In this document: in pieces, positions 1 to 60,596 of the stretch | How positions within the stretch are numbered: position 1 is the stretch's first letter | Layout of the letters: each line of letters starts with the position of its first letter | NCBI GenBank assembly: GCA_041650775.1 | Contig: JBAZKO010000003.1 | Location: forward strand, 1 to 60,596 | Length of the DNA: 60,596 nucleotides | Direction: 5' to 3' | DNA from: Patescibacteria group bacterium | GTDB taxonomy: Bacteria; Patescibacteriota; Patescibacteriia; Patescibacteriales; UBA12465 | Program-made: the position numbers and the translations under genes | Notes under the pieces: generated by a model | What the model was told of the DNA's origin: nothing | The model's input: the letters and a program-made list of their open reading frames with translations, nothing else | Database searches by the model: none

Positions 1-4
1 CTCT

Positions 5-52
5 TTTTTTCTTTTCGGCGGATCCCCCGTAGGGGGAGCCGAAAAGAAAAAA
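5..52. repeat. Inverted repeat / cruciform upstream of rep, candidate double-strand origin
   Basis: Perfect 15-bp arms TTTTTTCTTTTCGGC (5-19) / GCCGAAAAGAAAAAA (38-52) enclose an inner CCCCC-GTA-GGGGG hairpin (24-36). Confidence 0.55.
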
Positions 53-89
53 GTTATCCTTGTTAAAAAGAACATCTAATTAGAACAAT

Positions 90-1034
90 ATGAAAAACTA
101 TAAAGACCAATTCGGGGTAGAAATTCAGCCCAATTATCCGACCAGGAAGAAACTGGTCAAATCGGGTTGTTTAATTGAAGTCTATAAATTCGGAGCTGAT
201 ATTATGTTAGGGCGTAAACTCCGCAAATCAAGAACTCCCGAAGAAGAAGCCTTGCGCCATAAAGAGCCTACTAGCCTCGAAGACATCCTTAAATCGTCTT
301 GTAGGCGATCAAAAAGGATGATTAAACGGTTGATATACGCCAACAGCTTTAAATGGGTAAAAGATAAGGGCAAACCCTATTTACCGATTACTTTGACTTT
401 AACCTTTAAAGAAAACATCCAAGACCTCAAACAGGCCAATTATGAATTTACAAAATTCATTCGTAGACTGAATTATGAAACTAATGGAATCGAGGGCAAG
501 GATTTAAAACAAAGCAATCTTAAATATCTGGCCGTCTTTGAACTCCAAGAACGAGGGGCGATTCATTATCATATGATATTTTTTAATCTGCCCTATATTA
601 AAAATATCTACGACAAGCTAAGGGATATTTGGGGGCAAGGGAGAATAATGGTCGGCGGAAAAGAGCAAAATTTTAAGAAGATTAAAAACCAAGACCAACT
701 AAAGAAAATTATTGATTACTTTATCAAATACATCCAAAAATCTATCTTTGATAATCAATTTCCTGGACAGAAGAAATACATCACGAGCAAGGGACTGCTC
801 AAACCGCAAGAACAATATTTTGAAGAGGTTATTGATTTAATAGAATCGGAAATTCCCTCTGATTGTCTGGTCTATAAACGAGACGGCGAAACGGAATATA
901 ACAACAGCGACATTAACGATACGGTCGGACAGCCTAAAAATTATCTGCGTTGGCTTAATTACTGGCAATATGATTTGTCTAATAATCCGCACGCCGAAGA
1001 TCGCATTAATGAAATATTAGAAACCTATTGTTGA
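90..1034 (+). CDS. HUH-endonuclease rolling-circle replication initiator (Rep)
   Basis: RCR motifs in order: motif I (ITLTLTF), motif II (ELQERGAIHYHMIFF), motif III (YFIKYIQK). Confidence 0.85.
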   Translation: MKNYKDQFGVEIQPNYPTRKKLVKSGCLIEVYKFGADIMLGRKLRKSRTPEEEALRHKEPTSLEDILKSSCRRSKRMIKRLIYANSFKWVKDKGKPYLPITLTLTFKENIQDLKQANYEFTKFIRRLNYETNGIEGKDLKQSNLKYLAVFELQERGAIHYHMIFFNLPYIKNIYDKLRDIWGQGRIMVGGKEQNFKKIKNQDQLKKIIDYFIKYIQKSIFDNQFPGQKKYITSKGLLKPQEQYFEEVIDLIESEIPSDCLVYKRDGETEYNNSDINDTVGQPKNYLRWLNYWQYDLSNNPHAEDRINEILETYC

Positions 1035-1059
1035 TTTTAACTTATATGAATGTTATATT
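1031..1059 (+). promoter_or_regulatory. sigma70-type promoter for the recombinase
   Basis: TTGATT-N17-TATATT overlapping the rep stop codon. Confidence 0.55.
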
Positions 1060-1230
1060 AAAAGCGTTGCTTTAATCTAACAGAACATCCGCCCCAAGGT
1101 ATTTTTTTAACAAAATACCGATTTGTCGCTCGAAATGGGCAGTTCTGCTTAACGATAAATTAACCTTAGGGCTAATTTGTTAGATTAAGGCAACCAGGAC
1201 TGCCCTTTTTGATTATTAAACAATAATTAT

Positions 1231-2772
1231 ATGAACGACAAAAACGAACAAAAAATTAAATATGCCCTCTATTGCCGAAAGTCTACCGAAGACGATACTC
1301 GGCAAGTCTTGTCTTTGGATTCCCAAGAACAGGAAATGCTTAAAATGGCAAATAATTTAGGTTTAGAAATTATCCAAACTTTTAGAGAAAGCAAATCGGC
1401 CAAGAAACCAGATAATAGACCGCAATTTTTCGAACTTATCAATTTGATCAAGCGAGGTAAAATTGACGGCGTTATCTGTTGGAAGATTGACCGTCTTTCT
1501 CGTAATCCGATAGACTCGGCAATTATTCAATGGCTATTACAACAAAATAATTTGAAAATAATTCAAACAATGGAGCGACAATATTTGCCAGGCGATAACG
1601 CTTTGCTTTTTAATGTAGAAAGTGGAATGGCTAATCAATTTATTTTGGACTTATCCAAAAATGTTAAGCGAGGTATTAGAGCCAAACTATCTCAAGGTTA
1701 TTGGCCAAACCTTGCGCCTATCGGTTATTTGAACAAAGACTTAAAAATCGTGGTTGACAAACATCGGGCTAAATTTATCAGACGAGTATTTGAAATGTAT
1801 AATACTGGCAGGTATGGAGTCAAAGAAATATCGCAAATTCTCTATGAAGACGGATTCAGAAGTCGGGGCGGAAAAAAATATTATCCTAGCACCATTCATA
1901 TGATACTTAGCAATTCTTTCTACTGCGGAATTATGGAAAAAGACGGGATTAAATATTTAGGTAAATATGAGCCGATCATTACTAAAGCGTTATTTGATGA
2001 TGTCCAAGTTATTCTAGGAGTAAAAAAACACGTTAAATCTCAAATTATTCCTTTTGCTTTTCGGGGCTTACTCAAATGCGCCAAATGTGGCTGTCTGCTA
2101 ACAGCCACACTCAAGAAAGGCAAACATATTTACTACTATTGTACTAACGGCAAAAATACCTGCCAGGAGCATAAAGTCTATTTGACCGAGGATTATTTGG
2201 ATAAAGAATTACTGGGCGTATTTGATAAGCTGATATTTGACGATGAGGCGATTGAAATGTGCTATCAGACTAAAAAAGAACAAGGCAATAATAATCTAAA
2301 TTATTTAGAGGAGCTTGAGTTAAACCTAAAAAATCGGCTCGCCAAGCTCAAGGAAAGACGGAATACCTTACTAGACGCTTACCTTGATAAAACGCTAGAC
2401 AAGGCCGTTTATGAGGCCAAGGATAAGCAACTGAATAACGAAGAGATAAACTCTTTAAAAGATTTAAGCGACTTAAAAGAGAAATTAAAAGAGGCAGGTA
2501 CGGATACTTTGGAACGGATAAAAAATGTGTTTTTAGAGCCTAAAAGACTGAAAAATACCTTTTTAACTCTGTCTCTTGAGAAAAAACGAGAAGTCTTATT
2601 TTCCTTACTTTGGAACGCTGAAATCGGCAACAAAAAAATCGCTAATATTTCATTCAAAGCACCGTATAAACAGCTCTCTGAAATCACAAATAAAAGCGAT
2701 TTTTCTTCAATGCTCGGGGATAGGGATTCGAACCCCAATAAACAGGACCAGAACCTGTTGTCCTACCGTTAG
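1231..2772 (+). CDS. Large serine recombinase (integrase)
   Basis: N-terminal YCRKST catalytic Ser, DRLSRN motif, recombinase domain (GYWPNLAPIGY), Zn ribbon (CAKC...YYYC...C) and coiled coil. The last 20 codons are antisense to tRNA-Gln. Confidence 0.93.
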   Translation: MNDKNEQKIKYALYCRKSTEDDTRQVLSLDSQEQEMLKMANNLGLEIIQTFRESKSAKKPDNRPQFFELINLIKRGKIDGVICWKIDRLSRNPIDSAIIQWLLQQNNLKIIQTMERQYLPGDNALLFNVESGMANQFILDLSKNVKRGIRAKLSQGYWPNLAPIGYLNKDLKIVVDKHRAKFIRRVFEMYNTGRYGVKEISQILYEDGFRSRGGKKYYPSTIHMILSNSFYCGIMEKDGIKYLGKYEPIITKALFDDVQVILGVKKHVKSQIIPFAFRGLLKCAKCGCLLTATLKKGKHIYYYCTNGKNTCQEHKVYLTEDYLDKELLGVFDKLIFDDEAIEMCYQTKKEQGNNNLNYLEELELNLKNRLAKLKERRNTLLDAYLDKTLDKAVYEAKDKQLNNEEINSLKDLSDLKEKLKEAGTDTLERIKNVFLEPKRLKNTFLTLSLEKKREVLFSLLWNAEIGNKKIANISFKAPYKQLSEITNKSDFSSMLGDRDSNPNKQDQNLLSYR

Positions 2773-2783
2773 ACGATCCCCGA
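2713..2783 (-). tRNA. tRNA-Gln(CTG)
   Basis: Minus strand TCGGGGA...TCCCCGA-G acceptor stem with U1-A72 and G73; anticodon loop TTCTGGT; T-loop TTCGAAT. CCA is not encoded. Confidence 0.95.
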
Positions 2784-2790
2784 ATATTTT

Positions 2791-3228
2791 TTAATCTTTT
2801 ATTTTTTCCCAATCGGCTACGCCTCCCGCCGTTACTTGGAATAATCGGTTAGGCTTTACGGACGCTTCACTCTTTATTATTTGATAACGGGCGTAATCCC
2901 GCTCCCTAAGCTTATTTAAGAGATGCCGGAACTCATAAGTCAACTGACCTCTGCTTACTTTAATATTTTTTAATTTTTTTTTCAAGGGGGCGAGTTTGCG
3001 AGCCTCAAAATGATATCCGCGTTGCGTCGCTTCATTATATATTTCCGTCAAAAACCAATTAATATAAGCGAGCGGAACACCGGTCTGCCGGAATCTCGTG
3101 AGTTGCGGATGGTTCTTATAACCCCTGGTTTTTCCGGATAAAACCTTCTTAGCCAGTAAACCTTCGCGCCAGACCGCTAATAATCCTTGGCGATCCAGAT
3201 ATTGTGGGTGCAGGCTCCAAAGGCGCAT
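2791..3228 (-). CDS. Pyrimidine dimer DNA glycosylase (T4 endonuclease V family)
   Basis: N-terminal MRLWSLHP..LD..GL.A.WRE.LLA..VL and GYKNHPQL.RF signatures. Confidence 0.85.
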   Translation of the reverse strand: MRLWSLHPQYLDRQGLLAVWREGLLAKKVLSGKTRGYKNHPQLTRFRQTGVPLAYINWFLTEIYNEATQRGYHFEARKLAPLKKKLKNIKVSRGQLTYEFRHLLNKLRERDYARYQIIKSEASVKPNRLFQVTAGGVADWEKIKD

Positions 3229-3230
3229 AA

Positions 3231-4727
3231 TTAGGATTTCTTATTCTGTTCTTTCGGCCGCATCAGTGGAAAAATCTGGCATTCCCGGGAAGATTTATTC
3301 ATTAAGAAGCTAAACAGGCGTTCACTGAATCCAAAACCGCAAGTCGGCGGCATACCGTATTCAAGAGCTTCGACGAAATCATGATCGTGTTCCTGCGCCT
3401 CTTCATCGCCAGCTTCGCGTAATTTCTGCTGTTCCTTAAATCTTTCTTCCTGGTCTAGCGGATTATTTAATTCGCTATAGCCGTTGCCCATTTCCGAACC
3501 GGCTAAAATAACCTGGAATCTTTGCGCCAGAGCCGAATTTTTTTCATCGCGCTTGGCTAAGGGCGAAACCGTAATCGGCGTACCGACCAAAAATCCCGGT
3601 CCGGCGATTTGTTTGCGGCAATATTTCCATAAATTATCAATGGCGCGCGTTATGTTAAAACCTTTCTTCTCGTATTCCACGCCCAATTCTTCCAATTTCT
3701 TCTTTATTTCTTTCTCATCAGCCGTCAGGATATCCACGCCGGTCATCTTTTTAACGGTTTCACGATAATCATATCTTTCCCAGGCCTTTTCTAAATCGAC
3801 ATTAAAATCCTTAATTTTGAATTTAAGCGTTCCGAAAGTTTCTTGGGCGATATGTTTGTATAGCTCTTCCGTTAATTTCATGCCCGCTTCGTAATCGGCG
3901 TAAGCCCAATAAAATTCCATCTGGGTATAATCCTGCAGATGTTCGGCGTCCATACCTTCATTCCTGAACTGCCGCCCGATTTCAAAAGTCTTCTCCAGAC
4001 CGGCAACCATCAGTTTCTTCTGCCACAATTCGCCCATGGAAATCCGCAAAAAAACATCGATATCCAGCGCGTTATGATGGGTCTTGAAAGGTTTGGCGTC
4101 GGCACCGCCAGCCATTGTTTCCAAAATCGGCGTTTCTACCTCGATAAAATTCCGCGCCACTAAAAATTCCCGAGTCGTCTGCCAAAACTTGGCGCGCCGC
4201 ATAATCATTTCCCGTGTTTCCGGATTCAATAAAATGTCCAGATACCGGCGGCGAAATATCTCCTCCTCGTCTTTCAGTCCGTACCAAGCGTCCGGAATTG
4301 GCAGAAGAGCCTTAGTTAAAAGACGCCAACTTTTAACCATTAAACTTTTTTCGCCTTTATGGGTAAGAAAACAAACGCCACCAGCTTCCAAAAAGTCGCC
4401 GGTGTCGATTAATTTTACAAAATTTTTATAACTGCCGTCACCTAGGTCTTTTTTTGACAAGGCGATTTGCATCTGACCAGTGGCATCTTCCAAACTGGCG
4501 AAAGTCAGATTGCCGTGTGAGCGAATACTGCGCAGACGACCGACGATCTTAAATTCTTTTTCGGATTTCTGCAGGGACGCAAAATCAGCCAGCGCTTTCC
4601 CGATCAGATAATCACGCTCCGCTCTAGCCGGATAAGGATCAAGACCCAACTTAATCAGTTCCGCTAATTTTTTTAAGCGGTCGTCGCGTTCGCTCCCTGT
4701 TGTCTTAACATCTTTATCCTCGGACAT
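3231..4727 (-). CDS. lysS: Lysine--tRNA ligase (class II)
   Basis: OB-fold anticodon domain; FIEVETPIL, GRQFRNEG and EYGMPPTCGFGF motifs. Confidence 0.97.
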   Translation of the reverse strand: MSEDKDVKTTGSERDDRLKKLAELIKLGLDPYPARAERDYLIGKALADFASLQKSEKEFKIVGRLRSIRSHGNLTFASLEDATGQMQIALSKKDLGDGSYKNFVKLIDTGDFLEAGGVCFLTHKGEKSLMVKSWRLLTKALLPIPDAWYGLKDEEEIFRRRYLDILLNPETREMIMRRAKFWQTTREFLVARNFIEVETPILETMAGGADAKPFKTHHNALDIDVFLRISMGELWQKKLMVAGLEKTFEIGRQFRNEGMDAEHLQDYTQMEFYWAYADYEAGMKLTEELYKHIAQETFGTLKFKIKDFNVDLEKAWERYDYRETVKKMTGVDILTADEKEIKKKLEELGVEYEKKGFNITRAIDNLWKYCRKQIAGPGFLVGTPITVSPLAKRDEKNSALAQRFQVILAGSEMGNGYSELNNPLDQEERFKEQQKLREAGDEEAQEHDHDFVEALEYGMPPTCGFGFSERLFSFLMNKSSRECQIFPLMRPKEQNKKS

Positions 4728-4760
4728 ATATTTTAATCGTTCGATTTAATTGTTTGATCA

Positions 4761-5219
4761 TTATTCTATTTCCAGGATCTTATATTTGACTACTCCCTTG
4801 GGCGTTTCGACTTCCACCGTCTCGCCTTTATGCCGATGTAAAAAAGCCACGCCAAGAGGCGATTCGTTGGAAATTCGGCCGTTTAAGGGATCAGCCTCGT
4901 TAAAACTGACGATAGTATACTGCTTTTCCCCGCTATTGGATTTAACGGTCACTTTCGAACCCATCATGATTTCGTCGCGAGAAGAGCCGTTTTCGACGAC
5001 AGTGACATTCTTTAAAGTATTGGTCAGTTCCAGAATTCGTCCTTCGTTCAAAGCCTGCGCGTCTTTAGCCTCGCTGTATTCGGCGTTTTCGCTTAAATCA
5101 CCCAACTCTTTAGCGCGTTCAATCCGCTCGGCAATCTCTTTGCGTTTGACGGTCGCTAGCAAATTAAGTTCGTCTTTTAATTTATTATATCCCTCCTGAG
5201 AAATAATTTGCTCATTCAT
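4761..5219 (-). CDS. greA: Transcription elongation factor GreA
   Basis: GDLSENAEY tip motif and ISNESPLG C-terminal motif; adjacent to lysS. Confidence 0.96.
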   Translation of the reverse strand: MNEQIISQEGYNKLKDELNLLATVKRKEIAERIERAKELGDLSENAEYSEAKDAQALNEGRILELTNTLKNVTVVENGSSRDEIMMGSKVTVKSNSGEKQYTIVSFNEADPLNGRISNESPLGVAFLHRHKGETVEVETPKGVVKYKILEIE

Positions 5220-5251
5220 AGTTTTATTTTTTATAACTGATTAATTAATGT

Positions 5252-6748
5252 TTAATATACTCTATCGGACCAAATTAAACAAGAGCTGACAACTAAAAAA
5301 CCGATGCCCAAAGGATGATTTAGGTAAGGGGTAAAAGTATGGGTAACGGCGATAAATACTAGACCGGCGCCTAAGCCGAAATAAATATAATTATTATATT
5401 TGAACCCCGCTTTTAGTCCGGTTACCAATAATTTAAACAGGAGGAAAAGATAAGCTAACAAACCAAATATTCCTAATTTTAGCCAAATATCTAAATAACC
5501 CCATTCGAAAGCGTAAGTTTTATATTCGCCAGTCGGACTGTTTTGTAAAATCCGGGGATCACGGGAAAAATAGGTAACGGTCGCGCCGTATCCCTGTCCG
5601 AAGAAAGGTTCTTTCTTTATTTCTTTCATCAGAATCGGCAGTAATGACCAGCGGGAAGCTAAGGCTGGCTCGTTATCGCTTTTAACCCGTTCCAAAAAGA
5701 CCGAACTCAGATTGCCGGAATGGGTCCGCCAATAAGGAAAATCCACTGTTAGATAAATCATCAAGAATCCTAAAACCGCGGCGCCAGCGAGCCAGCCGGC
5801 GGCCGTAATCGCTTTTTTGAAAGAATAAAGGCGCCAGACCAAAATCAAACTAAAAAAAAGCGTCACCAACAATCCGACCCAGAAACTGCGAGAAAAACTG
5901 ATCAGAACGGAACTTAAAAATAAAGCGGCGGCGATGAGCGGCCAAAAATTTTTCCGGCAAAAAAATTCTTTAAAATTAAAATTAGCCACCGCGGACCAAA
6001 AAACCAGAAAAAAAGCGATCGCCGAAAAAATCTGTCCCTGGATAAAAATCCGTGGCCAGCCGCCGGTTGTCGGGGTCATCTCGCCGACCAGCGTTTTTCG
6101 GAGCCAATAATAAATATCCGGCGCCCAACTTGAATTATGGGTAAAGATGAAAAGCAGGAATAGAGTCTTGAGACCCAGCCAGATTACGGCGGCCAGGAAA
6201 ACTATCTGTAAACGCGCCGCTTTCCCTTCGTTCAAATCGCTATAAACAACGATAAGTGGCAGAAGCAACAAAAAATAAAGCCAAGCGTTAAAATCCGCGA
6301 AGATTAAAGCCGGCGCCTGACCGCGAATCAGGCCATTGATCAAACCAAGCAAAATAAATAAAAATAAAACTCCAAAAAATTTCTTCCCGGGAAAACTCTT
6401 TAGACTCAACCAATAAGCACTTCGGCCTTTTGACTTTATAATCTGCGCAAGGAAGCGCCAGGAAAAAACGAACATCAACACCAGCCATAAAGCGATTCTG
6501 ATTGTCAGCTGACCGCCGCCGATATTCAAATAGAACAAATGCCCCAGAGAACCGATAAACAATTCAGCTAAAATAACAAGCAGTCCGTATTCCAAACTAT
6601 AAAAAGTTAGGACTAAAGACGCTAACACCAGTAGGCCGAAAATAATCTGGTTAACCGCCGGAAAAGATAAGCCGACAGCGGATAAGATCTCCATCGTCAG
6701 AAAAATGGCCAGAACGATTAATAATTTTTTACCGTTGATTTTAAACAT
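5252..6748 (-). CDS. O-antigen ligase / oligosaccharyltransferase-like (Wzy_C) membrane protein
   Basis: Multi-TM protein with SFSRS.W and R...W....P.FGQGYG motifs; lies in a glycosyltransferase/flippase cluster. Confidence 0.8.
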   Translation of the reverse strand: MFKINGKKLLIVLAIFLTMEILSAVGLSFPAVNQIIFGLLVLASLVLTFYSLEYGLLVILAELFIGSLGHLFYLNIGGGQLTIRIALWLVLMFVFSWRFLAQIIKSKGRSAYWLSLKSFPGKKFFGVLFLFILLGLINGLIRGQAPALIFADFNAWLYFLLLLPLIVVYSDLNEGKAARLQIVFLAAVIWLGLKTLFLLFIFTHNSSWAPDIYYWLRKTLVGEMTPTTGGWPRIFIQGQIFSAIAFFLVFWSAVANFNFKEFFCRKNFWPLIAAALFLSSVLISFSRSFWVGLLVTLFFSLILVWRLYSFKKAITAAGWLAGAAVLGFLMIYLTVDFPYWRTHSGNLSSVFLERVKSDNEPALASRWSLLPILMKEIKKEPFFGQGYGATVTYFSRDPRILQNSPTGEYKTYAFEWGYLDIWLKLGIFGLLAYLFLLFKLLVTGLKAGFKYNNYIYFGLGAGLVFIAVTHTFTPYLNHPLGIGFLVVSSCLIWSDRVY

Positions 6749-6752
6749 ATGA

Positions 6753-7217
6753 TTAATCGGTTAAAAGAGCCGCGCCGACTTCCAGACCGCGGGCGGAACA
6801 ATATCCGGCGTTCATTTCCAGAACTTGATCCGCCGGACCGTCGCTCCGATAAACATTGACCGGTTTATTCCCTTCCGGCGGCAGATTATCAGCTATCTTA
6901 ATTATTCGGCCGCGATTGATAAAAATAATATCCAAGGGAAATTTCATATCGCGCATTACGAATTCCCGCTCCTGGCTGTCGTTGAAATCGAATAGCATCC
7001 CGCAATCAGCGCATAAGTAAGGCCGGCCGCTTAAACCGCGATATTGCGCCAGCGGACTGGCGGCGATTTCTACGCGGATCTTCCGGTCGCCAATTTTTAC
7101 CAGCGTCATCGTTGTTTTTGATCCCGTTAAAATGACCGTTAAAAAGAATAGCAAAAGAAAAAGAACAATCGCCGCGCCGCCAAAAATAATTATTTTATTT
7201 TTTTTAGTTAAGCCCAT
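6753..7217 (-). CDS. DUF192 family protein
   Basis: N-terminal TM; VEIA.SP...RGLSGR..L....GMLF.F and VLE.NAG motifs. Confidence 0.85.
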   Translation of the reverse strand: MGLTKKNKIIIFGGAAIVLFLLLFFLTVILTGSKTTMTLVKIGDRKIRVEIAASPLAQYRGLSGRPYLCADCGMLFDFNDSQEREFVMRDMKFPLDIIFINRGRIIKIADNLPPEGNKPVNVYRSDGPADQVLEMNAGYCSARGLEVGAALLTD

Positions 7218-7905
7218 GTTTATCTTTAATAATTTTCAATGCCGCCTGATATTTTTTAACGCGCGGCAGAAATGGCAAATATTTATAAGCGAATGACGGC
7301 AACCAGGAACTTATCGTGCCGCCGGGAAGGACTTGATATAAGACTTGTGGAATAAAAACGCCGCTTTTACCCGCGGCCAGCATCGTCAGCCAGAGATCCC
7401 AATCCTGGAATTTCTTGATATTTTCATCCCACCCGTCGGCCGGAAAAGCGTTGCGGCGGATTAAAGCCATGGTATGGATATAAGGTCCGGCTTGTAATTT
7501 TTTCGGATCAAACTCCCCGACTTTAAATAATTTCTTCCCCCAATAGAAAGACGCATAAGCGTAGCTGGCGCCGGGATTATTTTCCAGAGCAGCCAGCATA
7601 GTTTCCAGCGCCGCGGCTTCTAAAATCGCATCGGCGTCGCAAAAAAATAGATATTCGCCGCGCGCTTCTCGCGCGCCGCGATTACGCGCGGCTGGCGCTC
7701 CTTGATTATTCTGATTGATGAACAAATAATTATTATCAGTCGTTAACTTTTTATAATACTTCGCGAAAACCAAATCAACGCCGTCGGTCGATCCGTCATT
7801 AACAATAATCACTTCATAATCGGCATAAGTCTGCCGGGCGATACTCGCCAAAGTTTTAGTTATCGTTTTAGCCCGGTTATAAACCGGAATAATAATCGAA
7901 ATCAT
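7204..7905 (-). CDS. Glycosyltransferase family 2 (GT-A)
   Basis: ISIIIPVYN, IVNDGSTD, ARNRG and FFCDAD motifs. Confidence 0.92.
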   Translation of the reverse strand: MISIIIPVYNRAKTITKTLASIARQTYADYEVIIVNDGSTDGVDLVFAKYYKKLTTDNNYLFINQNNQGAPAARNRGAREARGEYLFFCDADAILEAAALETMLAALENNPGASYAYASFYWGKKLFKVGEFDPKKLQAGPYIHTMALIRRNAFPADGWDENIKKFQDWDLWLTMLAAGKSGVFIPQVLYQVLPGGTISSWLPSFAYKYLPFLPRVKKYQAALKIIKDKHGLN

Positions 7906-7915
7906 ATACCCTCGT

Positions 7916-9001
7916 TTAATTTTTTATAAAATTTACCAATTTCGCCGTCTGTTTTTCCCAACTGAATTCCCTTCTTGCCCGATCCCTTCCCTGCGCGCCC
8001 AATTTTTTCCGAAGGGCGGCGTCGCTCGCTAATTTGATTATTGCTTCTTTAACGCTGTTAACATCTTCCGGGTCGACTAAAATCCCGTTATGGCCATCAA
8101 TAACGGCGTCCCGGACACCGCCGGAATCGCCAGCGATTACCGGTTTGCCGCTGATGTTCGCTTCCAGATAGACAATCCCGAAACCCTCGAAATCGCCTTC
8201 GATATTACGTGAGGGCATAATGAGAACTTCCGTCCGCGCCAACCAAAGCCATTTTTCATCTTCCGATAATTCGCCCAAAAAAATAATTTTCTTTTCCAAA
8301 GGCGGCGGCACCAATCTTCTTAAATAAGTTTCTTCCGGACCGCCGCCGGCGATAAAATAAACCAAGTCAGTCAGTAACGCTTTGGGAATTTGCGCCAGAG
8401 CGGCGATTGTTTGATCTGTCCCTTTGCGCTTTACCAGACGACCCAGACTTAAAAACACGGTCTTTCCCGCTAAGCCGTAATTATTTTCCAAAATCGCCAA
8501 ATCAACGGGGCTTATTGGTGGCGTGTCGCCGGCGATACCCGGATTGATGACCGCTATCTTTTCCCTCACCCCAGGAAAAATTTCCCGCGCTGTTTTAACC
8601 ACGTAACTATTGGCGCCAATAACCTTATCGGCCCGTTTTAAAATTTCTCCGGCCAGCCATTTTTTCCGCGGCGTCTTCAGGGCATAAGTAAAATCCATCC
8701 CATGCAAGAAGACGGCGTATTTAAAAGGACAAAAAAAAGACAGAAACCAGGCAACCGTACCCAGAGGCAAAATCTGGCCGACTAAGACATAATTAATTTT
8801 GCCGTTCTTTATCTTCCGTCTTAACATTCCGATTGCCGGCCACCAATTTAAAAACTTTCGGGGTCGCGTCAGTTCCCTTTTATTGTTATTTAAAATCGAT
8901 AAATCCTCGCCCAGCGGCCAATGCTTGGCCAGATTGCCGTAATAGTTAGCCACGCCGCCTTTAAACGGCGGAAATTCAAGGGTAAAAAGTAAGGTTTTCA
9001 T
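7916..9001 (-). CDS. Glycosyltransferase family 4 (GT-B)
   Basis: FPPFKGGVA, GRLVKRKG and EGFGIVYLEA motifs. Confidence 0.92.
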   Translation of the reverse strand: MKTLLFTLEFPPFKGGVANYYGNLAKHWPLGEDLSILNNNKRELTRPRKFLNWWPAIGMLRRKIKNGKINYVLVGQILPLGTVAWFLSFFCPFKYAVFLHGMDFTYALKTPRKKWLAGEILKRADKVIGANSYVVKTAREIFPGVREKIAVINPGIAGDTPPISPVDLAILENNYGLAGKTVFLSLGRLVKRKGTDQTIAALAQIPKALLTDLVYFIAGGGPEETYLRRLVPPPLEKKIIFLGELSEDEKWLWLARTEVLIMPSRNIEGDFEGFGIVYLEANISGKPVIAGDSGGVRDAVIDGHNGILVDPEDVNSVKEAIIKLASDAALRKKLGAQGRDRARREFSWEKQTAKLVNFIKN

Positions 9002-10455
9002 AATTCCTCCGCGATTTTATCTGTCTTTTTAAACGATTGATAAACACTCAAGACATCTTCTCGACTGAAACCGCCCAAGATGAACAAGAATATAAAATAA
9101 AGCAGAGCGCCTAAGAACGTAATTAAAAAAATATTTATATATGATCGGCCAGCAAAAATAACCGCCCCCATGATCAGTGAAGCGATCAGTGCCTTCCCAA
9201 AAACCTGAAAATTTTTCCGGATATGGTAAACCGTAATTTTCTTGGCGAAATATAGGCCCAGAACGGACATCAGCATATTGGTCACCAGAACGGTCAGACT
9301 CGCGCCGACCGCTTGCCACCGCGGAATCAGAAGGAGATTCAACAGTACGCTGACGAACAGAACTATCGCCATATTCCGCGTATTCTTTTTTTGCGCGTCG
9401 CAGGCGTTCAATAGCGAACCGATGGGAAAATTTATAAAAATAAAAAATAAAGAAATGATGGAAATCCTCAACGGCCAGGCCGCGTCGCCGTAGCCCTCCT
9501 TGAATAACAGGACAATCTTATCGGCCAAAACCAGAACGCCGACGATAATCGGCAAAGAAATAATAGTCAGATAATTAAGCGCCCTTTCTAAAGAAATCCC
9601 CAGTTGCGCGCGGTTCGTCTGCCAATAAGCGCTTAAAGCCGGATAAAGCGAAGCGGTAAAAGCCAGTGGTAAAAACTGCAAAGCGAAAATAATCTTAAAA
9701 GCGACCTGATAAAGTCCGACCTGCTCGTCGCCGGCTAAAACCGATAAAAAAACCGCATCAAGGTAAGTATAAAGGCGCTGAAAAATAGCGTAAGCGGCGA
9801 AGGGCCAGCCAATAATGACAATTTCTTTGATCAGCGGACGATCGTAAAAAGTGCGGACGGCGATTTTTAACTTACATTTGACCACCGTCCAGGAATAGAC
9901 GAAGTTATAGAGACTGGCCAAAGCCAACGCGGCCATTGCCGGAATCAAACCGCCGCCCAAAAGCAGAGCGCCGTAACCGGCGGTTAAGACAATCAACTGA
10001 AAAATTACGGAGGAAATACTTTCATATTTCAAATTATGGAAGCCCCGAGTAACAGCAAAAAAGGTCGAAGTAAACGAATCCAAAACCATGGAAATGGCGG
10101 AAATATACACCAACGTTTTAGTTAAGGGATCGTAATCCAGGACATTTATCAAAATGAAAACCGCGGCCACGGCTAAGACTACCAGCGGTAATTTTAAAGT
10201 AAGGATATTGCCGAGCCAGCGTGCGGCCCGGCTTTGATCTTTGGCTATTTCGCGCGTCAGAACATTAGCGAAACCCAAATCAATAAAAATCGCGAAAATC
10301 GTGGTAAAAGAAATGGCCAGATAATATTTCCCCAGGTTCGCCGGCCCGACATAACGAGCCAAAAGCGTAAAGTAGGTAAAAGAAATTATTTTCTGCAAGA
10401 TTAGGGCAGAAGTTAGATATGAGGTATTCTTCGCGATATTACCGATTTTAACCAT
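8998..10455 (-). CDS. Wzx-like flippase (polysaccharide biosynthesis protein)
   Basis: About 12-14 TM helices; IDLGFANVLTREIA and VGLYQVAFK motifs. Confidence 0.88.
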   Translation of the reverse strand: MVKIGNIAKNTSYLTSALILQKIISFTYFTLLARYVGPANLGKYYLAISFTTIFAIFIDLGFANVLTREIAKDQSRAARWLGNILTLKLPLVVLAVAAVFILINVLDYDPLTKTLVYISAISMVLDSFTSTFFAVTRGFHNLKYESISSVIFQLIVLTAGYGALLLGGGLIPAMAALALASLYNFVYSWTVVKCKLKIAVRTFYDRPLIKEIVIIGWPFAAYAIFQRLYTYLDAVFLSVLAGDEQVGLYQVAFKIIFALQFLPLAFTASLYPALSAYWQTNRAQLGISLERALNYLTIISLPIIVGVLVLADKIVLLFKEGYGDAAWPLRISIISLFFIFINFPIGSLLNACDAQKKNTRNMAIVLFVSVLLNLLLIPRWQAVGASLTVLVTNMLMSVLGLYFAKKITVYHIRKNFQVFGKALIASLIMGAVIFAGRSYINIFLITFLGALLYFIFLFILGGFSREDVLSVYQSFKKTDKIAEEL

Positions 10456-10597
10456 AGTCCGTCTCTTGATTAAATTTAAAACTTATGATAATATAATATT
10501 ACCATAAAATAAACATAATCAATAGTTCAAAATTCTATTGATTTTTTATTCAATATTAACGATTTGTTAATAAATTTTTTTTATTTAATACAACGCT

Positions 10598-10933
10598 ATG
10601 AAGAATGATATCCACCCTAAATATTACCCGGACTGTAAGGTTTCTTGCGTTTGCGGCAATACTTTTTTAACCGGCTCCACCGAACCGGAAATTAAGGTTG
10701 AACTTTGCTCCGCCTGCCATCCTTTCTACACCGGTAAACAAAAGTTAGTCGATACGGCTCGCCGAGTCGAGAAATTCGAAGCCAAAGTAAAAGCCAAAGA
10801 CAGCGCCTCTAAAGATAAAAAAGGCAAGAAGGTAAAACGGGCGGCCCGGGCGGAAATAAGATCTAAGAAAGAAGTCGTAGTCAAAACCAAAGATTTGAAA
10901 AGGATTAGCCAGGTAAAATTAAATAAAAAATAG
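10598..10933 (+). CDS. rpmE: 50S ribosomal protein L31 (Zn-binding type) with Lys-rich C-terminal extension
   Basis: [27 protein letters not shown]. Confidence 0.96.
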
Positions 10934-10940
10934 CTTCCTT

Positions 10941-11029
10941 AAAGCAACCGGCTTAATTATTAGGCATATCCATGCTAAAATAATTATATTGGCGCCGCTC
11001 CGGCCGCGCCAGTTCCCCGGTTGCTTTTT
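10941..11029 (+). terminator. Branched terminator-like structure after rpmE
   Basis: 11-bp stem AAAGCAACCGG/CCGGTTGCTTT enclosing two hairpins, ending in a T5 run. Confidence 0.55.
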
Positions 11030-11034
11030 GTTAT

Positions 11035-11181
11035 AAAAAAAGGGCCAAAATCAATATGCCCAGGCGCAATAAAGATAAACGGAGGTAAAAAATGCGCCTC
11101 TGACATCAAAGCCAACCCTAAAGCTTTGTTTGATTTTGACCCAAAATCTTGAGTCCGTCTTTGGTAGACAGACTAACTATT
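11035..11181 (-). ncRNA. Candidate small RNA with anti-SD (ACCUCC) loop
   Basis: Minus-strand promoter, 5' hairpin, 13-bp closing stem with two arms, and U7 tail. Three plus-strand C.A mismatches read as G.U pairs on the minus strand. Confidence 0.55.
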
Positions 11182-11187
11182 ATAATC

Positions 11188-11216
11188 ATATTAATATATT
11201 TTTAGAATAACGTCAA
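11188..11216 (-). promoter_or_regulatory. sigma70-type promoter divergent from prfA
   Basis: TTGACG-N17-TAATAT on the minus strand. Confidence 0.55.
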
Positions 11217-11217
11217 T

Positions 11218-12273
11218 ATGTACGAAGAAATAAAATTACGATTCGCCGAATTAGAGAAAAAGCTGATGGATCCGGCAATAATCGGCAATCAGAAAGAAGT
11301 GATTAAATTATCCCAGGAACACGCCGGCCTGAAGAAGGCTATATCCTTGATTTTCGAGTTGGAAAAAACCGATTCGCTAATAAAAGATAATAATGAAATA
11401 ATTTCCTCGGAGCATGAAGGCGAATTGCGGACAATGGCTCAGGAAGAACTGGCGGGCTTGAAGGAAAAAGCGGCTAAACTTGCCGAAGAGTTAGAAGAAG
11501 AAATCCATCCCGCTAACCCGAATGATAAACGAAACGCCATCTTAGAAATTCGCGCCGGTGCGGGCGGCGACGAAGCAGCGATTTTCGCCGGTGACCTCTT
11601 TCGGATGTATGCTCGTTACTGCGAACGCCGCGGCCTGAAATTAAGCCTGATAGATGCCAGCGTCATCGGCATTGGCGGTTATAAAGAAGTCATCTTTGAG
11701 GTTAAGGGTGAAGGCGCTTACGGTCTGTTAAAATTCGAAGCTGGCACGCACCGCGTCCAGCGTGTTCCGGAAACGGAAAAACAGGGTCGGGTCCATACTT
11801 CTACCGCCACGGTCGTCGTTCTGCCGGAAGCGGAAGAAGTCGATATTGAAATCAAGCCGGGCGATGTCAGAATCGACACTTTCTGTTCCAGCGGTCCGGG
11901 CGGCCAAAGCGTTAATACCACTTATTCGGCCGTTCGTCTGGTTCATATTCCGACCGGCGTTACCGTTAGTTCACAAACCGAACGTTCCCAGCATCAAAAT
12001 AAAGAAAGAGCTTTTCAGGTACTCCGTTCTCGTCTCTTGGCGAAACAGGAGGAAGATCGCCGTCTCGCCTCGTCCACGGCTCACCAAACACAGGTCGGCG
12101 CCGGCGATCGCTCGGATAAAATCCGAACTTATAATTTCCCGCAGGATCGCGTCACTGATCACCGTATCAATGTCTCCTGGCATAGCATCACGAGAATAAT
12201 GGATGGAGAAATAAATGAAATCGTGAGTGAATTAAGAAAAGCGGAAAGGGCGGAAATGAAAGAAAAAAAATAA
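11218..12273 (+). CDS. prfA: Peptide chain release factor 1
   Basis: PxT recognition motif (RVPETE), GGQ motif (SGPGGQ), IRTYNFPQDRVTDHR. Confidence 0.97.
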   Translation: MYEEIKLRFAELEKKLMDPAIIGNQKEVIKLSQEHAGLKKAISLIFELEKTDSLIKDNNEIISSEHEGELRTMAQEELAGLKEKAAKLAEELEEEIHPANPNDKRNAILEIRAGAGGDEAAIFAGDLFRMYARYCERRGLKLSLIDASVIGIGGYKEVIFEVKGEGAYGLLKFEAGTHRVQRVPETEKQGRVHTSTATVVVLPEAEEVDIEIKPGDVRIDTFCSSGPGGQSVNTTYSAVRLVHIPTGVTVSSQTERSQHQNKERAFQVLRSRLLAKQEEDRRLASSTAHQTQVGAGDRSDKIRTYNFPQDRVTDHRINVSWHSITRIMDGEINEIVSELRKAERAEMKEKK

Positions 12274-12274
12274 A

Positions 12275-13213
12275 ATGCCAAGGCAAACAATAAAAAAGAC
12301 TAAAATATTAAATCTTAGCCAAATTATAGGCGCTTCTTCCCTTTCCCGGCCGGAAACCGAAATCCTAATAGCTTTTATCTTAAAAAAAACGCGCGAGTTT
12401 CTCCTGACTCATCCGGAAACTAAAATTACACCGGCCGTCGCCCGCCGCTTCCGCGCTCTCGAAAAAAAACGCCTGGCCGCTTGGCCGATTGCTTATCTGA
12501 CCGGACAAAAAGAATTTTACGGTCTAAATTTTAAAGTCAGCCCGGCGACGCTCGTGCCGCGGCCGGAAACCGAAATGATTGTGGAAAAAATCGTCGACCT
12601 GGCTAAATCACTGATACCGAAAAAACTGAGCGATATGAATGGCACCCGGCGCCCGTTAGTCATTGATCTCGGTACCGGCTCCGGAGCGATTATCATCGCC
12701 GTCGCTTCCGAACTAAAACGCCTCTTCCCCGCCAGCTATAAAAATATAAAATTTTCCGCGATTGATATCTCGGCTGACGCTTTAAAAGTGGCGAAACAAA
12801 ATGCCGCGGCGCATAAATTAAACAAAAAAATCAAGTTCTATCGTGGTGACCTACTTCTACCTCTTAAAAAATTGACCGCCGGGCGACCAATCTTCAAGGC
12901 CGACTCCCGTCTGATTATCAGCGCCAATCTTCCTTATTTGACCCCCGAACAAATAAAAAAATCGCCCAGCATCAAGCGCGAACCAAAACTCGCTCTTGAC
13001 GGCGGCGCGGATGGCTTAAAATATTACCAGGCGCTTTTTAAACAGCTATCCCAGACCGCTTTCCGTTCGGCAACGGTCTTGTGCGAAATTGATCCGGGGC
13101 AAGTCAAGAACATGAGGACTCTCGTGGTCAAATACTTCCCCGCCGCTCCAAACAGCCTCCAAACCGATTTATCCGGACAAGACAGATTATTCGTGCTAGA
13201 GTTAACGAGATAA
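12275..13213 (+). CDS. prmC: Release factor glutamine methyltransferase (HemK)
   Basis: PIAYLTG.KEFYG, LVPRPETE, DLGTGSGAI and ANLPY motifs; directly after prfA. Confidence 0.95.
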   Translation: MPRQTIKKTKILNLSQIIGASSLSRPETEILIAFILKKTREFLLTHPETKITPAVARRFRALEKKRLAAWPIAYLTGQKEFYGLNFKVSPATLVPRPETEMIVEKIVDLAKSLIPKKLSDMNGTRRPLVIDLGTGSGAIIIAVASELKRLFPASYKNIKFSAIDISADALKVAKQNAAAHKLNKKIKFYRGDLLLPLKKLTAGRPIFKADSRLIISANLPYLTPEQIKKSPSIKREPKLALDGGADGLKYYQALFKQLSQTAFRSATVLCEIDPGQVKNMRTLVVKYFPAAPNSLQTDLSGQDRLFVLELTR

Positions 13214-13298
13214 ATTCGCTCTTTGTCCAACAGGAATAGGGACGACTGTCGATGGAGAAGAAGAAGTGATAAAAATCAAACAATGGTGAAAGAATCAC

Positions 13299-13333
13299 AA
13301 AACCCCGCCTGCCGGGTCAGCAGACGGGGTTTT
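13299..13333 (-). terminator. Intrinsic terminator between convergent prmC and rplY
   Basis: AAAACCCCG-C-CTGC-N7-GCAG-A-CGGGGTTTT. Confidence 0.75.
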
Positions 13334-13381
13334 AATTTTGCTCCGCTTAAAATAATTACGTTTAAATCGGCGCTAAAGGTA

Positions 13382-14035
13382 TTATTTTTTTCCGCCTTCC
13401 TTATTCGCTTCAGCCGCCGGAGCCGCCCCTTTAGCCGTCGCTTCACCAGCCGCGCCTTCCGCCGCCGGAGCCGCTTCAACCGCTACCGGTTCCTCCTCCA
13501 CTTTCGGTTCTTTTACCGCCGCTACCATTTCATTAGTATGATGCACTAACGATAAACCTTTGGCCAACGACAAGTCGTTAACCCTAATCGCGTCGCTAAA
13601 AGTCTTCAAAACCGAGATATCGACATCAATATGATCGACCAAATCGCTCGGTAAGCATTCTACCGTCAGATGAATCATATCTTTAATCAAAACACCGCCC
13701 AGTTCTTTAACCGCTTTGGATTCGCCGACAAAATGCAACGGAATCTCCGTAGTGATCTTCTCTTTCATGTTTACCTGATAAAAATCGACATGAGTGAAAA
13801 ATCCTTTCATGACATCATGCTGAGTATCCTTAACTAAGACCTTGACCGCTCCCTGACCAAAATCCAAATCAATCAAATTAGATTCGCCGGCGGCCTTGAA
13901 AGCCTTGTCAAATTCGACTTTCTTGATTTTTAAGCTCTGATTCTCCACGCCCTTGCCGTACAAAACGGCGGGAATAAATTCCGGGCTTAACTTTTCGTTT
14001 CTTTCGCGTTTCTGAGCGGTTAATTTAAAATCCAT
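13382..14035 (-). CDS. rplY: 50S ribosomal protein L25/Ctc
   Basis: IPAVLYGKG and HVDFYQV motifs, long-form C-terminal domain, acidic Ala-rich tail. Confidence 0.95.
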   Translation of the reverse strand: MDFKLTAQKRERNEKLSPEFIPAVLYGKGVENQSLKIKKVEFDKAFKAAGESNLIDLDFGQGAVKVLVKDTQHDVMKGFFTHVDFYQVNMKEKITTEIPLHFVGESKAVKELGGVLIKDMIHLTVECLPSDLVDHIDVDISVLKTFSDAIRVNDLSLAKGLSLVHHTNEMVAAVKEPKVEEEPVAVEAAPAAEGAAGEATAKGAAPAAEANKEGGKK

Positions 14036-14052
14036 AGATTTGATAACTGAAT

Positions 14053-15159
14053 TTAATAACTAATTTTTGATTTAATAATGATATTCTCGACTATTCCCAC
14101 TAAAATAAGCAGAGATAACAAGGAACTGCCGCCATAACTGACAAAAGGAAGCGAGAGCCCGACGACTGGCAAGATTCCCAGGTTCATACCAATATTAATA
14201 AACATTTGGATAAAAATCAAGCCGGCGGCGCCGATAATAAAATAAATCCCGAAATCATTGTTAATTTTAGGCAAAATCCGAAAACAACGCCAGAAAAAAA
14301 TAAAATAGAAACCTAGAATCAAAACCGCGCCCAGGAAGCCCAGTTCCTCGGCGATAACCGCGAAAATAAAATCATTCTGCGCTTCCGGCAAAAATTTTAG
14401 CTGGGATTGCGAACCGAAACCGACGCCTTTTCCGGTCAAACCGCCGGAACCGACAGCAATCATCGCTTGGGAAACATGATAGCCGGATTCCAGAGAATTA
14501 ACGCCGGGATTAAAAAAATTAATGACCCTTTCTTTTTGATAATCTTCAAACAAGGAAAACCAAGCGACGGAAAAAAGGACGGCCGCCGTCAAACCGACAA
14601 TCATAAAATATTTTTTAGGAAAACCGGCGGCAATAATCATAATCAGCCAAATGGCGGCCAACATCAAAGACGAACCAAAATCCGGCTGGAGCAAGACCAA
14701 AAGAATCAAAAAGCCGGCACTAAGCGCGGAAAAAAAGAAATGGCGCACGGTCTTCACCCGCGTAGCCAGAGCGGAAAAAAAATCCGCCAGAAATAAAATC
14801 AGGATTATCTTGACGAACTCGACCGGTTGTAAGCCGAAACCGAACAGAGAAAACCAACCCTTGGTACCGCGAATAGTTGAACCGAAGATCAGAACCGAAA
14901 TTAAAATGATAACCCCCAGCCAGTACCAATAACGGCTCAGACTCTTTAAAAAATAGGAGTCGACAAAAGTGAATACGAACAGTAATAAGAAGCCGACGAC
15001 GACAAAAAAGATCTGCTTTTGAAAATTAAGCAGGTCCAGTTTTCCCTGTCCCAAAGCGACACTGTAAATTTCCACCAGACCGAAAGTGACCAACAGGAGG
15101 ACGGCGGAAAAAATAATCCAATCAAAATTTTTAAAATAAAGTTTCAAACGGCTGAACAT
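14053..15159 (-). CDS. rodA: SEDS family peptidoglycan polymerase RodA
   Basis: QPVEFVKI, QPDFG, AVGSGGLTGKG, LPEAQNDFIF and LPFVSYGGSS motifs. Confidence 0.9.
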   Translation of the reverse strand: MFSRLKLYFKNFDWIIFSAVLLLVTFGLVEIYSVALGQGKLDLLNFQKQIFFVVVGFLLLFVFTFVDSYFLKSLSRYWYWLGVIILISVLIFGSTIRGTKGWFSLFGFGLQPVEFVKIILILFLADFFSALATRVKTVRHFFFSALSAGFLILLVLLQPDFGSSLMLAAIWLIMIIAAGFPKKYFMIVGLTAAVLFSVAWFSLFEDYQKERVINFFNPGVNSLESGYHVSQAMIAVGSGGLTGKGVGFGSQSQLKFLPEAQNDFIFAVIAEELGFLGAVLILGFYFIFFWRCFRILPKINNDFGIYFIIGAAGLIFIQMFINIGMNLGILPVVGLSLPFVSYGGSSLLSLLILVGIVENIIIKSKISY

Positions 15160-15160
15160 A

Positions 15161-16057
15161 TTATTTCTGATCGGTTCCTTGATATTTCAGATAGACGCCC
15201 TCATCCATGATATTGACATCCGGACGTACTTCCGCCCGATTGACCGCACTTAAATTTCCCGGCCAGCTGATCCTGACGGTCCGTTCTTCGCCGGACAGAA
15301 AATTAAGCAAAGAATAACGGTTGACGCCGACCAGTTCCGACCCGTTAAACAAGAAGATGCTCAGAGGCGCTTCATAATAACTGTAAGAAGTTTGATTTTT
15401 AATCGTAAATTCCAAAGTATTAAGGCCAATTTTTTCTGCCGGATTGGCTTTGGACGCCGGTGTAAAGTCTAAACCGGCGACGGAAAAATTTAAACGGTCA
15501 AAATAAAAATTTTCCCAATTAGGAATCTTATGGCTGTCGATGCGGCGATAGGAAATTTCCGTCAACTTAAAAACGATTTCGCTTTGGGCGCCGTTAAATT
15601 CCCGTCCCAGCGCTAGGATATATTTTTCGGCTCCGGGCAAAATAAAATCTTCGCCGCAAGCCAGATCATTACCCGCCTGAGTAAAACAATATTTGAAACC
15701 GGCCAAAAACTTATCATTTAAATTATTTAGTTTGATGGCAAAATCATAATGTCCGTTATTGGCGAAAACTTGCGGTGGCGAAACTTGCAAATCCTGGGTA
15801 ACCTGGCGTGGCGACGCCGGCGTACTGCTTTCGACCAGTGAGTTTTGATTATCCAGAAAATAAACGACATAGTTATAACCGGAATAAATAAAAAAGAACG
15901 CCGAAACCGCCACTAAAAAAGCGATGATGATTTTAAGAAACTTCCGACGGTTTTCCGCCAGCCAGAGACCGAGATTCATTTCCCGCAAACTCACCCCGCT
16001 CAAGTCTTCATATTTCTGTAAATCCGCTTCCTTATCCGGTTTTTTATTTTTTGTCAT
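15161..16057 (-). CDS. Hypothetical membrane-anchored protein
   Basis: One TM near the N-terminus, then a beta-rich soluble region; abuts rodA. Confidence 0.75.
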   Translation of the reverse strand: MTKNKKPDKEADLQKYEDLSGVSLREMNLGLWLAENRRKFLKIIIAFLVAVSAFFFIYSGYNYVVYFLDNQNSLVESSTPASPRQVTQDLQVSPPQVFANNGHYDFAIKLNNLNDKFLAGFKYCFTQAGNDLACGEDFILPGAEKYILALGREFNGAQSEIVFKLTEISYRRIDSHKIPNWENFYFDRLNFSVAGLDFTPASKANPAEKIGLNTLEFTIKNQTSYSYYEAPLSIFLFNGSELVGVNRYSLLNFLSGEERTVRISWPGNLSAVNRAEVRPDVNIMDEGVYLKYQGTDQK

Positions 16058-16130
16058 AGATATGATATAATGTTTTCAGACCTTATCACTATATCATATT
16101 ATCATAAATTTATAAATATTTTATTGACTT

Positions 16131-17087
16131 ATGACTAACTTTAAAATTCCCCTGAGCGTTCCGAACGATAAAAAAAGCGAATACCGGAAAAACTACGAAA
16201 ATCTGACTAACGGCTCCGGCCGTTTACTGCTGATTGCCGGCGATCAGAAAGTCGAACATCTGAACGCCGATTTCTTCGGGTCGGGCATCGCGCCGGAAGA
16301 TAATAATCCGGAACATTTGTTTCAAATAGCCTCGGCCTCCCGGGGTGGAGTTTTGGCTGTTCACTTCGGCTTAATCGCCCGCTACGGCCAGGATTATCGA
16401 AAAATACCCTATATCGTCAAGCTAAACGGACGAACCAATCTCGGCGCCGACGAAGGAAAAAACTCCTGTAAAATCTGGTGGAAAGTCGAAGACATCGTCA
16501 AATTTAAAAAACAAAGCGGTCTGAAAATCGTCGGTATCGGTTATACGCTTTATCTCGGCGGCCAATTTGAAGCGGAAATGCTGGCGGCGGCGGCGCGGGC
16601 GATTTATGAAGCCCACCAGGCCGGTCTGACCGCGGTAATCTGGATGTACCCGCGCGGTAAAAACATCAAGGAAGAAGATATCCATACTATCGCCGGCGGC
16701 GCGGGCGTCGCCGCGGCTCTGGATGCCGATTTCGTCAAACTTAAATATCCCTATAATCTGAAAGACCGAAAGGCGACGGCGGAAAAATTTCAGGAAGCGA
16801 CTATCGCCGCCGGCCGAACCAAAGTAATCTGCGTGGGCGGCACTAAACGTCCGGTTAAGGAATTACTAGATTACTTAGAAACCCAAATCAAAATTGCCGG
16901 CACCGCCGGCTTAGCTATGGGCCGCAATCTGCACCAGCGGTCGCTTGAAGAATCGACCCGTTTGAGCGCGGCCTTAGGAGCAATTATTTTCAGGGGGTTA
17001 GACGCGAAAGAAGCTTTGGCGATTTACGCGGATAAGAAAAAAGGTTCGACGAAAAAAAGACGGAGCGGCTTCTTGGGATTATTTTAG
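16131..17087 (+). CDS. Class I fructose-bisphosphate aldolase (DhnA/archaeal type)
   Basis: AGDQKVEH, WMYPRG, ADFVKLKYP (Schiff-base Lys) and GLAMGRN motifs. Confidence 0.88.
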   Translation: MTNFKIPLSVPNDKKSEYRKNYENLTNGSGRLLLIAGDQKVEHLNADFFGSGIAPEDNNPEHLFQIASASRGGVLAVHFGLIARYGQDYRKIPYIVKLNGRTNLGADEGKNSCKIWWKVEDIVKFKKQSGLKIVGIGYTLYLGGQFEAEMLAAAARAIYEAHQAGLTAVIWMYPRGKNIKEEDIHTIAGGAGVAAALDADFVKLKYPYNLKDRKATAEKFQEATIAAGRTKVICVGGTKRPVKELLDYLETQIKIAGTAGLAMGRNLHQRSLEESTRLSAALGAIIFRGLDAKEALAIYADKKKGSTKKRRSGFLGLF

Positions 17088-17111
17088 TGATTATTATTTC
17101 CAATACATATT

Positions 17112-17144
17112 AATAAAATACCGCCGATAGGGCGGTATTTTATT
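17112..17144. terminator. Bidirectional intrinsic terminator
   Basis: AATAAAATACCGCC-GATAG-GGCGGTATTTTATT between convergent genes. Confidence 0.85.
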
Positions 17145-17170
17145 TATCCGATTTATCTGGGTTTGATTCT

Positions 17171-18640
17171 TTAATCCTTATTAACTTTAATCGTAATCCG
17201 ATCGACTAAGCCCGGTGCTTTCTTAATAAATGAAGGAGAAAATTTTAACTCATAGTCTTTGATTCCCGTCTGATTCTTCAAATAAGTTATAATTTGATTT
17301 TCATTCAGATTAACCAACTGGCTACGAGCCACGACTTCCGCGTCGCTTTTTAAAATCATTGTACCGGAAAAGGAAGCCTTAATCGTCGCCGAGCCGCTGG
17401 CGGCGTCATAGTTATCCAAACTATATTCAATATTCTCCGGTTTGAACTCCGCCAGTTCTTTATCGTCCGGAATCAACAGGTTAAGTTTGGCGGCCGCGAG
17501 TTTCGCCGCTTGTTCGCGGGAGAAAGAAACGGCGACTATTTTCCCGGCGGCTTCCGCCGTGAATTCTTCTTTCTGCTCCCCTTCTTTGGCGTCAATCGTA
17601 ACGGTAGCCGGATCGCCGACGTTATAAAGCCAGCCCTCTTTATCCGTTATAGCCGCTCCCGCTTTTTCCTGGGCGGTCTTCAGCAATAATTCGTTAATAT
17701 CCTTAGCGGCCGAATCCAGATCACTTGATTTAACATATTTTTTAACTTTCCGCTGGAAGGTAAAGGCGGTATCGCTTTTGGCGTAAATTTTATCCTGCAA
17801 TCCCAACCAAAGACCGGGAATGTTGAAAGTCGTTGGCCCGATCGCCAGATTGGCCGCCGGTTTTTCCGCGTAAATATCGACGTTCGTTTCGCCGCCGGCC
17901 GGGATATTAACGGCGTTCTTGATCCGGAATAACTTATTATCCGGACTTAAGATTCGCGTGGTCGCGACCAGTGCCTGACTCTTATTATAATTATTGATAA
18001 TTCTGACCTGGCCGACGATTTCTTCACCCACAAACTCTTCACCGGTCGCCGAATAAGTCTTTTTCACGGTAGCGACGATTTCTTTTACCGAACCGCTGAC
18101 GGCCATTCGGGGATCGGTTTGATCGGAACTGGTGGCTACGCCTTCTTTAGCCACTGATAAGAGCAGATTATCGTTAATAGTTTCGCCCTTTAGATTAACA
18201 GATACGGTTAATTTGGAAAAAGAAAAATAAACGACCACGGCCGCTAAGATCGCCACTAAAATCACGAATTTGACGACAAAACGACGATAAAGACCGACGC
18301 TTCGGCCAGAGTTTCCGATTTTCGGCGCTGGAGTTTCTTTATCTTTGCCAACCGGAGACAGGCTGGAAAAAAACTTCTTCTGGCTGTCCAATTCGCCGTT
18401 TTTTCCAATCTCGGTGTCATCCTCATTTTCCGTATCTTCCGAATTTTTCAACGGTTTCCGGCCGATTGGCGAGAGCGCCGCTTCTTCCGGCCAGTCATTT
18501 TCCAACGGTTCATCTTCAATGACATCGACTAAGACCGATCGAGCTTTTTTCTTAGGATGGATTGTCTTGGCCGCCGATTTTTTTTTCATTTTCGGACCGC
18601 CGGACGCGACCGGAGAAACGATTGATTTGGTTCGAGGCAT
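17171..18640 (-). CDS. Hypothetical single-TM protein with large extracellular domain (possibly baseplate-J-like fold)
   Basis: Charged, disordered N-terminus, one TM, then GQVRIINNY...LVATTRILSPDNKLFR and FNIPGL. Family assignment is from recall only. Confidence 0.65.
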   Translation of the reverse strand: MPRTKSIVSPVASGGPKMKKKSAAKTIHPKKKARSVLVDVIEDEPLENDWPEEAALSPIGRKPLKNSEDTENEDDTEIGKNGELDSQKKFFSSLSPVGKDKETPAPKIGNSGRSVGLYRRFVVKFVILVAILAAVVVYFSFSKLTVSVNLKGETINDNLLLSVAKEGVATSSDQTDPRMAVSGSVKEIVATVKKTYSATGEEFVGEEIVGQVRIINNYNKSQALVATTRILSPDNKLFRIKNAVNIPAGGETNVDIYAEKPAANLAIGPTTFNIPGLWLGLQDKIYAKSDTAFTFQRKVKKYVKSSDLDSAAKDINELLLKTAQEKAGAAITDKEGWLYNVGDPATVTIDAKEGEQKEEFTAEAAGKIVAVSFSREQAAKLAAAKLNLLIPDDKELAEFKPENIEYSLDNYDAASGSATIKASFSGTMILKSDAEVVARSQLVNLNENQIITYLKNQTGIKDYELKFSPSFIKKAPGLVDRITIKVNKD

Positions 18641-18775
18641 AATTAAAAAAAGAAAATTAAAAGAAAGACAAAAAAAATAAAGCGAAATTTAAGTCAGCTT
18701 CATTATAACATAAGCTTCGTCGGGCGGCAATTTTCCGGCAAAACCGTTACCGGATAGTAGCCCGGTTCGGCCGGA

Positions 18776-21700
18776 CTATTCGGCGATTTTAATCAGCTCT
18801 AAAAATTTACTCTTTAATTCGATACGTAAATTCTCATTATTATCCACTCGGAAAGCGGTTTTGATGATTTTTGCCTTCCCTTCTTCCGTCAGCCGGAAAT
18901 AAACTTCGCTATCGCCGGGATAAAGGGAAAATATTTTTCGCAATTCCATCAGATTATCAGCCGCCAGGTCATGTAAAAAAATTATCCGCAAGGGATTGCC
19001 AGCTGGTTTAACCGCGGCCGGTGCCGGGGTTGTTTTTCTCTCTGGCTCAATCCGATTATATCCGCTTTCTCGGCCATTCCAGCCTCCCGGACGATAACTT
19101 TTCTTGACCGGCCCGCCTTCCAATAATAGTTTCTTAAAATCATCGACTGATTTTCCCGCTTCCAAGGGGTTCAGAAGAAAAGCGCGGTTGACCAAAACTT
19201 TCACCTCTTGATCCTTTTCCGATAATTTACTGTCGGTTATAATCGCCCGCCCTTCGACCCACAAATCGGGCGTCTCTTTCAGCAGGCGCGGGAAAATCAA
19301 AAGTTCGACCGTGTTGGTCGCATCTTCCAATTTTACAAACAGCATCGATTCTCCTTTGCGCGTCAATATTTTTTTAATGGTCGAAATAATCCCGGCGACG
19401 ATTATCCGATCATCGCCTTTATGTTTCCCCAGTTCCACCAAAGGAACGGCGTAACCAGCCAGATAAGGACGAAAATAATTATAAGGATGTTCGCTGACAT
19501 ACAAACCTAGGAGTTCTTTTTCCCAAATCAATTTTTCATTCTGTTCCGCTTCCGCCGCCGGATTAAGCGCCGGCCGGCCGGCATCAGCCGTGGGCAAATC
19601 GGAAAATAGACTGCTTTGTTTATTGTCTTTGGATTTAGCCGTTTCTTTATTGAAACTCAAAAGGCGTTCCATGTTTCCCAGAATCTGCCCGCGTTCACCG
19701 AAACTATCCAGCGCCCCGCTTTTTACCAGACTTTCTAAAGATTTCTTGTTTAAATCCTTGTCGGTAATTCTTTCTAACAAATCGAAAATATCCTGATAAG
19801 GGCCATTCTCTTTTCTTTCTCTGATGATTTCTTCGACGATATGCTCGCCGACATTTTTAATCGCTTTCAATCCGAACCGGATAGTATCGGCTTTTTCTTC
19901 CGCTTGGATGGCGCGATTCTCTTTCGTTCCGGCCGTTACAACCGTAAAAGTGCCAAAAGATTCATTAACGTCCGGGGCCATGATCTTAATGCCCATATTA
20001 CGACACTCTTCGATTTCAATCGCCACTCGGTCGGTGTCTCCTTGGTCGGAAGTCAGAAGCGCGGCCATAAATTCCACCGGCCAATGCGCCTTTAGATAAG
20101 CGGTCTGATAGCCGATTAAAGCGTAACAGGCGGCGTGCGAACGATTAAAACCATAACCGGCGAACGGTTCGATAAACGAAAAGACTTTCTCCGCCAGTTC
20201 TTTATAAACGCCGTTCTTAACACAACCCTCGATGAACTTCTCTTTCTGTTCGGCGAGCAACGAGGCGATTTTTTTACCCATGGCTTTCCTTAGGACATCG
20301 GCCTGTCCCATAGTAAATCCAGCCAAGTCGCGGGCGATTTGCATGACTTGTTCCTGATAAATAGCGACACCATAAGTCTTTTCCAGAATCGGCGCCAGTT
20401 TTTGGTGCAAATATGATACTTTTTTACGTTGATGCTTCCCGGCGATATAATCCGGAATCCATTCCATCGGTCCCGGTCGATACAGAGCGACCATGGCGAT
20501 AATGTCTTCAAAAACCGTCGGCTTGAGCTCTCGCAGGTATCTTTTCATGCCGGAAGATTCAAACTGGAAAACGCCAGTCGTTTCGCCCTCTTGAAATAAT
20601 TTATAAGCTCTGGCGTCGTCGAGCGGAATCTCATCAATATTTATTTCCAAACCGCGGGTATTCTTGATAATTTTTAAAGCTGATTCGATAATCGTTAAAT
20701 TTTTCAAGCCCAAAAAATCCATTTTCAACAAACCCAGGTCTTCGATCGGATGGAGCGAATATTGGGAAATAATACTGCGGTCGGAAGAAGACGCATATTG
20801 AATCGGAACATATTCGGTCAGCGGATTCTTGGTGATCAGCACGCCGCAAGCGTGCGTAGAAGCATGTCGGGCGACGCCCTCCAGACGTTTCGCGTAATCC
20901 AGGATACGCTTCGCCGCCGGCTCTTTAGCGTACATTTCCCGAAGTTCCGGTACGGTTTTCAGCGCTTCGTCCAACTTCATGAACATCGGAATGCTTTTGG
21001 AAATCTTGTCGCAGTAATCATAAGGCTCATCAAGGACGCGACCGACATCACGCACGGCGGCGCGGGCCGCCATGGTTCCGAAAGTGATGATTTGGGCGAC
21101 ATGATCTTTCCCATATTTTTCCTCGACATAATTTATCACTTCGCCGCGCCGGATATCGGCAAAATCCATATCAATATCGGGCATGGAAATACGATCCGGA
21201 TTCAAGAACCGTTCAAAAAGCAAATCATACTTAAGCGGATCAAGGTTGGTGATGCCGGTCAGATAACAAACCAAAGAACCGGCGGCACTGCCGCGTCCCG
21301 GACCGACCACGATCTTGTTGTCTTTCGCCCAGTTGATAAAATCGGCGACAATCAAAAAATAAGACGGCCAGCCCATCTTGGCGATAACCGATAATTCATA
21401 ATCCAGACGTTCTCTTATCTTTTCCAACTCGGCCGCGCCGGCGTCCGGGAACCTTTTAACCATTCCCCGCTCGCACCACTGACGCAGGTAAGAATTGCCG
21501 TCATATCCCGCCGGCACTTCGAAATGCGGCAGTTGGATATTGCCCAGTTCGATTTCCACATTGCACATCGCCGCGATTTTCAAAGTATTGGCGGCCGCTT
21601 CGGGAACATCTTTAAAAGCGGCGATCATTTCCGCGTTGGGTCGCAAAGAATAATCACCCAGGCCGAGCATCTTCATCCGGTCGGTATCGGTAATTTTTTT

Positions 21701-22381
21701 CTTATTCTGCAGGCACAATAGGATATCCTGCGCTTCCGCGTCTTCTTTCTTTAGATAATGCGCGTCATTGGTCGCGACCAGCGGAATATTCAATTCGCGC
21801 GAAAAGGCAATCAGGGTTTTATTCACTTTTTCCAAATCGGCCAATTCGGGATGATCCATTATTTCTAGATAAAAATTATCCTGCCCGAATAGCTGATTAT
21901 ATTCCTGGATCCTTTTTTTCGCTTCGCTTAATTTATCGGCGGAAATAAGCCGGGGGATTTCGCCGGCCAGACAGGCCGTACAGGCAATCAACCCTTCATG
22001 ATGTTGGCTTAAAATTTCCCAGTCGATTCTGGGCTTATAATAAAAACCTTCAATATGAGCATGCGACACTATCTTAATCAGATTCTTATAGCCGACCAGG
22101 TTTTTAGCCAAAAGAAGCAAGTGAGCGCTCCGGCCATCTTCGCGGGTATTCTTGTCAAAACGCGAACCAGGCGCCAGGTAAGTTTCCACTCCGATAATCG
22201 GCTTAATACCGGCTTTCTTGGCCTTCTGATAGAATTCTATAACCCCGTACATCGTGCCGTGATCGGTAATGGCGACAGCCGGAGAACCCTGTTCTTTGGC
22301 ATAATTAACCATCTCGTCCAGTTTAGTCAGGCCGTCAAGCAAGGAATAATGGCTATGGTTGTGGAGATGGACAAAAGACAT
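18776..22381 (-). CDS. dnaE: DNA polymerase III alpha subunit
   Basis: PHP domain (HLHNHSHYSLLDG), GRGSAAGS, PDIDMDF, FNRSHAACYA and OB-fold; no intein seen. Confidence 0.98.
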   Translation of the reverse strand: MSFVHLHNHSHYSLLDGLTKLDEMVNYAKEQGSPAVAITDHGTMYGVIEFYQKAKKAGIKPIIGVETYLAPGSRFDKNTREDGRSAHLLLLAKNLVGYKNLIKIVSHAHIEGFYYKPRIDWEILSQHHEGLIACTACLAGEIPRLISADKLSEAKKRIQEYNQLFGQDNFYLEIMDHPELADLEKVNKTLIAFSRELNIPLVATNDAHYLKKEDAEAQDILLCLQNKKKITDTDRMKMLGLGDYSLRPNAEMIAAFKDVPEAAANTLKIAAMCNVEIELGNIQLPHFEVPAGYDGNSYLRQWCERGMVKRFPDAGAAELEKIRERLDYELSVIAKMGWPSYFLIVADFINWAKDNKIVVGPGRGSAAGSLVCYLTGITNLDPLKYDLLFERFLNPDRISMPDIDMDFADIRRGEVINYVEEKYGKDHVAQIITFGTMAARAAVRDVGRVLDEPYDYCDKISKSIPMFMKLDEALKTVPELREMYAKEPAAKRILDYAKRLEGVARHASTHACGVLITKNPLTEYVPIQYASSSDRSIISQYSLHPIEDLGLLKMDFLGLKNLTIIESALKIIKNTRGLEINIDEIPLDDARAYKLFQEGETTGVFQFESSGMKRYLRELKPTVFEDIIAMVALYRPGPMEWIPDYIAGKHQRKKVSYLHQKLAPILEKTYGVAIYQEQVMQIARDLAGFTMGQADVLRKAMGKKIASLLAEQKEKFIEGCVKNGVYKELAEKVFSFIEPFAGYGFNRSHAACYALIGYQTAYLKAHWPVEFMAALLTSDQGDTDRVAIEIEECRNMGIKIMAPDVNESFGTFTVVTAGTKENRAIQAEEKADTIRFGLKAIKNVGEHIVEEIIRERKENGPYQDIFDLLERITDKDLNKKSLESLVKSGALDSFGERGQILGNMERLLSFNKETAKSKDNKQSSLFSDLPTADAGRPALNPAAEAEQNEKLIWEKELLGLYVSEHPYNYFRPYLAGYAVPLVELGKHKGDDRIIVAGIISTIKKILTRKGESMLFVKLEDATNTVELLIFPRLLKETPDLWVEGRAIITDSKLSEKDQEVKVLVNRAFLLNPLEAGKSVDDFKKLLLEGGPVKKSYRPGGWNGRESGYNRIEPERKTTPAPAAVKPAGNPLRIIFLHDLAADNLMELRKIFSLYPGDSEVYFRLTEEGKAKIIKTAFRVDNNENLRIELKSKFLELIKIAE

Positions 22382-22438
22382 GAAAAAATAGGTTATCCGG
22401 ACTTTATCATTTTAATATAAGGAATTAAGGATAGCAAC

Positions 22439-22467
22439 TTGACAACTTTTTATTAATTTCCTATAAT
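22439..22467 (+). promoter_or_regulatory. Perfect-consensus sigma70 promoter, back-to-back with the dnaE promoter
   Basis: TTGACA-N17-TATAAT on plus; TTGCTA-N17-TAAAAT on minus (22409-22437) faces dnaE. Confidence 0.85.
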
Positions 22468-22473
22468 ATAATC

Positions 22474-22651
22474 AAGTTCTTTTTAATAATTCTCATAGGA
22501 TTCATAGGTTTATTTTTTAGGGTTAATTCTTAGGGTTTAGTTTTTTAGAGTTAGTAATTAGGTTTTAGTGGTTAAGTTTTTAATGATTGGTTAGTTAGTT
22601 TATGTTATGGGTTTGGTTCGGAGGCTTCTAATGACGAAGCCTCCTTTTTTT
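22474..22651 (+). ncRNA. Candidate UAG-rich, C-depleted small RNA
   Basis: Lies between a consensus promoter and an intrinsic terminator; no ORF over 10 codons before the terminator; 11 TAG in 22496-22598; no C in 22530-22618. Confidence 0.6.
22620..22651 (+). terminator. Intrinsic terminator of the candidate sRNA
   Basis: GGAGGCTTC-N7-GAAGCCTCC-T7. Confidence 0.85.
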
Positions 22652-22678
22652 ATATGTTTTTATATGCCAAGACTTTTT

Positions 22679-22705
22679 AAAAACAGCCCAGAGCTGATGG
22701 GCTGT
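22679..22705 (-). terminator. Intrinsic terminator of parAB
   Basis: ACAGCCCA-N7-TGGGCTGT followed by a T-run on the minus strand. Confidence 0.7.
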
Positions 22706-22726
22706 CGCTAAGCGCCGGGATTGATA

Positions 22727-23605
22727 TTATTTAATTTTCCTAGTTATTTCATTCAGCTCTTCTTCGCTATAAAAATCAATCAAAATTTTACCGCCTTTCC
22801 CCTGCCTTTTTATTTCCACTTTCGTGCTTAGATATTCCCCCAATTCTTCTTCTTTCGCTCGGTCAAAGTAATCTTTCGGCCTGGCGTCTTTAGTTCCACC
22901 CAATCTTTTTATTTCTTTGTCAGTCTGCGCCACGGTCAAATTCTGGCGCAGAATCTTTTTCAGCATATTCAACTGCTTTGCTTCGCCCTCCAGACCCAAA
23001 AGATATTTGGCGTGCGCCTCCGTAATCTTCCCGCCCGCCAAAGCGTCCTGAATCGCCGCCGGCAGAGATAACAGGCGTAAAGCGTTGGCGACGCTGGACC
23101 GGGCTTTGCCCAGCTTCTTAGCCGCTTCTTCCTGAGTAATATTGAATTCCTCGATCAATCTTTTATAAGCCCGAGCGCTTTCCAGCGGATTCAAGTCCTC
23201 GCGTTGTAAATTTTCAATCAAAGCCAACTCTAATTTTTTTTGCGCTTTCTCGTCCCGGACGATAACCGGCACTTCTTTCAGACCGATGATCTTCGCGCTA
23301 CGCAAACGGCGTTCGCCAGCAATCAGTTCAAAGCGATCGCCTTTTTTCGTTACAATCAAAGGCTGGATAATCCCGTGCTGTCTGATCGATTCAGCTAAAT
23401 CATTCAAAGCGCTCTCCGAAAAATTCGTCCGCGGCTGTTGTGGGTTGATATCGATTCTTTCGGGGCTGATCTTTAAAATCCGATCGCTGTCGCGGAGTAA
23501 AAAAGTTTCTTCTTCGGCCGCGCCAGACTTAAAGGGATTCTGGCCATAAACAACGGTCTTTTTGGGAATCAGCGAGCCGAGTCCTCGGCCTAAACCTTGA
23601 GGCAT
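22727..23605 (-). CDS. parB: Chromosome partitioning protein ParB/Spo0J
   Basis: GLGRGLGSLI, NPQQPR, LIAGERRLR and ENLQREDLNPLE motifs; HTH. Confidence 0.96.
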   Translation of the reverse strand: MPQGLGRGLGSLIPKKTVVYGQNPFKSGAAEEETFLLRDSDRILKISPERIDINPQQPRTNFSESALNDLAESIRQHGIIQPLIVTKKGDRFELIAGERRLRSAKIIGLKEVPVIVRDEKAQKKLELALIENLQREDLNPLESARAYKRLIEEFNITQEEAAKKLGKARSSVANALRLLSLPAAIQDALAGGKITEAHAKYLLGLEGEAKQLNMLKKILRQNLTVAQTDKEIKRLGGTKDARPKDYFDRAKEEELGEYLSTKVEIKRQGKGGKILIDFYSEEELNEITRKIK

Positions 23606-23655
23606 ATGTTATTTGATTAAAACTAATTTCTAAAATAAGGCCGGCCAGGCGGAGA

Positions 23656-24420
23656 CTATCTTTCCAAACTTAAAATTTCTCTCGCCAGTCCTTCGTAAGC
23701 TTTCCCGCCCTTGGATTTCGGATCATAGTGCAAAATCGAGCGGCCGTAACTCGGCGCTTCGGCCAGTCGGACGCTACGCGGAATGACCGAACGGAAAATA
23801 CGGTTCGGAAAATATTTATACAATTCTTCCATCACGGATTCGGACAATTTATTACGGCGGTCGAACATGGTTATGACCGCGCCCATTATTCCCAAAGCCG
23901 GTTTCAGATTATTTTGAACCAAACTGATTGTTTCCAATAACTGGCTAAGGCCTTCCAGCGCGAAATACTCGCTTTGGATGGGAATCAAAACTTCGTCGGC
24001 GGCCACCAGGCTGTTAACGGTCAATAACCCCAAAGAAGGCGGACCGTCGATAATTATGTAATCAAAATCTTTTTTTACTTCGTCCAAGACATTAGCCAGC
24101 CGAAACTCGCGGTTGTCCAGATTAACCATTTCCACGCCGGCACCGGCCAGCGACATCGTCGCCGGAGCGACTTTTAGTCCGGATTGGAGAGTCCGTTTTA
24201 TTATCTGCGGCAAAGGCTTTTCGCCGATCAGCGCTTCATAAATTCCGGCTTCCAGAGCGCGGTGATCGAGACCCAAGCCGGAAGTGGCGTTCGCCTGCGG
24301 ATCGACGTCAATCAAAAGAACCTGCCGGCCGAGATGAGCCAAATAGGCGCCGATATTAACGGCGGTGGTGGTTTTCCCAACCCCGCCTTTTTGATTAACG
24401 ATGGCGATGGTTTTACTCAT
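23656..24420 (-). CDS. parA: Chromosome partitioning ATPase ParA/Soj
   Basis: NQKGGVGKTT, IDVDPQANAT and LAEAPSYG motifs. Confidence 0.96.
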   Translation of the reverse strand: MSKTIAIVNQKGGVGKTTTAVNIGAYLAHLGRQVLLIDVDPQANATSGLGLDHRALEAGIYEALIGEKPLPQIIKRTLQSGLKVAPATMSLAGAGVEMVNLDNREFRLANVLDEVKKDFDYIIIDGPPSLGLLTVNSLVAADEVLIPIQSEYFALEGLSQLLETISLVQNNLKPALGIMGAVITMFDRRNKLSESVMEELYKYFPNRIFRSVIPRSVRLAEAPSYGRSILHYDPKSKGGKAYEGLAREILSLER

Positions 24421-24462
24421 AAATTAGGCACAAACGCGGAAATGATTCTCTTCTATAAATTC

Positions 24463-24513
24463 ATTATATCTTAAAGAAAAATCTTTGACAATTAAAATTT
24501 TATTTATTATACT
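24463..24513. promoter_or_regulatory. Divergent promoters with overlapping -35 elements (parA / tRNA-Leu)
   Basis: Plus TTGACA(24485)-N17-TATACT; minus TTGTCA(24491)-N17-TATAAT. Confidence 0.75.
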
Positions 24514-24522
24514 GGATTTTGA

Positions 24523-24606
24523 GCCGCGATGGCGGAATTGGTAGACGCGCACGACTCAAAATCGTGTGGGGGCGACTCCATGAGGGTTCGATTCCCTCTC
24601 GCGGCA
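24523..24606 (+). tRNA. tRNA-Leu(CAA)
   Basis: GCCGCGA/TCGCGGC acceptor stem, A73, anticodon loop CTCAAAA, long variable arm, GTTCGATTC. CCA is not encoded. Confidence 0.95.
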
Positions 24607-24610
24607 CAGC

Positions 24611-24639
24611 AAAAAAGACGGGATTTGCCCGTCTTTTTT
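24611..24639. terminator. Bidirectional terminator (tRNA-Leu / mnmA)
   Basis: AAAAAAGACGGG-ATTTG-CCCGTCTTTTTT. Confidence 0.85.
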
Positions 24640-24653
24640 AATTAGCGCTTGTT

Positions 24654-25778
24654 TCACTTTCCGTTTCCGTGACTGATAATCCCGCCGCCCAAGACTTTTT
24701 CCTTCTCATAAAACACAACGCTCTGTCCGGGAGTGACCGCGCGCTGAGGTTTTAAAAATTTAACCTGATAATTTTGACCATCTTTCCCGGCGCCTCCTTT
24801 TTCTTTCCCTTTTCCGACGGTCGGAGTCACGACGCATGGCACAGCCTGATGTCCATAACGGATTACGGCTCCGCATTTAAAAACACGCCGGGGAGTCCGG
24901 CCGGAGAGCCAATTTACTTTTTTAGCGATTAAACCGGATCGATATAAAACCGCTTCGTTCCAATTTTTGACCACATATAAAATATTGCGGCGCCAATCGA
25001 ATTTGGCGGCGTAATAAGGACCGGTGCCGCCAATCAGGCCACGGCGTTGACCGATAGTATACAACGGCAGACCCTGATGTTCGCCGATTTTCTCGCCGGT
25101 TTCCAGTCGCCTGATTTCGCCTGGCCGTAAAGGCAGATATTTTTTTAAAAATTTATTATGGTCGCCGGACAAAAAACAAATATCCTGGCTTTCTGGTTTG
25201 GCCGCTACCGCCAATTTTAATTTTTCTGCTAATTTTCTCACCTGTGGTTTGGTATAGGCGCCCAGCGGAAATAAAAGATGTTTTAATTCCTCCGGGGTAA
25301 AGGTATACAGGAAATAAGACTGATCTTTGTTTTTATCTTTCGCCTTATACAGCCTCTCTTCGCGGCCAACCCGCTTGAGCCGCAGATAATGTCCGGTAGC
25401 GACATAATCAAAGCCCAGACGACGCGCGTATTTTAACAGCCGGCCGATCTTGATCTGTTTATTGCAAACCACGCAAGGATTCGGCGTCCGGCCGGCGGCA
25501 TATTCGCTCAAAAAATTATCGACCACCACCTTTTTAAACGGACTGGAAAAATCAAAAGTATAAAAAGGAATACCGATTTTCGCGGCAACCGCGCGCGCAT
25601 CCAAAAGCGATTCCAAGGAACAGCAACGATTCTCCGCTTTGTCTCCGGCCGATTCGTCTTTCCAAAAATGCAAAAAAACGCCGGCGACATCGTAGCCTTG
25701 GTTCTTTAAAAGTTGTGCCGCTACGCTGGAGTCGACTCCGCCTGACATCGCGACCAGAACTTTACTTTTTTTCTTCAT
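24654..25778 (-). CDS. mnmA: tRNA 2-thiouridine(34) synthase
   Basis: AMSGGVDSS, TPNPCVVCN, ATGHY, KDQSYFL, ESQDICF and PGQSVV motifs. Start taken at ATG 25778 (MKKKSKV) rather than the ORF-track 25847. Confidence 0.95.
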   Translation of the reverse strand: MKKKSKVLVAMSGGVDSSVAAQLLKNQGYDVAGVFLHFWKDESAGDKAENRCCSLESLLDARAVAAKIGIPFYTFDFSSPFKKVVVDNFLSEYAAGRTPNPCVVCNKQIKIGRLLKYARRLGFDYVATGHYLRLKRVGREERLYKAKDKNKDQSYFLYTFTPEELKHLLFPLGAYTKPQVRKLAEKLKLAVAAKPESQDICFLSGDHNKFLKKYLPLRPGEIRRLETGEKIGEHQGLPLYTIGQRRGLIGGTGPYYAAKFDWRRNILYVVKNWNEAVLYRSGLIAKKVNWLSGRTPRRVFKCGAVIRYGHQAVPCVVTPTVGKGKEKGGAGKDGQNYQVKFLKPQRAVTPGQSVVFYEKEKVLGGGIISHGNGK

Positions 25779-26892
25779 ACACTTCTTTAAATAGTTGCAA
25801 ATACTGCGCCGCTGTTTTATCCCAGGAAAATAATTTGGCGCGTTCATATCCTTTCGCGATCAGGCGCGCTCGCAATTTTTCATCGGTCAAAATGATTTTT
25901 AAAGCGTCCTTAATTTCTTCGTCTTTAAACGGATTGATCATTAATGCCGCATCCGCCACCACTTCCGGTAAACTGGAAACATTGGAACAAACAACCGGTA
26001 CGCCGCTAGCCATCGCTTCCAGAGGAGGAAAACCAAAACCCTCATAATATGAAGGATAAACAAAAATCGTAGCTTTACGCAATAAATCTTCTTTATCTTT
26101 TTGGCTAATATAACCTAAAAATATAATATCATTTTTATACCGGGAACCATCGCGGGCGGCATATATTTTTTTATTTTTCCAGCCCGGCGCGCCGGCTAAA
26201 ATTAATTTGATGTTTTCACCTTCCGCTCGCAACTGGTCGTAAGCGGCTATCAGCCCGTTGATATTTTTGCGCGGCTCGATATTGCCGAGATACAGGATAA
26301 AACGTTCAGAGCGCGGCTTAGCGTCCGCTTCCCTTTTGACGGCGTTATTGCCGGAATAAATTACGGAAATTTTTTCCGGAGCGACGCCGGCCAATTCGAT
26401 AATATCATTCTTAGTGTTGGCGGAAACGGCGATAATCCTCTCGGCGACACGCAGAGTTTTTTTAACGCCCAATGCTCGGTGCCAAAAATTTTTGCGGGCG
26501 CTAAAAAACTCCGGGTATCTTAAAAATGATAAATCATGGACAGTAACCACTTTCTTTAGGCCGGACTCCGAGCCGCTTAAACAGGTAAAATTAAAATGGG
26601 GCGACCAGAAAAGATCGACGCCGCCCAAAACCTGATCCAATTTCGGATAACAAAAAAACTTCTGTAAAAGATAGTTAAAAATTTTATTGGGCCAGTGCCG
26701 ACCAATAACACGCGCCCGATCGCCGTTCCAGAATTTAAAACGGTCGTCCAGATAATGATAGGAATTGTAAAATAATTTATAACAGTTCTCTTTGTCCTGA
26801 CGCAAAATCGCGGTTAATAAATTAGCGGTATATTCGGATATGCCGCTATAATGTTTGTCCATTAAAACCCTGATATCCACACCAATCTTCAT
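25762..26892 (-). CDS. Glycosyltransferase family 4 (mannosyltransferase-like)
   Basis: TVHDL, GNIEPRKN and EGFGFPPLEAMASG motifs. Confidence 0.92.
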   Translation of the reverse strand: MKIGVDIRVLMDKHYSGISEYTANLLTAILRQDKENCYKLFYNSYHYLDDRFKFWNGDRARVIGRHWPNKIFNYLLQKFFCYPKLDQVLGGVDLFWSPHFNFTCLSGSESGLKKVVTVHDLSFLRYPEFFSARKNFWHRALGVKKTLRVAERIIAVSANTKNDIIELAGVAPEKISVIYSGNNAVKREADAKPRSERFILYLGNIEPRKNINGLIAAYDQLRAEGENIKLILAGAPGWKNKKIYAARDGSRYKNDIIFLGYISQKDKEDLLRKATIFVYPSYYEGFGFPPLEAMASGVPVVCSNVSSLPEVVADAALMINPFKDEEIKDALKIILTDEKLRARLIAKGYERAKLFSWDKTAAQYLQLFKEVYEEKK

Positions 26893-26912
26893 AAAATTTA
26901 CTAATTTCCTTT

Positions 26913-28025
26913 TTATTTTTTATGCGCGTCAATAAACTCCGTTAACTGCCGCCGAAAATTATCCACGGAAAACCGCTCAGCCGAGCGACGAATCTCCGCT
27001 GAATCGAAATCGGCGGAACGGAAATTCTTTATAACCGCGGTTAAAGCCTCCGCCGTCTGTTCTTTAAAAAATAAGCCGGTTCGTCCTTCGATAACGGTTT
27101 CGGTCGCGCCGCCTTTCTCATAAGCGATTACCGGCCGGCCGCTGGCGAGCGACTCGACGACGGTAATGCCGAAATCTTCCTCCTGCGGATTAATGAAAGC
27201 CTGGGCGCCACTAAATAATTTTGCCTTAATCTCTTCGCTTACCCGGCCCAAGAATTCAATATTAACCGCTCCGGCGGCTATTTTTTTTAATCTTTCCAAA
27301 TCGACTCCGTCGCCGAAAATTTTCAACTTATAATCCGCGCCTAAATTTTTAAAAGCTTCAACTACGATATCGATCCGCTTATACGGCGCCAGACGGCAAC
27401 CGGCCAGAAAATACTGTTCTTCGCCGGTTGACCGGCTCAAATCACTAACCGTGAATCGCTCCGTTTCCACCGGCGGATAAATCACGGTCGACTCGCGGCG
27501 ATAATATTTAGCGATTCGCCGCCGCACCGTTTCGGAATTGGCGATGAAGAGATCGACGCGATCGGCCGCCAGGCGATCCCAAAGACGAATCCGATTTAAA
27601 ACCAGAGAAATTATCTTTTTCAGCCATTTATTATACTTCAATTCGTTCATATACTGGTGCGTATCACTCCAAAGATAACGAGTCGGCGTATGGCAATAGT
27701 CGATATGTAAGCAACCAGGTTTAGTGATAACCCCCTTGGCAAAAGAGCTGGAATCGGAAATCACCAAATCAAATTCCCGCAAATCAAAAAATTCCACCGC
27801 CAGCGGCATAAAAAACAAATACCATTGATAATGTCTGATTCCGCCGGGTAGTTTTTGAATGACCGAAGTTTCTATCCGTCGTCCTCTCAAATATTTTTCC
27901 GTGTATTTTTTTTCGTAGAGCAAAGTATAAATCGGCGCCGCGGGAAACATCTCCGCCAAAACCTTCAGCACCTTTTCGGCGCCGCCATCCTGAGCTAAAT
28001 GATCATGGATTAAAGCGACTTTCAT
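26913..28025 (-). CDS. Glycosyltransferase family 4
   Basis: HDHLAQDGGAEKV, YCHTPTRYLW and EEDFGITVVE motifs. Confidence 0.92.
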   Translation of the reverse strand: MKVALIHDHLAQDGGAEKVLKVLAEMFPAAPIYTLLYEKKYTEKYLRGRRIETSVIQKLPGGIRHYQWYLFFMPLAVEFFDLREFDLVISDSSSFAKGVITKPGCLHIDYCHTPTRYLWSDTHQYMNELKYNKWLKKIISLVLNRIRLWDRLAADRVDLFIANSETVRRRIAKYYRRESTVIYPPVETERFTVSDLSRSTGEEQYFLAGCRLAPYKRIDIVVEAFKNLGADYKLKIFGDGVDLERLKKIAAGAVNIEFLGRVSEEIKAKLFSGAQAFINPQEEDFGITVVESLASGRPVIAYEKGGATETVIEGRTGLFFKEQTAEALTAVIKNFRSADFDSAEIRRSAERFSVDNFRRQLTEFIDAHKK

Positions 28026-28028
28026 AAT

Positions 28029-29444
28029 TTATTCCGCTTCCCGATGTTTTAACACCGCGAAAGGGGTTCGCAACAAAATAGAAATATCCAACAACAGCGA
28101 CCAATTTTCAATATAATAAATATCCAGTTTCGCCTCTTCCTCGAACAATAGATCGCTCCGGCCGGAAACCTGAGCCAGACCGGTGATGCCCGGTTTAACG
28201 GATAAAGTTTTCTTATGGTAATTTTCGTATTTAGCCACTTCTTCCGGCAGATGTGGCCGCGGACCGACTAAACTCATCCGACCGATAAAAACTAAAAATA
28301 ATTCCGGGAGTTCATCTATCGACCAGCGGCGGATAAACTTGCCGATACGAGTGACGCGTGGATCGTCTTTGATTTTGACCATCGGCCCGTCCGTCCGAAT
28401 ATTGCGGTCAGCCAGTTCATTATAGCGCATGCTATCCGAATTAGGAATCATGGAACGGAATTTAAAATACTTGAAAGGAACGCCGCCTTCACCGATGCGA
28501 GTAACGAAAGAACCATCGTCGCGACGGGAAAAGAAAATCGGCCCTTTTGAATCCAGCGCGACCGCCAAGATAGTAATGAGGATTAAAGGTGAAAAAATAA
28601 TAATCAGAACGGCGGAAACGACAATATCAAAAAGCCGCTTAAAAATACGCCCCCAACCTTCCAGCGTCGTCCGCTTGACTTCCACCACCGGAATACCGAT
28701 AATTTCCGCCACTTCCGTACGTAAGACCTTAACTTCCAGTAAATCGGCGACATATTTAAAAGTCAGGTGATTTTCATTGGCAAAATCGTAAAGACGAAGC
28801 GTTTCTACTTTGCTTAAGTTCGGATCGCTTTGGATAATCTCGTCTACTTCCCGATCTTTAATAAATTCCGCGAGTTCCTGAGCGGTTTCCAAAGAAAAAT
28901 CGCGCGCCCGCTTAACGACCTCGAAACCTGATTTTTTATTGCCGGAAAATTCGGTCATCAAATTATCGGCCGTTTTGGAATTACCGACCAGAACGACTTT
29001 ATGAACGCCGAGACCGAACCGAAAAAGCGAACGTTGCAACCAACGGATAAAGGCATGGGCCAGACTAATATAGACTACCGCGAACAGCCAACCGGCCAAA
29101 ACAATAAAACGCGAATCGAACAATTCGCGTTGAAAAAAAATCATGACCGCCACTACCGCCAATCCGGTCGAACAGGCAAAAAATATCTTCCGCAATTCCT
29201 GAGCCAACTGGCGAGCGCTTCTAATCTGATATAAGCCGGCGATAATGAAAATCATTATCCAGAGAACAGCGATAATCAGAACAGACTTAAAATATTGAGG
29301 AAACGGTAAATTAAAAATTACCGGCCGGATGCTGGCAGACCACTCGGAAAATCTTAAATAATAAGCGGAAATTCCGGCCAGCACGACTAAAATAAAATCT
29401 ACCGGCACGAAGAGGACGGAAAAAAACGATTCGCTTTTTTTCAT
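28029..29444 (-). CDS. Undecaprenyl-phosphate sugar-1-phosphate transferase (WcaJ/WbaP-like priming enzyme)
   Basis: N-terminal TMs; KRLFDIV, FKFRSM, DDPRVTRIG, SIDELP and VKPGITGLAQV motifs. Confidence 0.93.
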   Translation of the reverse strand: MKKSESFFSVLFVPVDFILVVLAGISAYYLRFSEWSASIRPVIFNLPFPQYFKSVLIIAVLWIMIFIIAGLYQIRSARQLAQELRKIFFACSTGLAVVAVMIFFQRELFDSRFIVLAGWLFAVVYISLAHAFIRWLQRSLFRFGLGVHKVVLVGNSKTADNLMTEFSGNKKSGFEVVKRARDFSLETAQELAEFIKDREVDEIIQSDPNLSKVETLRLYDFANENHLTFKYVADLLEVKVLRTEVAEIIGIPVVEVKRTTLEGWGRIFKRLFDIVVSAVLIIIFSPLILITILAVALDSKGPIFFSRRDDGSFVTRIGEGGVPFKYFKFRSMIPNSDSMRYNELADRNIRTDGPMVKIKDDPRVTRIGKFIRRWSIDELPELFLVFIGRMSLVGPRPHLPEEVAKYENYHKKTLSVKPGITGLAQVSGRSDLLFEEEAKLDIYYIENWSLLLDISILLRTPFAVLKHREAE

Positions 29445-29467
29445 ATATTAATTTTTTATAAACAGAG

Positions 29468-29893
29468 GTTATTGGGACAGCCGTAAGCCGGATTCTGTTC
29501 TAAACGATCATTTATCTGGGCCCGTTATCGCTAACGGGCTCGAGCGAGCCACTTGTCATTGCCGCCCCCGGCCGCCGACTAGCGACGGCCGATAGCGGCA
29601 AGTTTGCTCTTGCTTTCGATAGGGTTTACCACGGCATCTCCGTCACCGGAGGCCGAAACCGGTAGCTCGGGTCGCCCCAAGCATCCGATATCTTTTCACC
29701 TTTGATTCTGTTAAAAAATTCCAGAATTAGTATTGTCTCTGTGGCACTTTCCCTGATCCGTCGATTCGCTTAACGCGTACCGACCGACCGGTGGGCGTTA
29801 CCCACTATCGTTTTTGCTCAAAAAGAGCTTTTAAAGTCCGGACTTTCCTCCCCGTTTTAAAAAACGGAGCGATCGCCCGCTTACCCCAATAAC
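29468..29893 (-). ncRNA. rnpB: RNase P RNA
   Basis: GAGGAAAGTCCGG, GAAAGTGCCACAGA and GAACAGAATCCGGCTTA; P1 GTTATTGGG/CCCAATAAC; promoter TTGCTT-N17-TATTAT at 29900-29928. Confidence 0.95.
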
Positions 29894-29956
29894 GTTCTTA
29901 TAATACAAGAAAAGTCATAAAAAAGCAAGAGGAATGATGCTAACATTAGATTTATT

Positions 29957-32900
29957 TTATTTATTATTAGCATAAATATCTTTAATTTGTGTCGGACTTA
30001 ACGCTCCGGACCAAACTCCCAACTCATCAATCTCGGAACTGGAACCGTCCGTGGAAATCTTTAAGTAATTAATTTCCCTTTCTTCCCTCATCCTAATCAA
30101 AGACAAGCCGGCCTTCTCTTCTCCGTCTACGTAAAAGCTTAATTTATAACGGTAAGAATCATAAACCAGAGCCAAATGATGCCAGGCGCCGTCATCGGGA
30201 ATAGCCGTGTTTAGTCCTTCGGCAAGGATTCCATAATTGCCGTCCGACCAGAACCCCAGGCGATAATTATTAGCTAACAATGAAAAGATATTAGTTCCTT
30301 TATCCGCCCCGCCAATCAGATAAATATTGGCCCGCCCCTGATTGGGGCGATCCCGATCGCGCCACCAAAGAGTCAAAGACAAATCTTCGGAATCAAGCGG
30401 ATCGACGAACTCAGCAGAAAAAGTGCTGCCGAAAGAAGTTCCGATGGCATAATTATTATGGCTCCGTCCAACCCATGATTCCGAAGGAACATTAAGAATC
30501 AGACCGTTGACACTGTCAGTCGCCACCGAACCGGTGTCTTCTTCAAAGTTCCACAAATAATCAAGCACGGCCGGCTTCTGCGGCTCTCTGGCCGTTAAAG
30601 GATTGAAAGGCGCGTCGGCCCGATAAGCGGCCAAAATTTCCGCGGCGGCCAGAGAACGATTCCAGACCGCCAATTCATCGATAAGTACCGGATCGCAATT
30701 GCCACTAATTGTCAGTTCCGTCACCGCGAACAGACGAGCCATAAAATTTTCTTTAATCGTCTCCCGGCCGTCTATATAAACCGCCCAATAATCTTCTTCT
30801 TGGTTAACCACCAAAGTCGCCTGATGCCAGGAATCATCAAAAGGAATATCGGTATAATAGCGCCAGGCGGAATTCGGTAAACCTTCGACCGTCGCCAACC
30901 CTGGCTCCAGAGACAGGCTCATCTTATTATCGCCGGCCGAATCGGACAATTCTAAAATCAAGCGGGGAAAATCATGCGATCTCTTATAATAGAAACTAAA
31001 AGACAACTGTTCGAGATTCAGCGCCGCGCCGGGCGAAAGTTTGAATCCGGGATAATTAAAACCGACAACGCGCGCACATTCCCATTTACCGATCGCTCTT
31101 TCCCCTTCGCCGTGGCATTCGTCGAAATGCCAGACATTAGTTAAGCCGGCCGAATCAATCGGCGTCGGCGCTACGAATAAACCAAAATCGGAATCAGAAT
31201 CGGTCGGCGGCTCTAAAACGATGCTCGGATCGGCGGATAAAACCAGACGAAAATCCGTCGCGTTATCGTCGTTGTCGGCTACCCGGCTTAAAATATAATT
31301 GTCGCTTATCTCCGGCGCCGGACCGCTACCCAAAAAATAAGTGGCTTCCGGACCATAGCCAACCGCGTCGACAATATCGGAATCAAGGCTCGAACTGATG
31401 GCACCGGTTCCGAGATACAAAGTATAGTCGGAGCCGGTCCAACTGAATTCGTCGCGCGTGGCGATAGCGTCAGCTTGGCTTTTATTATAATCATTAGCGT
31501 CATCGCGGGCAATTAAATAACTGTCATACGCCTTGATTATCGTGCCGCCGGGGTAAGAACCGTCCTCGGTATTTCCCAGACGCATAATCAGACTCGGATC
31601 ATCTGCGGTCTTGGTTTTTTCCAAACGATAACCGGTCGCGGCCAAATCAAAGTCTTTATCACCGGGATTGAATAACTCCACCCAATCATTATCGCCGGTG
31701 CTATAAATTCTATTTATCAAAGCTATTTTAGGTTCATCTTCAGTTGTGTCGTCGACTGGCGGAGTTGAAGTTGTCACATCCTCGGTCGTAGTCGCTATGT
31801 CCTCGGTCGTAGTCGCCATCTCTTCCGTTGTGGTCGCGGTATCTTGAATTATATCTTCGGTCGTAGTCGCAATATTTTCAGTAGAAGTCGCGACATCTTC
31901 CGTTGAAGTCGCCGTCTCCTCGATGATAGTCGTTATTTCCGCGTTCGGCGATAAAAGCAAATTAAAATCGGTGGAATTATCATTATTATCGGCCACCCGA
32001 TTTAAAATATAATTATCGCTTATCTCCGGCGCCGGACCGCTACCTTGAAAATAAGTCGCATCCGGACCATAGCCGACGGCATCAATGATATCCGGATCGG
32101 CGCTGGAACTGATAGCATTAATTCCCAAATATAACGTATAGCCGGAACCGGTCCAACTAAATTCATCGCGCGTGGCCAGAGCGTCGGCCTGGTTCCTATA
32201 ATAATCGCCGGCCGTGGCGCGAACGATTAAATAACTGTCATGCGCTTTGATTATCGTGCCGCCGGGATACGAACCGTCCTCGGTATTTCCCAGACGCATA
32301 ATTAAAGCAGGGTCTTCCGCGGTTTTGGCTCTTTCCAGACGATAACCGGCGGTGGCCAAATCAAAGTCTTCGTCGCCGGGATTGAATAATTCAATCCAAT
32401 CGTCATTTCCTGTACTGTAAATTTTATTTATTATCGCCAACTTCGGTACGCTTGACGCGGACGGAGAAGAAGAACCACCACTGGAACCGCCGGAATTATT
32501 GGCGGAGACTACAATCGGTTGAACCGTAGCGGAGTCATAATAAGCGGTGATAGCGGTCGTCGAAGCGACCGCGGTTTTGGCGACGGTTTTCACCGTGTTG
32601 GTTTTAGTGGCTTTGGCGACGGTTTTAGAGCCGATTTTTCCGGTCGTTTCTTGCGCTGATGCGACCGCGGTTTTAGAAGTCGCGGCGGACGTGGTTTTGG
32701 CCTTATTTCCAGAATTGACAGTCGTCGCCTTATTCACGGTCACTTTCGGATTCGCTTTAACGACCGCCGAATTCGTTTTTTGGGCGGCGGTTTTTTTACT
32801 CGCAGTCTTGGAAACAGCCTTTTCCGTTCCGCCGTCTTCTAAAACTATTTCTGTACCGGAATCGGAACCGAAAATTTTCGCACCCAAACTTTTAGCTAAC

Positions 32901-33835
32901 TCGCCGGTCTTAACCGCCGCTTTAACGACGAAATTTTTGACTTCGCCGGCTAAATTCTTAAGCGCTGAAACCGGATTATTAATCAAACTCCAACGTAAAA
33001 CTAGCGCTTTGACATTTAGCGGCGCGCGCGTTTCCGCTCCCGAAAAATAAGAAGCGACTGCCACATCGGCCGTGACCGCTTTCAAAGACGGCTGAAGAAA
33101 CTGGGTATAGGGCAAAAAGATGTAGCGTTCACCGTTATTTTCCAACCCGACGTCAAAACCGATGAGTTCCGGTGCCGGAATAAGCAAATCCGGCCGGCGG
33201 GCAATTTTTGAAAATTCCCGCTCGCGGGAAAAACAATCGCCCTCTTTATTGACTGTGCTATAATTATCAAAACCGTCGGGCGTAATATCGACCGCGTAAT
33301 AACTCGGATCATATTCCAAAGACGCCAGATTATTAGGATTAGCAATATCCGCGCTTTCATAAAGTTTTTCCGTCAAACCGACGCAAGTCCACCGGCCGCT
33401 TATCGGACCTTTCTGATATTTAAAGTCAAAATCATAATCTAATTTTTTTCCAACCAAACTTTTAGCGATGGTCACCGCTTTCGCTTGTTGAAGCGGCGTC
33501 GCGGCCGACGGTATCCGGGCGCCCAGAAAAGTTTCGTTTTCAGCGCGATTAACGAAATATTTGGCCGGTGTCTTGACGATTCCGTCGGGCATAGCTTCCA
33601 CGATATAATCTTCGCCGTTTTCTTTGCCGATATAAATGGCCGCGTGGCCGGCGTAAATATTCTTGATTATTCCTCCCTCGTCATAGATTAACGGATCGTC
33701 GCTGTAACCATACATTTTTCCGTCGCCGGAAGTCCGATACAGCAAAGTCCCCGGCGGCATAGCGCGACAAAAGACGGGTGCCGCCGACAGCCAGATAAAA
33801 ACAAAAATTTTAGCCGATAATTTTATAATTCTCAT
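29957..33835 (-). CDS. Secreted multidomain protein: permuted papain-like NlpC/P60 domain + 2 lamin-tail domains + 2 LamG-like domains
   Basis: Signal peptide; His (AGHAAIYIG) precedes Cys (WTCVGL); two I.I..IY..G..DW.ELFNP repeats; two WH.....V...YVDG...IDEL.VW modules. Confidence 0.75.
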   Translation of the reverse strand: MRIIKLSAKIFVFIWLSAAPVFCRAMPPGTLLYRTSGDGKMYGYSDDPLIYDEGGIIKNIYAGHAAIYIGKENGEDYIVEAMPDGIVKTPAKYFVNRAENETFLGARIPSAATPLQQAKAVTIAKSLVGKKLDYDFDFKYQKGPISGRWTCVGLTEKLYESADIANPNNLASLEYDPSYYAVDITPDGFDNYSTVNKEGDCFSREREFSKIARRPDLLIPAPELIGFDVGLENNGERYIFLPYTQFLQPSLKAVTADVAVASYFSGAETRAPLNVKALVLRWSLINNPVSALKNLAGEVKNFVVKAAVKTGELAKSLGAKIFGSDSGTEIVLEDGGTEKAVSKTASKKTAAQKTNSAVVKANPKVTVNKATTVNSGNKAKTTSAATSKTAVASAQETTGKIGSKTVAKATKTNTVKTVAKTAVASTTAITAYYDSATVQPIVVSANNSGGSSGGSSSPSASSVPKLAIINKIYSTGNDDWIELFNPGDEDFDLATAGYRLERAKTAEDPALIMRLGNTEDGSYPGGTIIKAHDSYLIVRATAGDYYRNQADALATRDEFSWTGSGYTLYLGINAISSSADPDIIDAVGYGPDATYFQGSGPAPEISDNYILNRVADNNDNSTDFNLLLSPNAEITTIIEETATSTEDVATSTENIATTTEDIIQDTATTTEEMATTTEDIATTTEDVTTSTPPVDDTTEDEPKIALINRIYSTGDNDWVELFNPGDKDFDLAATGYRLEKTKTADDPSLIMRLGNTEDGSYPGGTIIKAYDSYLIARDDANDYNKSQADAIATRDEFSWTGSDYTLYLGTGAISSSLDSDIVDAVGYGPEATYFLGSGPAPEISDNYILSRVADNDDNATDFRLVLSADPSIVLEPPTDSDSDFGLFVAPTPIDSAGLTNVWHFDECHGEGERAIGKWECARVVGFNYPGFKLSPGAALNLEQLSFSFYYKRSHDFPRLILELSDSAGDNKMSLSLEPGLATVEGLPNSAWRYYTDIPFDDSWHQATLVVNQEEDYWAVYIDGRETIKENFMARLFAVTELTISGNCDPVLIDELAVWNRSLAAAEILAAYRADAPFNPLTAREPQKPAVLDYLWNFEEDTGSVATDSVNGLILNVPSESWVGRSHNNYAIGTSFGSTFSAEFVDPLDSEDLSLTLWWRDRDRPNQGRANIYLIGGADKGTNIFSLLANNYRLGFWSDGNYGILAEGLNTAIPDDGAWHHLALVYDSYRYKLSFYVDGEEKAGLSLIRMREEREINYLKISTDGSSSEIDELGVWSGALSPTQIKDIYANNK
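31240..32445. repeat. Intragenic duplication of the lamin-tail domain (~0.5 kb copies, 714-bp offset) flanking a 21-bp tandem repeat
   Basis: Near-identical blocks such as CTTATCTCCGGCGCCGGACCGCTACC in both copies; ATTTEDI/ATSTEDV heptads at ~31771-31915. Confidence 0.85.
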
Positions 33836-33852
33836 AAATTTATTTGATTCTT

Positions 33853-34716
33853 TTAATTATTATAATATTCTTTCCAGGCGGCGGGACTCACCGCCACCGG
33901 CGCCAGTTCTTCCCCGCCCAGCTTATTTAAAATATCGGCGGCAAAAGCCCGGCTGATTTCATCCTGACCATTTTCCGCGTTATAGGCCGTTTTTAAGATA
34001 ACAGCGGTTTCTTCCGAAAACAGAGGGTAATAATCGCTTAACAGTAAAACCAAAGATTGGCGCAAGGATTTTTCTGTCGCCGAATCGACAATTAGACTCT
34101 CAATAGCTTCCAACTGCTTAAGGGAAAACCATTTTTCTTTATTCGGAAAATCACTTAATAACTTTATAGCTTCCTGTTTCAAAGCCGGATGATAATCGCC
34201 GGTCAGAAGAGTAAAATAATAATCCGGAGACGAGTTCTCTTCTTCGCTACCTAAAATCCCGCCGTAAGAAGCGATAATCGCGGCCTGGATGACCGGATCA
34301 GCCTCCGAATCAGCCAAATAGCTCTTTATATACGGCGGCGCGTCAGGGCCGAAAGCGCGCCGCAGGATGGCGACTAGTTCTGATCTAAATTCCGCGCCCG
34401 CTTCTTCATCTAAAAAATAATTTTGCAAACGCTTGGCTAAACGAGAATCCGGCTTGCCGGTTAAACTTTTAATGATAGTTTCGACCGCCTGACGACGTTT
34501 TAAAGAACAGTCTTCATGACAAATTTTCTCCGCCTGCCAGGAATTTTTGAGTTCAGCCAATCGCACTGCCGCCGGATCGACCGTCAGGAAAGCGCCTAAA
34601 AAATAAAACCCAAAAAGGGAGACTAGCGAGCCGGCGGCGAAAATCAAGCGTTGTTTTAAAGAGAGCGACCGCCACCGCGACCGCCACCGGGAAAATACTT
34701 TTTGACTGTTAAACAT
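33853..34716 (-). CDS. Hypothetical membrane-anchored helical (HEAT-like) protein
   Basis: N-terminal TM, CHEDC motif, Leu/Ala helical repeats; 17 bp upstream of the large surface protein. Confidence 0.7.
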   Translation of the reverse strand: MFNSQKVFSRWRSRWRSLSLKQRLIFAAGSLVSLFGFYFLGAFLTVDPAAVRLAELKNSWQAEKICHEDCSLKRRQAVETIIKSLTGKPDSRLAKRLQNYFLDEEAGAEFRSELVAILRRAFGPDAPPYIKSYLADSEADPVIQAAIIASYGGILGSEEENSSPDYYFTLLTGDYHPALKQEAIKLLSDFPNKEKWFSLKQLEAIESLIVDSATEKSLRQSLVLLLSDYYPLFSEETAVILKTAYNAENGQDEISRAFAADILNKLGGEELAPVAVSPAAWKEYYNN

Positions 34717-34841
34717 AATTTTTAAAATTAGCCCGCCGAGCGCGAGTCGCTAAACATTTATTTTTAGCCTTACTACTATAACAAACCGACCCTGACGCGG
34801 CGTTAAACTTTTTTTAAATTTTTCCGCGCGCCCTAAAAAAC

Positions 34842-34906
34842 AAAAAACCCGTCCGGACGGGTTTTTTCACTAAAATAAAAAATCAGACCTTCCGGCCTGA
34901 TTTTTT
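34842..34906 (-). terminator. Two tandem intrinsic terminators
   Basis: Perfect palindrome AAAAAACCCGTCCGGACGGGTTTTTT (34842-34867) and AAAAAATCAG-N10-CTGATTTTTT (34877-34906). Confidence 0.8.
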
Positions 34907-34931
34907 ATAAAATTATTTTCAAAACTTTTTT

Positions 34932-37187
34932 TTAATTCCCGGCTGGCAATTTCTCCAAACTGGCCAGAAAATCCTGCCAGTCTTTTTCCCGCTTCGGATC
35001 CAGAGCCAGAGCCTTCGAGACGGCAACTTGGGTCCGGGTGGCGTCACCGGTAATCAGATATAATTTAGCCAGATTAAACCAGGCTTCCGGGTCGCTGTCA
35101 TACACGACGGTCAGGCGCTCGGAAAATTTCAGCGCGCGCGTATAGTCGCCTTTATCGACGTAATAAGCAATTGCTTTTAGCAGAAGCGGACCGGAATTAA
35201 GATCGTCCGTCCCGCCTAAATCAGCGCATTTATCAAGGGGCGCGCCAATTTTTTCGTCATCTTTCAATAACAGATAAAATTGCGCCAAACGGCAATAACC
35301 TTCGGAATATTCGGTATTCAAACTGATGGCGTATTCGACAGTCTTAATCGCTTCATCCTTTTCTCCCCGAATCAAAAGCATCTGCGCTTTGACGAGATAG
35401 ACCGGTGCCCGACCCGGACTGGCTTCAATCGATCGGTTGATGGCGTTAACGGCCCGGGCGGAATAATAATTAAATTTTATCAGATTATCGAAATTAAGCC
35501 GCGCCGTCATGTCTAAAATTTGCGCCAACTGCATCTGCATCAGACTGTCCTGCGGATTTTCCGCAACATTTTTTTCCGCCAGAGAAATCACGTAATCCGC
35601 GATATCGCCCGCCGTATCGGCCGGCAAAGAACTGAGCAAATTGGAACCGGATACCAAGCTGATTAAAGTTGCCCGGCCGTCACGATCCAGCGGCGTGCCG
35701 ATTAAAGCTTTCCGGTAAGCAGCTATTCCCGCCGAGAGATTTCCCTGAACGATATCGCCATAGCCGACGATGACACCCTGGAACATCCGCCAAGGCCGGA
35801 TACTACATTGATAAATAAAAACATAAGCGATTATCAGGGAAATGATCAAAATCGTCAGTTCCCAAGAACCGCTGATAACCAGCCGCTTTTCTCCGTTGTC
35901 TTCCCTGTCCGTTTCGCCCGTCATTTCCGCCCGTTCTGAAATCCGCCAATAAATAAATCCCAGGATAATCATTAGGCCGATATAGGTTACGAAAGAATCA
36001 AAAACTACCAGGTTCTGGATAAAATAAGCCGCCACTAGCGCGATAATTATCAAAATTTCCAAATTGCGCCGATTCCCGTCTTCTCGCCCGCCGACACGCG
36101 CGCCGTTTTTACGGAATTCCATTATCAGATAATAAAGCACGGCGGCGAAGATGCTGAGATAAGCTAGGAGACCGACTAGACCGGTTGTGGAAACGATATC
36201 AATCAGGTTGTTGTGCGCCCGGTCGAAATAAGTTTCCGACTTCATGTAATTAAAAAATTTGGAATCAAAATGCTTGTCGAAAATTATGGCGTAATTACCG
36301 AAGCCGGTGCCGAAGAGCGGATGATATTTAAAATCGGCCGCCGCCCCTTTCCAGGAAATGAGCCGCGTCTGGAAGGTTATTTTCTGAAAAGTGAAGCTCT
36401 TTAAAAAACTATTTTGGAACCAGGGGGTTTTAGATTGAGAAAATAAAACGATTAATAAAATCACGACTGCCCCGAAAGTCACTAAAGAAATCCGGCGCAA
36501 GCCTTTATTCTTATGGAATAGTCCGAGCAGAAAAAACAAAAGCAGAATGCCGCAAAATAGACCGACAATGGCGCCGGAAGTGAAAGCCGCCTTAAATTCC
36601 AGGAGCATGATTGCGACGGGCAGAAGATAGAGCCAGCGCCAGCCCTTACCGGAAGCGCGAAAAAACAAAATCAAGCAGAAAAAAAGATTAAAAATCAAAT
36701 AACCGCTGACATAAGCGGTGTTGCCGATAGAACTGAAAACCTCGGGACCGGTCAGACCAAACAAACTAACGAGCGTCGCGACCGCGACAGAAACAAAGAA
36801 CAGCGCCCGCCATTCGCGCCAGGAACGAAAAACCGTAATCAAAATCAGATAAAAAATCAGGAAATGGAAGAGATGAAAAAATCCGAGCATCCGTTCGGAA
36901 TCGCCCCAAAAACTCAGATTAAAATCCACGCTCACGGCGCAGGAAATCAAAACCGCCCCGAAATAAGCGGCCAGACCGAAAGTAATGAGATTCTTCTTCG
37001 GCCGATACGCAGGATAACGCAGAATAAAAACCAGCCAGATTGCGCCCAGAATTTCCATCAAGATATTGAACGAGAGTTGCTTGGAAGTAATGTAAGGAAA
37101 AAGCAAATCTTTAAAAACGAAAAAAACAATCAACAGCGAAGCGAGTAAGCCGATTTGTAAAATTTTTAAATAAGTCTTGGCGGGCAT
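34932..37187 (-). CDS. O-antigen-ligase-like oligosaccharyltransferase with C-terminal TPR region
   Basis: Multi-TM; SIGNTAY, RLISW, PLFGTGFGNY and DRAHNNLID motifs; TPR helices at the C-terminus. Confidence 0.85.
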   Translation of the reverse strand: MPAKTYLKILQIGLLASLLIVFFVFKDLLFPYITSKQLSFNILMEILGAIWLVFILRYPAYRPKKNLITFGLAAYFGAVLISCAVSVDFNLSFWGDSERMLGFFHLFHFLIFYLILITVFRSWREWRALFFVSVAVATLVSLFGLTGPEVFSSIGNTAYVSGYLIFNLFFCLILFFRASGKGWRWLYLLPVAIMLLEFKAAFTSGAIVGLFCGILLLFFLLGLFHKNKGLRRISLVTFGAVVILLIVLFSQSKTPWFQNSFLKSFTFQKITFQTRLISWKGAAADFKYHPLFGTGFGNYAIIFDKHFDSKFFNYMKSETYFDRAHNNLIDIVSTTGLVGLLAYLSIFAAVLYYLIMEFRKNGARVGGREDGNRRNLEILIIIALVAAYFIQNLVVFDSFVTYIGLMIILGFIYWRISERAEMTGETDREDNGEKRLVISGSWELTILIISLIIAYVFIYQCSIRPWRMFQGVIVGYGDIVQGNLSAGIAAYRKALIGTPLDRDGRATLISLVSGSNLLSSLPADTAGDIADYVISLAEKNVAENPQDSLMQMQLAQILDMTARLNFDNLIKFNYYSARAVNAINRSIEASPGRAPVYLVKAQMLLIRGEKDEAIKTVEYAISLNTEYSEGYCRLAQFYLLLKDDEKIGAPLDKCADLGGTDDLNSGPLLLKAIAYYVDKGDYTRALKFSERLTVVYDSDPEAWFNLAKLYLITGDATRTQVAVSKALALDPKREKDWQDFLASLEKLPAGN

Positions 37188-37259
37188 ATTTTTATTATGG
37201 CAATAACGCTTTAAAATTAAGGATTACCAGGATATTATAACACAACCAGGAACTATCAG

Positions 37260-37287
37260 AAAAGGGCGACCCGGAGGCCGCCCTTTT
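37260..37287 (-). terminator. Intrinsic terminator of the S-layer-like gene
   Basis: AAAAGGGCG-N10-CGCCCTTTT. Confidence 0.75.
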
Positions 37288-37340
37288 CGTTGCCGATTAA
37301 TTAAAGAAAATCGGGAAGACTTTGCTTTATAACTAATCGC

Positions 37341-40300
37341 TTAGTTATGTAAGCTACCACCGGTCACGCTGGTGTACGGTAAATGCATTTCCGTCAAACC
37401 ATTGTGCTGGATAGAATCGTCAGTACCAGTGCCATTAAGGTCGCTGATAACGGTCTGGACGCTGTAGTTAACAGCGGCGCCAGCAATGGTAACAGAAGGC
37501 GCGGTTATAACTAAAGTAACCGAGTCATCAACTTTGCCACTGTTCAACAGGGCATGCATCTTAGTGCTACCCCAAACGCCTTCAGAGTCTTCAGCCACTT
37601 CAGTAGTGGTGCCATCAACCTTTAAGGTTAAAGTACCCAAAGCTGTAACGGCCGCGTTATTCCTGTTAATGGTCACGGCGAAGTTGTCCAACTGAGCCTT
37701 GTAAGCATCATTACTACCGTCTACTAAACGGTTATTACCATGCTCAAAAGTCAGAGTGTACTTGCCGATAACCTGGCTGCCGGAAGACAAAATGCCATCG
37801 GCCAACGCATTAACAACCGAGTTCAACTTAACACCAGTGATGGTGAAAGTCTTAGAAAGGTCGTTTTGATCATACTGATCATCACCAGTAATAGCATTAA
37901 TACCGGTCATGACAATATCGGTACCGGAATTAACGCCGGAAGCGGTAACGGAACTAGCCGTACTCAGATTATACTGTATTGTATCTCCCTGAGTAGCCGT
38001 GGAAGAAGCGTCACCATCCACATTAATACCTCTCGCTAAAGGCGAGATGAACAACGAAGTGGACTTGTCGGCTTCAAAGGTGATATCAAACGGATCGAAG
38101 ATTACGTCTCCGTTGGATTCAGCAGTCTGAGAAGCGACAACAGTACCATCAGCTTTAACTAATCTGACAGTGCTGATATCAGAGCTGGAGTCAGTTCCAT
38201 TGCTGGTCAAGATTAATTTCTTAACCTTGATCGGCTCATTCTTGGTGGTGAACTTCAATTCGCCTATATACTTAGAGGCGGAAGTCGCACCGGCCAAAAT
38301 GTACTGATCCTGGCTAGCATTGGTATCGGAGGTTAATAACTCAACCTTCAAATGACCGACAGAGGCCTCGGTAATCAAGCGAGCTCCACCTGTGGCTCCG
38401 CCGGTAACAGAGACATCTTTGTTGCCAGTAACAGACTTAGCAACAATATCAGTCGTAGCATTAGCAACTCCCAAGTTGAAAGTCGCGGCACCGGTAAAGG
38501 TGGAAGAGAAAGACGCTTTAACGACTAAGTTCACTTCCTTGCCAGCGGCAATGCTATTAGTATCCAAGGAGCTAAAGGTAATAGTTCTGGTCGTTTCGAC
38601 AATATTGTTAGCAAGAGATTTAATCAATACGCCGTCGAGATACAGATCCAATTTAGTGATGTTGTTGTCACTAAAAGCAGTAATGTTGTCAGTAACGGTA
38701 GAAGTTAATTTCAAAGAATTAAGCTTTACGCCGTCAGCGGCACCCGCTTTCAATTTAGCGGCATAAACTTCGACATCAGAAGCGCCGGTAACCACGGTCT
38801 TGTTGGTCAAATTAGTGACGTTCCAAGCCAAGGAGGCGCCTTTAACGGTCATAATAGAACCGTCAACGGAGGCCGGAGTAATGTCGGCTGTTAAGATGGT
38901 GGTGTTAGAAACATCACCAGTAACTTTTATACCAGCCGCCGCCAAATGAACCTGTAAGGTATTATTGACGTCAATTTCATCACCAGTAGCATCATTTAAA
39001 TCAGCTTTGACCAGGAATTTCTTAGCAACACCTCTGGTTAAGTTGATTTCATCCGATAAAGTCAAATTATAATGATCAGCGACGAAAGCCGCATCCAAAT
39101 CATATTCGCCGCCGGTCAAAACATCAACTAAACGAACGTTACTGATTTCGTCGGCTTGTAAGCCGTCGCCGCCAGTACCGACGATAGTAAAGTTACCAGC
39201 ACCGGTGATTTCTTCTAAGGTGGCATCTTCGCCATTAGACTTAAAGGATAAAGTAGCTAAGACAACACCATCATCGCCAGCCTTAACATCCTTAGACGGA
39301 GTCGCGGCTTTATCGGCATCAATAGTGAAATCGCTAGCAGTTAACGAGATAGTCATCGCTTCAGTAACAGTATCTAACTTTTCGAAACTACCAAAACCAG
39401 TACCGGCTACGGTGTCGTCTTCAAGCTGTAAAGCATAACCGAAGGTAGCACCAATCGCGGAAATATCAGCGCGATTCTTGAAATACAAGCTAATAGAATC
39501 ATTGACATTAGTTGTACCCATATCACCGCGAACTTCTACAGTAATAGAATCGTTCTTTTCGATCTTATAGTTGTTAAGAGCGAAAGAAACATAACCGTCG
39601 CTGTAAGTACCGGTAGCGGCTTCGTTGCCATCAAGGATCAACTTTAAGTTAGAAACAATATCGGATACGTTAGTACCGCCGTTCTTAAGCTTTAAGTTAG
39701 TCAATAAAGCAGCCTCGTTATTAGCCTTCAAAGTAAAGCTAGCTAATAAGATATTATCTTCACCGAAGTCGGCATTAACCGCGCTGGTATCCGGAGTACC
39801 GGAAATCTGCAAGGTACCGACATTGGCGGAAGCAACCGCGCTCTGTTTATTACCGCGAATCGGGAAAGAACCGGAAACAGTCGCGCTGGTAGCGGTAATA
39901 TCGGAAGCGGCGGCGATACCTAGGGCGTAGTCGCCAGCGGCCGCAGCGGTCGCTTTAACGACTAAAGTCTTAGTAGTACCGGCCGCGACAGAAATCGGAG
40001 TAGCAAAAGAGAAGATCGCTTCCCTATTGGAATTGATGTTCTTGGAACTGCCAACCTTGACGCCATTATCATAGATAGTGACATCATCAATGTTGGTAGC
40101 TGTACCCAATTCATAAGCGGTTAACTTCAAGCTGGAAACATTAACGGCGCCATCATTGGCGGCGGTTAAGTTCAAAGACAAGAAGCTGGCCGGAGAAGCG
40201 GTCGGGATAGTCGCCGAAGCGGACGTAGCGGCGCTCAAAGAAACCATCAAACCGGAACCGGTAATAACCGTGTTGGCGGCCGAGGCGCCCTGAGCGACGT

Positions 40301-40967
40301 TAACGAATTCCGCGCTGGAAACTTCCGTGCCACCGGCAGAAACCGTGCTGGCCGCGGTAATCACATTAGCGATCTGGAATCTGTTAGCGTTCAAAGCCGC
40401 TTCATTCGAGATTTTTCGGTAATTGGTACCATTATAGTAAAAGATATCGGCACCAGTCGCGTTCTTTACTAAAGAACCGGCCGGAGTCGCACCGCTCGCT
40501 AAAACAGAACCGATAGTGTAGTTGGTGAAAAAAGCATCCGGAACATCAACTACTCTCTTGTTCCAGTTGGTGCCATATAAAGCAGCCGCCTGGGCTTCAG
40601 ACTGGATCTTTCTTAAAACACCGTTAGGTTCAACGGCGTAAACGGAAGGATCAGTCGTGATTTTCACTAACTTTGTACCCGGTCTAACGGTTACATTGCC
40701 GCCCAACGGGTAGCTCTGTAATTCAGCCGACGGGATAGTTACCACGCCGCTGAAATCAGCGTACCAGGTAGCATAAGTAGTGGAATTCGGGAAAACATAT
40801 CTCTTGCCATCAGCGCCCAGATAATAAACGGAAGAATTGCCAGCCATCTTGATAAGGTCGCCAGCCGAAGCCGCGGCGTTAGCAGACGGAGCGATAACGA
40901 TACCGCTCATAGCAATCACCGATAAAATCATTACGCCAACAACCAAGAATCTGCGTAATTTGTTCAT
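37341..40967 (-). CDS. Large secreted S-layer-like surface protein (1208 aa)
   Basis: Signal peptide; repeated LIK...SVYY...GKR modules at the N-terminus; then Ala/Thr/Ser/Val-rich beta modules; no Cys. Confidence 0.7.
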   Translation of the reverse strand: MNKLRRFLVVGVMILSVIAMSGIVIAPSANAAASAGDLIKMAGNSSVYYLGADGKRYVFPNSTTYATWYADFSGVVTIPSAELQSYPLGGNVTVRPGTKLVKITTDPSVYAVEPNGVLRKIQSEAQAAALYGTNWNKRVVDVPDAFFTNYTIGSVLASGATPAGSLVKNATGADIFYYNGTNYRKISNEAALNANRFQIANVITAASTVSAGGTEVSSAEFVNVAQGASAANTVITGSGLMVSLSAATSASATIPTASPASFLSLNLTAANDGAVNVSSLKLTAYELGTATNIDDVTIYDNGVKVGSSKNINSNREAIFSFATPISVAAGTTKTLVVKATAAAAGDYALGIAAASDITATSATVSGSFPIRGNKQSAVASANVGTLQISGTPDTSAVNADFGEDNILLASFTLKANNEAALLTNLKLKNGGTNVSDIVSNLKLILDGNEAATGTYSDGYVSFALNNYKIEKNDSITVEVRGDMGTTNVNDSISLYFKNRADISAIGATFGYALQLEDDTVAGTGFGSFEKLDTVTEAMTISLTASDFTIDADKAATPSKDVKAGDDGVVLATLSFKSNGEDATLEEITGAGNFTIVGTGGDGLQADEISNVRLVDVLTGGEYDLDAAFVADHYNLTLSDEINLTRGVAKKFLVKADLNDATGDEIDVNNTLQVHLAAAGIKVTGDVSNTTILTADITPASVDGSIMTVKGASLAWNVTNLTNKTVVTGASDVEVYAAKLKAGAADGVKLNSLKLTSTVTDNITAFSDNNITKLDLYLDGVLIKSLANNIVETTRTITFSSLDTNSIAAGKEVNLVVKASFSSTFTGAATFNLGVANATTDIVAKSVTGNKDVSVTGGATGGARLITEASVGHLKVELLTSDTNASQDQYILAGATSASKYIGELKFTTKNEPIKVKKLILTSNGTDSSSDISTVRLVKADGTVVASQTAESNGDVIFDPFDITFEADKSTSLFISPLARGINVDGDASSTATQGDTIQYNLSTASSVTASGVNSGTDIVMTGINAITGDDQYDQNDLSKTFTITGVKLNSVVNALADGILSSGSQVIGKYTLTFEHGNNRLVDGSNDAYKAQLDNFAVTINRNNAAVTALGTLTLKVDGTTTEVAEDSEGVWGSTKMHALLNSGKVDDSVTLVITAPSVTIAGAAVNYSVQTVISDLNGTGTDDSIQHNGLTEMHLPYTSVTGGSLHN

Positions 40968-41442
40968 AAAATAGTAATTAAATCATTTTTAATTGTCCGG
41001 ACAACAGTAGTCCGAACGAATTAATAATGACAGTTGTCCAGTTCGCCGCTTCGTTTCGATTTAAAAAAATCCAACGGTAAATCAGTCGGAATCCCGCTCC
41101 GCCAGCTCGTGAAAGCTTAAGGCGAAGGCTGACTGATCTTAAAAAACATAAGTTCTGCCAACCTAGCGCGTGTTGCTCCGGGCTGGAGAAAAGCTTAACC
41201 GATTTACTGTTTTTAGTTTATAAATCTGGTCAGCTTTGAACTGGAAATAATAAGGTTTGTAAGGGACAAACCACCTCAATTTAATGAGGCTCGACCCTTG
41301 ATGGGGTTTGCCAATCCGTTTTTCGAACCGAAGTTCCAAACGCGGATTTGTTAATTTATCTCGCCCGGTATTGTCCAGAACGGAGGACGGATCTTCCAAA
41401 AAGGAGTAACCGAATATGGAGATAAACTAACAGACACGCGCT
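40968..41442 (-). promoter_or_regulatory. Long structured 5' leader of the S-layer-like gene
   Basis: Long-range stem AGCGCGTGT(41442-41434)/ACACGCGCT(41173-41165) encloses several helices, including a cUUCGg tetraloop. Confidence 0.65.
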
Positions 41443-41460
41443 TTAATATATAAAAAATCT

Positions 41461-42345
41461 TTACTTGATTATTTCATCGATCGCTTCCTGCAACTTATCG
41501 GAAGCCTGGGTATAATTCGCGGAATCGAATAATTTTTGTGCTTCATCCAAAATCTTATCGGAATCAGAAACATTATCCGCGGCCGGAACGGGAACAACTA
41601 GTGTGGAACTGGCGGAGCTGGCAATCAGGGCACCGTCGGACACGGCCGGTAAAATTATTTCCGGGTTAACGGCGCCCGTGGCGGTGGCGCTTATTGAAGG
41701 GTTAATCGGATTAATGGCGATGGGCGCAGTATTGCCGGCGCCGGTACCGGTAGATAATTGAATACCCTGCGTGTCTTTGGAACTGTCGGCAATCGTTAAT
41801 AGTTCCGATTGGGCGATCGGCTGATCTTTCGTCGTCGCCGCCAGACGATTTATTCCCTCCTTAACCGTCACGACTTCTTTTTTAAAACTATCGTTTAATT
41901 TCGCGACCTGATCCTGATTCTCTTCTGTATTGAATTGCGGATCGGCTAAAACGGCGGTAATATCCCGAGCATGTTCGGAAGCGAACTGAACAGCCAACTT
42001 ATTCCGTTCCTGAGAATTAAACATCGTATTCAGTTTAACTTTTTCGGAAATTATTCGGGCGATATATAAAGAATCATTCGGTTTGGTTTTATTAAGCGTT
42101 CTCTGACTGAACAGACTGCCGACAACCAGCATCAGAACAAAAACACCCAAAGCGTAAGCCGGCCGTGAAGCCGCGCGCATCGTGCTTTCAAAATTAATCA
42201 CAAAAATTTTCCAGGCGGACAGTTCAACCGCGCCGGAATTAGAAATTTGAGATAACAAAAGTTCCCGATTGCTTTTCAGCCAATTCTGATCGGGATTTAT
42301 TTTCTTTAAATTATTCAATTTTACGACGAGTTCGCGGTTGGTCAT
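41461..42345 (-). CDS. Probable anti-sigma factor (single TM, extracellular helical domain)
   Basis: Directly downstream of the ECF sigma; short cytoplasmic N-domain (PDQNWLKSNRELLL), TM, then PNDSLYIARIISEKV. Confidence 0.65.
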   Translation of the reverse strand: MTNRELVVKLNNLKKINPDQNWLKSNRELLLSQISNSGAVELSAWKIFVINFESTMRAASRPAYALGVFVLMLVVGSLFSQRTLNKTKPNDSLYIARIISEKVKLNTMFNSQERNKLAVQFASEHARDITAVLADPQFNTEENQDQVAKLNDSFKKEVVTVKEGINRLAATTKDQPIAQSELLTIADSSKDTQGIQLSTGTGAGNTAPIAINPINPSISATATGAVNPEIILPAVSDGALIASSASSTLVVPVPAADNVSDSDKILDEAQKLFDSANYTQASDKLQEAIDEIIK

Positions 42346-42370
42346 ATAAGACGCCTATTTGATACTATAA

Positions 42371-42398
42371 TATACGTAAAATCCGCTAAAATGTTACA
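42371..42398 (-). promoter_or_regulatory. ECF-type promoter upstream of the anti-sigma gene
   Basis: TGTAAC-N16-CGTATA, resembling B. subtilis SigW/SigX-type AAC/CGT promoters. Confidence 0.6.
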
Positions 42399-42975
42399 CC
42401 TTTCGCTCCTTCTCCACCAGTTCCCGTAGAGCGTTCAGGGCGCGATGCAATATAACCCGGACATTCCCTTTAGTTTTTCCGCTAACTTCAGCTATTTCTT
42501 CTAACGATAAATCATTGACAAATTTCATAATTATCACTTCCCGATATTCTTCTTTTAAGAACGGCAGTTGGCGCTTAATCAATTCCATCTCTGCTTCCTG
42601 GTCAATCTTTCCTTCAGCGTCCTGAGTTTCGTCAACCACTTCTATTTTATTATCTTCATCATCCAAAGAAGCGACGATCCGACCGCCGGATTCGCGATAA
42701 TAATCAATGATTGAAGTCCGGGCGATTTTATAAAGCAAAGCGCGCAAAGTTTTCGCGTCTTCCAAATTGTTGTTCTGGATATGATTCCAGGCCTTTAAAA
42801 AAATCATCGAAGTCAGGTCGTTAGCCTCTTCCCGACTGCCGATTTTAAAATAAACAAAACGGTGGATCTCGTTCACATTTTCATCATAAATCCTGATAAA
42901 CGCTTCCTTATCATGATTTTTAAGCTTGCTTAACGCTTGCTTATCTTTAAATTTTTGAATCAAATTTATCGACAT
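42394..42975 (-). CDS. ECF (sigma-24/RpoE-type) RNA polymerase sigma factor
   Basis: Region 2 (ANDLTSMIFLKAW, LYKIART.IIDYYR) and region 4 (LSLEEIAEVSG....VRVILHRA). Confidence 0.92.
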   Translation of the reverse strand: MSINLIQKFKDKQALSKLKNHDKEAFIRIYDENVNEIHRFVYFKIGSREEANDLTSMIFLKAWNHIQNNNLEDAKTLRALLYKIARTSIIDYYRESGGRIVASLDDEDNKIEVVDETQDAEGKIDQEAEMELIKRQLPFLKEEYREVIIMKFVNDLSLEEIAEVSGKTKGNVRVILHRALNALRELVEKERKV

Positions 42976-43206
42976 TATTTTATTTTTTTATTAACCGGAG
43001 CGACGGACCGAAACGACAAAAATGGTTAAATGGTTTTAACAAAAAATAACGGGAAAATTACCCGCCCGCTTCAAAATTATTTTTATCTTATACGATTTTT
43101 ATATTAACACAGGAAGAGCCGGAAAGCAAGCTAAAAATTATACGCCCGGAGGACAAATTTTATTCATTTTTTTATTTATTCGATACCTAAATAATCACAG
43201 CCCCTA

Positions 43207-43333
43207 TTGACTTTGAAATAATAAAAAACTAGAATATTAAGACTTAAGTCTAAACTATTATAGACTTAAATAAATGCTCCGCTTTTTTATTAGACTATTT
43301 CAAATCTTTAAGTCTAAATTATTGTAGACTTAA
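43207..43333 (+). promoter_or_regulatory. Promoter plus two 26-bp palindromic operators
   Basis: TTGACT-N17-TAGAAT (43207-43235); TTAAGTCTA-N8-TAGACTTAA at 43244-43269 and 43308-43333. Confidence 0.8.
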
Positions 43334-43367
43334 GTATTTGCTTAAAAATAAACGACAACCTAAAAAA

Positions 43368-43640
43368 ATGGAAAAAAAAACTAAATCAATAACCAAAAAA
43401 ATTAGCTGTCCGGTTTGGGTTTCGGTTTCCGAAGCCGCTGATTTAGGCGGTGTCCAAAGTAAGACCATTAGACGTGCCATTAAAACCGATCCTAACCTCC
43501 ATTATAAGATAGTCAAAAACCGCTATCAGATTGAATTCGGTTCCCTGCTAATTTTTCTCAATAAGAACACTAAACTAAAAAACAAATTAAAAGATTTCGG
43601 TTTAGGGCAATACGTCGAGGAATGGAAAGAAATCAACTGA
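43368..43640 (+). CDS. Small helix-turn-helix DNA-binding protein (excisionase/MerR-like HTH)
   Basis: VSVSEAADLGGVQSKTIRRAIK HTH. Start taken at ATG 43368. Confidence 0.8.
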   Translation: MEKKTKSITKKISCPVWVSVSEAADLGGVQSKTIRRAIKTDPNLHYKIVKNRYQIEFGSLLIFLNKNTKLKNKLKDFGLGQYVEEWKEIN

Positions 43641-43672
43641 CTAACGGATGAGCGCTAACCGAAAACGGAAAT

Positions 43673-43708
43673 AAAAAACCACCCCGGATTCCGACGGGAT
43701 GGTTTTTT
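43673..43708. terminator. Terminator between convergent HTH and HU genes
   Basis: AAAAAACCA-CCCCG-N8-CGGG-A-TGGTTTTTT. Confidence 0.75.
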
Positions 43709-43774
43709 TATTGAGAAACAAATTTCTATCTATACCGACTAAAGTCGGCCTTCTAACACTACTCCCTAAATTAA

Positions 43775-44056
43775 TTAAAGGATCGCATCCTTAACCGCTT
43801 TGGCTAAACGAAATTTAACTACGGTCTTCGCCGCTATCTTAATGGTTTCGCCGGTCGCCGGATTGCGACCTTCTCTAGCCTTTCTGTGTGCTTTCACTAA
43901 TTTACCAAAGCCCGGAACAATGCATTCACCGGATTTTTTAACTTCCTTATAAACGAAGTCCGCCAATTTGTCCATGAAAGAAACAGTGTCTTTCTTGCTC
44001 AAACCGGTCGCTTCCGCTAAAGAAGCAATCATCTGCGATTTTGTCATTTTTGACAT
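43775..44056 (-). CDS. hup: Histone-like DNA-binding protein HU
   Basis: MTKSQMIASLAE, VPGFGKL and GRNPATGETIKI motifs. Confidence 0.95.
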   Translation of the reverse strand: MSKMTKSQMIASLAEATGLSKKDTVSFMDKLADFVYKEVKKSGECIVPGFGKLVKAHRKAREGRNPATGETIKIAAKTVVKFRLAKAVKDAIL

Positions 44057-44234
44057 AATTTTAGCATGGGGATTATTAATAAGCCGACTTGCGCCGCCTG
44101 ATTATAATGACCATTTAAAAAATAATACTTATTTAAATTATTTAATTTTCCTTAAGGTTTCTTGATATTTCTTAATATCTTTTTTTAAAAAACCAATTTA
44201 TAGACCGCTTATAAATATCAACATCTATAAGTAT

Positions 44235-44263
44235 ATTATAGCATACCTATAAAAATATGCCAA
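44235..44263 (-). promoter_or_regulatory. sigma70 promoter for hup
   Basis: TTGGCA-N17-TATAAT with extended -10 TG. Confidence 0.7.
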
Positions 44264-44291
44264 TAAATAAGGCTGTTTCCACTTTGTCTGG

Positions 44292-45029
44292 TTATCGCTT
44301 TTCAATAATCAACCGACCGTCAACTATCCCCAAGATCGTAAACCCGAGACGGCGAAATTTAAGCCTTCGCCCGGTATTCCTTAATCTTTGACGTAATTCG
44401 CTAATATTAGGTAATTTATTATCATCATAAAATTCCGGCCTCACCTCTAAATCAGCAAATAAATCATAGCAAGAAAAATCTTTAATCCGCTTCGGGTATT
44501 TGGCTAAAGGCTCTAAAAACGTTCCTGGGCGGCAAATCTTAAAACGCTGACCCTTGATTTGCTGTTGAAAAAAAACATGAAACTTTTCTAATTTTTCCGG
44601 AGAGGCATACATCGTGCCGCGGCAAAAAGGACTGCCGCAAAGACAATAACTGACCGCGTTATCCGACTGCGGATCAAACCCGTAATCGACCGTCAGTTCT
44701 TCGCCAGGAAAAATACGGCGTAAAGCGAAGTAAAGCGTATGGCCGAAATAATAATAAACATCACAATTCGGAGCGCAGGAATGATTGATTAGATGTACGC
44801 CGGACGTTTTGACGGCGGGAAAAATGGAAGTATCATCGCCGGTGTAATCCATCGAATAACTGGCGCCGCCGTATTTTTTTTCTAAGGCGTCGATTTCGCT
44901 GTCGCGGATTATCTTTCCCAGATAATCCCCGACTAACGTTCCGCCCGGAATTTCTTTCCGCGCGAAAACGCCGCGTCCTTTTTTCTTGGTCTTTACAGTC
45001 TTATAATAGTCAGCGGGTAATAAAAACAT
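44292..45029 (-). CDS. SET-domain methyltransferase with post-SET Zn motif
   Basis: KGRGVFA, INHSCAPN, GEELTVDYG and CLCGSPFCRG motifs. Confidence 0.92.
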   Translation of the reverse strand: MFLLPADYYKTVKTKKKGRGVFARKEIPGGTLVGDYLGKIIRDSEIDALEKKYGGASYSMDYTGDDTSIFPAVKTSGVHLINHSCAPNCDVYYYFGHTLYFALRRIFPGEELTVDYGFDPQSDNAVSYCLCGSPFCRGTMYASPEKLEKFHVFFQQQIKGQRFKICRPGTFLEPLAKYPKRIKDFSCYDLFADLEVRPEFYDDNKLPNISELRQRLRNTGRRLKFRRLGFTILGIVDGRLIIEKR

Positions 45030-45030
45030 A

Positions 45031-45966
45031 TTATTTTATAAATTCATACTGCGGTAACCGGTCGAAATGCCAAAGATTTTTCCAGCCGCAATCGCCCAGA
45101 CCGGCGTCAAAAACCTCGGCTTTCTCTGCCAGCGCCGCCTCGATATTAACTTTAACCAAATATTTGCCCAAACCGACGAAATCCTTAAAATTAACGCCGG
45201 TAATAAGATAATGCCATTCGCCTTTATACAGCACGCTTAACGAAACCGCCTGCTTTATTTCGTCCACCTTTACGATTGCCAGACGCCAGGCGAACGGCAG
45301 TTTGATTAAACCCCGCCAGGCCGCCCGTTCCGTTTCTTTTTTTAAGTATGATTCGCCAACGAAATTAGCGGTATTGAGTTCGAATAATCTTTCCAAATCG
45401 GACATAAAATCACCGGCGCCGTCAGCCGAAAAACTATTTATACTAACTTCAAGTTTATTATTCTCCACCGCCGCCAGTTCTTTAAGCAAACTGCGGCGTC
45501 GTTTGGCGGACAGGCGCCTAGCCAGAAAATCATTAAAATCTTTTAAACCCGCCAAAGGCAGAACATATTTATAATCTTCAATCGGCAGACTTTTTGTAAA
45601 TTCATCCTCGCCGGAGATATCATAAAATTTCGCCGGCTCGCTTCCCTGTTTCAAATGTTCATAAAAAAGGCGGACCACCTGATCGTAGCCGGGACGGAAA
45701 AAAATCCGGTTTTCCTCGCAGGGGTCTTCGGCCATAAACTCTAAACCGCCCCAGTCGGCGTTAAACTGCAGAGGCATCAGCCCGACGGCCTCCTCACTTC
45801 CGTCGTCTTTCTTTTCCCAAGCAACGTAAAAACGCCAAGGATGCGGCTCCTGCTCATAGAAACAGTACCGAAAATCCCAGTCGTCAAAAATAGTTTTTTG
45901 AGGTGATAACGCGCGCCAGAGACGTTCGGCCTCCGACTTATCATTAACACAGCGAATCTCAATCAT
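45031..45966 (-). CDS. GNAT-fold acetyl/aminoacyl transferase (CelD/BcsL-, FemAB-like)
   Basis: LSAKRRRSL and C-terminal G.....GLG..L....I..A......FD.G.G...WK..W pattern. Confidence 0.75.
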   Translation of the reverse strand: MIEIRCVNDKSEAERLWRALSPQKTIFDDWDFRYCFYEQEPHPWRFYVAWEKKDDGSEEAVGLMPLQFNADWGGLEFMAEDPCEENRIFFRPGYDQVVRLFYEHLKQGSEPAKFYDISGEDEFTKSLPIEDYKYVLPLAGLKDFNDFLARRLSAKRRRSLLKELAAVENNKLEVSINSFSADGAGDFMSDLERLFELNTANFVGESYLKKETERAAWRGLIKLPFAWRLAIVKVDEIKQAVSLSVLYKGEWHYLITGVNFKDFVGLGKYLVKVNIEAALAEKAEVFDAGLGDCGWKNLWHFDRLPQYEFIK

Positions 45967-45972
45967 AATAAA

Positions 45973-48441
45973 CTACAAAATATTAGGCTGTAAATGATAG
46001 TAGGGCGGATTATCTTTATAGCGATTAATCGCCAAACGAATGATTTCTTCCAAAAAATCGCCGTAGTCCATCCCGATCATCTGAGCCGAATCCGTGAAAA
46101 ATCCCCCGTTATCCAGCGAAGGGTTGGGGTTAAGTTCAAGCACGTAAGGATTGCTGTTCTTGTCGACGCGAATCTCCACCCGGCCGTAATCATGACAGTC
46201 TAAAATATTATAAGTGTCGAGAGCGATTTCACCCAAAAGCGTTTCCAGTTTCTTGCCGATATTTTTCGGCGGCCGCTGAACCATAATCTTGTCATAAACC
46301 GAGTTCTCCGTGTATTTCGATTCAAAAGGATAAATATGCCAGATATCCGGGGGTAATTCATCAAACATTGACCGCGATAAAGGTAGAATGCGCAAATCAT
46401 CGACATCAGTGCCGATAATCGGCACATCATACTCGTCGCCGTCGATATATTCTTCAATCAGAGCCGGCCGGCCGATTTCCTTTAAAACTTTTTCCAACTG
46501 GCGACGTAATTCCTGCTGATTTCTGACCACGGAGTCATTAGTAATACCGATAGAATTATCGGTATTGGCCGGTTTAACGATTAAGGGGTAGCGTAAATCG
46601 TCGCGCACGTCGTCTTCGAGCGAATAGACGTAATCCCATTCCGGCGTCGGTATCTTATGATAGCTCAATAATTTCTTGACCCGTATTTTATCAATACATA
46701 AACCCAAAGTAAAAGGATTAGACCCGGTATAGGGGATCTGAAGCGTATCCAAAATCGAAGCGACATGCGGTTCCAATAAACTGGAATTGTTAATTCGCTC
46801 GCAAACGTTAAAGACCAGGTCGACATCGCTGTTTTTCAAATCATTAAACGCTTTCGGCAGATCATTAAAATCAAAAAAGCTGATCTTATATCCCCGTTCT
46901 TTCAGAGTTTTTTCAATATCCTTGCCAATAACCGTCAGATCGTTTTCCACCGTCGCTTCCTGGTCGGCCGTTTCCTCGTCGTATAAATTACAGGCGATGC
47001 CGATATGCAGATTACGCTGGTTAGAAATCTCCATCCGCCGAATTTTTTCGATCTTACTGCGGCGTTTTAAAATATCGACATTAAGCGCCGAAGCCGAAAA
47101 CGGCGAATGGCGAGTGGTTTTCCCGATAGAAGAAGCTGGATGGAATTTGGCGATTTCATAGTTTATAGCTTTTTCCGCTTCGCGCAGGTTATCGGAAACA
47201 TCCAAGGGATTATGGCCGGAAACCAAAATCCACCCTAAATATTCATAGCCGTCCGGAGGGCACAAAACCGAATCGCCGATCTTCTTATCAAACTCGAATT
47301 CTTTGACGAAAGACCGGCGCTTCAAGTCTTCGTCGATTTCCAGATTAACGATAATGCCGGAATAGTCGGAAGAAAAAGTTTCGGCCGCCAAATATTCGTA
47401 TGGACCGTCCGGAAACTCGAATTTGGGGATATAAACGCCGCAGGCGATCTTAATCATGTTTTCGATCAAATCGACGTGCCAGGCCGCCTTGACGCTCGGA
47501 TAAACCTCATCACCGCCCAGGCGCAGATTGATTTCCAGAGGAATCGGCCCGCGCGAGGTTGATTTGGCTTCAAAATGGATACAGCCGTTCAAAATACCCA
47601 GTTTCTCCAGGCTTTCATCGGCCATCGCTAAAAGTTCCGCCTGATTTTTCGCCGGCAAATTGGACGGGGTCATCCGCGTAGTTTCAATGAAGAAAGGCTC
47701 CTTAGTTTTGCCGTTGTCGCTGATGGCACAAAATTTTATCTTGCCGTTCTGGATTAAAATATCCAAATCAACTTCATCGCCGTCGACGTATTCTTCCACG
47801 AACACCTCCAGACCGTCATTTAAAGCCGATTCCACTTTCGGCGAAATATCTTTCTTAATGTAATTATAGCTTTCCCGGAGTTCTTCCTCGTCGTTCACTT
47901 TGACGACGAAAGCGCTGGCCGCGCCGTAAGCCGGTTTAACCACTAACGGAAAACTAAAAGTCTTAACTACTTCTTCCAAATCTTTACCGGTTTTCAGCTC
48001 CCGGAATTTGACGACCGGCAGATTATTGGCCAGACAAAATTCCCGGAGTAAGAATTTATTGCGGACGCGGCTGGTAACTTTATAAGAAGTGCCGGTCAGC
48101 CGGTACTTATCGACGATCTTAGCCGTCAAAAGAACGTCGTCTTCCAAGAAAGTGACGGCGCCGTCCAGCTTTATTTCCGGATTTTCTTTCAAAAAATTAT
48201 CCAAAATCGCCAGCGATTCCAGGTAATTAAGCGTATCGGCCGTCAGGCAATGATCAGCGTAAGGCTGAAAAGTGTTAGCTTCTTTCCCTAAAATAATGAT
48301 TTTAATCCCCAAATTTTTCGCTTTGCGGATAAAAAATTTTTTGGAGTGGAGTGGATCGTTAGCGCTCGCCGTATTGACGATTAAAACCGTTTTGCCCGCG
48401 AGCGTATTACGGTTAGAATCCGAATTGCCGTTACCGTTCAT
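45973..48441 (-). CDS. Tandem ATP-grasp protein: L-amino-acid-ligase-like domain fused to a D-Ala-D-Ala-ligase-like domain
   Basis: Domain 1: RNKFLLR, VVKPAYGAAS, EEYVDGDE, LEINLRLGGD. Domain 2: IPYTGS, IVKPANTDNSIGI, EEYIDGDE, LELNPNP. Confidence 0.88.
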   Translation of the reverse strand: MNGNGNSDSNRNTLAGKTVLIVNTASANDPLHSKKFFIRKAKNLGIKIIILGKEANTFQPYADHCLTADTLNYLESLAILDNFLKENPEIKLDGAVTFLEDDVLLTAKIVDKYRLTGTSYKVTSRVRNKFLLREFCLANNLPVVKFRELKTGKDLEEVVKTFSFPLVVKPAYGAASAFVVKVNDEEELRESYNYIKKDISPKVESALNDGLEVFVEEYVDGDEVDLDILIQNGKIKFCAISDNGKTKEPFFIETTRMTPSNLPAKNQAELLAMADESLEKLGILNGCIHFEAKSTSRGPIPLEINLRLGGDEVYPSVKAAWHVDLIENMIKIACGVYIPKFEFPDGPYEYLAAETFSSDYSGIIVNLEIDEDLKRRSFVKEFEFDKKIGDSVLCPPDGYEYLGWILVSGHNPLDVSDNLREAEKAINYEIAKFHPASSIGKTTRHSPFSASALNVDILKRRSKIEKIRRMEISNQRNLHIGIACNLYDEETADQEATVENDLTVIGKDIEKTLKERGYKISFFDFNDLPKAFNDLKNSDVDLVFNVCERINNSSLLEPHVASILDTLQIPYTGSNPFTLGLCIDKIRVKKLLSYHKIPTPEWDYVYSLEDDVRDDLRYPLIVKPANTDNSIGITNDSVVRNQQELRRQLEKVLKEIGRPALIEEYIDGDEYDVPIIGTDVDDLRILPLSRSMFDELPPDIWHIYPFESKYTENSVYDKIMVQRPPKNIGKKLETLLGEIALDTYNILDCHDYGRVEIRVDKNSNPYVLELNPNPSLDNGGFFTDSAQMIGMDYGDFLEEIIRLAINRYKDNPPYYHLQPNIL

Positions 48442-48505
48442 AATGAGTGATTGAAATAATTGAAATGGTCGTCTGATCTTCTAATTTTTCAATTTTAAGT
48501 TTTAA

Positions 48506-49270
48506 TTATTTAACGTTATAAGTAACCCCGACTTCGATAATCACTTCCCGACTGCCGGCCGGAGTTTGCGGCGCAACGGCGCCGCCGCCGACACCACCCT
48601 TGCCATAATCGCTGGAATAAGAACCGGGATTTACCATATTTTCATACCAACCAGTTATCTCTTTCAAACTGACGCCGGCGCTGGCGGCTAAAGCGCCACT
48701 TTTCTCTTTAGCATCAGTAATCGCTTTGATCCTTGCCTGCTGTTTCAATTCATTGAGGTTGGAAGAATCGAAAGTCAGATTATTGACCTGATTGGCACCG
48801 GCTTTGGAAGCGGCGGCGATAACTTGGCTCAGTTTATTCTGATCCAGGTCGTAACCGCTAACTTTAATAACCAGCTGTTCATTGGCGTTATAACCGGAAA
48901 CCGTGGAAATATTATCTTTATAGTCATATTGTGGGTACAGCGAATAGTTCTGCGTCTGGATATCTTCCGGAGCGATGCCGACCTCTTTGACGGCTTTAAT
49001 AATGTTATCAACCTTGGAATTAAGTTGGTTCAAAGCGTCTTCCGCTTTCTCCACCTTGTCGATTTGTACTCCCAAAGAAACAACCGCCAAATCCGGATTA
49101 TAAGAAACTTTGCCCTGGCCGGTTATAGTCACGGTCTTAAATTGTTGATTGACGATTCGGTCGCGCAAGATGGCAACAACGACGACACCGGCTAAAAGGA
49201 CGGCGCTCACGATGAAGATTGCCGTTTTATGCCTGCCCTGACAGCAGGCTTTTGCTTTTTCTTCGGCCAT
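48506..49270 (-). CDS. SIMPL (DUF541) domain protein
   Basis: TITGQGKVSYNPDLA, DIQTQNYSLYPQY and ARIKAITDAKEK motifs. Confidence 0.88.
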   Translation of the reverse strand: MAEEKAKACCQGRHKTAIFIVSAVLLAGVVVVAILRDRIVNQQFKTVTITGQGKVSYNPDLAVVSLGVQIDKVEKAEDALNQLNSKVDNIIKAVKEVGIAPEDIQTQNYSLYPQYDYKDNISTVSGYNANEQLVIKVSGYDLDQNKLSQVIAAASKAGANQVNNLTFDSSNLNELKQQARIKAITDAKEKSGALAASAGVSLKEITGWYENMVNPGSYSSDYGKGGVGGGAVAPQTPAGSREVIIEVGVTYNVK

Positions 49271-49477
49271 AAATTTAAAAATTAAGATGATAAATTAATA
49301 TCGACTTCAACTTTTAATTATTATAACACTTCTTTTAAAAACTACAATAAAAATCGGGCGGTTCGGCCGATAGCGCCATTGCTTTAACCAATCTTTTCAC
49401 TAGCTATTGACAAAAATAAACAAAAGTACTAATATAAGAAAAGATTGAATTCCAATGTAACTTAAAAATAGAAGACA

Positions 49478-49948
49478 ATGAGAAAAGTAAAAATGACAAC
49501 CGAAGCCGAGGCTACCGCGGCCAAAGAGGCTAATGTTTTTAGAAAAATAACGGAAGTGTTTGACCATGCTAATGCCATGATAATGGTCATCGGTAGCGAA
49601 GATTGTTGCCAGATGATTATGGAAAATATGGAAAAATTAGCGAAAGCTTTTAATCTTGATCAAACAACCGAAGCCAAATCTTTCGAAGAAGGCTTATGGA
49701 AGCTGGGAAATAATATGAAAAATATTCCCGATTTATCTGGTTTAGATTGCCATCTTAAAGTGGAAAATATTATCGCCAGTCTCGACGAAGTCTATTATCC
49801 GGAAGACTTTCCCGAAAACATTCTTGATAAAAGAAAAAAGAATTTACTTGATTATTGTTTGAATAATGTCCTTAAAAAATTCAAAGAAGAAGAAAAAAAT
49901 TACTTAAGAAAAAAATCCCTGCTGGTTACCCCCTGCCAGGCGAACTAA
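49478..49948 (+). CDS. Hypothetical protein
   Basis: 156-aa ORF with its own promoter (TTGACA 49407-N17-TAATAT) and terminator. Confidence 0.7.
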   Translation: MRKVKMTTEAEATAAKEANVFRKITEVFDHANAMIMVIGSEDCCQMIMENMEKLAKAFNLDQTTEAKSFEEGLWKLGNNMKNIPDLSGLDCHLKVENIIASLDEVYYPEDFPENILDKRKKNLLDYCLNNVLKKFKEEEKNYLRKKSLLVTPCQAN

Positions 49949-49971
49949 CAATGACGCCACTTAAATAAAAT

Positions 49972-49998
49972 AAAACCCGACTTATAGAGCCGGGTTTT
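49972..49998. terminator. Bidirectional terminator
   Basis: AAAACCCG-N11-CGGGTTTT. Confidence 0.75.
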
Positions 49999-50003
49999 TT
50001 ATT

Positions 50004-50915
50004 TTACCATGATCCGCTGGAACCGCCGCCGCCGGACATTCCGCCGCCAAAGCCGCCAAAGCCTCCGCCGGAACCACCGGAACCACCGCCAAAGCCGCCC
50101 GGACCGCCTAAAAACCAGAAACCGCCTCTTCCCTGGCCGCGCGCTTTCGGTTTCGGCAGGACGCGAGAAACCAAATAATCGAAACCCAGGCCGAAGCCGC
50201 CGAAAATCGCCGGTAAAGCGATTAACAACAAAAGAGTCCGCCAAAAAATCAGAGCGACGATTAAACCCAGAACCACGCCGATTATTCCGCCCTCCCACCA
50301 ACTTCGGCTCTTCGCCAAATGGCGCCACAAAGCCGACAATAAATAAAAAATAAAAATAATTATCCAGATAAGCGCGTCAAAACTCAATTTCTTAAAATTC
50401 CATCCGGACGGAGCTGATTCAGCCTGGTATTCTCCTTTGGTTGCGGCGATGATCTCGTCGGTCGCCTTATTTATCCCGCCGTAATAATCCGCGGATTGAA
50501 AGGCGGGTCGCAGGGTTTTAGTGATAATCTGGTTAGTGGTCGCATCCGGTAAAGCCCCTTCCAAGCCGTAGCCGGTTTCAATCCGCATCCTCCGGTCATC
50601 CAAAGCCACTAATAACAAAACGCCGTTGTCCTGTTTTTCCCGGCCGATTCCCCAATCCGCGAATAATTTATTGGCAAAATTTTCAATCGTATCGCCCTCC
50701 AGGCTTTTAATAGTCACTATTGATAGCTGATTACTGGAACTGGCCGTAAACTGCGCCAATTTACTTTCCAGCGCGCTTCTTTCCTCCGTCTTTAAGATGC
50801 CCGCGTAATCATTAACAAAACCGGCCGGTTTCCCCGGGTTAAAATAAGCCCGAGCCGAAAAACCGGCCGCTAAAAATACGATTAAACTGAAAATTATCGA
50901 TAAACGACGGAACAT
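50004..50915 (-). CDS. TPM-domain (YgcG-like) membrane protein with Gly-rich tail
   Basis: VNDYAGIL, WGIG....DNGVLLL, RIETGYGLEG.LPD and GGG.SGGGGSSGSW motifs. Confidence 0.9.
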   Translation of the reverse strand: MFRRLSIIFSLIVFLAAGFSARAYFNPGKPAGFVNDYAGILKTEERSALESKLAQFTASSSNQLSIVTIKSLEGDTIENFANKLFADWGIGREKQDNGVLLLVALDDRRMRIETGYGLEGALPDATTNQIITKTLRPAFQSADYYGGINKATDEIIAATKGEYQAESAPSGWNFKKLSFDALIWIIIFIFYLLSALWRHLAKSRSWWEGGIIGVVLGLIVALIFWRTLLLLIALPAIFGGFGLGFDYLVSRVLPKPKARGQGRGGFWFLGGPGGFGGGSGGSGGGFGGFGGGMSGGGGSSGSW

Positions 50916-50933
50916 CTTTAATTTATTATTTGA

Positions 50934-51500
50934 TTACTTGTTTAACTGCAAATCAACCTGAGGATTTTCGGCCGCGCCGGCAGTAATCTGAAAATAAGTC
51001 TTTTCCGGGAATCCGAACAGGCCGGCAATCATATTCATCGGCAAACGCTTAATCATAACATTGAAATTCTTCACTTCTTCGTTAAAGCGTCCGCGTTCGA
51101 CGCTGATGCGATTTTCCGTTCCTTCCAGCTGAGCCATCAGGGTCTGAACCGTTTCGGTCGATTTCAACTGCGGATAATTTTCCATAATAACCAATAAACG
51201 ACCTAAAGCTCCTTCCACTTCCGTCGCGGCCGCGGCCTTATCGTTAACGGTCTTAGCGCCGCTATAATTTTCCCGCGCTTTAGCCAAGTCACCGAAAACC
51301 GTCTGTTCCTGGCTCATCGCGCCCTTAACAGCCTCCACTAAATTAGGAATCAAATCAAAACGTCTTTGATATTGGGTTTCCACCTGCGCCCACTGATTAT
51401 CGACACTTTCGTTAGCCGTCACCAGCTTATTATAAGACGACCAGAACCAAATCCCGATTATCACCACGGCGGCAATAATGATCCAGATTGTTTTTTTCAT
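50934..51500 (-). CDS. lemA: LemA family protein
   Basis: YNKLV, QYQRRFDLIPNLV, ENYPQLKS and LEGTENRI motifs. Confidence 0.93.
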   Translation of the reverse strand: MKKTIWIIIAAVVIIGIWFWSSYNKLVTANESVDNQWAQVETQYQRRFDLIPNLVEAVKGAMSQEQTVFGDLAKARENYSGAKTVNDKAAAATEVEGALGRLLVIMENYPQLKSTETVQTLMAQLEGTENRISVERGRFNEEVKNFNVMIKRLPMNMIAGLFGFPEKTYFQITAGAAENPQVDLQLNK

Positions 51501-51691
51501 AATTTTTTAAATTTATTAAGTATTTTAATATGATATATTATAACAGAAAACTGCTAAAAAATAAAGAGCGCGGAATGATTAAAGAACACAAAATAATACG
51601 GAAAAGCGGCCAACATTGACACTAATGGCAAAATAATAGTATTATTACCAATCAATCGTTTATTTCTTTGACAACTTAAAATTAATATAAA

Positions 51692-52315
51692 ATGGAAAAA
51701 AAAGTAAAAATTTCGACCACTTATCCGATGGTTCAACAGCCCGGAAAAGGCGCTAAGCCGTTCAAAGGCGAATACAAAGCTTCAAGCGGCTTGGAAAAAA
51801 TCTTAAAAGAATTGATTGCTAAAACAGACACCAGCCAATTACCGATCAGTTTTTATAAGAAAAAGATTAAATCGCTGGCCGCCAAAAAAGGCCTGCGGAT
51901 AAAAACTTTGCAAACCGGAGACAGCGACCCCCATACTTCCTCCTGTTCTATCAGAAGTAATTACTGGTCCCAGTCGGAAAAACAGCATATGAGCATTCAC
52001 GTTTGGGATGTAGAAGAAGATGGAACGGTAAAGATAAACTGGAATATAGTGATTATTTTCAGCACCAATAAAATTTATCTCCATCCCGATTTTTTTCGAG
52101 GTTATAATGACGGATTTCTGGAAAAACTCGGCCTAGTTAAAAAAGTGCCGCCGCTTCCTGATCTGCCAGAAAAAGTCATACAAGGGAAAGACTTTCCCTC
52201 GCTGACGAGTAAAGAAGAAGAAAAAACTTTATTCCTGCTCTCGGAAATCAAAGAACGGCTGGATAACGTAAAAAGACAACACCAGCTCATTGAAGAACAA
52301 CTCTCAGTTCTCTAA
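51692..52315 (+). CDS. Hypothetical protein
   Basis: 207-aa ORF oriented against its neighbours and followed by a terminator. Confidence 0.7.
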   Translation: MEKKVKISTTYPMVQQPGKGAKPFKGEYKASSGLEKILKELIAKTDTSQLPISFYKKKIKSLAAKKGLRIKTLQTGDSDPHTSSCSIRSNYWSQSEKQHMSIHVWDVEEDGTVKINWNIVIIFSTNKIYLHPDFFRGYNDGFLEKLGLVKKVPPLPDLPEKVIQGKDFPSLTSKEEEKTLFLLSEIKERLDNVKRQHQLIEEQLSVL

Positions 52316-52320
52316 AAACA

Positions 52321-52350
52321 AAAACCCGCCGTCCTCAGACCGCGGGTTTT
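52321..52350. terminator. Bidirectional terminator
   Basis: AAAACCCGC-N12-GCGGGTTTT. Confidence 0.75.
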
Positions 52351-52353
52351 TTA

Positions 52354-54138
52354 TTATCTCTTCGCCTTCGCTCGATCATTCTCCGTCAGGAACTGCTTGC
52401 GTAAACGAATATTTTTCGGAGTGATTTCCAGATACTCATCTTCATTCATAACGCTTAAAGCGCGCTCCAAAGTCAAATCCCAAGGTGGCGTCAGCAGAAT
52501 CGCTTCATCCGAACCGGAAGCGCGGACATTGGTTAGTTGTTTACCCTTGACCGGATTGACAGCCATGTCGTTTCCTTTAGCGGCGTTACCGATAACCATA
52601 CCCTCGTAAACCTCCGTATTGGGCAGAATATATAAAGCACCCCGATCCTGCAGGTTCCATAAAGAGAAAGCCGAAGCCTTACCGGTAATCATCGAAACCA
52701 TCGAACCGAGATTATTTCTTTCAATCTCGCCGGCATAAGGCTTAAAGCCCAAAAAATGCGCGCATAAAATTCCTTCGCCTCGGGTATCGACTACGAACTC
52801 GTTGCGATAACCCAAAAGCCCGCGGGTCGGAATTTCAAAAAGCAGGCGGGATTGGCCGTTATGCGTTTTCAAATCGGACAGGCGCCCTTTGCGCTTGGAA
52901 ACTTTTTCAATTACCACGCCAGCCATCGCTTCCGGAATATCAACGGTAATTTCTTCATAAGGCTCAAGCTTCTGACCGTTTTCTTCTTTGACGATTACCT
53001 GCGGCTGAGAAACCTGTAATTCATAATTTTCCCGGCGCAAATTTTCCAATAAGATAGCGATATGTAACTCGCCACGGCCGAAAACTTTATAAGAATTCAT
53101 ATCGGAAAAGTCAATCCTTAAACCGACATTAACTTCCAATTCTTTTTCCAACCGTTCTTTAATCTGGCGGTTGGTGACGAATTTCCCTTCCCGACCGGCA
53201 AAAGGAGAATTATTAACCAGAAAACTCAAAGAAATCGTCGGCTCGTCTATTTTAATGGCCGGCAAAGGAGCTTGCTCCGGCGTTTCCGCGATAGTTTCGC
53301 CGATATAAATATCCGGCAAACCCGCGATCATCACGATATCGCCGGCGACCGCTTCCGTTGTTTCTTGGCGCGCCACGCCGGAAAAAGTAAATAATTTAGT
53401 GGTTTTACCGCTCCGGGTCTGACCGTTTAAATCTTCGATAAAGACCGGACTGGCCGCCTTAACCTTCCCTTCGTAAATGCGGCAAATCGCCAAACGTCCT
53501 AAAAAATTATCATAGGCCAAATTAAAAGGCTGAGCCAATAACTGTTTATTTTCGAGCACCTGACTGGAAGCGGCCGGCACATGTTCCAAAATCAAATCCA
53601 AAAGCGGATCAAGATTGGTCGATTCATCCGTTAAGTTTCTTTTGGCGATTCCCTGTTTGGAAGCGGCGTAAATTACCGGAAAATCCAGCTGTTCGTCGCT
53701 GGCGCCTAAATCCAAAAACAGCTCATAAACCATTTCCAAAACCGCTTCCGGTCGCGCGGCGGGCTTATCGATTTTATTGATAACCGCTATCGGCTTCAAG
53801 CCGAGTTCCAAAGATTTTTTCAAAACGAATTTCGTCTGCGGCATCGGTCCTTCCTGCGCGTCCACCAATAATAAAACGCAATCAATGGAACGTAAAATCC
53901 GTTCCACTTCCGAGCTAAAATCGGCGTGGCCGGGAGTATCAACGATATTGATTTTTGTGTCGCGATAAAAGACCGAAGTATTTTTAGAATAAATCGTGAT
54001 TCCCCGCTCTTTTTCCAAATCATTGGAGTCCATGCTGACGCCGACAGCGGACATGCCGGTCTGGCGCATCAAAGCGTCGGTTAAGGTCGTCTTGCCGTGG
54101 TCGACATGAGCGATAATGGCGATATTTCTAATTTCCAT
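52354..54138 (-). CDS. typA: Translational GTPase TypA/BipA
   Basis: IAHVDHGKTT, ERGITI, DTPGHADF, GRGELH and NPVKGKQLTNVRASG motifs; promoter TTGACT-N17-TATTAT at 54240-54268. Confidence 0.96.
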   Translation of the reverse strand: MEIRNIAIIAHVDHGKTTLTDALMRQTGMSAVGVSMDSNDLEKERGITIYSKNTSVFYRDTKINIVDTPGHADFSSEVERILRSIDCVLLLVDAQEGPMPQTKFVLKKSLELGLKPIAVINKIDKPAARPEAVLEMVYELFLDLGASDEQLDFPVIYAASKQGIAKRNLTDESTNLDPLLDLILEHVPAASSQVLENKQLLAQPFNLAYDNFLGRLAICRIYEGKVKAASPVFIEDLNGQTRSGKTTKLFTFSGVARQETTEAVAGDIVMIAGLPDIYIGETIAETPEQAPLPAIKIDEPTISLSFLVNNSPFAGREGKFVTNRQIKERLEKELEVNVGLRIDFSDMNSYKVFGRGELHIAILLENLRRENYELQVSQPQVIVKEENGQKLEPYEEITVDIPEAMAGVVIEKVSKRKGRLSDLKTHNGQSRLLFEIPTRGLLGYRNEFVVDTRGEGILCAHFLGFKPYAGEIERNNLGSMVSMITGKASAFSLWNLQDRGALYILPNTEVYEGMVIGNAAKGNDMAVNPVKGKQLTNVRASGSDEAILLTPPWDLTLERALSVMNEDEYLEITPKNIRLRKQFLTENDRAKAKR

Positions 54139-54307
54139 ATTCCTGTCTGAAATTAAATTTAAAATTAAATAAAAATAAAATTACCCGGGAAATAAAAAAA
54201 TTACGCACCCGACGTAATCTTTATATTAAGTCTTTTTAGATAATACCTCTTTTTAAGAAAGTAGTCAAGGCCTTAAAAACCAACGAGATTTCAAAAAACG
54301 ACCCAAT

Positions 54308-54343
54308 AAAAAATACGCCCGGAATTACCCGGACGTATTTTTT
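54308..54343 (-). terminator. Terminator of the cold-shock gene
   Basis: AAAAAATACG-C-CCGG-N6-CCGG-A-CGTATTTTTT. Confidence 0.75.
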
Positions 54344-54354
54344 TCAAAAGGATA

Positions 54355-54552
54355 TTAAGCGCGCTTAACGTTAACCGCGTTCATTCCTTTCGGAGATCTT
54401 TCTGTTTCAAAAGTGACGGCGTCACCTTCGCGAAGTTCGTTGAATTGGACACCAACCAAAGCATTGCTATGGAAGAATAAATCCTTTTCTTGACCTTCAG
54501 CGGTAATGAAACCAAAACCTCTGTCAGTTAGAGTTTTAATAGTACCAGTCAT
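54355..54552 (-). CDS. cspA: Cold-shock domain protein
   Basis: RNP1 (RGFGFI) and RNP2 (LFFH) motifs; 65 aa. Confidence 0.9.
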   Translation of the reverse strand: MTGTIKTLTDRGFGFITAEGQEKDLFFHSNALVGVQFNELREGDAVTFETERSPKGMNAVNVKRA

Positions 54553-54665
54553 GGAATTTAAAACTTGAGTAAATTAAATGGCAATTATATGAGCCTATCG
54601 CTAGACCCAAATTTATGACTAATGAAAATCGACGACTTTTCTAATCACTATTTTGCACAAGAGTA

Positions 54666-54694
54666 ATTATACCATATAAGCAAAAACCAGTCAA
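54666..54694 (-). promoter_or_regulatory. sigma70 promoter of the cold-shock gene, implying a ~105-nt 5' UTR
   Basis: TTGACT-N17-TATAAT. Confidence 0.75.
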
Positions 54695-54721
54695 GGGGGT
54701 TAAAAACAGCCTAATAATGGG

Positions 54722-55861
54722 CTATAAATAAATCGCCCGCGCCACCGCTTTGGACACTTCTTTATTTAAAGGATCCGGCAAAATCATCTCCGGCGTCGGC
54801 GCGATGACCAAGCCGGCTAAATTTTCCGCGGCCCGAATCAGCATATCATCGGTAATCTGTTTGACCCGATTATCCAGGGCGCCCCGGAAAATTCCCGGAA
54901 AAGCTAAAACGTTATTAATCTGATTGGGGAAATCACTGCGTCCGGTAGCGACGATAAACGCACCGGCGCGCTTTGCTTCTTCCGGCATGATTTCCGGTGT
55001 CGGATTGGCGAGCGCGAAAATAATCGGCCGCGCGTTCATTGATTCTATCATCGCCGCGTTCAAGAGTCCGGGAGCGCTCACGCCAATAAAGATATCTGTT
55101 CCTTTTACAGTTTCGGCCAAAGACCCCTTAATTTTTCCGAGATTGGTTAAAGCCGCCAGTTCCTGCTTGGCCGAATTCAGTTCTTCGCGTCCGGAATAAA
55201 TAGCGCCGTTCCGGTCGCAAACAATAATATTTTTAAAACCATAATTAAGTAATAATCCGGCGATGGCCGTTCCGGCCGCTCCGGCGCCGCTTATCACTAG
55301 GCGCGCGTCTTTCTTCTGCGACTGACGAATTTTCAAAGCGTTAATCAGAGCCGCCAGCACCACAGTCGCCGTGCCGTGCTGGTCGTCATGCATGACCGGA
55401 ATATCCAGTTCCGCTCTCAGCCGGGCTTCGATTTTAAAACAACGGGGTGCGGAAATATCCTCTAAATTAATACCACCGAAAACCGGTGCCAGATATTTCA
55501 CGGTTTTGATTATTTCTTCCTCATCCTGAGTATCCAAACAAATCGGAAAAGCGTCGACACCGGCGAATTCTTTAAAGAGAACGCATTTTCCTTCCATCAC
55601 CGGCAAAGCCGCTTCCGCTCCCAGATTGCCCAAGCCTAAAATCGCACTACCGTCGCTTATGACCGCGACCGTATTGCCTTTAAGCGTCAATTCACGCGTC
55701 TGTGCCTTATCGCGCGCGATAACCCGGCAGACTTCCGCCACTCCGGGCGTATAAGCCAAAGACAAGTCCCCTCTGGTCGCCAGCGGAACCTTGCTCTTAA
55801 TCTCTAATTTACCGCGCTTCGCCCGATGCAAATTAACCGAATCCTGATAGATGTCAGACAT
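54722..55861 (-). CDS. NAD(P)-dependent malic enzyme
   Basis: LAYTPGVA, GKCVLFK, INLEDISAPRCF, DDQHGTA, GAGAAG and GRSDFPNQINN motifs. Start taken at ATG 55861. Confidence 0.93.
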   Translation of the reverse strand: MSDIYQDSVNLHRAKRGKLEIKSKVPLATRGDLSLAYTPGVAEVCRVIARDKAQTRELTLKGNTVAVISDGSAILGLGNLGAEAALPVMEGKCVLFKEFAGVDAFPICLDTQDEEEIIKTVKYLAPVFGGINLEDISAPRCFKIEARLRAELDIPVMHDDQHGTATVVLAALINALKIRQSQKKDARLVISGAGAAGTAIAGLLLNYGFKNIIVCDRNGAIYSGREELNSAKQELAALTNLGKIKGSLAETVKGTDIFIGVSAPGLLNAAMIESMNARPIIFALANPTPEIMPEEAKRAGAFIVATGRSDFPNQINNVLAFPGIFRGALDNRVKQITDDMLIRAAENLAGLVIAPTPEMILPDPLNKEVSKAVARAIYL

Positions 55862-55872
55862 ATTTTTATACA

Positions 55873-55895
55873 AAAACCCCTACGCAAGGGGTTTT
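55873..55895 (-). terminator. Terminator-like hairpin immediately upstream of the malic enzyme start
   Basis: AAAACCCCT-N5-AGGGGTTTT. Confidence 0.6.
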
Positions 55896-55919
55896 AAAAA
55901 ACGACTTAAAATCTCCCGA

Positions 55920-56075
55920 CTATTTTAAAGTTAAATCGAAAACGGTCAGAAAAAAAATCACGGCCACGATAACCCCGGCGATAAAACCCGACAAAGAAGA
56001 GGCGACGACTTTTCCTAAATGCCATTTAAATTTCTTTTTTTCTTCGGACACGAATTCTTTAACAACTTCACTCAT
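55920..56075 (-). CDS. Small single-TM protein (51 aa), below the ORF-track cutoff
   Basis: MSEVVKEFVSEEKKKFKWHLGKVVASSLSGFIAGVIVAVIFFLTVFDLTLK, translated by hand. Confidence 0.7.
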   Translation of the reverse strand: MSEVVKEFVSEEKKKFKWHLGKVVASSLSGFIAGVIVAVIFFLTVFDLTLK

Positions 56076-56191
56076 ATTATTTTATATTATTTCTGTTTCT
56101 ATTTTACCATATCCGCTTTTTATGGTCAATGAAAATTATTGGCGAAAAATAATTAGCGTAGACAATCTCCGGCTGGCGTCAGCGATTGGCT

Positions 56192-56764
56192 TTATATATT
56201 CTCGTAAATATCCAGAATCAAAGCATCCAGCTTTTCGGCCATTGTTTCCTTCTCCTTCACCGGCATCGAATTATAAATCTCGTGACTGAGACCGTCGGTT
56301 ATTTTTTGATAACGGGCTTTCCATTCGCCGGCGCGAGGATGGTCGGAAACCATATTATCGAGAAACATACCCAACTCGCTCGCTCGGGTAAAATAGTTGT
56401 TGCTTAAAGCCCGCACCACTTCTCCCTGACCGGCTTTAATCATTTCTTCCTCCTTACCCCGAACCTCTTGGCGCCACTTATCATAGTCCGCGCTTTCCAA
56501 CACTTTTCCTTTACTGTCTAAAACCAACAATTTAGGCGCGTTAGCCAGTTCCCGGATAAGCTCTTTTAAATCTCCCCTTTCTTTTTCATCCTTCGGAATA
56601 ATCTGCCTGTCTTCTAAAATCACTTCGTGCCCGCCAATTAAAAACTTCTCCGGTTCCTTTTTTAGTTTTTCTCCCGATTCGGACTTTTCCACAGTCATTT
56701 CGGCGACCGGTTTTTCTCCCTTATTTATGTTCAAAAAAGATAAAAATCCCTTATTTTCTGACAT
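56192..56764 (-). CDS. Hypothetical charged protein
   Basis: 190-aa ORF; no recognisable motif. Confidence 0.7.
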   Translation of the reverse strand: MSENKGFLSFLNINKGEKPVAEMTVEKSESGEKLKKEPEKFLIGGHEVILEDRQIIPKDEKERGDLKELIRELANAPKLLVLDSKGKVLESADYDKWRQEVRGKEEEMIKAGQGEVVRALSNNYFTRASELGMFLDNMVSDHPRAGEWKARYQKITDGLSHEIYNSMPVKEKETMAEKLDALILDIYENI

Positions 56765-56861
56765 ATTGATTTTTTTTATTATTTATAGTATAAATTATAG
56801 TTAAAACAACAAGAAAAGTAAACATGAGCGAAATCGACAAGTCCTTTAAAATAAGAAGCTA

Positions 56862-57377
56862 ATGAACAAAAACAAAGATAAACTTGAAAAAAAACTGGAT
56901 GAGCTGGAATTAACGACGGAGATTATTAAAAAATTTTCTTTTTATGATCCCGCCAGTCTCGCTCAGCTGATTCGGGACGATCTCATCCCCGGACTGAAAA
57001 ACGAGAATTTAAATCTCGTGGAGATACTTGAGGACGACATCGTGCCTAAATTTAAAAACAATTTTTTAGACCTGGTTATAATGATTCGTGATTATTTGAT
57101 TCCCGAACTGATAAAGGCTAAAAATTTGATAAGGACCAAACCGATTCGTGGCTTCAACTTAAGATGCGAAATAGTCCTGATCCAGAAAAGCATTAATAAG
57201 ATGAAACAGCTTAACACCGATTTAATGCTGAAAAACAGTCCTGACGATCAGGAAGAATTAAAGTTGAAGATAGTCGGCAGTACCGAAGAACAGACGGCCC
57301 TCATGAGAAAAATCGCCCAATCCGAAAAAGCCATGGAAGCGATTTGCCGCTATTCGCCAAGCTACTGTCCGAATTAA
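56862..57377 (+). CDS. Hypothetical helical protein
   Basis: 171-aa ORF with three imperfect IRDDLIP/LEDDIVP/IRDYLIP repeats; followed by a terminator. Confidence 0.7.
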   Translation: MNKNKDKLEKKLDELELTTEIIKKFSFYDPASLAQLIRDDLIPGLKNENLNLVEILEDDIVPKFKNNFLDLVIMIRDYLIPELIKAKNLIRTKPIRGFNLRCEIVLIQKSINKMKQLNTDLMLKNSPDDQEELKLKIVGSTEEQTALMRKIAQSEKAMEAICRYSPSYCPN

Positions 57378-57409
57378 AACCCTTTTGCCATCAAACACAA
57401 AAGGGTTTT
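57376..57409 (+). terminator. Intrinsic terminator
   Basis: AAAACCCTTTTG-N10-CAAAAGGGTTTT. Confidence 0.8.
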
Positions 57410-57464
57410 TTATTTTTCCAATATTTGCTAAATGTCCCGAATCTTTTTATAATAACTAAACAAT

Positions 57465-57968
57465 ATGCAAGTCCCCATCAGAAAATCCGAACAACACAAT
57501 AAAAGAACAAAACTTGATCCTTATATGACCGAGGAAAAGTTTGTCGAACTCAAAAATAAGCTGGCCAGACTGAAAAATTTTCGCCGGCCGCAGGAAGCGG
57601 CCGAAGTAAAAAGATTGGCGGAGATGGGCGACTTTTCCGAGAACACCGGTTATCAGTTAGCCAAAGGGCGTTTAAGAGGCATAAACCAAAGAATAATAGA
57701 GCTAGAAGAACATCTGAACCGGGCGGAAATAATCAAACCGACGAAAAATACGGAAACGGTCGCGCTCGGAAGCCGCGTGACCGTCAAAAACGCCAGTCGG
57801 GAAAAAACTTATTTAGTTCTCGGCTCGGCGGAAACTGATCCGGCGGCCGGAATCATCTCACATAATTCCCCGCTCGGCGCCGCTTTGATCGGCCGGCACA
57901 CCGGCGACAAAATCAAAATACAACTGGCGGATAAAGAAACCGAGTTTGAAATAATCAAAATAGAATAG
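57465..57968 (+). CDS. Second GreA/GreB-family factor
   Basis: GDFSENTGY tip and ISHNSPLGAAL motifs; promoter TTGCTA-N17-TATAAT at 57425-57453. Confidence 0.9.
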   Translation: MQVPIRKSEQHNKRTKLDPYMTEEKFVELKNKLARLKNFRRPQEAAEVKRLAEMGDFSENTGYQLAKGRLRGINQRIIELEEHLNRAEIIKPTKNTETVALGSRVTVKNASREKTYLVLGSAETDPAAGIISHNSPLGAALIGRHTGDKIKIQLADKETEFEIIKIE

Positions 57969-57998
57969 AATTACTTGGCTTTAAGCATCACCCTCAAA

Positions 57999-59198
57999 CT
58001 ACTTAGTCCTCAGACTATTTATCTCTGCGACAAAATTCCGGCCGTCCGGCGTAGCGCATTGCGGCGGATTAGATTTCCTTATGGAAAAACCGGCCGCCAC
58101 GCAGTCGTCAAAATTCATAATTTGATTCAATAACCGTTCGCATTCATCCCGGCTGGCCAAATCGCTCTTCGGCAAACATTCAGCGAGTAAAGCCGCAACA
58201 TTTTTTTGGTCCGGCCGCGATAAATCCCATTCCATACTTCTAATCATGCGATCGGCCACGCCGTCGGGGTCGAACGTTTCCCGTTCTTTATCGCAGGCCG
58301 TCTTTTGCGGGTCATCATAATTGCCACATTGGACGGAACGAAGACTGAAAGAAAGAGCGACCGTCTGATTTTCTTTAGCGAACGCGTAAGTATAATCCGT
58401 GTAAATACTGCCAGCCGCGCCTTCGCTTGCTTTCGTCAAGCAGTATTCCCTATTATCCACCAGCCGTTTCGCGGTTATCCCGCCCGAAATTATTTCCGAA
58501 CCGGTTTCGACGCAAACAAATTTTTTATCAATAACCTTAACTTGCGGCGGCCAGTTGACGACATGAATATACTCCGTCAGCAATTTTTCCGGATAGCGGA
58601 AAGAAACCCCAGCTTTATCGTCAACCGCGGTTTTCCAGAGTTCATTACCGGTTTCTTCCAAACCGGTTTTCTCAGGATAAATGCCAGTCTCCGGCGTATA
58701 AATCACTTGTTCCGGACCGCTAAGCGACAGCCGCCAAATCGAGTAATTAAGATAGCCGGCGAAACTTACCCAGAGAATATACGGCAGTAACAGCCAAGCC
58801 GCCGGTTTGGAAATTCGGGCAAAGATGATTATGGCGGCGAGGATAGCCGACCAAAGAAGAATAATCTCCAGGAACGCGCCGCCCGGATTATGCCAGCCGA
58901 AAAAAATAATCGACCAGAGCGTATTCAACGCCAGCTGACCGACAAAAACGCCGAGGGCGATCTTTACGTCCCGGCGATCTAAGCCTCTTCTCCAGATTAA
59001 AAACGCCGCGATACCCATCAAGGCGAACAGCGTTGTCCAAACCGGCGCAAAAATCCAGGCCGGCGGATTAAGAGACGGCTTAGCCAAAGTCGGATACCAG
59101 GTCGAAACAGCCGGAATTGTAAAGAGCGAACCGATGATGCCAGCCAATTCAGAAACAGCAACGGTGATGATTAATTTTAAAACATTCTTGCTCTGCAT
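57999..59198 (-). CDS. tspO: TspO/MBR-family protein fused to a Cys-containing extracellular domain
   Basis: WYPTLAKPSLNPPAWIFAPVWT and LLLPYILWVSFA, followed by ~240 aa of soluble sequence ending FDDCVAAG..IRKSNPPQC.TPDG. Confidence 0.85.
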   Translation of the reverse strand: MQSKNVLKLIITVAVSELAGIIGSLFTIPAVSTWYPTLAKPSLNPPAWIFAPVWTTLFALMGIAAFLIWRRGLDRRDVKIALGVFVGQLALNTLWSIIFFGWHNPGGAFLEIILLWSAILAAIIIFARISKPAAWLLLPYILWVSFAGYLNYSIWRLSLSGPEQVIYTPETGIYPEKTGLEETGNELWKTAVDDKAGVSFRYPEKLLTEYIHVVNWPPQVKVIDKKFVCVETGSEIISGGITAKRLVDNREYCLTKASEGAAGSIYTDYTYAFAKENQTVALSFSLRSVQCGNYDDPQKTACDKERETFDPDGVADRMIRSMEWDLSRPDQKNVAALLAECLPKSDLASRDECERLLNQIMNFDDCVAAGFSIRKSNPPQCATPDGRNFVAEINSLRTK

Positions 59199-59202
59199 AT
59201 TT

Positions 59203-59556
59203 TTATTTTTTAATTCTGTCAGTCCTTTTTTGCGCCCAGCTTAAAAAGAAAAGAAAACCGACAACGATAGCCGGACCGGATATAGCGGCATACCAGCTCC
59301 AGTGACGGTCCAGACCAACCATTAAAACATAGCCCAGAGCGAAGACCGGGAACATAATCATCCCGATAAGATCATATTTCCAGGCGACGATGACGAAGGT
59401 CAGAAGGATAAACATGGGTAGAAGATGAATGAGAAGCGCCGGGATAACCGCCCAGCCGCCGTATTCCCCAAAAACATCCAGCGCGAACAGCGACAGGAAT
59501 AAAATAAAAGCCAGACTTAAAATTCGCGGCAACCAATAAATAATTTTTTTAGTCAT
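59203..59556 (-). CDS. Small four-TM membrane protein
   Basis: Hydrophobic 117-aa ORF (WLPRILS..F..F.SLFALDVF, HLLP). Confidence 0.75.
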   Translation of the reverse strand: MTKKIIYWLPRILSLAFILFLSLFALDVFGEYGGWAVIPALLIHLLPMFILLTFVIVAWKYDLIGMIMFPVFALGYVLMVGLDRHWSWYAAISGPAIVVGFLFFLSWAQKRTDRIKK

Positions 59557-59583
59557 AAATATTTTATTATTTTAAAAATAAAA

Positions 59584-60318
59584 CTATTTTGTCAGTTCAA
59601 CCATCAAGCTTTCCAAGGCGATGCCCATGTACTGTTCCTTACTTATCTTTTTATTCTCATGTAGAATACGGACTTTAAAGCCCGCCCCCGTTATCTTGCT
59701 CAAATAATCTTCTTTCAATAAAGCCCCAGCGACGCAACCCGATAAAAGATCTTTATTATTCTTCTGTTTCTCAGTCAGTTCCGCCAACAAGACGATATCC
59801 GAAAGATAAATTCGGCCGCCCGGTTTCAGAACCCGATAAGCTTCGCTAAAAGTTTTCGCCTTATCGGGAGTGAGGTTGATGACGCAATTGGTGATTATCG
59901 TATCAACCGAATTATCCGCCAGCGGCAGATTCTCTATTTGCCCCAATAAAAATTCGGCGTTGGTTATTCCCTGCCTCGCGGCGTTATTCTTCGCCCGCGC
60001 CACCATTTCTTCGGTCATATCCACGCCGATAACTTTACCCTTGGCACCGACCTTCCTGGCCGCCAAAATCGCGTCTATTCCCGCTCCGGCGCCTAGATCC
60101 AAGACAATATCGCCCTCTTTTATCTTTCCGAAAGCCAGAGGATTGCCGCACCCCAAGCCCAGATTCGCTTCCCCGACTAATTTCAATTCTTCCTCGGAGT
60201 ACCCGATATTTTTGGAAATATCCTTGGCGCCGCTACAGCCGCAACCGCAAGACGAACCTTTAAGCGCTATTTCCCGATATTTGTCTTTAACGATTTCTAT
60301 AATTTTGGATTTTTGCAT
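59584..60318 (-). CDS. arsM: Arsenite methyltransferase (class I SAM-dependent)
   Basis: [30 protein letters not shown] and GCVAGA motifs. Start taken at ATG 60318. Confidence 0.88.
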
Positions 60319-60341
60319 ATATTTTCTTTCCTTAAGACAGT

Positions 60342-60596
60342 TTACTTTTTCTCGCAAGTTCCGCCTAAAGTTTCATCACAGACGAATTTTTCAGCGGCGC
60401 CGCATTTTGCCCAACAAGCTTCATTACAACTGTTTGGCGTGTCGGCCGGACAATTTTTATAGTCAGCGCCACAGGTACCGCCGGAAATTTCACATTTAAA
60501 TACCTGGCCAGGCGCGCACGCCCAGCATTGGCCGTTGCAACTGTGAGGCGCGGTCGCCGGACAATTACTGGCATCAGCACCGCAACTGCCGCCGGA
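60342..60596 (-). CDS. 3' end of a Cys-rich repeat protein (5' end outside window)
   Basis: Frame open from the window edge: [84 protein letters not shown]. Confidence 0.8.

Follow-up and report, generated by a model that had tools for sequence, protein, structure and literature searches.

The stretch of DNA analysed here (the window, 60,596 nucleotides) belongs to the 886-kb genome of a member of the Falkowbacteria (CPR) and begins with one half of an element that we call E1. The start of the window is the end of its contig; the rest of the element lies on contig C10 of the same assembly, whose positions 1-70 are the reverse complement of window positions 1-70. This join is supported by three related loci (L012, L081 and L082), which are collinear with E1 and give single alignments across the join at 88-91% nucleotide identity. 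As we delimit it, E1 comprises window positions 1-2711 and C10:71-2822, about 5.46 kb. Its order from the tRNA gene is a large serine recombinase (LSR), a replication initiator (Rep), a candidate origin hairpin, a 47-aa protein, a 248-aa protein, a GT4 glycosyltransferase, a 152-aa membrane protein and a terminal site termed psiDR. The G+C content is 0.34-0.38 over positions 1-2750 of the window versus 0.43-0.46 beyond (35% for the block, against 44-46% in the adjoining DNA). A preliminary description of this DNA had placed a HUH Rep upstream of an LSR in an AT-rich block ending at the 3' end of tRNA-Gln. Its coordinates were right, but they cover half of E1; it had also proposed extending the contig to the left, and the missing half is that found on C10. 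No paper describing the family of E1 was found in the literature.

The neighbouring tRNA-Gln(CTG) gene (2712..2783, minus strand; ARAGORN) is intact and converges on the LSR gene. It is followed, also on the minus strand, by two host genes, encoding a pyrimidine-dimer DNA glycosylase (2791-3228; PF03013, E 6.5e-22) and a lysyl-tRNA synthetase (3231-4727), the latter named from its sequence and its conserved neighbourhood. The order lysS, glycosylase, tRNA-Gln(CTG) is kept in the family, with orthologues adjoining the tRNA gene in 17 related genomes. In seven loci (L061, L062, L063, L067, L073, L074 and L078) tRNA-Gln(CTG) is followed directly by host DNA, so that the empty sites asked for in the preliminary description do exist among relatives and E1 is an insertion relative to them.

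The genes and candidate origin of E1

Rep (90..1034, plus strand; 314 aa) is a two-tyrosine rolling-circle initiator of the HUH type. It matches PF23343, REP_ORF2-G2P (E 1e-17, 64.7 bits against a cut-off of 27.8), and PHROG 3419, 'rolling circle DNA replication initiation' (E 3e-26), with a weak match to RepSA (E 9e-6) below the Pfam cut-off. All three motifs are readable, ITLTLTF (motif I), HYHMIF (HUH) and DYFIKYIQK (Y-x3-Y), and are retained as FVTLTF, HYHLLV and YISKYVGK in a 28%-identical paralogue on contig C5 of the same genome. Between the 47-aa gene on C10 and rep lies a perfect hairpin with a 24-bp stem and a GTA loop (5..52), the palindrome at which the assembly breaks. Its DNA fold of -22.9 kcal/mol (z -6.3) was equalled by none of 200 shuffles, and the structure is kept with differing stem sequences in L029, L017, L028 and L031. 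The hairpin is a candidate for part of the double-strand origin, or for a packaging or terminator hairpin. Just 5' of the rep ATG follows a leader, GTTATCCTTGTTAA(A/G)AGAAC(A/T)TCTAATTAGAAC (53..89, plus strand), which is nearly invariant across 15 related loci although the adjoining hairpin stems vary. It is a candidate Rep binding and nick region, and its CTTG|TTAA resembles CTTG|ATA, the nick site of phiX174 and pC194. In the spacer between rep and the integrase gene (1035..1230) the alignments of E1 with L012 and L081 are interrupted. The closest relatives have 420-600 bp more at this position, including a small ORF on the minus strand, and the inserts of L012 and L081 are of different sequence.

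The LSR (1231..2772, plus strand; 513 aa) contains the Resolvase (PF00239, E 6.5e-23), Recombinase (PF07508, E 2.3e-16) and Zn_ribbon_recom (PF13408, E 1.2e-8) domains and matches PHROG 95, 'integrase' (E 2e-87). Its catalytic-serine motif, YCRKST, aligns with YCRVST of 3g13 and with the TP901-1 integrase. The suggestion that a serine integrase is used at a tRNA gene is supported. Residues 1-493 are encoded by the element, whilst the last 20 codons (residues 494-513) lie within the tRNA gene and are read on its opposite strand. In the excised form the tail is predicted to be MLRGWDIVRTNLNNIYLIKT, likewise 20 aa long. Enzymes of this class cleave both DNA strands in concert, with a stagger of 2 bp, and rely on a directionality factor for excision; no such factor was identified for E1.

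The cargo consists of the GT4 glycosyltransferase and the small, multi-span 152-aa membrane protein, which together probably alter the cell surface. The 47-aa protein is conserved and the 248-aa protein is lineage-specific; neither of them, nor a conserved 316-aa protein of relatives, has a match in Pfam or PHROG. E1 carries no second recombinase, and no relaxase, oriT or FtsK/Tra match was recognised in it. Having no gene for cell-to-cell transfer, E1 in that respect resembles an integrative mobilizable element.

Attachment sites and the ends of the element

The far end of E1 is marked by psiDR (C10:2795-2822), a T-arm look-alike site. At the tRNA end, we propose from the sequence that the T arm and 3' acceptor strand of tRNA-Gln(CTG) form the left half of attB. 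Adjoining it is the P' arm of the E1 att site (2692..2710, minus strand), which reads TTGAAGAAAAATCGCTTTT in tRNA orientation and doubles as the last element-encoded codons of the LSR. The same sequence occurs in relatives, 3' of tRNA-Asn in L082 and 3' of psiDR in L012, L081 (the same record as L087) and L090. Between arm and tRNA lies a common core, GAGCA (2711..2715, minus strand), where conservation at psiDR junctions stops. The crossover dinucleotide is predicted to be the GA at window positions 2715-2714. Taking this GA as the centre, the motif GTTCNAAN occupies positions 16-23 in psiDR and 11-18 in the tRNA gene; in serine integrases the outer recognition motif lies at positions 16-24 of attP and 11-19 of attB (PMC3783163). 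GTTC-N8-TCC is found in 90 of 90 psiDR sites when the spacer is left free, versus GTTC-N3-TCC in tRNA genes. The GTTC of psiDR is therefore 5 bp further out than that of the tRNA, equal to the published attP/attB shift, a correspondence read from sequence and confined to the left half-site; the right half-site has no clear dyad symmetry with psiDR.

The position of psiDR as the terminus is repeated elsewhere. Nearly the same psiDR ends elements of the E1 lineage in L082, L086 and L087, psiDR ends Ser-type elements in about 20 loci, and each of the three elements with Rep and LSR in this genome has exactly one psiDR. In L082, where the element sits at tRNA-Asn and its Rep is 99% identical to that of E1, psiDR is followed by a plain terminator and no further module.

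The second att-type site postulated in the preliminary description is accordingly present as psiDR, but 190 bp further out there is in addition an exact repeat of 27 bp, AATCCCTATCCCCGAGCATTGAAGAAA. It comprises 18 nt of the tRNA and 9 nt beyond (2702..2728, minus strand), with its second copy at C10:3012-3038, the end of a GC-rich, structured, non-coding module (C10:2857-3029) that lies separately beyond psiDR. Altogether, psiDR sites are found 3' of this tRNA-Gln at C10:2795, 4399 and 5197, and module copies at C10:2857 and 5261. The module profile, built from two sequences, is weak and missed the module on contig C6 and most of those in other loci, so that module counts are lower bounds.

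The 27-bp repeat was initially read as the border of E1, a reading demoted because psiDR ends related elements that have no module. A composite unit of 5.67 kb between the 27-bp repeats can nevertheless be envisaged, with the module part of E1, as a single-strand origin or part of attP, and psiDR an internal relic; its predicted attP would be GGCGAAAATCCCTATCCCCGAGCA followed by TTGAAGAAAAATCGC. The repeat is exact, reaches 9 bp past the tRNA end and matches the P' arm of E1. In this genome each of the three Rep+LSR elements has a hairpin, a module and an exact repeat behind it, which may mean that module and element travel together, and only a single solo module was seen among the other tRNA genes. 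Furthermore, a single-strand origin of rolling-circle replication looks like a folded GC-rich segment of about 170 nt. We nonetheless consider the composite unlikely. Hairpin and module occur alone behind tRNA-Gln(CTG), with no LSR, in L060, L065, L068, L072, L075 and L076, whilst elements end at psiDR with no module in L082, of the E1 lineage, and in L013 and L019. A near-identical hairpin with a truncated module follows a different psiDR (C10:5197-5334), and the module end has the spacing of attB, not that of attP. In L102 the LSR element is set apart from the tRNA by modules, which must therefore have arrived on their own. Two other roles for the module were rejected. Integration of folded single-stranded DNA through the closing helix of the module, as in CTX phage, fails on mechanism, since serine recombinases cut both strands of both partners; and the inverted tRNA copy in the module does not qualify as a tRNA primer-binding site, because the complement stops short of the tRNA 3' terminus.

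Mobility and the nature of the element

Rep homologues are present in 47 of 121 genomes of the family, often in several copies. In a genome of another genus (g4; G003), recovered like this one from metagenome Ga0265297, Rep and LSR are 97% identical to those of E1, whilst the host glycosylase is only 58% identical. With near-identical copies in other genera and at other tRNA genes, horizontal spread is evident. This genome itself has six serine integrases, each at a different tRNA gene and three of them accompanied by a replication gene; the cargo of these integrase elements consists of surface-modification, defence or phage genes, and a defence-island sister of E1 shares its site layout. A reading of these genes as vertically inherited and fixed in the host, or as a dead remnant no longer moving, is opposed by the empty tRNA-Gln sites of relatives, by the patchy, multi-copy distribution and by the 97%-identical copies in another genus and at other tRNA genes. 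All ORFs of E1 are moreover intact and its G+C content is 9 points below that of the flank. This alternative appears very improbable, and as regards past mobility the fixed-gene view is contradicted. Circular forms were sought through terminal overlaps, which occurred in 0 of 80 metagenome contigs of E1's clade; the only overlaps were in a pair of contigs of 1.5 kb with distant relatives of Rep. Two small contigs, L102 and L103, were considered as a circle and rejected, being pieces of a tandem array.

The preliminary description had left open whether the locus was a compact integrative element replicating by rolling circle or a filamentous-phage-like prophage. The former fits E1, which has neither Zot/pI nor coat gene. 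The latter suits another element of the same genome, C5:29267-46754. This inovirus-like prophage shares the layout of E1 and comprises Rep, Zot/pI (PF05707, E 1e-10; PHROG 'protein I of M13'), a LexA-like repressor, LSR, psiDR and a 19-bp repeat.

Its presence lends some weight to the suggestion that E1 derives from a filamentous (inovirus-like) phage, as a satellite or in defective form. On this view E1 would keep Rep, integrase and a packaging hairpin, and would exit the cell as single-stranded DNA with the aid of a helper's Zot/pI and coat proteins. The Rep of E1, a member of the gene-II/ORF2 family (PF23343), matches those of inoviruses that integrate at tRNA-Ser by a serine recombinase (phiRSM1; PMC4471427). 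The long, structurally conserved hairpin, too, lies where Ff phages keep their packaging signal. However, no Zot/pI gene is present in E1 or within 10 kb of any locus of its Rep clade, and family searches found no coat-like or adsorption protein among its six ORFs (Rep, LSR, 47-aa, 248-aa, GT4 and 152-aa). Zot of the C5 type occurs in only 8 of the 121 genomes of the family. The count is 3 of 21 among genomes with E1's Rep clade versus 5 of 100 among those without, with no clear enrichment, so that dependence on a Zot phage as helper gives no clear signal. Rep is also much closer to the initiators of small plasmids than to those of phages: its nearest named relatives are Rep proteins of Firmicutes plasmids of 1.5-7 kb (E 1e-33 to 1e-22), whereas Ralstonia phiRSM1, Rs551 and RSIBR3 and the Spiroplasma inoviruses are more distant (E about 1e-7). 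Finally, a collection of viral contigs held no relative of E1's clade. A satellite origin thus seems a poor prospect, and we regard E1 as an integrative rolling-circle plasmid and not a phage, with a probability of roughly 0.8.

A proposed mechanism and its relation to known systems

In the model which we propose for this plasmid, the LSR would recombine the attP of E1, made up of the psiDR arm GTTCTAACTATATCCCAACCTCGGAGCA and then TTGAAGAAAAATCGC, with an attB that the tRNA gene provides through its T arm and 3' acceptor strand. The emptied attB is predicted to read CCCCGAGCA, from tRNA-Gln, followed by CTAAAATAAAAAAGC. psiDR would mimic the tRNA end, and its GTTC, 5 bp further from the centre, would let the integrase tell attP from attB. 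Crossover would take place within GAGCA, only a few bases from the 3' end of the tRNA, and for that reason the tRNA would stay intact. Excision, presumably requiring a directionality factor, would precede nicking by Rep near the conserved hairpin and leader, after which Rep would copy the excised circle by rolling-circle replication.

It is tempting to extend this model. The 3' ends of tRNA genes in Patescibacteria might act as integron-like platforms of one LSR clade, with the universal T arm as attB and the look-alike with its 5-bp difference in spacing as attP. The same docking would be shared by autonomous Rep+LSR plasmids, inovirus-like prophages, integrase-less gene cassettes and the non-coding GC-rich modules, stacked behind the same tRNA gene, and the enzymes would be retargetable. 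A quick LSR tree contains a Gln/Asn clade (support 100) and a Ser clade mixing all four Ser isoacceptors. In the platform model an enzyme would hop between tRNA genes with similar ends, such as these, since a match would be required only at the few acceptor-end bases close to the crossover. We offer this extension tentatively, at somewhat less than even odds; if true, it would amount to a naturally retargetable integrase family.

The genomes of CPR bacteria are very small, and few mobile elements have been recognised in them. Elements of the E1 type may be a main route of gene exchange amongst these bacteria, and the presence of a near-identical copy in a second genus from one sample points in that direction. 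Serine integrases are also widely used for genome engineering, and a family that pairs a tRNA T-arm attB with a look-alike attP at a 5-bp offset would supply many natural attP/attB pairs and a way of studying shifts in target choice.

Parallels can be drawn with several known systems. The closest named Reps are those of small cryptic plasmids of Firmicutes (Brevibacillus, Geobacillus; 33-35% identity, E down to 1e-33), but these plasmids, of 1.5-7 kb, are free and have no integrase. Actinomycete elements of the pSAM2 type and the integrative mobilizable elements of Firmicutes are likewise small, pairing a rolling-circle Rep with a site-specific integrase that acts at the 3' end of a tRNA gene. 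In pSAM2, however, integration is by a tyrosine integrase and transfer by an FtsK-like protein, neither of which E1 has. The integrases of phages A118/LI, Bxb1, phiC31 and TP901-1 target protein-coding or intergenic sites, whereas for E1 the proposed attB consists of the conserved T arm plus the acceptor end of a tRNA gene, the proposed attP is a T-arm look-alike, and one clade of E1-type enzymes lands at several tRNA genes. These phage enzymes nonetheless have the same domain set and the 5-bp motif shift between attP and attB (Rutherford et al. 2013, PMC3783163). Ralstonia phiRSM1 and phiRSM3 share with E1 a related Rep (28% identity, E about 1e-7) and the use of a serine recombinase to integrate at the 3' end of a tRNA gene, for phiRSM that of tRNA-Ser (13 bp; PMC4471427). 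The phiRSM enzyme is, by contrast, of the small resolvase/invertase type, and these phages are complete inoviruses, having both coat and pI genes.

Parallels also exist with the ssrA-specific islands of Dehalococcoides and their integrase DsiB (McMurdie et al. 2011, PMC3146451). In both, the LSR gene converges on a tRNA or tRNA-like gene and overlaps its 3' end, so that the stop codon lies outside the island, and the borders carry copies of the target 3' end with a non-matching motif just upstream of each. Both systems stack in tandem, include some units without an integrase and have no transfer genes. They differ in that E1-type elements target at least 12 kinds of ordinary tRNA genes and not ssrA, and in that E1 lacks a second small recombinase of the DsiA/CcrA type. 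E1 is also much smaller, at 5.5 kb, resides in a patescibacterial host, and has a rolling-circle Rep and candidate origin of its own.

Two halves of one element on separate contigs

The preliminary description placed a HUH rolling-circle initiator (Rep) with three motifs upstream of a large serine recombinase (LSR), in an AT-rich block running to a tRNA-Gln, and the ORFs, Pfam and PHROG matches, tRNA gene and G+C profile show this to be correct. Two family searches identify Rep (window 90-1034, plus strand, 314 aa): its Pfam hit, PF23343 (REP_ORF2-G2P), has E 1e-17 and passes the cut-off, and its PHROG hit is 3419, 'rolling circle DNA replication initiation', with E 3e-26. All three rolling-circle motifs are legible in its sequence: ITLTLTF, HYHMIF and, in two-tyrosine form, DYFIKYIQK. 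The LSR (1231-2772, plus strand, 513 aa) has the complete domain set of its class, Resolvase, Recombinase and Zn_ribbon_recom, and its YCRKST serine motif aligns with that of the TP901-1 integrase. Its gene converges with tRNA-Gln(CTG) (2712-2783, minus strand), and its final 20 codons are the complementary strand of the tRNA gene. The G+C content is 0.34-0.38 up to about 2750, compared with 0.43-0.46 in the flank, where a pyrimidine-dimer glycosylase and lysyl-tRNA synthetase are encoded beyond the tRNA.

The source assembly comprises 886 kb in 26 contigs, and the window, from contig C3, starts at a contig end. Positions 1-70 of contig C10 are the exact reverse complement of window 1-70. The overlap contains a palindrome (window 5-52) with a perfect 24-bp stem (-22.9 kcal/mol, z -6.3), a plausible cause of the assembly break. 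Loci L012, L081 and L082 in other genomes are collinear with the joined contigs, and the join is validated by single alignments crossing the junction at 88-91% nucleotide identity. The leftward extension that had been proposed thus recovered the missing half on C10, together with second att-type sites, a tRNA-end look-alike termed psiDR and an exact 27-bp repeat. This half encodes a 47-aa protein kept in nearly all relatives (C10:71-214), a 248-aa protein restricted to the closest relatives (C10:291-1037), a GT4 glycosyltransferase (C10:1165-2301; Glycos_transf_1, E 3e-11, with 'GT4-conflict' matched too) and a 152-aa membrane protein (C10:2313-2771), the second and fourth having no family match. 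Between rep and int the closest relatives have 420-600 additional bp (L081 9065-9506; L012 11129-11543), apparently a second cargo slot within the core, whose small minus-strand ORF is not the same in each: one encodes an HNH-like protein, the other a zinc-ribbon membrane protein.

Mobility, targets and plasmid affinity

The order lysS, glycosylase, tRNA-Gln(CTG) is conserved across the family. Seven relatives, in which a terminator and host DNA come straight after the tRNA, provide the empty site sought by comparison; in six others the tRNA is followed by solo modules (GC-rich, structured, non-coding segments), and at L077 by a remnant of an LSR 3' end. Of 121 family genomes, 47 have Rep homologues, and multiple copies are frequent. 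Genome G003, from a different genus, has a Rep and an LSR that are 97% identical in amino acids (88-90% in nucleotides), whereas its glycosylase is 58% identical. Empty sites, patchy Rep distribution and this 97% copy bear out an integrated mobile element at tRNA-Gln. Both G003 and the genome studied here derive from the metagenome Ga0265297, and recent transfer between co-resident hosts would fit these identities. No circular copy was found among 80 metagenome contigs of the clade.

Within this lineage, elements whose Reps are 96-99% identical occupy tRNA-Asn(GTT) and tRNA-Gln(TTG), and the copies at tRNA-Gln(CTG) have Reps 84-98% identical. Targets in the wider clade include all four tRNA-Ser isoacceptors and Ala, Gly, Trp, Lys and Glu tRNAs. 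Since a quick LSR tree groups the Gln and Asn elements in one clade with support 100, and mixes the four isoacceptors within a Ser clade, the target class seems to follow the shared acceptor end, not the anticodon.

The preliminary description left open a rolling-circle integrative element or a filamentous-phage-like prophage. Family searches of the ORFs of the element, E1, revealed no Zot/pI, coat or transfer genes, and the former option, in a plasmid form, fits it better. The closest Reps are those of Firmicutes plasmids of 1.5-7 kb (E down to 1e-33); inovirus Reps such as that of phiRSM1 are more distant (E about 1e-7). No Zot lies within 10 kb at any locus of the Rep clade, and Zot-bearing prophages are present in 3 of 21 genomes with this clade versus 5 of 100 without, no clear enrichment. 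On these three grounds an integrative rolling-circle plasmid is favoured. A shared docking system and a conserved hairpin speak for E1 as the satellite of an inovirus, but given the plasmid-like Rep and the prophage counts this is unlikely. In Lachnospiraceae/Ruminococcus genomes (L048-L051, L053), distant homologues of Rep, about 50% identical across the HUH region, lie some 1.7 kb upstream of a convergent tRNA-Pro, and no LSR homologue was detected at these loci; the arrangement suggests that similar Rep-integrase-tRNA elements may exist in Firmicutes.

The far border and the proposed crossover

Two sites on C10 compete as the far border. The exact 27-bp repeat AATCCCTATCCCCGAGCATTGAAGAAA lies at window 2702-2728 and C10:3012-3038. 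The psiDR GTTCTAACTATATCCCAACCTCGGAGCA (C10:2795-2822), 190 bp nearer, resembles the T arm and acceptor 3' strand of a tRNA with extra bases inserted. The interval contains a terminator-like hairpin and, at C10:2857-3029, some 170 nt of GC-rich sequence homologous to a stand-alone module behind tRNA-Gln(TTG) on contig C1. Such a module follows all three Rep+LSR elements of this genome, and only one solo module was seen elsewhere in it, which makes coupling of some kind between elements and modules likely and the 27-bp repeat, at the end of the module, a candidate border. Against this, the hairpin and module stand alone behind tRNA-Gln(CTG), with no integrase, at L060, L065, L068, L072, L075 and L076, and the tRNA-Asn element at L082 (Rep 99% identical) ends in a near-identical psiDR with a plain terminator, and no module, after it. 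A near-identical psiDR is present at L086 and L087 as well. In the Ser-type clade, a variant, CCGTTCCAAGTGCGTCCCACCCTCTCCGCA, forms far ends and cassette borders at about 20 loci, always tRNA-oriented, its conservation ending exactly at ...CCGCA. At C10:5197-5334 a different psiDR precedes a near-identical hairpin and truncated module. At L102 modules sit between the tRNA and the LSR element, so they came later and separately. Lineage psiDRs, Ser-type usage, solo modules and L102 together argue for psiDR as the putative border, giving an element of about 5.46 kb with the module and 27-bp repeat as a neighbouring unit.

The modules themselves (about 170-215 nt; C10 2823-3038 and 5227-5334, C1 about 3035-3215) sit after a true tRNA, when solo, or after a psiDR. 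The 3' end of the neighbouring tRNA is copied twice in each, inverted at the start and exact at the finish, where the spacing is of attB type, not attP type.

In a search of all fetched loci for the psiDR family, with the spacer left free at 0-9 nt, the spacing was GTTC-N8-TCC in 90/90 non-tRNA matches; in tRNAs it is GTTC-N3-TCC. Rutherford et al. (PMC3783163) located the outer motif that serine integrases recognise at positions 16-24 in attP half-sites and 5 bp further inward (11-19) in attB. Taking GA in CCCC-GA-GCA as the central dinucleotide (CC for tRNA-Ser sites) would place GTTCNAAN at positions 16-23 of psiDR and 11-18 of the tRNA. These positions would match the rule, with psiDR behaving as a P arm and the tRNA T arm and acceptor end as a B arm; the exact crossover position and right half-site we infer from sequence. 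Crossover would occur a few bases from the tRNA 3' end, regenerating the tRNA. The LSR coding region ends in the right arm, TTGAAGAAAAATCGC, which is unchanged beside tRNA-Gln, tRNA-Asn and psiDR sites in tandem arrays. In the excised form the LSR tail would read ...SSMLRGWDIVRTNLNNIYLIKT in place of ...SSMLGDRDSNPNKQDQNLLSYR, and the integrated and predicted excised tails are 20 residues each.

Related elements and known systems

All six LSR genes of the genome converge on a tRNA 3' end. A 10.1-kb sister element (C6:21729-31876; L010/L105) at tRNA-Ser(GGA), bordered by a 20-bp repeat, has the same Rep-LSR core (72% nucleotide identity), a 316-aa/47-aa/Rep/LSR set, and its cargo is a defence island: SIR2 and HerA, GmrSD/HNH, an EcoRI-type adenine methylase and a Hypoth_Ymh protein. 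An inovirus-like prophage of 17.5 kb (C5:29267-46754) at tRNA-Ser(GCT), bordered by a 19-bp repeat, has its own psiDR and module. Its Rep (PF23343) is distant (28% identity) and its LSR 35% identical. It encodes a Zot/pI ATPase (PF05707; PHROG 'protein I of M13') with 96-97% identical counterparts in three more genomes, one of them from another genus, together with a 707-aa secreted protein, a LexA-like repressor, an ArdC-N protein and a metal-ATPase/ArsR/cysteine-desulfurase block. Three more LSR genes, C5:20718-22307 (Ser-TGA), C4:34584-36203 (Gly-GCC) and C4:2126-3650 (His-GTG), are each convergent on the tRNA 3' end and 30-35% identical to the window LSR; they have no Rep, and no repeat or psiDR was found for them.

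Beyond E1, C10 remains AT-rich (26-36% G+C, 3039-5230). Further psiDR sites at 4399-4426 and 5197-5226 bound small integrase-free cassettes, one with TfoX_N, Zn_ribbon_2 and a 66-aa ORF, the other with PQ-loop membrane proteins; the tRNA-Gln(CTG) locus is therefore a stack of at least four units. Separately, a 7.3-kb island of 32% G+C (C7:31193-38495) at tRNA-Asn(GTT), bordered by a 21-bp repeat of the tRNA end, carries restriction-modification-like genes; the 380-aa ORF beside the tRNA is not an LSR and is possibly a tyrosine integrase. At C8:1708 and C1:123681, on contigs other than those of the genes themselves, lie additional 3'-end copies of tRNA-Glu and tRNA-Arg(TCG), possible marks of further islands divided between contigs in the assembly.

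Islands targeting tRNAs are usually ascribed to tyrosine integrases (Islander). Filamentous phages integrating at tRNA-Ser via a small serine recombinase are known (PMC4471427), and predicted inoviruses have been reported for CPR genomes (PMC6813254). Neither small Rep+LSR replicons directed at tRNA ends nor a T-arm look-alike serving as attP was described in the literature searched. The ssrA islands of Dehalococcoides closely resemble the E1 locus in layout: the integrase overlaps attL, the borders copy the target 3' end, and units are stacked in tandem, some of them without an integrase (PMC3146451).

Follow-up and report, generated by a model that had tools for sequence, protein, structure and literature searches.

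A candidate small RNA family with a CCUCC hairpin loop in the rpmE–prfA spacer of Candidatus Falkowbacteria

INTRODUCTION

RsaE/RoxS and 6C RNAs, which are known from Firmicutes and Actinobacteria, pair with G-rich ribosome-binding sites through C-rich unpaired motifs. These motifs are CCCC/UCCC runs and occur in several copies per RNA. CopA and RNAI are the classical loop–loop antisense RNAs. art200 of IS200 is a short cis-encoded RNA lying opposite a 5′ UTR (PMC4513863). The cia-dependent csRNAs of Streptococcus are ~90-150 nt long, are transcribed from CiaR promoters and contain an unpaired region complementary to the Shine–Dalgarno (SD) sequence, by which they are proposed to block translation initiation; the anti-SD and anti-AUG sequences are located in a single-stranded linker between two stem-loops (PMC3091779). 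The cuckoo RNAs of Alphaproteobacteria (RSs0680/CcsR, alpha-r14 and NfeR1) consist of 2-4 adjacent hairpins, each with CCUCCUCCC in its loop. Their stems and overall architecture vary to the point that no sequence conservation is left outside the genus; the gene neighbourhood is often preserved (PMC4615179).

Regulatory RNAs of CPR bacteria are essentially uncharted, and a full-text search of the literature returned no paper describing sRNAs in this group. A preliminary description of the window, as we call the whole 60,596-nt stretch of DNA analysed here, had proposed that an unannotated sRNA is encoded on the minus strand between rpmE and prfA, that it displays an anti-SD loop, and that it acts in trans or mimics the tail of 16S rRNA. 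The comparative sequence analysis reported below partly supports this sRNA interpretation. It also suggests that the unit belongs to a family of such genes, and that control of the adjacent prfA gene in cis is at least as likely as action in trans.

RESULTS

The rpmE–prfA spacer contains a predicted minus-strand transcription unit

The source genome comprises 886 kb in 26 contigs and belongs to the lineage Candidatus Falkowbacteria / Patescibacteria (CPR). ORF calling placed rpmE (ribosomal protein L31) at 10598-10933 and prfA (release factor 1) at 11218-12273, both on the plus strand, leaving a spacer of 284 nt; prmC begins at 12275, next after prfA. Neither the ATG of prfA nor that of rpmE is preceded by an SD sequence. 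The two genes were neighbours in 20 of the 20 genus relatives that were fetched. The spacer contains the rpmE terminator hairpin (plus strand, 10941-11029; AAAGCAACCGG ... CCGGUUGCUUUUU), which is kept genus-wide and has an additional GC-rich sub-hairpin in the window.

A promoter scan found the minus-strand promoter that had been described at 11216-11188 (TTGACG-N17-TAATAT). Its −35 box (TTGACG, 11211-11216) begins 1 nt away from the start codon of prfA, such that CAT is followed directly by ATTGAC on the minus strand, and a 17-nt spacer separates it from the −10 box (TAATAT, 11188-11193). Judged from these elements, this is probably a strong, near-consensus sigma-70-type promoter. It points away from prfA and toward rpmE. 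The transcription start site was estimated to lie 7 nt past the −10 box and the 3′ end was placed in a U7 tract (minus strand, 11035-11041), which is just short of the rpmE terminator. The predicted non-coding transcript therefore extends from 11181 to 11035 on the minus strand and is ~147 nt long. A search for RNA-seq runs containing the locus of the window or that of L122 returned none.

The minimum free energy (MFE) fold reproduced the proposed structure base for base. A 5′ hairpin (11152-11174; AGUCUGUCU-ACCAA-AGACGGACU) is followed by a domain that is closed by a 13-bp helix, the 5′ half of which is at 11130-11142 (GGGUCAAAAUCAA) and the 3′ half at 11042-11054 (UUGAUUUUGGCCC). Within this domain the fold contains a short arm (11107-11128; CAAAGCU/GGCUUUG with the loop UUAGGGUU), which differs between strains, and a long arm (11056-11106; AUGUC..GGCGCAU / UGCGCC.GGCAU) with the 24-nt apical loop UUUUUUACCUCCGUUUAUCUUUAU. 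The anti-SD-like core of this loop, CCUCC (11081-11085), has a probability of 0.98 of being unpaired. All of these elements are on the minus strand.

The closing helix and the U7 tract together constitute the intrinsic terminator of the predicted sRNA. A simple terminator scan with a loop rule of 3-8 nt reported no site at the sRNA 3′ end because the helix before U7 closes an 88-nt two-arm domain (closing pairs included). This terminator is therefore atypical in form, with a GC-based 13-bp helix located directly before U7.

The minus-strand fold of 11190-11030 had a free energy of −52.9 kcal/mol (z = −5.85) and none of 200 shuffled sequences folded as well; for the predicted transcript itself the z-score was −5.6 to −5.9. 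The plus-strand fold was weaker (−37.3 kcal/mol, z = −3.3). The preliminary description had assigned the structure to the minus strand on the basis of G.U pairs that would be C.A mismatches on the plus strand. We counted four such pairs, and this argument agrees with the better fold of the minus strand.

Cassettes with the same geometry are present at 13 other rpmE–prfA loci

A BLAST-level DNA search of 60 relatives returned only AT-rich promoter fragments, and members were therefore sought through rpmE–prfA synteny. The spacer of genus relatives is typically ~100-130 nt long and consists of the rpmE terminator hairpin plus 25-35 nt, whereas in a minority of relatives it is 200-410 nt. Including the window, 14 cassette loci were identified: the window, L109, G032 (=L029), G064, G031 (=L034), G021, G079, and the metagenome contigs L111, L114, L117, L119, L122, L040 and L035.

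The claim of an unannotated minus-strand non-coding unit was borne out by this comparison, as the promoter geometry, the structured body and the U-tract recur in the 13 other loci. A promoter of the form TTGAC(T)-N16/17-(TG)TAnnnT was present on the minus strand in 14/14 cassette loci, with an extended −10 element (TGn) in 11 of them. The distance of its −35 box from the start codon of prfA was exactly 1 nt in 13/14 loci and was 38 nt longer in L035. The body that follows the promoter is 84-281 nt long and almost devoid of sequence conservation. All 14 bodies were nevertheless more structured than shuffled sequences (z = −2.2 to −6.7), and 12 folded better on the minus strand than on the plus strand, the remaining two folding slightly better on plus. 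A U-tract came right after a GC-based closing or terminal helix in 11 members, while the other three bodies run into the bidirectional rpmE terminator. A closing helix analogous to that of the window, i.e. GC-based and located before the U-tract, was found in nine members. When the members were aligned with MAFFT (44% identity), their closing helices were out of register.

The cassette was present in 6/69 species genomes of the genus. Since the other 63 lack it, the cassette must be dispensable and cannot encode a housekeeping RNA. Its distribution on the RF1 tree called for seven changes, at least three of which are forced by well-supported branches. This patchy distribution suggests either that the cassette is old and has often been lost, or that it has been exchanged by recombination between its conserved flanks. 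No cassette was found in loci whose RF1 identity was below 66%.

From these data we conclude that the unit in the window is very probably a real sRNA gene. Comparison of the loci further indicates that it belongs to an sRNA family of Candidatus Falkowbacteria that evolves fast and had not been described before. The members of this family would be the first sRNA candidates with well-defined limits from a CPR lineage.

The body is rapidly exchanged between near strains

The rate of change within the cassette is best seen in strain L109, which is nearly identical to the window in RF1 (98%) and has 93% identity in prfA DNA. The two loci share the promoter, the 13-nt UUUUUUACCUCCG and two helical elements, namely the closing helix, which is identical, and the 5′ hairpin, which has G.U/A-U swaps at two positions in L109. 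The other arm sequence has been replaced, with indels. Similarly, positions 11054-11113 (60 nt) are swapped for 82 nt in a co-occurring strain, again with UUUUUUACCUCCG retained; this longer allele is the same as that of L109 and was present on contigs from three other metagenome runs.

Very fast turnover of the body, even between strains, together with the patchy distribution on the prfA tree and the dispensability of the cassette in most species, would fit a promoter and terminator without any function at the RNA level. In such a case transcription itself would matter, by roadblock, interference or supercoiling, or the cassette would simply be an insert, either neutral or in decay. We consider this explanation improbable, as every body is still significantly structured, and as replacement of the neighbouring arms has left the CCUCC loop and closing helix in place. 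Nor would a neutral insert be expected to keep a promoter close to consensus across 14 diverged lineages.

The unit does not correspond to a known RNA family, a protein gene or a repeat

The preliminary description had named a match to a known RNA family and translation of a 40-codon ORF as outcomes that would speak against a new sRNA. An Rfam search returned no match for the region (E ≤ 10), for the whole window (gathering score) or for the 13 related loci, only noise with E > 0.1. The ORF is indeed present (40/43 codons, minus strand, 11106/11115-10984). It passes through the U7 terminator, however, and has no counterpart in L109, despite the 98% identity of RF1, or in the other members. Moreover, the 14 bodies contain no shared ORF or peptide on either strand. 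The possibility that the transcript is an mRNA for a small protein, encoded by this ORF or another micro-ORF, is effectively refuted by this comparison, and we give it next to no weight.

The cassette is single-copy in the source genome, and thus is not a repeat or mobile element. Paralogs were sought in the source genome with a search for hairpins with CCUCC loops, which gave only terminators and pieces of rRNA and tRNA. We also considered whether the 63 congeners without the cassette encode the sRNA at other loci. Matches to the promoter plus CCUCC pattern in these genomes were the coding start of rpmA (..TCA ACC TCC..) and a conserved CDS, and this candidate explanation was rejected. The longer prfA–prmC gaps of the cassette loci contained small genes on the opposite strand or mis-called starts, and no C-rich-loop sRNA unit.

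CCUCC is the most enriched 5-mer and is located in apical loops

An unbiased k-mer count was carried out on the 13 non-redundant bodies, with dinucleotide-preserving shuffles as the reference. CCTCC was the top enriched 5-mer, being present in 8/13 bodies vs 1.63 in the shuffles, and 0/300 shuffles reached eight. GGAGG was found on the minus strand of none of the 13 bodies. In seven members CCUCC is located in an apical loop, with unpaired probabilities of 0.8-1.0, and it is typically preceded by U residues (UUUUUUACCUCCG, UUUUUCCUCCAG, GUUCCUCCAAUU and AAUUUCCUCCUAUAC). Exact CCUCC is missing from 5/13 bodies. Three of these five have CUCC/CCUUC or pyrimidine-rich loops, and G032 and G079 have neither. 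The suggestion that the CCUCC-bearing loop is a meaningful feature thus gained support from the comparison, and the enrichment indicates that the loop is a selected feature and no coincidence.

Two further sequences were noted in the course of this analysis. GUUCAU occurs near the 5′ end of 6/13 bodies vs 0.47 expected, and the window is without it. TTTAGGGTT is common to three members and to a second unit at 22439-22651 of the window, the similarity to this second unit being weak (z ~3). As a defining motif TTTAGGGTT was rejected, as it showed no genome-wide enrichment (25 vs 33 expected) and its structural places differ.

SD sequences are barely used in the source genome

The source genome barely uses SD sequences. 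GGAGG was present at −20..−4 in 12/893 long ORFs vs 4 in a control window, and GGAG, GAGG and AGGA showed no enrichment before the ORFs of this genome. 16S rRNA is absent from the source assembly. In three congeners it ends ...GGAUCACCUCCUUUCU, keeping ...CACCUCCUUUCU, and SD pairing is therefore likely to be still meaningful in the lineage. Strong GGAGG sequences 4-8 nt before ATG were found in a few genes, e.g. a type IV pilin-like gene and genes for small membrane proteins.

These findings bear on the proposal that the sRNA acts purely in trans, its CCUCC loop blocking the GGAGG SD sites of a few mRNAs, in which case the adjacency to prfA would be inherited synteny. The enrichment of CCUCC is specific and strand-specific, it is found in open loops, and it is not required by antisense pairing alone. 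The genes with a strong GGAGG and the retention of CACCUCCUUUCU in the 16S rRNA of congeners are consistent with such a mode of action, by which cuckoo/RSs0680 RNAs (PMC4615179) and csRNAs (PMC3091779) operate. However, SD-led starts are rare in this genome. Target prediction had been put forward as a check, and prediction of duplexes between the loop and the genome gave no convincing or outstanding trans target at any start codon, and by far the best partner of the loop was, trivially, its own opposite strand (−34.5 vs −21.8 kcal/mol or weaker elsewhere). There was no further copy of the cassette in the genome, and none by promoter plus CCUCC pattern in the 63 cassette-less congeners. The genome also gave no Hfq or CsrA by tblastn, which is weak evidence. 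Trans action and mimicry of the 16S tail were pure inference in the preliminary description, and we regard a purely trans-acting sRNA as possible but rather unlikely.

Several other candidates were rejected. A weak tblastn match to CsrA was the end of a glycosyltransferase. Masking of the SD sequence of a prfB frameshift site does not apply, as prfB in this genome is one uninterrupted frame without such a site. rpsU (bS21), considered as an SD-led target, was not found by tblastn.

prfA is probably transcribed through the cassette

An extended −10-like motif, TGCTAAAAT, is present on the plus strand at 10973-10981, within the rpmE terminator hairpin, and is a putative distal promoter of prfA. 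A plus-strand motif of the TGnTAnAAT type was found in 34/54 related spacers and in 13/14 cassette loci. The motif is 32-70 nt from the ATG in the majority of short spacers; in the cassette loci this distance is 147-364 nt. In contrast, a proximal promoter-like site on the plus strand, in the interval from the sRNA gene to the ATG, was found in only 2/14 members vs 3.7 expected from shuffles; one of the two is TAGACA-16-CATATT of the window. As the distal −10 motif is conserved and no proximal promoter is, transcription of prfA most likely passes through the cassette. The sRNA would consequently be convergent with, and fully complementary to, ~147 nt of the prfA leader.

Transcription through the cassette would also place its sequence in the prfA mRNA, and the functional molecule could then be this plus-strand leader, with GGAGG as a standby or decoy site or with a mini-ORF, the minus-strand promoter being incidental. 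The plus strand of the window does fold (z = −3.3, as noted above), the two members that fold slightly better on plus would fit, and the window has GGAGG, 6 nt and then ATG CGC CTC TGA, an MRL-stop mini-ORF. This mini-ORF is found in the window only, and as a shared feature it was rejected, a start codon following GGAGG in 3/12 cases and not in L109. Conservation within the cassette is highest in the minus-strand promoter, U-tracts follow helices on the minus strand only, and most members fold better on that strand. A test for a conserved leader or riboswitch structure in the sense strand before prfA gave the same picture: such a structure is missing from most relatives, which have a 100-nt spacer without such a leader, and the strand signals favour minus. 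We therefore consider a functional plus-strand leader very unlikely.

DISCUSSION

A model for cis-antisense control of prfA

Our preferred explanation, to which we give somewhat less than an even chance, is that the sRNA exerts cis-antisense control of release factor 1 expression, with the CCUCC/GGAGG loops serving as a nucleation or ribosome-competition site. In this model prfA transcription would start at the extended −10 promoter within the rpmE terminator, or reach prfA by reading through from the rpmE gene, and would in either case cross the sRNA gene; the prfA leader would carry a mirror-image hairpin with GGAGG in the loop. As a base-pairing regulator, the sRNA would use its open CCUCC loop to nucleate pairing at the GGAGG tract, and the prfA leader would be the only partner that is guaranteed by sequence. 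Loop–loop pairing would be followed by formation of a duplex on the prfA leader, for which RNase III, encoded in the genome, would be available. Interference between the convergent promoters could add to duplex formation, i.e. RNA polymerase on the near-consensus sRNA promoter, the −35 box of which touches the prfA ATG, would be a roadblock for incoming prfA transcription. Further trans targets among the few SD-led mRNAs would be a real possibility. The comparison shows the anatomy of the unit and the conservation of its promoter, loop motif and terminator; that the sRNA is transcribed, what it targets and in which direction it acts are inferences. The fixed place at prfA and the convergent distal promoter appear to favour cis-antisense control at least as strongly as trans action.

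Several observations stand against cis-antisense control. A cis-antisense RNA can pair with its target regardless of what its sequence is, so the recurrence of CCUCC is not explained by antisense pairing alone. This recurrence suggests a reader outside the pair, either GGAGG-led mRNAs in trans or ribosomes bound to the leader. Since the 5′ end of the sRNA is ~37 nt upstream of the prfA ATG, the duplex would leave the start codon uncovered. The distal promoter motif also belongs to a conserved hairpin, and its role as a promoter is putative. Finally, 63/69 species of the genus lack the cassette, and 5/13 bodies lack an exact CCUCC.

A further reading is that, in a lineage that has nearly abandoned SD-led initiation yet retains the 16S anti-SD, the two strands of the cassette make up a dedicated switch, in which the GGAGG loop of the leader would be a distant standby or loading site for ribosomes, and the sRNA would mimic the 16S tail and compete with ribosomes for this site. 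We assign this arrangement little probability. If it were true, the sRNA would also compete for the few other GGAGG-led mRNAs, and the supply of release factor 1 would be tied to the SD-dependent part of the proteome.

In a group whose regulatory RNAs are so poorly charted, this locus is a specific candidate with comparatively good support. A promoter, both ends and a conserved loop can be predicted for it, and it adjoins the gene for an essential translation factor. The hosts have reduced genomes that barely use SD sequences and contain no Hfq detectable by tblastn. If the sRNA is confirmed, RNA control of the anti-SD or antisense type would persist in such minimal cells, and the 284-bp spacer would be a simple, clonable test case for how the level of release factor 1 is set.

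Comparison with known regulatory RNAs

The locus resembles art200 and the CopA/RNAI type of antisense RNA, in that a short structured RNA with its own promoter and terminator is located opposite a gene leader and has loops facing mirror-image loops. It differs in that the overlap with the prfA mRNA is a predicted one and the start codon would be uncovered, and recurrence of one particular loop sequence, as seen here for CCUCC, is not known from such systems.

RsaE/RoxS and 6C RNAs likewise have a C-rich unpaired motif that is complementary to G-rich sites. Both are curated Rfam families, however, and neither matches the Falkowbacteria sRNA. Similarly, the csRNAs are small RNAs with an unpaired SD-complementary region, whereas CCUCC of the Falkowbacteria sRNA is located in an apical loop without an adjacent CAU, and its promoter is a plain −35/extended −10 promoter.

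By analogy, the nearest in kind appear to be the cuckoo/RSs0680/NfeR1 RNAs, as CCUCC-containing, anti-SD-like hairpin loops, variable stems and a preserved neighbourhood are found in both. The Falkowbacteria sRNA differs in that it usually has one CCUCC loop, located within a domain that the terminator helix closes. The window has a single ACCUCCG loop, and only L034 comes near the CCUCCUCCC motif (CCCUCCUCCUU). In addition, the phylum is CPR, no Rfam model matches, and the gene is fixed at the prfA start codon, probably antisense to the leader. As the defining features of csRNAs and cuckoo RNAs are absent and the phylum is different, the Falkowbacteria sRNA is a member of neither group. What is new here is the family; the kind of bacterial regulatory RNA is a well-known one, and no new principle is introduced.

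Turnover of the cassette interior and a second non-coding unit

Strain-level variation was seen within the predicted minus-strand sRNA gene of the rpmE–prfA spacer (the cassette). In a co-occurring strain represented in three DNA sequencing runs (X2–X4), 60 nt of the sRNA body (window 11054–11113) were swapped for 82 unrelated nt, while the flanks were conserved. This replacement indicates that the interior of the RNA gene is subject to very fast turnover or recombination. The sequence GUUCAU was enriched near the 5' ends of the cassette RNAs, occurring in six of the 13 non-redundant bodies versus 0.47 expected (genus genomes G064 and G021 and relative loci L117, L119, L035 and L029); the window cassette does not contain it. 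Read on the plus strand as ATGAAC, this motif starts mini-ORFs of 2–7 codons that end in mixed stops (TGA, TAA and TAG).

The window contains a second promoter-to-terminator non-coding unit on the plus strand (22439–22651). Its promoter is TTGACA-N17-TATAAT, its body is poor in C and rich in UAGG/UUAGGGUU, and its terminator is formed by GGAGGCUUC...GAAGCCUCC followed by U7. The cassette body at the prfA site of G032, another genus genome, resembles this unit in being G/U-rich and UAGG-rich, with a weak alignment (z ~3).

The rpmE terminator and a putative prfA promoter

We compared the rpmE–prfA spacers of the window and all related loci (L009–L028 and L029–L135). In the window, rpmE ends in a terminator formed by one long composite hairpin on the plus strand (10941–11029), and the same structure is present in the related spacers, in which its inner stem covaries, e.g. 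TAATTATT/AATAATTA vs TAATCATT/AATGATTA. The window's terminator contains an additional GC-rich sub-hairpin at ~10990–11012, which is absent from the relatives. Within the 3' half of the hairpin, TGCTAAAAT is retained in the window and related spacers. This element resembles an extended −10 promoter that would serve prfA from within the terminator of the upstream gene; RNAs initiated there would therefore include just half of the hairpin.

Shine-Dalgarno use and translation factors

SD use in the window's own genome (G000) is close to nil. Genome-wide, GGAGG was found upstream of 12 of 893 ORFs, and shorter SD cores were not enriched before ORFs. Strong SD sites precede only a handful of genes, among them a type IV pilin-like gene (contig C20, position 63) and those for several small proteins that are membrane-bound or secreted. 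Despite this near-nil use, congeners G005, G007 and G028 carry the canonical 16S 3' end GGAUCACCUCCUUUCU (L189–L191). The Rfam model identified no 16S rRNA gene in the G000 assembly (97% complete), the sole trace being a small 16S-like piece with which contig C16 begins. Searches of G000 by tblastn with E. coli queries returned no Hfq, CsrA or bS21. The RF2 gene prfB (contig C11:10048–11150, minus strand) is one continuous open frame without the programmed +1 frameshift site, containing neither CUU UGA nor an internal SD.

Elsewhere in the genus, over 20 species (L231–L256) share a very conserved promoter (TTGACAATT..CTTTTGTTATATT) upstream of rpmA (L27). Next to this promoter comes a leader of ~70 nt that contains a hairpin, e.g. 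GCTAGTCTCTGGCTAGC, and is possibly a ribosomal-protein leader.

What the first reader, a model, noticed from the sequence alone, without database searches (positions are those of the whole stretch)
22439..22651. Promoter-to-terminator non-coding unit with 11 UAG triplets and an 89-nt C-free tract
Seen: a perfect TTGACA-N17-TATAAT, ~175 nt with no meaningful ORF, and a strong GC hairpin plus T7. TAG occurs at 22496, 22505, 22518, 22531, 22538, 22546, 22552, 22559, 22566, 22592 and 22596 (often UAGG, twice UUAGGG). There is no C from 22530 to 22618, so the body cannot form G-C stems. Established: single-stranded repeat RNAs act as protein sponges (CsrB/RsmZ with GGA), and TRAP and some RRM proteins bind UAG repeats. 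Inference: a sponge or scaffold sRNA for an RNA-binding protein, or a GG-rich G-quadruplex former, between dnaE and parAB.
Basis: partly seen in the sequence, partly recalled or inferred. Interest (0 to 1): 0.72.

Follow-up and report, generated by a model that had tools for sequence, protein, structure and literature searches.

The report
Fast-evolving G/U-rich small RNA gene
This is very probably a real but unannotated small non-coding RNA gene, one of at least ten related copies that sit between parB and dnaE in a small group of Candidatus Falkowbacteria; its conserved signal is a repeated GGUUAAUU word rather than UAG, and its function is untested.

Summary
It comprises a perfect TTGACA-N17-TATAAT promoter (22439-22467), about 150 nt without a credible ORF, a 9-bp GC hairpin plus U7 (22620-22651), 11 TAG triplets and an 89-nt C-free tract.

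Two claims weaken. The TAG count is largely explained by dinucleotide composition (11 against 8.6±1.6, P=0.10). TRAP and HutP are absent from the genome.

New here: the unit belongs to a family. Nine further promoter-to-terminator units occupy the same spot, between the parB terminator and the divergent dnaE promoter, in related Falkowbacteria. They share:
- the promoter;
- a 5' box, AGUUC(A/U)UUU(U)AA, which resembles BoxA;
- a C-poor body with one to four GGUUAAUU or near-GGUUAAUU words (exact in 7 of 10; 0 of 500 shuffles reach that);
- GC-rich terminators with different sequences.

The three bodies of this type that were folded are unstructured (G041 and G045 fold significantly), and repeat number varies. 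The closest sister species lack the unit. There is no Rfam match and no RNA-seq data.

Most likely it is a multivalent single-stranded sRNA that binds a protein. The best candidate is the genus-wide 85-aa RRM-1 protein, in a genome without Hfq, CsrA or Rho. That mechanism is inferred, not shown.

The parts
22409..22437 (-). Divergent dnaE promoter (TTGCTA-N17-TAAAAT). Its -35 lies back to back with the unit's -35, one base apart.
   Evidence: The same arrangement (TTGTCA-17-TAAAAT) is found in relatives L258, L130 and L260.
22439..22467 (+). Promoter of the unit: TTGACA-N17-TATAAT, 12 of 12.
   Evidence: It is orthologous to 11-of-12 promoters at the same place in L130, L258 and L260 and aligns with the other members. 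Both hexamers are unchanged in a strain about 3% diverged.
22475..22487 (+). 5' leader box AGTTCTTTTTAAT, starting about 1-2 nt after the predicted start site (~22474). This is the best-conserved transcribed element of the family and is BoxA-like.
   Evidence: Alignments (family form CAGTTCATTT(T)(T)AA). The same box follows other strong promoters in this genome. Comparison with the BoxA consensus GYTCTTTAANA is from 10.1101/091223.
22490..22619 (+). Unstructured G/U/A body. It is C-free from 22530 to 22618. It holds GGGTTAATT at 22520-22528 and near-copies GGTTTATT (22507-22514), GGTTAAGT (22570-22577) and GGTTAGTT (22589-22596). All 11 TAG triplets lie here.
   Evidence: The body folds no better than shuffles (z -0.33).
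22500..22569 (+). Degenerate tandem repeat: period 28 with 2.6 copies (also period 13 with 2.9 copies).
   Evidence: An analogous 21-nt duplication occurs in L130, and three GGTTAATT copies (each inside a GGGTTAATT or TGGTTAATT word) in L258.
22620..22651 (+). Intrinsic terminator: 9-bp stem, 7-nt loop, U7.
   Evidence: In strain X5 the change A22637G keeps pairing as U·G. All ten family members end in GC-rich hairpins of different sequence followed by U5-9.
22674..22696 (-). Terminator-like hairpin plus T-run ending parB. It converges on the unit.

Best explanation
The unit is a gene for a small non-coding RNA of about 177 nt. It belongs to an undescribed family restricted to one sub-clade of a Candidatus Falkowbacteria genus.

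Shown or read from sequence:
- Each member is transcribed from a near-consensus sigma-70 promoter, back to back with the dnaE promoter.
- Each member is stopped by its own intrinsic terminator before it reaches parB.
- The RNA begins with a conserved AGUUC(A/U)UUU(U)AA box. It continues as a C-poor stretch carrying a variable number of GGUUAAUU, GGGUUAG and UAGG words. In the window, L130 and L141 this stretch folds no better than shuffles. Tandem duplication and deletion change the copy number.

Inferred:
- The RNA works as a multivalent single-stranded ligand, either a decoy/sponge or a partner sRNA, for a protein that binds single-stranded RNA.
- The best candidate is the 85-aa RRM-1 protein that is conserved across the genus.
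- The 5' box may be a NusB/S10 (BoxA-type) loading site.
For: Gene-like anatomy:
- A 12-of-12 promoter and a strong terminator lie on the same strand.
- There is no ORF.

Orthology and family:
- Nine further units sit at the same parB-dnaE position: G041, G045, L130, L141, L258/L259, L260/L261, L262, L265 and L256.
- They were found by synteny and a profile.
- The promoter and the 5' box align across members.
- All ten terminators fold at -14 to -22 kcal/mol (z -2.9 to -6.1) although their stem sequences differ.

Constraint on the body:
- GGTTAATT is exact in 7 of 10 bodies and GGTTAAT in 8 of 10. None of 500 dinucleotide-shuffle sets reaches 7.
- G exceeds C in all eight GGUUAAUU-type bodies (skew +0.27 to +0.68), against a negative local skew.

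Single-strandedness: the bodies of the window, L130 and L141 fold no better than shuffles (z -0.33, -0.07, +0.83).

Persistence:
- Near-identical copies occur in four further landfill or groundwater runs.
- A strain about 3% diverged keeps the promoter hexamers and the terminator pairing. It adds no C in the tract.

Candidate partner:
- The RRM_1 protein scores 72 bits and is present in 60 of 69 genomes of the genus.
- Hfq and CsrA were not found by tblastn. Rho, TRAP, HutP and Nop proteins are absent.
- Literature: the small single-RRM protein RbpB of Bacteroides, a lineage without Hfq, CsrA or ProQ, binds ssRNA. It preferred a G/U/A-only motif, GUAGGAUA, and not a C/U-rich one (10.1101/2021.04.27.441718). 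CLIP linked it to about 50 sRNAs (PMC13370968). The window RNA contains AUAGGAUU.
Against: - There is no expression evidence of any kind.
- The RRM protein occurs just as often in species without the unit (G053, G007), so co-occurrence gives no signal.
- The closest sister species (G053, G051, G007, L143, L263, L264, L266) lack the unit, so it is dispensable.
- Two members (G041, G045) have structured, less skewed bodies without GGUUAAUU.
- The motif test ignores shared ancestry.
- The RRM gene's own 5' UTR holds no such motif.
- RbpB affinity is only micromolar, and the specificity of the Falkowbacteria protein is unknown.
Confidence: 0.4

Rival explanations
1. A base-pairing sRNA. The conserved single-stranded 5' box, the GGUUAAUU words or the (C)ACCUCC element next to the terminator pair with mRNAs (for example at Shine-Dalgarno or start regions) to control translation or stability.
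For: - The 5' end is conserved, as in many seed-bearing sRNAs.
- L130, L141 and L260 carry an ACCUCC element that matches the 16S 3' end GGAUCACCUCCUUUC; L265 has the related CUACCUC.
- No Hfq is needed in many lineages.
Against: - Watson-Crick complementary words of 11-13 nt elsewhere in the genome are no more frequent than for shuffled RNAs (246 and 49 hits against 255-451 and 35-145).
- The complement of GGUUAAUU is not enriched anywhere.
- The 5' box is shared by unrelated transcripts in the genome, so it is not a private seed.
- The body turns over too fast for a fixed target.
Confidence: 0.2
2. A transcribed but sequence-neutral unit. What matters is the strong divergent promoter, through supercoiling or polymerase competition at the dnaE promoter, or nothing at all. 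On this reading the T-rich, C-free sense strand reflects C-to-T deamination of the non-template strand under heavy transcription plus replication slippage.
For: - The -35 boxes are back to back, 1 bp apart.
- The body diverges rapidly, and copy number changes even within the species: a 4-nt TTAG deletion and a 1-nt insertion in X5.
- The nearest relatives have lost the unit.
- T is 49% and C 7% on the sense strand.
- The TAG count is explained by composition.
Against: - GGTTAATT is retained in 7 of 10 otherwise unalignable bodies.
- Other ORF-less units with strong promoters in the same genome are not C-free, for example the one at C1:134977.
- dnaE keeps its promoter and works without the unit in G053-type genomes.
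- Terminators are maintained by compensatory turnover.
Confidence: 0.22
3. A DNA-level element: a centromere-like or iteron array for ParB, a DnaA/oriC-associated unwinding tract, or a G-quadruplex-forming strand.
For: - The unit sits next to parAB.
- The assembly has no canonical parS at all, even allowing 3 mismatches, so the ParB site of this organism is unknown.
- The region holds direct repeats.
Against: - The unit is absent from the closest relatives, whose ParB is 80-88% identical.
- Extreme strand asymmetry together with a same-strand promoter and terminator points to RNA.
- There is no DnaA-box cluster in the spacer and no GC-skew switch in the window.
- Repeat spacing is irregular at 12-15 nt.
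- There are only three GGG runs.
Confidence: 0.05
4. A guide-RNA or antitoxin-type repeat array: a TIGR or CRISPR-like array, or a ToxI-like type III antitoxin.
For: - It is a tandem-repeat RNA ending in a terminator, in a Patescibacteria genome.
- TIGR arrays are reported in this group and sometimes lie next to parB-like genes (PMC12045711).
Against: - There are no alternating 8-12-nt dual repeats with 9-nt spacers and no unit of about 36 nt. The periods are 13 and 28 and degenerate.
- A CCA box C is impossible inside a C-free tract.
- The genome has no Nop-domain (Tas) protein.
- There is no co-directional downstream gene that could be a toxin.
Confidence: 0.02

Closest known systems
CsrB/RsmZ-type protein-sponge sRNAs
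   Same: A stand-alone promoter-to-terminator sRNA. Its body is a variable number of copies of one short word, and copy number differs between species.
   Different: The word here is GGUUAAUU/GGGUUAG, not GGA. It lies in unstructured RNA rather than in hairpin loops. CsrA was not detected. Sequestration has not been shown.
sRNAs bound by small bacterial RRM-1 proteins (Bacteroides RbpB; 10.1101/2021.04.27.441718, PMC13370968)
   Same: The host lacks Hfq, CsrA and ProQ-type chaperones but has a conserved single-RRM protein of about 85 aa. RbpB prefers a G/U/A-only word containing UAGGA, and a similar word (AUAGGAUU) is present here.
   Different: The phylum is different, and no binding data exist for the Falkowbacteria protein. 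No multi-site sponge RNA has been described for any bacterial RRM protein, to my knowledge.
TRAP (trp leader) and HutP (hut leader) UAG-repeat RNAs of Bacillus
   Same: Several UAG triplets in single-stranded RNA. Six of them (22531-22566) are 6-8 nt apart, close to HutP's UAG-N4 spacing (PMC2425495 was listed; the spacing itself is from my own knowledge).
   Different: Both proteins are absent from the genome. TRAP needs 2-3-nt spacers. Those RNAs are cis-acting leaders and not free sRNAs. UAG is not the conserved word of this family.
BoxA (NusB/NusE site) of rRNA leaders and of the suhB 5' UTR
   Same: GUUCUUU..AA lies directly downstream of a strong promoter on an untranslated RNA. The critical C4 is kept. 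NusB, S10, NusA and NusG are encoded. One other unit in the genome matches GYTCTTTAANA perfectly.
   Different: The window copy has two extra U (9 of 11 ungapped). The 16S leader of this genome shows no clean copy. Rho, the usual target of antitermination, is absent.
TIGR arrays (PMC12045711)
   Same: A repeat-bearing RNA with a terminator in Patescibacteria, with occasional parB-like neighbours.
   Different: It fails the architecture tests, and the genome has no Tas protein.

Membership tests
Bacterial sRNA gene with sigma-70 promoter and intrinsic terminator | Consensus -35/-10 with 16-18-nt spacing, and a GC hairpin plus U-tract on the same strand with no ORF between them | tested here: met
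   The feature is repeated in nine orthologous loci.
Bacterial sRNA gene with sigma-70 promoter and intrinsic terminator | Detected transcript | not testable with these tools
   No RNA runs hold the locus. Only DNA runs were found.
Any Rfam family | Covariance-model match | tested here: not met
   Nothing at gathering score in the window. Nothing overlapping the unit at E<=1 in the locus or in four relatives' spacers.
CsrB/RsmZ sponges | Many GGA motifs in hairpin loops, and CsrA encoded in the genome | tested here: not met
   Only two GGA in the unit. The body is unstructured. No CsrA by tblastn.
TRAP-binding RNA | 9-11 (G/U)AG triplets separated by 2-3 nt, and TRAP (PF02081) encoded in the genome | tested here: not met
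   Spacers are 1-23 nt. No PF02081 hit in the genome.
HutP-binding RNA | Two sets of UAG-N4-UAG-N4-UAG, and HutP (PF09021) encoded in the genome | tested here: not met
   One stretch has UAG at steps of 7, 8, 6, 7 and 7 nt. No PF09021 hit in the genome.
TIGR array | Alternating edge and loop repeats of 8-12 nt with 9-nt spacers (about 36-nt unit), UG and CCA boxes, and a Nop-domain Tas protein | tested here: not met
   Periods of 13 and 28, degenerate. No C in the tract. No PF01798 hit. Criteria are from PMC12045711.
BoxA / Nus-factor site | GYTCTTTAANA near the 5' end of the transcript, and NusB and S10 present | tested here: inconclusive
   The window has GTTCTTTTTAA: 9 of 11, or a full match with a 2-nt insertion. 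NusB and S10 are present. A perfect copy lies downstream of the C2:12555 promoter. The 16S leader has no clean copy. The consensus for this phylum is unknown.
6S RNA | A rod-like fold of about 180 nt with a central bubble | tested here: not met
   The whole RNA has z -1.2 and the body z -0.33.
G-quadruplex former | Four G-runs of 3 or more separated by short loops | tested here: not met
   Three GGG runs at 22520, 22533 and 22610.
parS / ParB centromere | The TGTTNCACGTGAAACA palindrome, conserved with ParB | tested here: not met
   No match with up to 3 mismatches in the window or the genome. The unit is absent in close relatives that have ParB.
Ligand of a bacterial RRM-1 protein | An RRM-1 protein is encoded and binds the RNA | tested here: inconclusive
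   The protein is present, but it is found genus-wide regardless of the unit. Binding cannot be tested here.

The most novel reading that the evidence does not exclude
The family is the first sponge-type or decoy sRNA for a bacterial RRM-1 RNA chaperone. It would be an unstructured, C-free array of GGUUAAUU/UAGG sites that titrates the single 85-aa RRM protein of these reduced Patescibacteria genomes. Nus factors might load on it through a BoxA-like 5' box. Copy number would be tuned species by species through repeat expansion.
Probability: 0.15. Interest if true: 0.75.

Novelty: new member of a known kind. Interest (0 to 1): 0.5.

Why it matters
To my knowledge almost nothing is known about RNA-based regulation in Patescibacteria, where the genomes are tiny. 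This genome lacks Hfq, CsrA and Rho.

The locus offers several things:
- A concrete, strongly promoted sRNA family with a simple repeated word and an obvious candidate partner, a genus-wide RRM-1 protein. The pair can be tested in vitro without culturing the organism.
- A view of an sRNA gene evolving by repeat gain, repeat loss and outright deletion within one genus.
- A lead to a BoxA-like leader box shared by several strongly promoted units in the genome. This bears on what Nus factors do in a lineage without Rho.

If the RNA proves to be neutral, the locus is still a clean example of strand-asymmetric decay under transcription.

Tried and rejected
- Rfam at gathering and at E<=1: nothing.
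- BLAST of the unit against 69 genus genomes, and a sequence model against 316 genomes of the order: only G000, G041 and G045 match. Weak hits in a sister genus (L270, L274) are not in a parB-dnaE context and match mainly the promoter plus AT-rich sequence.
- Phage collection: no match.
- RNA-seq runs: none.
- Recoded ORF: the TAG triplets fall in all three frames, so this was rejected.
- Trans-target search by complementary words: at the level of shuffled controls.
- Genome-wide enrichment of GGTTAATT, TTAGGGTT and related words: none.
- TRAP, HutP, Nop/Tas and Rho by Pfam model, and CsrA and Hfq by tblastn: absent. Because Rho is absent, the idea that C is avoided to escape Rho was dropped.
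- Origin or terminus of replication: no skew switch.
- parS and DnaA boxes: none in the spacer. A search for a repeated palindrome that could be an alternative parS found nothing convincing.
- Co-occurrence of the RRM gene with the unit: uninformative, because the protein is nearly universal in the genus.
- GGUUAAUU or UAGG words in the RRM gene's own 5' UTR: none.
- Relic of the small hydrophobic ORF that other species carry in this spacer: the minus strand is full of stop codons and the terminators are specific to the + strand, so this is unlikely, though it is not excluded as an origin.
- ParB homologues between 88% and 100% identity, to find intermediate relatives: none exist in the collections.

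Full report
**1. The observation**

- Promoter: TTGACA (22439-22444), 17 nt, TATAAT (22462-22467).
- Terminator: a 9-bp GC-rich hairpin (22620-22644) followed by T7. It folds at -16.7 kcal/mol, z -4.1.
- TAG triplets: eleven, at the listed positions.
- C-free tract: no C between 22530 and 22618.
- ORFs: the only + strand ORF of 30 aa or more (22607-22711) reads through the terminator.
- Neighbours: Pfam confirms DNA polymerase III alpha (18776-22381, minus strand), ParB (22727-23605, minus strand) and ParA (23656-24420, minus strand).

The unit is transcribed divergently from dnaE. The dnaE promoter (22437-22409) has its -35 one base from the unit's -35. The unit converges on parB, which has its own terminator-like hairpin at 22696-22684.

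**2. Is it more than chance?**

Partly.
- The 89-nt run is the longest C-free run in the 886-kb assembly. It is rare in dinucleotide shuffles of the unit (P=0.002).
- G-free runs of 93 and 84 nt exist elsewhere. They lie inside AT-rich coding regions.
- The distinctive feature is therefore non-coding DNA with about 27% G and no C, on a strand whose surroundings have C above G (GC skew -0.07 to -0.10).
- The TAG density is the genome maximum (11 in 105 nt, next highest 8).
- Dinucleotide-preserving shuffles of the unit already give 8.55±1.56 TAG (P=0.10). The other family members show the same weak excess (summed P=0.02).
- All three stop codons lack C, so a T/A/G-only sequence is bound to be full of them.

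**3. The organism and the locus**

The window is contig 3 of an 886-kb, 26-contig genome that is 97% complete. Titles of its closest relatives name Candidatus Falkowbacteria and the Patescibacteria group.

The order parA-parB-dnaE is conserved in nearly all sampled genomes of the genus, but the parB-dnaE spacer ranges from 0 to about 2,470 nt. The spacer holds different things in different species:
- nothing at all;
- one or two small hydrophobic minus-strand ORFs, in many species with longer spacers;
- an inserted gene;
- a GC-rich RNA-like element of about 400 nt (G071, G074, L138);
- a + strand promoter-to-terminator unit like the one in the window, in a small sub-clade.

**4. A family, not a singleton**

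Nucleotide BLAST found no homologue of the unit. Reading the spacers, however, showed the same CTGACAACTTGACA promoter block and a similar 5' end in G041 and G045.

Fetching spacers through ParB relatives added further units at the identical place and strand:
- from metagenome contigs: L130 and L141;
- from assemblies: L258/L259, L260/L261, L262, L265 and the short L256.

A profile built from five members recovers the later ones with E of 1e-11 to 1e-14.

Across 316 genomes of the order, a sequence model finds only G000, G041 and G045 with strong scores. The family is therefore narrow.

Seven close relatives keep the TTGACA block but run straight into the parB terminator (G053, G051, G007, L143, L263, L264, L266). 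L257 keeps only the promoter block and the 5' box. So the unit is dispensable and has been lost, or gained, within the sub-clade.

**5. What the members share**

(a) The promoter. TTGACA is invariant, the spacer is 17 nt, and the -10 is TATAAT, TATTAT, TATCAT, TATAGT or TATATT. The tool scores 11-12 of 12 in the four loci scanned.

(b) A 5' box, (C)AGUUC(A/U)UUU(U)AA. This is the best-conserved transcribed segment.

(c) A C-poor body.
- C is 7-17% of the RNA in the eight GGUUAAUU-type members (20% in G041 and G045), and most of it sits in the terminator.
- GGUU occurs 1-9 times (3-9 in all but the short L256 and G045).
- GGUUAAUU occurs in 1-3 exact copies, or 1-4 allowing one mismatch, together with GGUUUAGG and GGGUUAG.
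- GGTTAATT is exact in 7 of 10 bodies and GGTTAAT in 8 of 10. In 500 sets of dinucleotide shuffles no 8-mer is shared by more than 5 bodies.
- This test does not correct for common descent, but the bodies are otherwise nearly unalignable.

(d) Repeat structure.
- The window has a 28-nt unit in 2.6 copies.
- L130 has a 21-nt duplication.
- L258 has three GGTTAATT copies within repeated TTAGGGTTAATT-like words.

(e) An ACCUCC element just before the terminator in L130, L141 and L260, with the related CUACCUC in L265. In the window, CCUCC forms the descending arm of the terminator.

(f) A stable GC-rich hairpin plus U5-9 in all ten members, with quite different stem sequences. Energies are -14 to -22 kcal/mol and z-scores -2.9 to -6.1.

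The bodies of the window, L130 and L141 fold no better than shuffles (z -0.33, -0.07, +0.83). G041 and G045 are a structured variant (z -2.5, -2.8) without GGUUAAUU.

**6. Within-species evidence**

Contigs from five landfill or groundwater DNA runs carry the locus. X1, which holds 99% of the sampled words, is probably the sample the window was assembled from.
- X3 and X4 are identical or nearly identical across the parts of the unit they cover.
- X2 differs at two positions in the promoter region, neither inside a hexamer (22460 in the spacer and 22472).
- X5 is about 3% diverged.

In X5:
- both promoter hexamers are intact;
- the stem change A22637G still pairs, as U·G;
- the body changes are A>G, T>G and G>T, plus a 4-nt TTAG deletion and a 1-nt insertion. 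None introduces a C.

The body substitution rate (about 2%) is close to that of the adjacent parB codons (about 3%). This shows persistence, not strong purifying selection.

**7. What the 5' box may be**

The box is not private to this RNA.
- Among 95 near-consensus promoters in the genome, 14 have AGTTC within 40 nt downstream. The background rate is 2.7%.
- Seven of them read AGTTC(T/A)TT(T/A/G)A.
- One (downstream of the C2:12555 promoter) matches exactly the gamma-proteobacterial BoxA consensus GYTCTTTAANA of Baniulyte et al. (10.1101/091223).
- G074's 400-nt RNA also begins AAGTTCTTTTTTAATG.
- NusB, S10, NusA and NusG are encoded.

Against a BoxA reading:
- the window copy has two extra U;
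- the 16S leader shows no clean copy;
- Rho is absent.

I therefore treat a NusB/S10 site as a lead at roughly one chance in three. It does argue against reading the 5' end as a target-specific seed.

**8. Mechanism**

The same-strand promoter and terminator and the extreme strand asymmetry point to an RNA, not to a double-stranded DNA site. So do the lack of structure in the bodies that were folded and the retention of one short word in variable copy number.

The RNA probably works through single-stranded, multivalent recognition. Candidate readers were checked in the genome:
- no TRAP, HutP, Nop/Tas or Rho by Pfam model;
- no Hfq or CsrA by tblastn;
- present: an 85-aa single-RRM protein (RRM_1, 72 bits), a cold-shock-domain protein (window 54367-54552) and a KhpA-like KH protein.

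Published work on Bacteroides, another lineage without Hfq, CsrA or ProQ, gives a precedent.
- The small RRM-1 protein RbpB binds ssRNA.
- It prefers the G/U/A-only word GUAGGAUA over a C/U-rich word (10.1101/2021.04.27.441718).
- It crosslinks to about 50 sRNAs (PMC13370968).
- The window RNA contains AUAGGAUU and is built only of G, U and A over 89 nt.

That makes the RRM protein the best candidate, but the link is inferred.
- The protein is present in 60 of 69 genomes of the genus whether or not they carry the unit.
- Its own 5' UTR has none of these words.

**9. Rivals**

A base-pairing role gets no support.
- Complementary words in the genome are at shuffle level.
- The complement of the motif is not enriched.

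A neutral transcript is the most serious rival.
- Here only the divergent promoter matters, or nothing does. The C-free, T-rich sense strand would come from transcription-associated deamination and slippage.
- It explains the fast turnover, the indels within the species and the losses in sister species.
- It does not explain the retention of GGTTAATT. It also does not explain why other strongly promoted ORF-less units in the genome keep their C.

DNA-level readings are unlikely.
- There is no parS or DnaA-box cluster here.
- There is no skew switch.
- The unit is absent in relatives that have nearly the same ParB.
- There are only three GGG runs.

A TIGR, CRISPR-like or ToxI-like array fails the architecture and partner tests.

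**10. Verdict**

- The reading as a free-standing sRNA is well supported by comparative anatomy (about 0.8), though transcription is unproven.
- The emphasis on UAG is misplaced. The conserved word is GGUUAAUU, and the UAG count largely follows from composition.
- A protein-sponge or partner role, with the RRM-1 protein as candidate, is the best mechanistic guess. Combined with the gene call, I give it about 0.4.
- It is a new sRNA family of a known general kind. It is narrow in distribution and dispensable, so interest is moderate.

Noticed in passing
L050 (G071) 76-515; L062 (G074) 61-510; L138 ~2469-2628: In three other Falkowbacteria the same parB-dnaE spacer holds a + strand element of about 400-450 nt that is GC-rich (46%). 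In G074 it has a TTGACA-N17-TATAAT promoter, an AAGTTCTTTTTTAATG start and a terminator. The three share a core (TTAGCTAAGGCT ... GCGCCGAAGCTA). There is no Rfam match at E<=1 and no homologue in this genome. It looks like an unannotated large structured RNA.
   Followed up: partly
Genome-wide; e.g. C1:7944, downstream of the C2:12555 promoter, C1:135017, downstream of the C26:2187 promoter, C1:156540, downstream of the C19:6640 promoter; window 22475-22487: A leader box AGTTC(T/A)TT(T/A/G)A follows strong sigma-70 promoters far more often than chance: AGTTC follows 14 of 95 promoters against a 2.7% background. One copy is a perfect GYTCTTTAANA (BoxA consensus). NusB, S10, NusA and NusG are present but Rho is absent.
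   Followed up: partly
Whole assembly (26 contigs): There is no canonical parS (TGTTTCACGTGAAACA, up to 3 mismatches) anywhere, although parA and parB are intact. No repeated palindrome stands out as an alternative.
   Followed up: partly
Spacers L044, L045, L047, L049, L051, L052, L054, L056-L058: Many genus members with longer spacers carry one or two small hydrophobic minus-strand ORFs, with a Shine-Dalgarno sequence and a terminator, between parB and dnaE.
   Followed up: no
C1:134977 (+) and C26:2187 (-): Two paralogous ORF-less units behind near-consensus promoters. They share AGTTCTTTATATG and a core ...TTCGAGCGACACAATGTGGTTTA.AAGAAAGTCGCAAGTAACAAGGAATGG. They are candidate ncRNA genes.
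   Followed up: no
C6:34375 (+), C13:7145 (-), C4:33922 (+): Further short promoter-hairpin-terminator units without ORFs. For example, C6 has TTTAGTTCAATAGGAACCACAACGGAACTA followed by a terminator. They are candidate sRNAs.
   Followed up: no
C15:491-790 (minus strand, upstream of the RRM gene at 236-490): The RRM-1 gene has a TTGACT-N17-TATACT promoter and a 5' UTR of about 115 nt. The UTR contains a terminator-like hairpin (AAAAGAGCGGACCAATAATCCGCTTTTTCTTT), which could be an attenuator or an autoregulatory site.
   Followed up: no
L270 (G237) 1501-1651; L274 (G235) 1501-1661: A sister genus has TTGACA-N17-TATAAT units followed by CCAGTTTATAAAAATT, an A/T-only body of about 100 nt and two hairpin terminators. 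They are not next to parB or dnaE and give only weak model hits.
   Followed up: partly

Follow-up and report, generated by a model that had tools for sequence, protein, structure and literature searches.

The 493-nt non-coding gap between two minus-strand genes of a member of Candidatus Falkowbacteria (source genome of 886 kb, 97% complete) harbors, on its minus (sense) strand, a real structured RNA that is conserved. The gap spans positions 40968 to 41460 of the window, by which we mean the whole stretch of 60,596 nucleotides that was analyzed, and the RNA occupies most of it, directly 5' of the gene for a large secreted surface protein (Table 1). We consider it probable that this is a new RNA of very large size that acts in cis, as a leader or intercistronic segment, to set the expression of the surface protein. 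The RNA is previously uncatalogued, with no Rfam match, no conserved open reading frame (ORF), and no describing paper found.

Table 1. Features of the RNA and its neighborhood, in window coordinates
Feature	Position	Strand	Description
Surface-protein gene	37341-40967	-	1208-aa secreted protein without known family; always directly 3' of the RNA
Start codon and spacer	40965-40981	-	A/U-rich, without Shine-Dalgarno; start codon 40967-40965
Whole conserved RNA element	40982-41443	-	~460 nt; runs from AAGCGCG (5' strand) to the 3' foot of the module D hairpin
Module D hairpin	40982-41031	-	~20 bp; stops 14 nt short of the AUG
H6, 3' strand	41038-41044	-	GAACUGG; H6 encloses module C
Variable hairpin	41045-41076	-	Between module C and the H6 3' strand; length and sequence vary (A2)
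Module C	41077-41207	-	Near-invariant core GUAAAUCGGUUAAGCUUUUCUCC-[insert]-GGRGRAGCGGGAUUCCGAYYGAUUUAC
Conserved module C loop	41165-41175	-	CAACACGCGCU; able to pair with the RNA 5' end
H6, 5' strand	41238-41244	-	CCAGUUC; pairs with 41044-41038
Conserved single strand after P3	41256-41263	-	CUUAYAAA; from alignments
Module B, three-way junction P3	41265-41312	-	GGCAAACC:GGUUUGUC with inner hairpin; covariation
P3 junction strand	41299-41291	-	AAGGGUCGA; near-invariant
P2 hairpin	41313-41348	-	AAUCCG...CGGAUU; 97.4% paired, 4/6 pairs compensatory; variable insert as cap
Module A, long hairpin P1	41338-41443	-	Base AAGCGCG:CGCGUUU, then 14-bp core UGUUAGUUUAUCUC:GAGAUAAAUUAACA, branched tip
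P1 tip hairpin	41382-41397	-	GGAAGA-UNCG-UCNUCC; 96% paired, mostly invariant
DUF5667 membrane protein gene	41461-42345	-	Anti-sigma-like; upstream neighbor in the source genus; synteny
ECF-type promoter motif	42371-42398	-	TGTAAC-N16-CGTATA; ahead of the DUF5667 gene

A sequence-only reading of the window had proposed that an S-layer-like gene is preceded, on the sense strand, by a large RNA of complex structure, and folding energy, covariation, and conservation all agreed with this. The minimum free energy of the sense strand was -160 kcal/mol, compared to -117.6 ± 6.0 kcal/mol for dinucleotide shuffles (z = -7.0), and the antisense strand of the gap gave z = -4.5 in the same test. At the DNA level, the gap was 68 to 77% identical in 31 of the 37 genomes of the source genus and was thereby more conserved than the flanking proteins, which in the same genus showed identities of 38 to 62% (DUF5667) and 58 to 78% (N termini of the surface protein). 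That the RNA is better conserved than its neighboring proteins implies that it has a strong function, one linked to the cell surface. Its gap also kept a steady length of ~450 to 550 nt, even in families whose surface protein was ~45 to 55% identical. The longest sense ORFs ranged from 15 to 121 aa across the copies and were not conserved, and the length of the central segment modulo 3 was evenly spread (14/18/19), with indels that were not multiples of three. Unconserved ORFs and indels without 3-nt periodicity together ruled out a protein-coding reading of the gap.

For the structural model, we gathered 72 distinct copies of the RNA and aligned the 51 full-length ones (alignment A2; mean pairwise identity, 66%); alignments were made with L-INS-i and by an anchor-split approach, and that of module C is referred to as A1. 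A single-column covariation scan was too noisy, owing to shared ancestry, and a helix-level scan and counts with controls were used instead. The helix-level scan, RNAalifold, and inspection gave a model of 116 pairs, partly derived from the sequences used for testing, which was 90.4% paired on A2, compared to 84.6% for shuffles and 34 to 47% when the partners were slid. Upstream of homologous surface-protein genes, where it had been suggested to look for covariation, compensatory changes were abundant, with 56 pairs and 400 cells, compared to 39 pairs and 143 cells in shuffles and at most 146 cells with slid partners; the shuffle and slide controls take no account of phylogeny. Conserved G.U pairs were frequent in the model (e.g., at alignment columns 475:607, 61:189, and 738:756) and therefore fix the RNA on the strand of the genes, the orientation that the G.U pairs of the single sequence had suggested. 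These data also bear on the idea that the gap holds DNA-level signals (a promoter, operators, or inverted repeats that a DNA-binding protein recognizes) or a short protein gene missed in annotation, as might be read from the arms of the P1 14-bp core, which are invariant in sequence beyond what concerns pairing, and from a 78-codon TTG ORF in the gap of the source genome. The compensatory changes at 56 pairs, with one helix whose strands lie 190 nt apart, the conserved G.U pairs that suit one strand only, and the unconserved ORFs with indels not in threes argue against this, and we regard it as extremely improbable.

Much of the 5' half of the sequence-only fold was recovered. The 13-bp helix that it had placed at 41431-41419 and 41362-41350 proved to be the invariant core of P1, a hairpin of 23 pairs that was 95.5% paired and in which 8 pairs had changed on both sides (column 48:202, CG 28 and UA 14). 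The proposed AAUCCG helix stands as P2, but the GAAC-UUCG-GUUC cap drawn on it is a lineage-specific insert of 0 to 60 nt. Likewise, the three-way junction P3 and its inner hairpin were found again, with 95% and 88% pairing, respectively, and compensatory changes in both; the AAGGUCGA segment of the P3 junction strand was retained in distant families as well. Pairing between the conserved CUUAYAAA and the P3 3' strand showed no compensation across the aligned species. The closing stem that had been drawn around the structure (41442-41434 with 41173-41165) fared less well: it forms 9 perfect pairs in the source but was 75.7% paired over the 51 species. Its 5' strand covaried locally instead, with 15 compensated cells for columns 48:202 compared to none for 48:510, where 17 one-sided changes were counted. 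When register shifts were allowed, the best partner of the conserved loop CAACACGCGC was the RNA 5' end in 24 of 51 species, and the closing stem may therefore be an auxiliary or lineage-specific contact.

In the 3' half, the two halves of module C pair with each other to give a three-way core with closing stems Ha and Hb and a mini-hairpin (A1 alignment and structure counts). The core of ~130 nt was near-invariant, and the insert was clade-specific, with a length of 6 to ~200 nt. Module C is enclosed by H6, a long-range helix of 7 bp with strands 190 nt apart, which was 88% paired and compensatory at 7 of 7 pairs. Three elements of the sequence-only fold were lost here: the AAAGCUGACC..GGUUAAGCUUU arm was 62% paired with zero compensation, a hairpin at 41138-41080 clashed with better-supported helices, and a GGACAAC/GUUGUCC hairpin was 63 to 72% paired; jointly, they did no better than shuffles. 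The last two had been named as large hairpins ahead of the gene, and while a hairpin region does precede the ATG, the real hairpin lies at 41031-40982. This is module D, with 20 pairs of which 16 were compensatory and the outermost 6 were weak. Its loop, UACUAUU, was conserved and reads UACUGUU in the source genome (41009-41003). Covariation-backed structure thus extends to ~22 nt upstream of the AUG. H6, the three-way core at 41207-41077, and the 41031-40982 hairpin were absent from the sequence-only reading.

Genome counts were made with R1, a covariance model of the module C core. It matched 159 of 301 genomes of the order (142 of the 229 high-quality ones), almost always in a single copy per genome; the matches covered 44 of 96 genera and at least 12 families. 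There was no match to R1 in ~390 genomes from other orders of the class. With search filters off, divergent copies appeared in 2 of 4 further families, with compensatory changes in their closing stems. Genomes of the same genus that had no RNA mostly had no surface-protein gene either. Outside unrelated taxa, all 74 of 74 contig matches had the surface-protein and/or DUF5667 gene as a flank, or the gene start at the contig end; the remaining 4 contig matches fell in unrelated taxa, compared to ~9 estimated to be expected by chance.

The order sigma, DUF5667, RNA, surface protein was the same at 20 of 20 loci from other families. A SAM-methyltransferase-like gene was also seen between the DUF5667 gene and the RNA in other families, and there the RNA still adjoined the surface-protein gene, which indicates that it belongs with the downstream gene. 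The RNA therefore sits within a module of an ECF sigma factor, a DUF5667 protein and, in some families, a methyltransferase. Sequence searches gave no Pfam, NCBIfam, or PDB relative for the surface protein. The DUF5667 protein (294 aa) had a weak match to PF18915, below the cut-off, and the sigma gene that precedes it (42394-42975) had a BldN-family ECF as its top NCBIfam model, at 112 bits, below the family cut-off of 206 bits. In Streptomyces, BldN and RsbN form an ECF sigma/anti-sigma pair that controls the chaplin and rodlin surface proteins. The locus resembles this system in its BldN-family-like sigma, membrane-bound anti-sigma-like protein, surface-protein gene, and promoter of the GTAAC-N16-CGT type, and differs from it in that no large RNA is known in the Streptomyces system, the surface proteins are unrelated, and the sigma match is below cut-off.

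Covariance-model searches placed the gap in no known family, as the sequence-only reading had surmised. Rfam 15 gave no match in the gap at gathering thresholds, and at E values up to 10 the sole match was a 12-bit chance hit to a viral pseudoknot; on eight homologous loci, the searches returned nothing but a sub-threshold plant miRNA match. The segment AGCGGGGUUACCGAU resembles what we take to be the 3' end of the c-di-GMP-I riboswitch, AGCGGGAUUCCGAU, a likeness that the model search did not bear out. Literature searches found no described RNA of such kind in Falkowbacteria, Patescibacteria, or CPR. Among the housekeeping RNAs, tmRNA was rejected, as ARAGORN placed it on contig C4 (34083-34465) and found none on the window's contig, C3, and so was RNase P RNA, which Rfam located elsewhere (29469-29888). 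For 6S RNA, RF00013 had no match in the gap or in the source genome, and for the antitermination elements EAR and put, neither Rfam model matched in the gap. SRP RNA was rejected as well, with no SRP family among the gap matches at E values up to 10. The SRP models RF00169 and RF01854 found nothing in the source genome; the small SRP model was likewise without a match among 61 relatives and among 201 genomes from the class, as was the large one among 21 relatives. The universal distribution of SRP RNA is not shared by the element, and with the RNA confined to one order and SRP RNA undetected in the whole class, it cannot be the missing SRP RNA of the class. SRP RNA typically has a GNAR tetraloop and an AGCA loop, neither of which was seen in the RNA upon inspection.

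These searches, together with the gene linkage, speak to whether the RNA could be a stable trans-acting RNA or RNP subunit (a new "ornate large RNA" or, at the extreme, a divergent SRP or 6S RNA) that is merely co-transcribed with or adjacent to the surface-protein gene. Like OLE, GOLLD, ROOL, and the raiA motif, the RNA is several hundred nucleotides long and lineage-restricted, with a multi-domain build, many covarying helices, and invariant blocks. It is also single-copy and has a compact domain closed by a long-range helix, and the failure of the SRP and 6S models to match anything in the source genome leaves a housekeeping RNA unaccounted for. Furthermore, with the outer 6 pairs of the last hairpin being weak, a separate RNA gene followed by an mRNA with a short leader may apply. 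However, OLE, GOLLD, ROOL, and the raiA motif are stand-alone and often phage- or membrane-associated, whereas the RNA is invariably fused 5' of one gene and shows no sequence or model similarity to them. The absolute linkage to one gene over the order, despite a changed upstream neighbor, argues for a role in cis, and the covariation-backed structure runs nearly to the AUG (~22 nt). The RNA is also confined to one order, the SRP and 6S models are silent on the gap, and tmRNA and RNase P RNA lie elsewhere. A trans-acting RNA is, in our view, unlikely.

An alternative-pairing switch had been part of the sequence-only reading, and a candidate for one was found, but with other strands. The GGUUUGU and ACAAACC strands named at the time were 85% paired, with just 2 compensated cells, while a different competition, between the P1 base and P2, was supported by covariation on either side. 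Strand b (AAAUCCGCGUUU, 41348-41338), which forms the 3' side of the P1 base, has two complementary partners, the RNA 5' end and the P2 3' strand (CGGAUU..., strand c), and pairs with the latter to give P2. The P2 5' arm thus overlaps the 3' strand of the P1 base, making the two helices mutually exclusive, and since both pairings are compensated, covariation links three columns at a time (54-196-278 and 55-195-279). The P1-base and P2 pairings were incompatible in species whose P2 loop has 4 nt. Under thermodynamic constraints, 45 of 48 species had full P1 as their ground state, and forcing P2 cost +4.0 ± 2.4 kcal/mol. The three-strand layout could also be discerned in a clade that is distant (a, UUAGUGUGAAUUUA; b, AAAAAUCCACAUU; c, AAGUGGAGG). 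A second competition was found in the module C insert, where four similar strands (CCAGCC, GGYUGG, YCAGCC, and GGCUGG) gave two exclusive schemes with equivalent counts. Judged from the aligned sequences, the competing pairings of P1 base and P2 and of module C are probably hallmarks of a two-state RNA, although the three-way covariation of P1 base and P2 may instead reflect a pseudoknot or a folding intermediate.

Competing pairings of this kind raise the question of a true riboswitch, in which the module C core and the AAGGUCGA pocket would bind a small molecule, e.g., a cell-envelope precursor or a second messenger, and so decide which of the P1 and P2 folds and which of the module C folds is adopted, thereby controlling the expression of the surface protein. 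Near-invariant unpaired nucleotides bounded by covarying helices would be in keeping with this, as would mutually exclusive pairings that are each compensated, an energy gap (~4 kcal/mol) of a size that a ligand could bridge, and the location upstream of a gene. However, the element is single-copy and tied to one gene family, unlike most metabolite riboswitches, which usually control several genes of a pathway, and it far exceeds any known aptamer in size. Moreover, no Rfam riboswitch model matched at E values up to 10, and no conserved terminator or platform sequestering the start site was found. We therefore hold a true riboswitch to be rather unlikely.

As to how the RNA is transcribed, 56 of 71 homologous loci had GTAAC-N16-CGT upstream of it at one site only, which lay ahead of the DUF5667 gene. 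Between the DUF5667 gene and the RNA there was no terminator-like site, and the sole terminator-like hairpin was not conserved across species. Just 5' of the RNA we found no consistent sigma-70-type promoter but scattered A/T-rich words, which in some species were -10-like and lay directly upstream. The source genome does have leaderless-type promoters, which show up as a peak of TATAAT-like hexamers at -12, but no well-placed -10 box of this type lay upstream of the ATG of the surface-protein gene. Given the placement of the ECF motif, the lack of a terminator, and the lack of a proximal -10 box, the simplest reading is a single transcript that runs through the RNA into the surface-protein gene, and this transcript would start at the ECF promoter or at an unrecognized promoter at the RNA 5' end. 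On the side of translation, a Shine-Dalgarno-like motif was present at 7% of the long ORFs in the source genome and in 5 of 68 homologous leaders. With hardly any Shine-Dalgarno use and no conserved terminator, no canonical expression platform was found.

The same data touch on processive antitermination in the manner of EAR or put, by which the RNA would modify RNA polymerase so that the 3.6-kb surface-protein gene is fully transcribed. EAR is an element of the eps operons of Bacillales, and the position of the RNA, as an intercistronic structured RNA in an operon that builds a cell-surface structure and before a very long gene, parallels it; the strong sequence conservation is likewise expected of an RNA that contacts a conserved machine. 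On the other hand, EAR has ~120 nt and a defined pseudoknotted fold, and the RNA is four times larger than EAR and put elements and bears no likeness to their Rfam models. Terminators to override were not identified, and no result bears directly on RNA polymerase. We regard antitermination as very unlikely.

The reading that we favor, a cis-acting leader or intercistronic RNA, would work as follows. The RNA would be the long 5' leader of the surface-protein gene or an intercistronic segment of an operon driven from the ECF promoter. Strand b would pair either with the 5' end, giving full P1 as the ground state, or with strand c, giving P2, so that two folds are available, and the module C insert would adopt one of its two exclusive pairing schemes. 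A trans factor that recognizes the invariant junction nucleotides, perhaps a small ligand or one of the proteins of the sigma/anti-sigma/surface-protein module, would shift the balance between the folds, and the shift would in turn affect how the downstream mRNA is read through, processed, stabilized, or translated. The terminal hairpin might serve as a stabilizer or as a standby structure for Shine-Dalgarno-independent initiation. More specifically, and as a tentative possibility that we rate below even chance, the RNA could be the founding member of a new class of ~0.45-kb leader RNAs, of sensor or RNP type and confined to a single order of Patescibacteria, in which the three-way core and the AAGGUCGA junction bind a ligand or a protein of the module and flip a two-state fold, both between P1 base and P2 and between the two module C schemes.

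Known leaders offer partial parallels for a cis-acting RNA of this kind. S-layer protein mRNAs, e.g., that of Lactobacillus slpA, carry stabilizing 5' UTR stem-loops (PMC10221546). Such leaders share with the RNA a structured non-coding segment immediately 5' of the gene that encodes the most abundant surface protein and a stable hairpin near the start codon, which could shield the mRNA and hold the initiation region open. They measure, however, tens to ~200 nt, contain one or two hairpins, and are little conserved in sequence, whereas the RNA, a putative 5' UTR, has ~460 nt, is multi-domain, near-invariant over 130 nt, and found order-wide, and has a long-range helix and competing pairings. 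Autoregulatory leaders that bind a protein, namely those of ribosomal-protein genes, resemble it in being single-copy and tied to one gene or operon, in having invariant unpaired nucleotides, and in cis control, which for the RNA is the presumed mode of action. They are much smaller, and as the product of the downstream gene is secreted here, any feedback would have to pass through an intracellular pool or through a different protein of the module.

The genomes of Patescibacteria (CPR) are tiny and densely packed, and very few regulatory RNAs are known from them; this order nevertheless devotes ~0.5 kb to a single non-coding RNA. The cell surface is the interface through which these bacteria, which are putatively host-dependent, attach and feed. 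If the RNA is a leader, it would be several-fold longer than the described S-layer mRNA leaders and far more elaborate, and it would exemplify two-state control by an RNA where Shine-Dalgarno sequences are rarely used. Binding of a ligand or a protein would make it a new sensor class, and were the new-class reading true, the status of the envelope would be coupled directly to synthesis of the major surface protein. The RNA provides a single-copy marker for the lineage, and its compact core of ~130 nt is amenable to probing, pull-down, and cryo-EM; minimal versions of module C occur in other clades.

A conserved ECF-type promoter motif, GTAAC-N16-CGT, was found overlapping the stop codon of the sigma factor gene and upstream of the DUF5667 gene, and 56 of 71 loci had it at the corresponding site. 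For the sigma factor itself, the top NCBIfam model was the BldN family, with a score below the cut-off. Elsewhere in the order, other families have an additional gene separating the DUF5667 gene from the RNA; its product, of ~255 aa and with the sequence VLDIASGSGYG, resembles class-I SAM-methyltransferases. Gaps of ~1280 nt in four further loci (L018, L020, L068, and L105) probably contain the same gene.

Some copies of the RNA were unusual. At one locus, L166, two copies occur in the gap. The first is truncated, comprising modules A and B (hairpin P1 and three-way junction P3) and the 5′ half of the near-invariant core, module C, whereas the one after it is complete; either part of the element was duplicated in tandem, or two strains were joined in a chimeric assembly. 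We also observed GC-rich repetitive inserts, located in the variable loops of the RNA or in the spacer upstream of it, and those of L006 and L016 look like small mobile hairpin repeats. Some genomes of the same genus in which neither the large surface-protein gene nor the RNA is present encode a ~350-aa protein. In the three loci concerned, its similarity was confined to the conserved N-terminal domain of the surface protein (residues ~21-156), and in the G244 copy the reading frame is interrupted by six stop codons.

Coordinates and positions of features at the RNA locus, in related loci, and of the tmRNA gene
Feature	Location	Position or context	Sequence
ECF-type promoter motif	window	42371-42398 (minus)	GTAAC-N16-CGT
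Truncated and complete RNA copies	L166 (G242:C32)	~2700-3540	
GC-rich repetitive insert	L006	1530-2040, P2 cap	CCGCCAUCCGCCAUCCGCC...GGCGGAGGCAGAGGCAGAGGCGG
GC-rich repetitive insert	L016	upstream of RNA	repeated GAGUCGGACUUCG units
SAM-methyltransferase-like gene	L139, L142, L145, L146, L149	~1430-2270 in each	
~350-aa protein	L163-L165 (G244, G010, G236)		
tmRNA gene	genome contig C4	34083-34465	tag peptide AKTARAFTWACPSYAPVMA

We also considered translation starts in the window's own genome. Among its ORFs of at least 200 aa, just 7% carried an SD-like motif at positions -20 to -4, and position -1 was T in 76%. TATAAT-like hexamers peak at -12 (34, versus ~10 at other positions), an indication that leaderless mRNAs form a substantial class in this genome.

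SRP RNA gave no match in this genome (97% complete) with either the small (RF00169) or the large (RF01854) model, both of which gave matches in control genomes. The small model likewise had zero matches in 61 relatives and in a sample of the class comprising 201 genomes; for the large model, 21 relatives gave zero matches. The SRP RNA of the class is either strongly diverged or was overlooked by the first-look filter. No match to 6S RNA was obtained in the window's genome, and a tmRNA gene was identified with ARAGORN.
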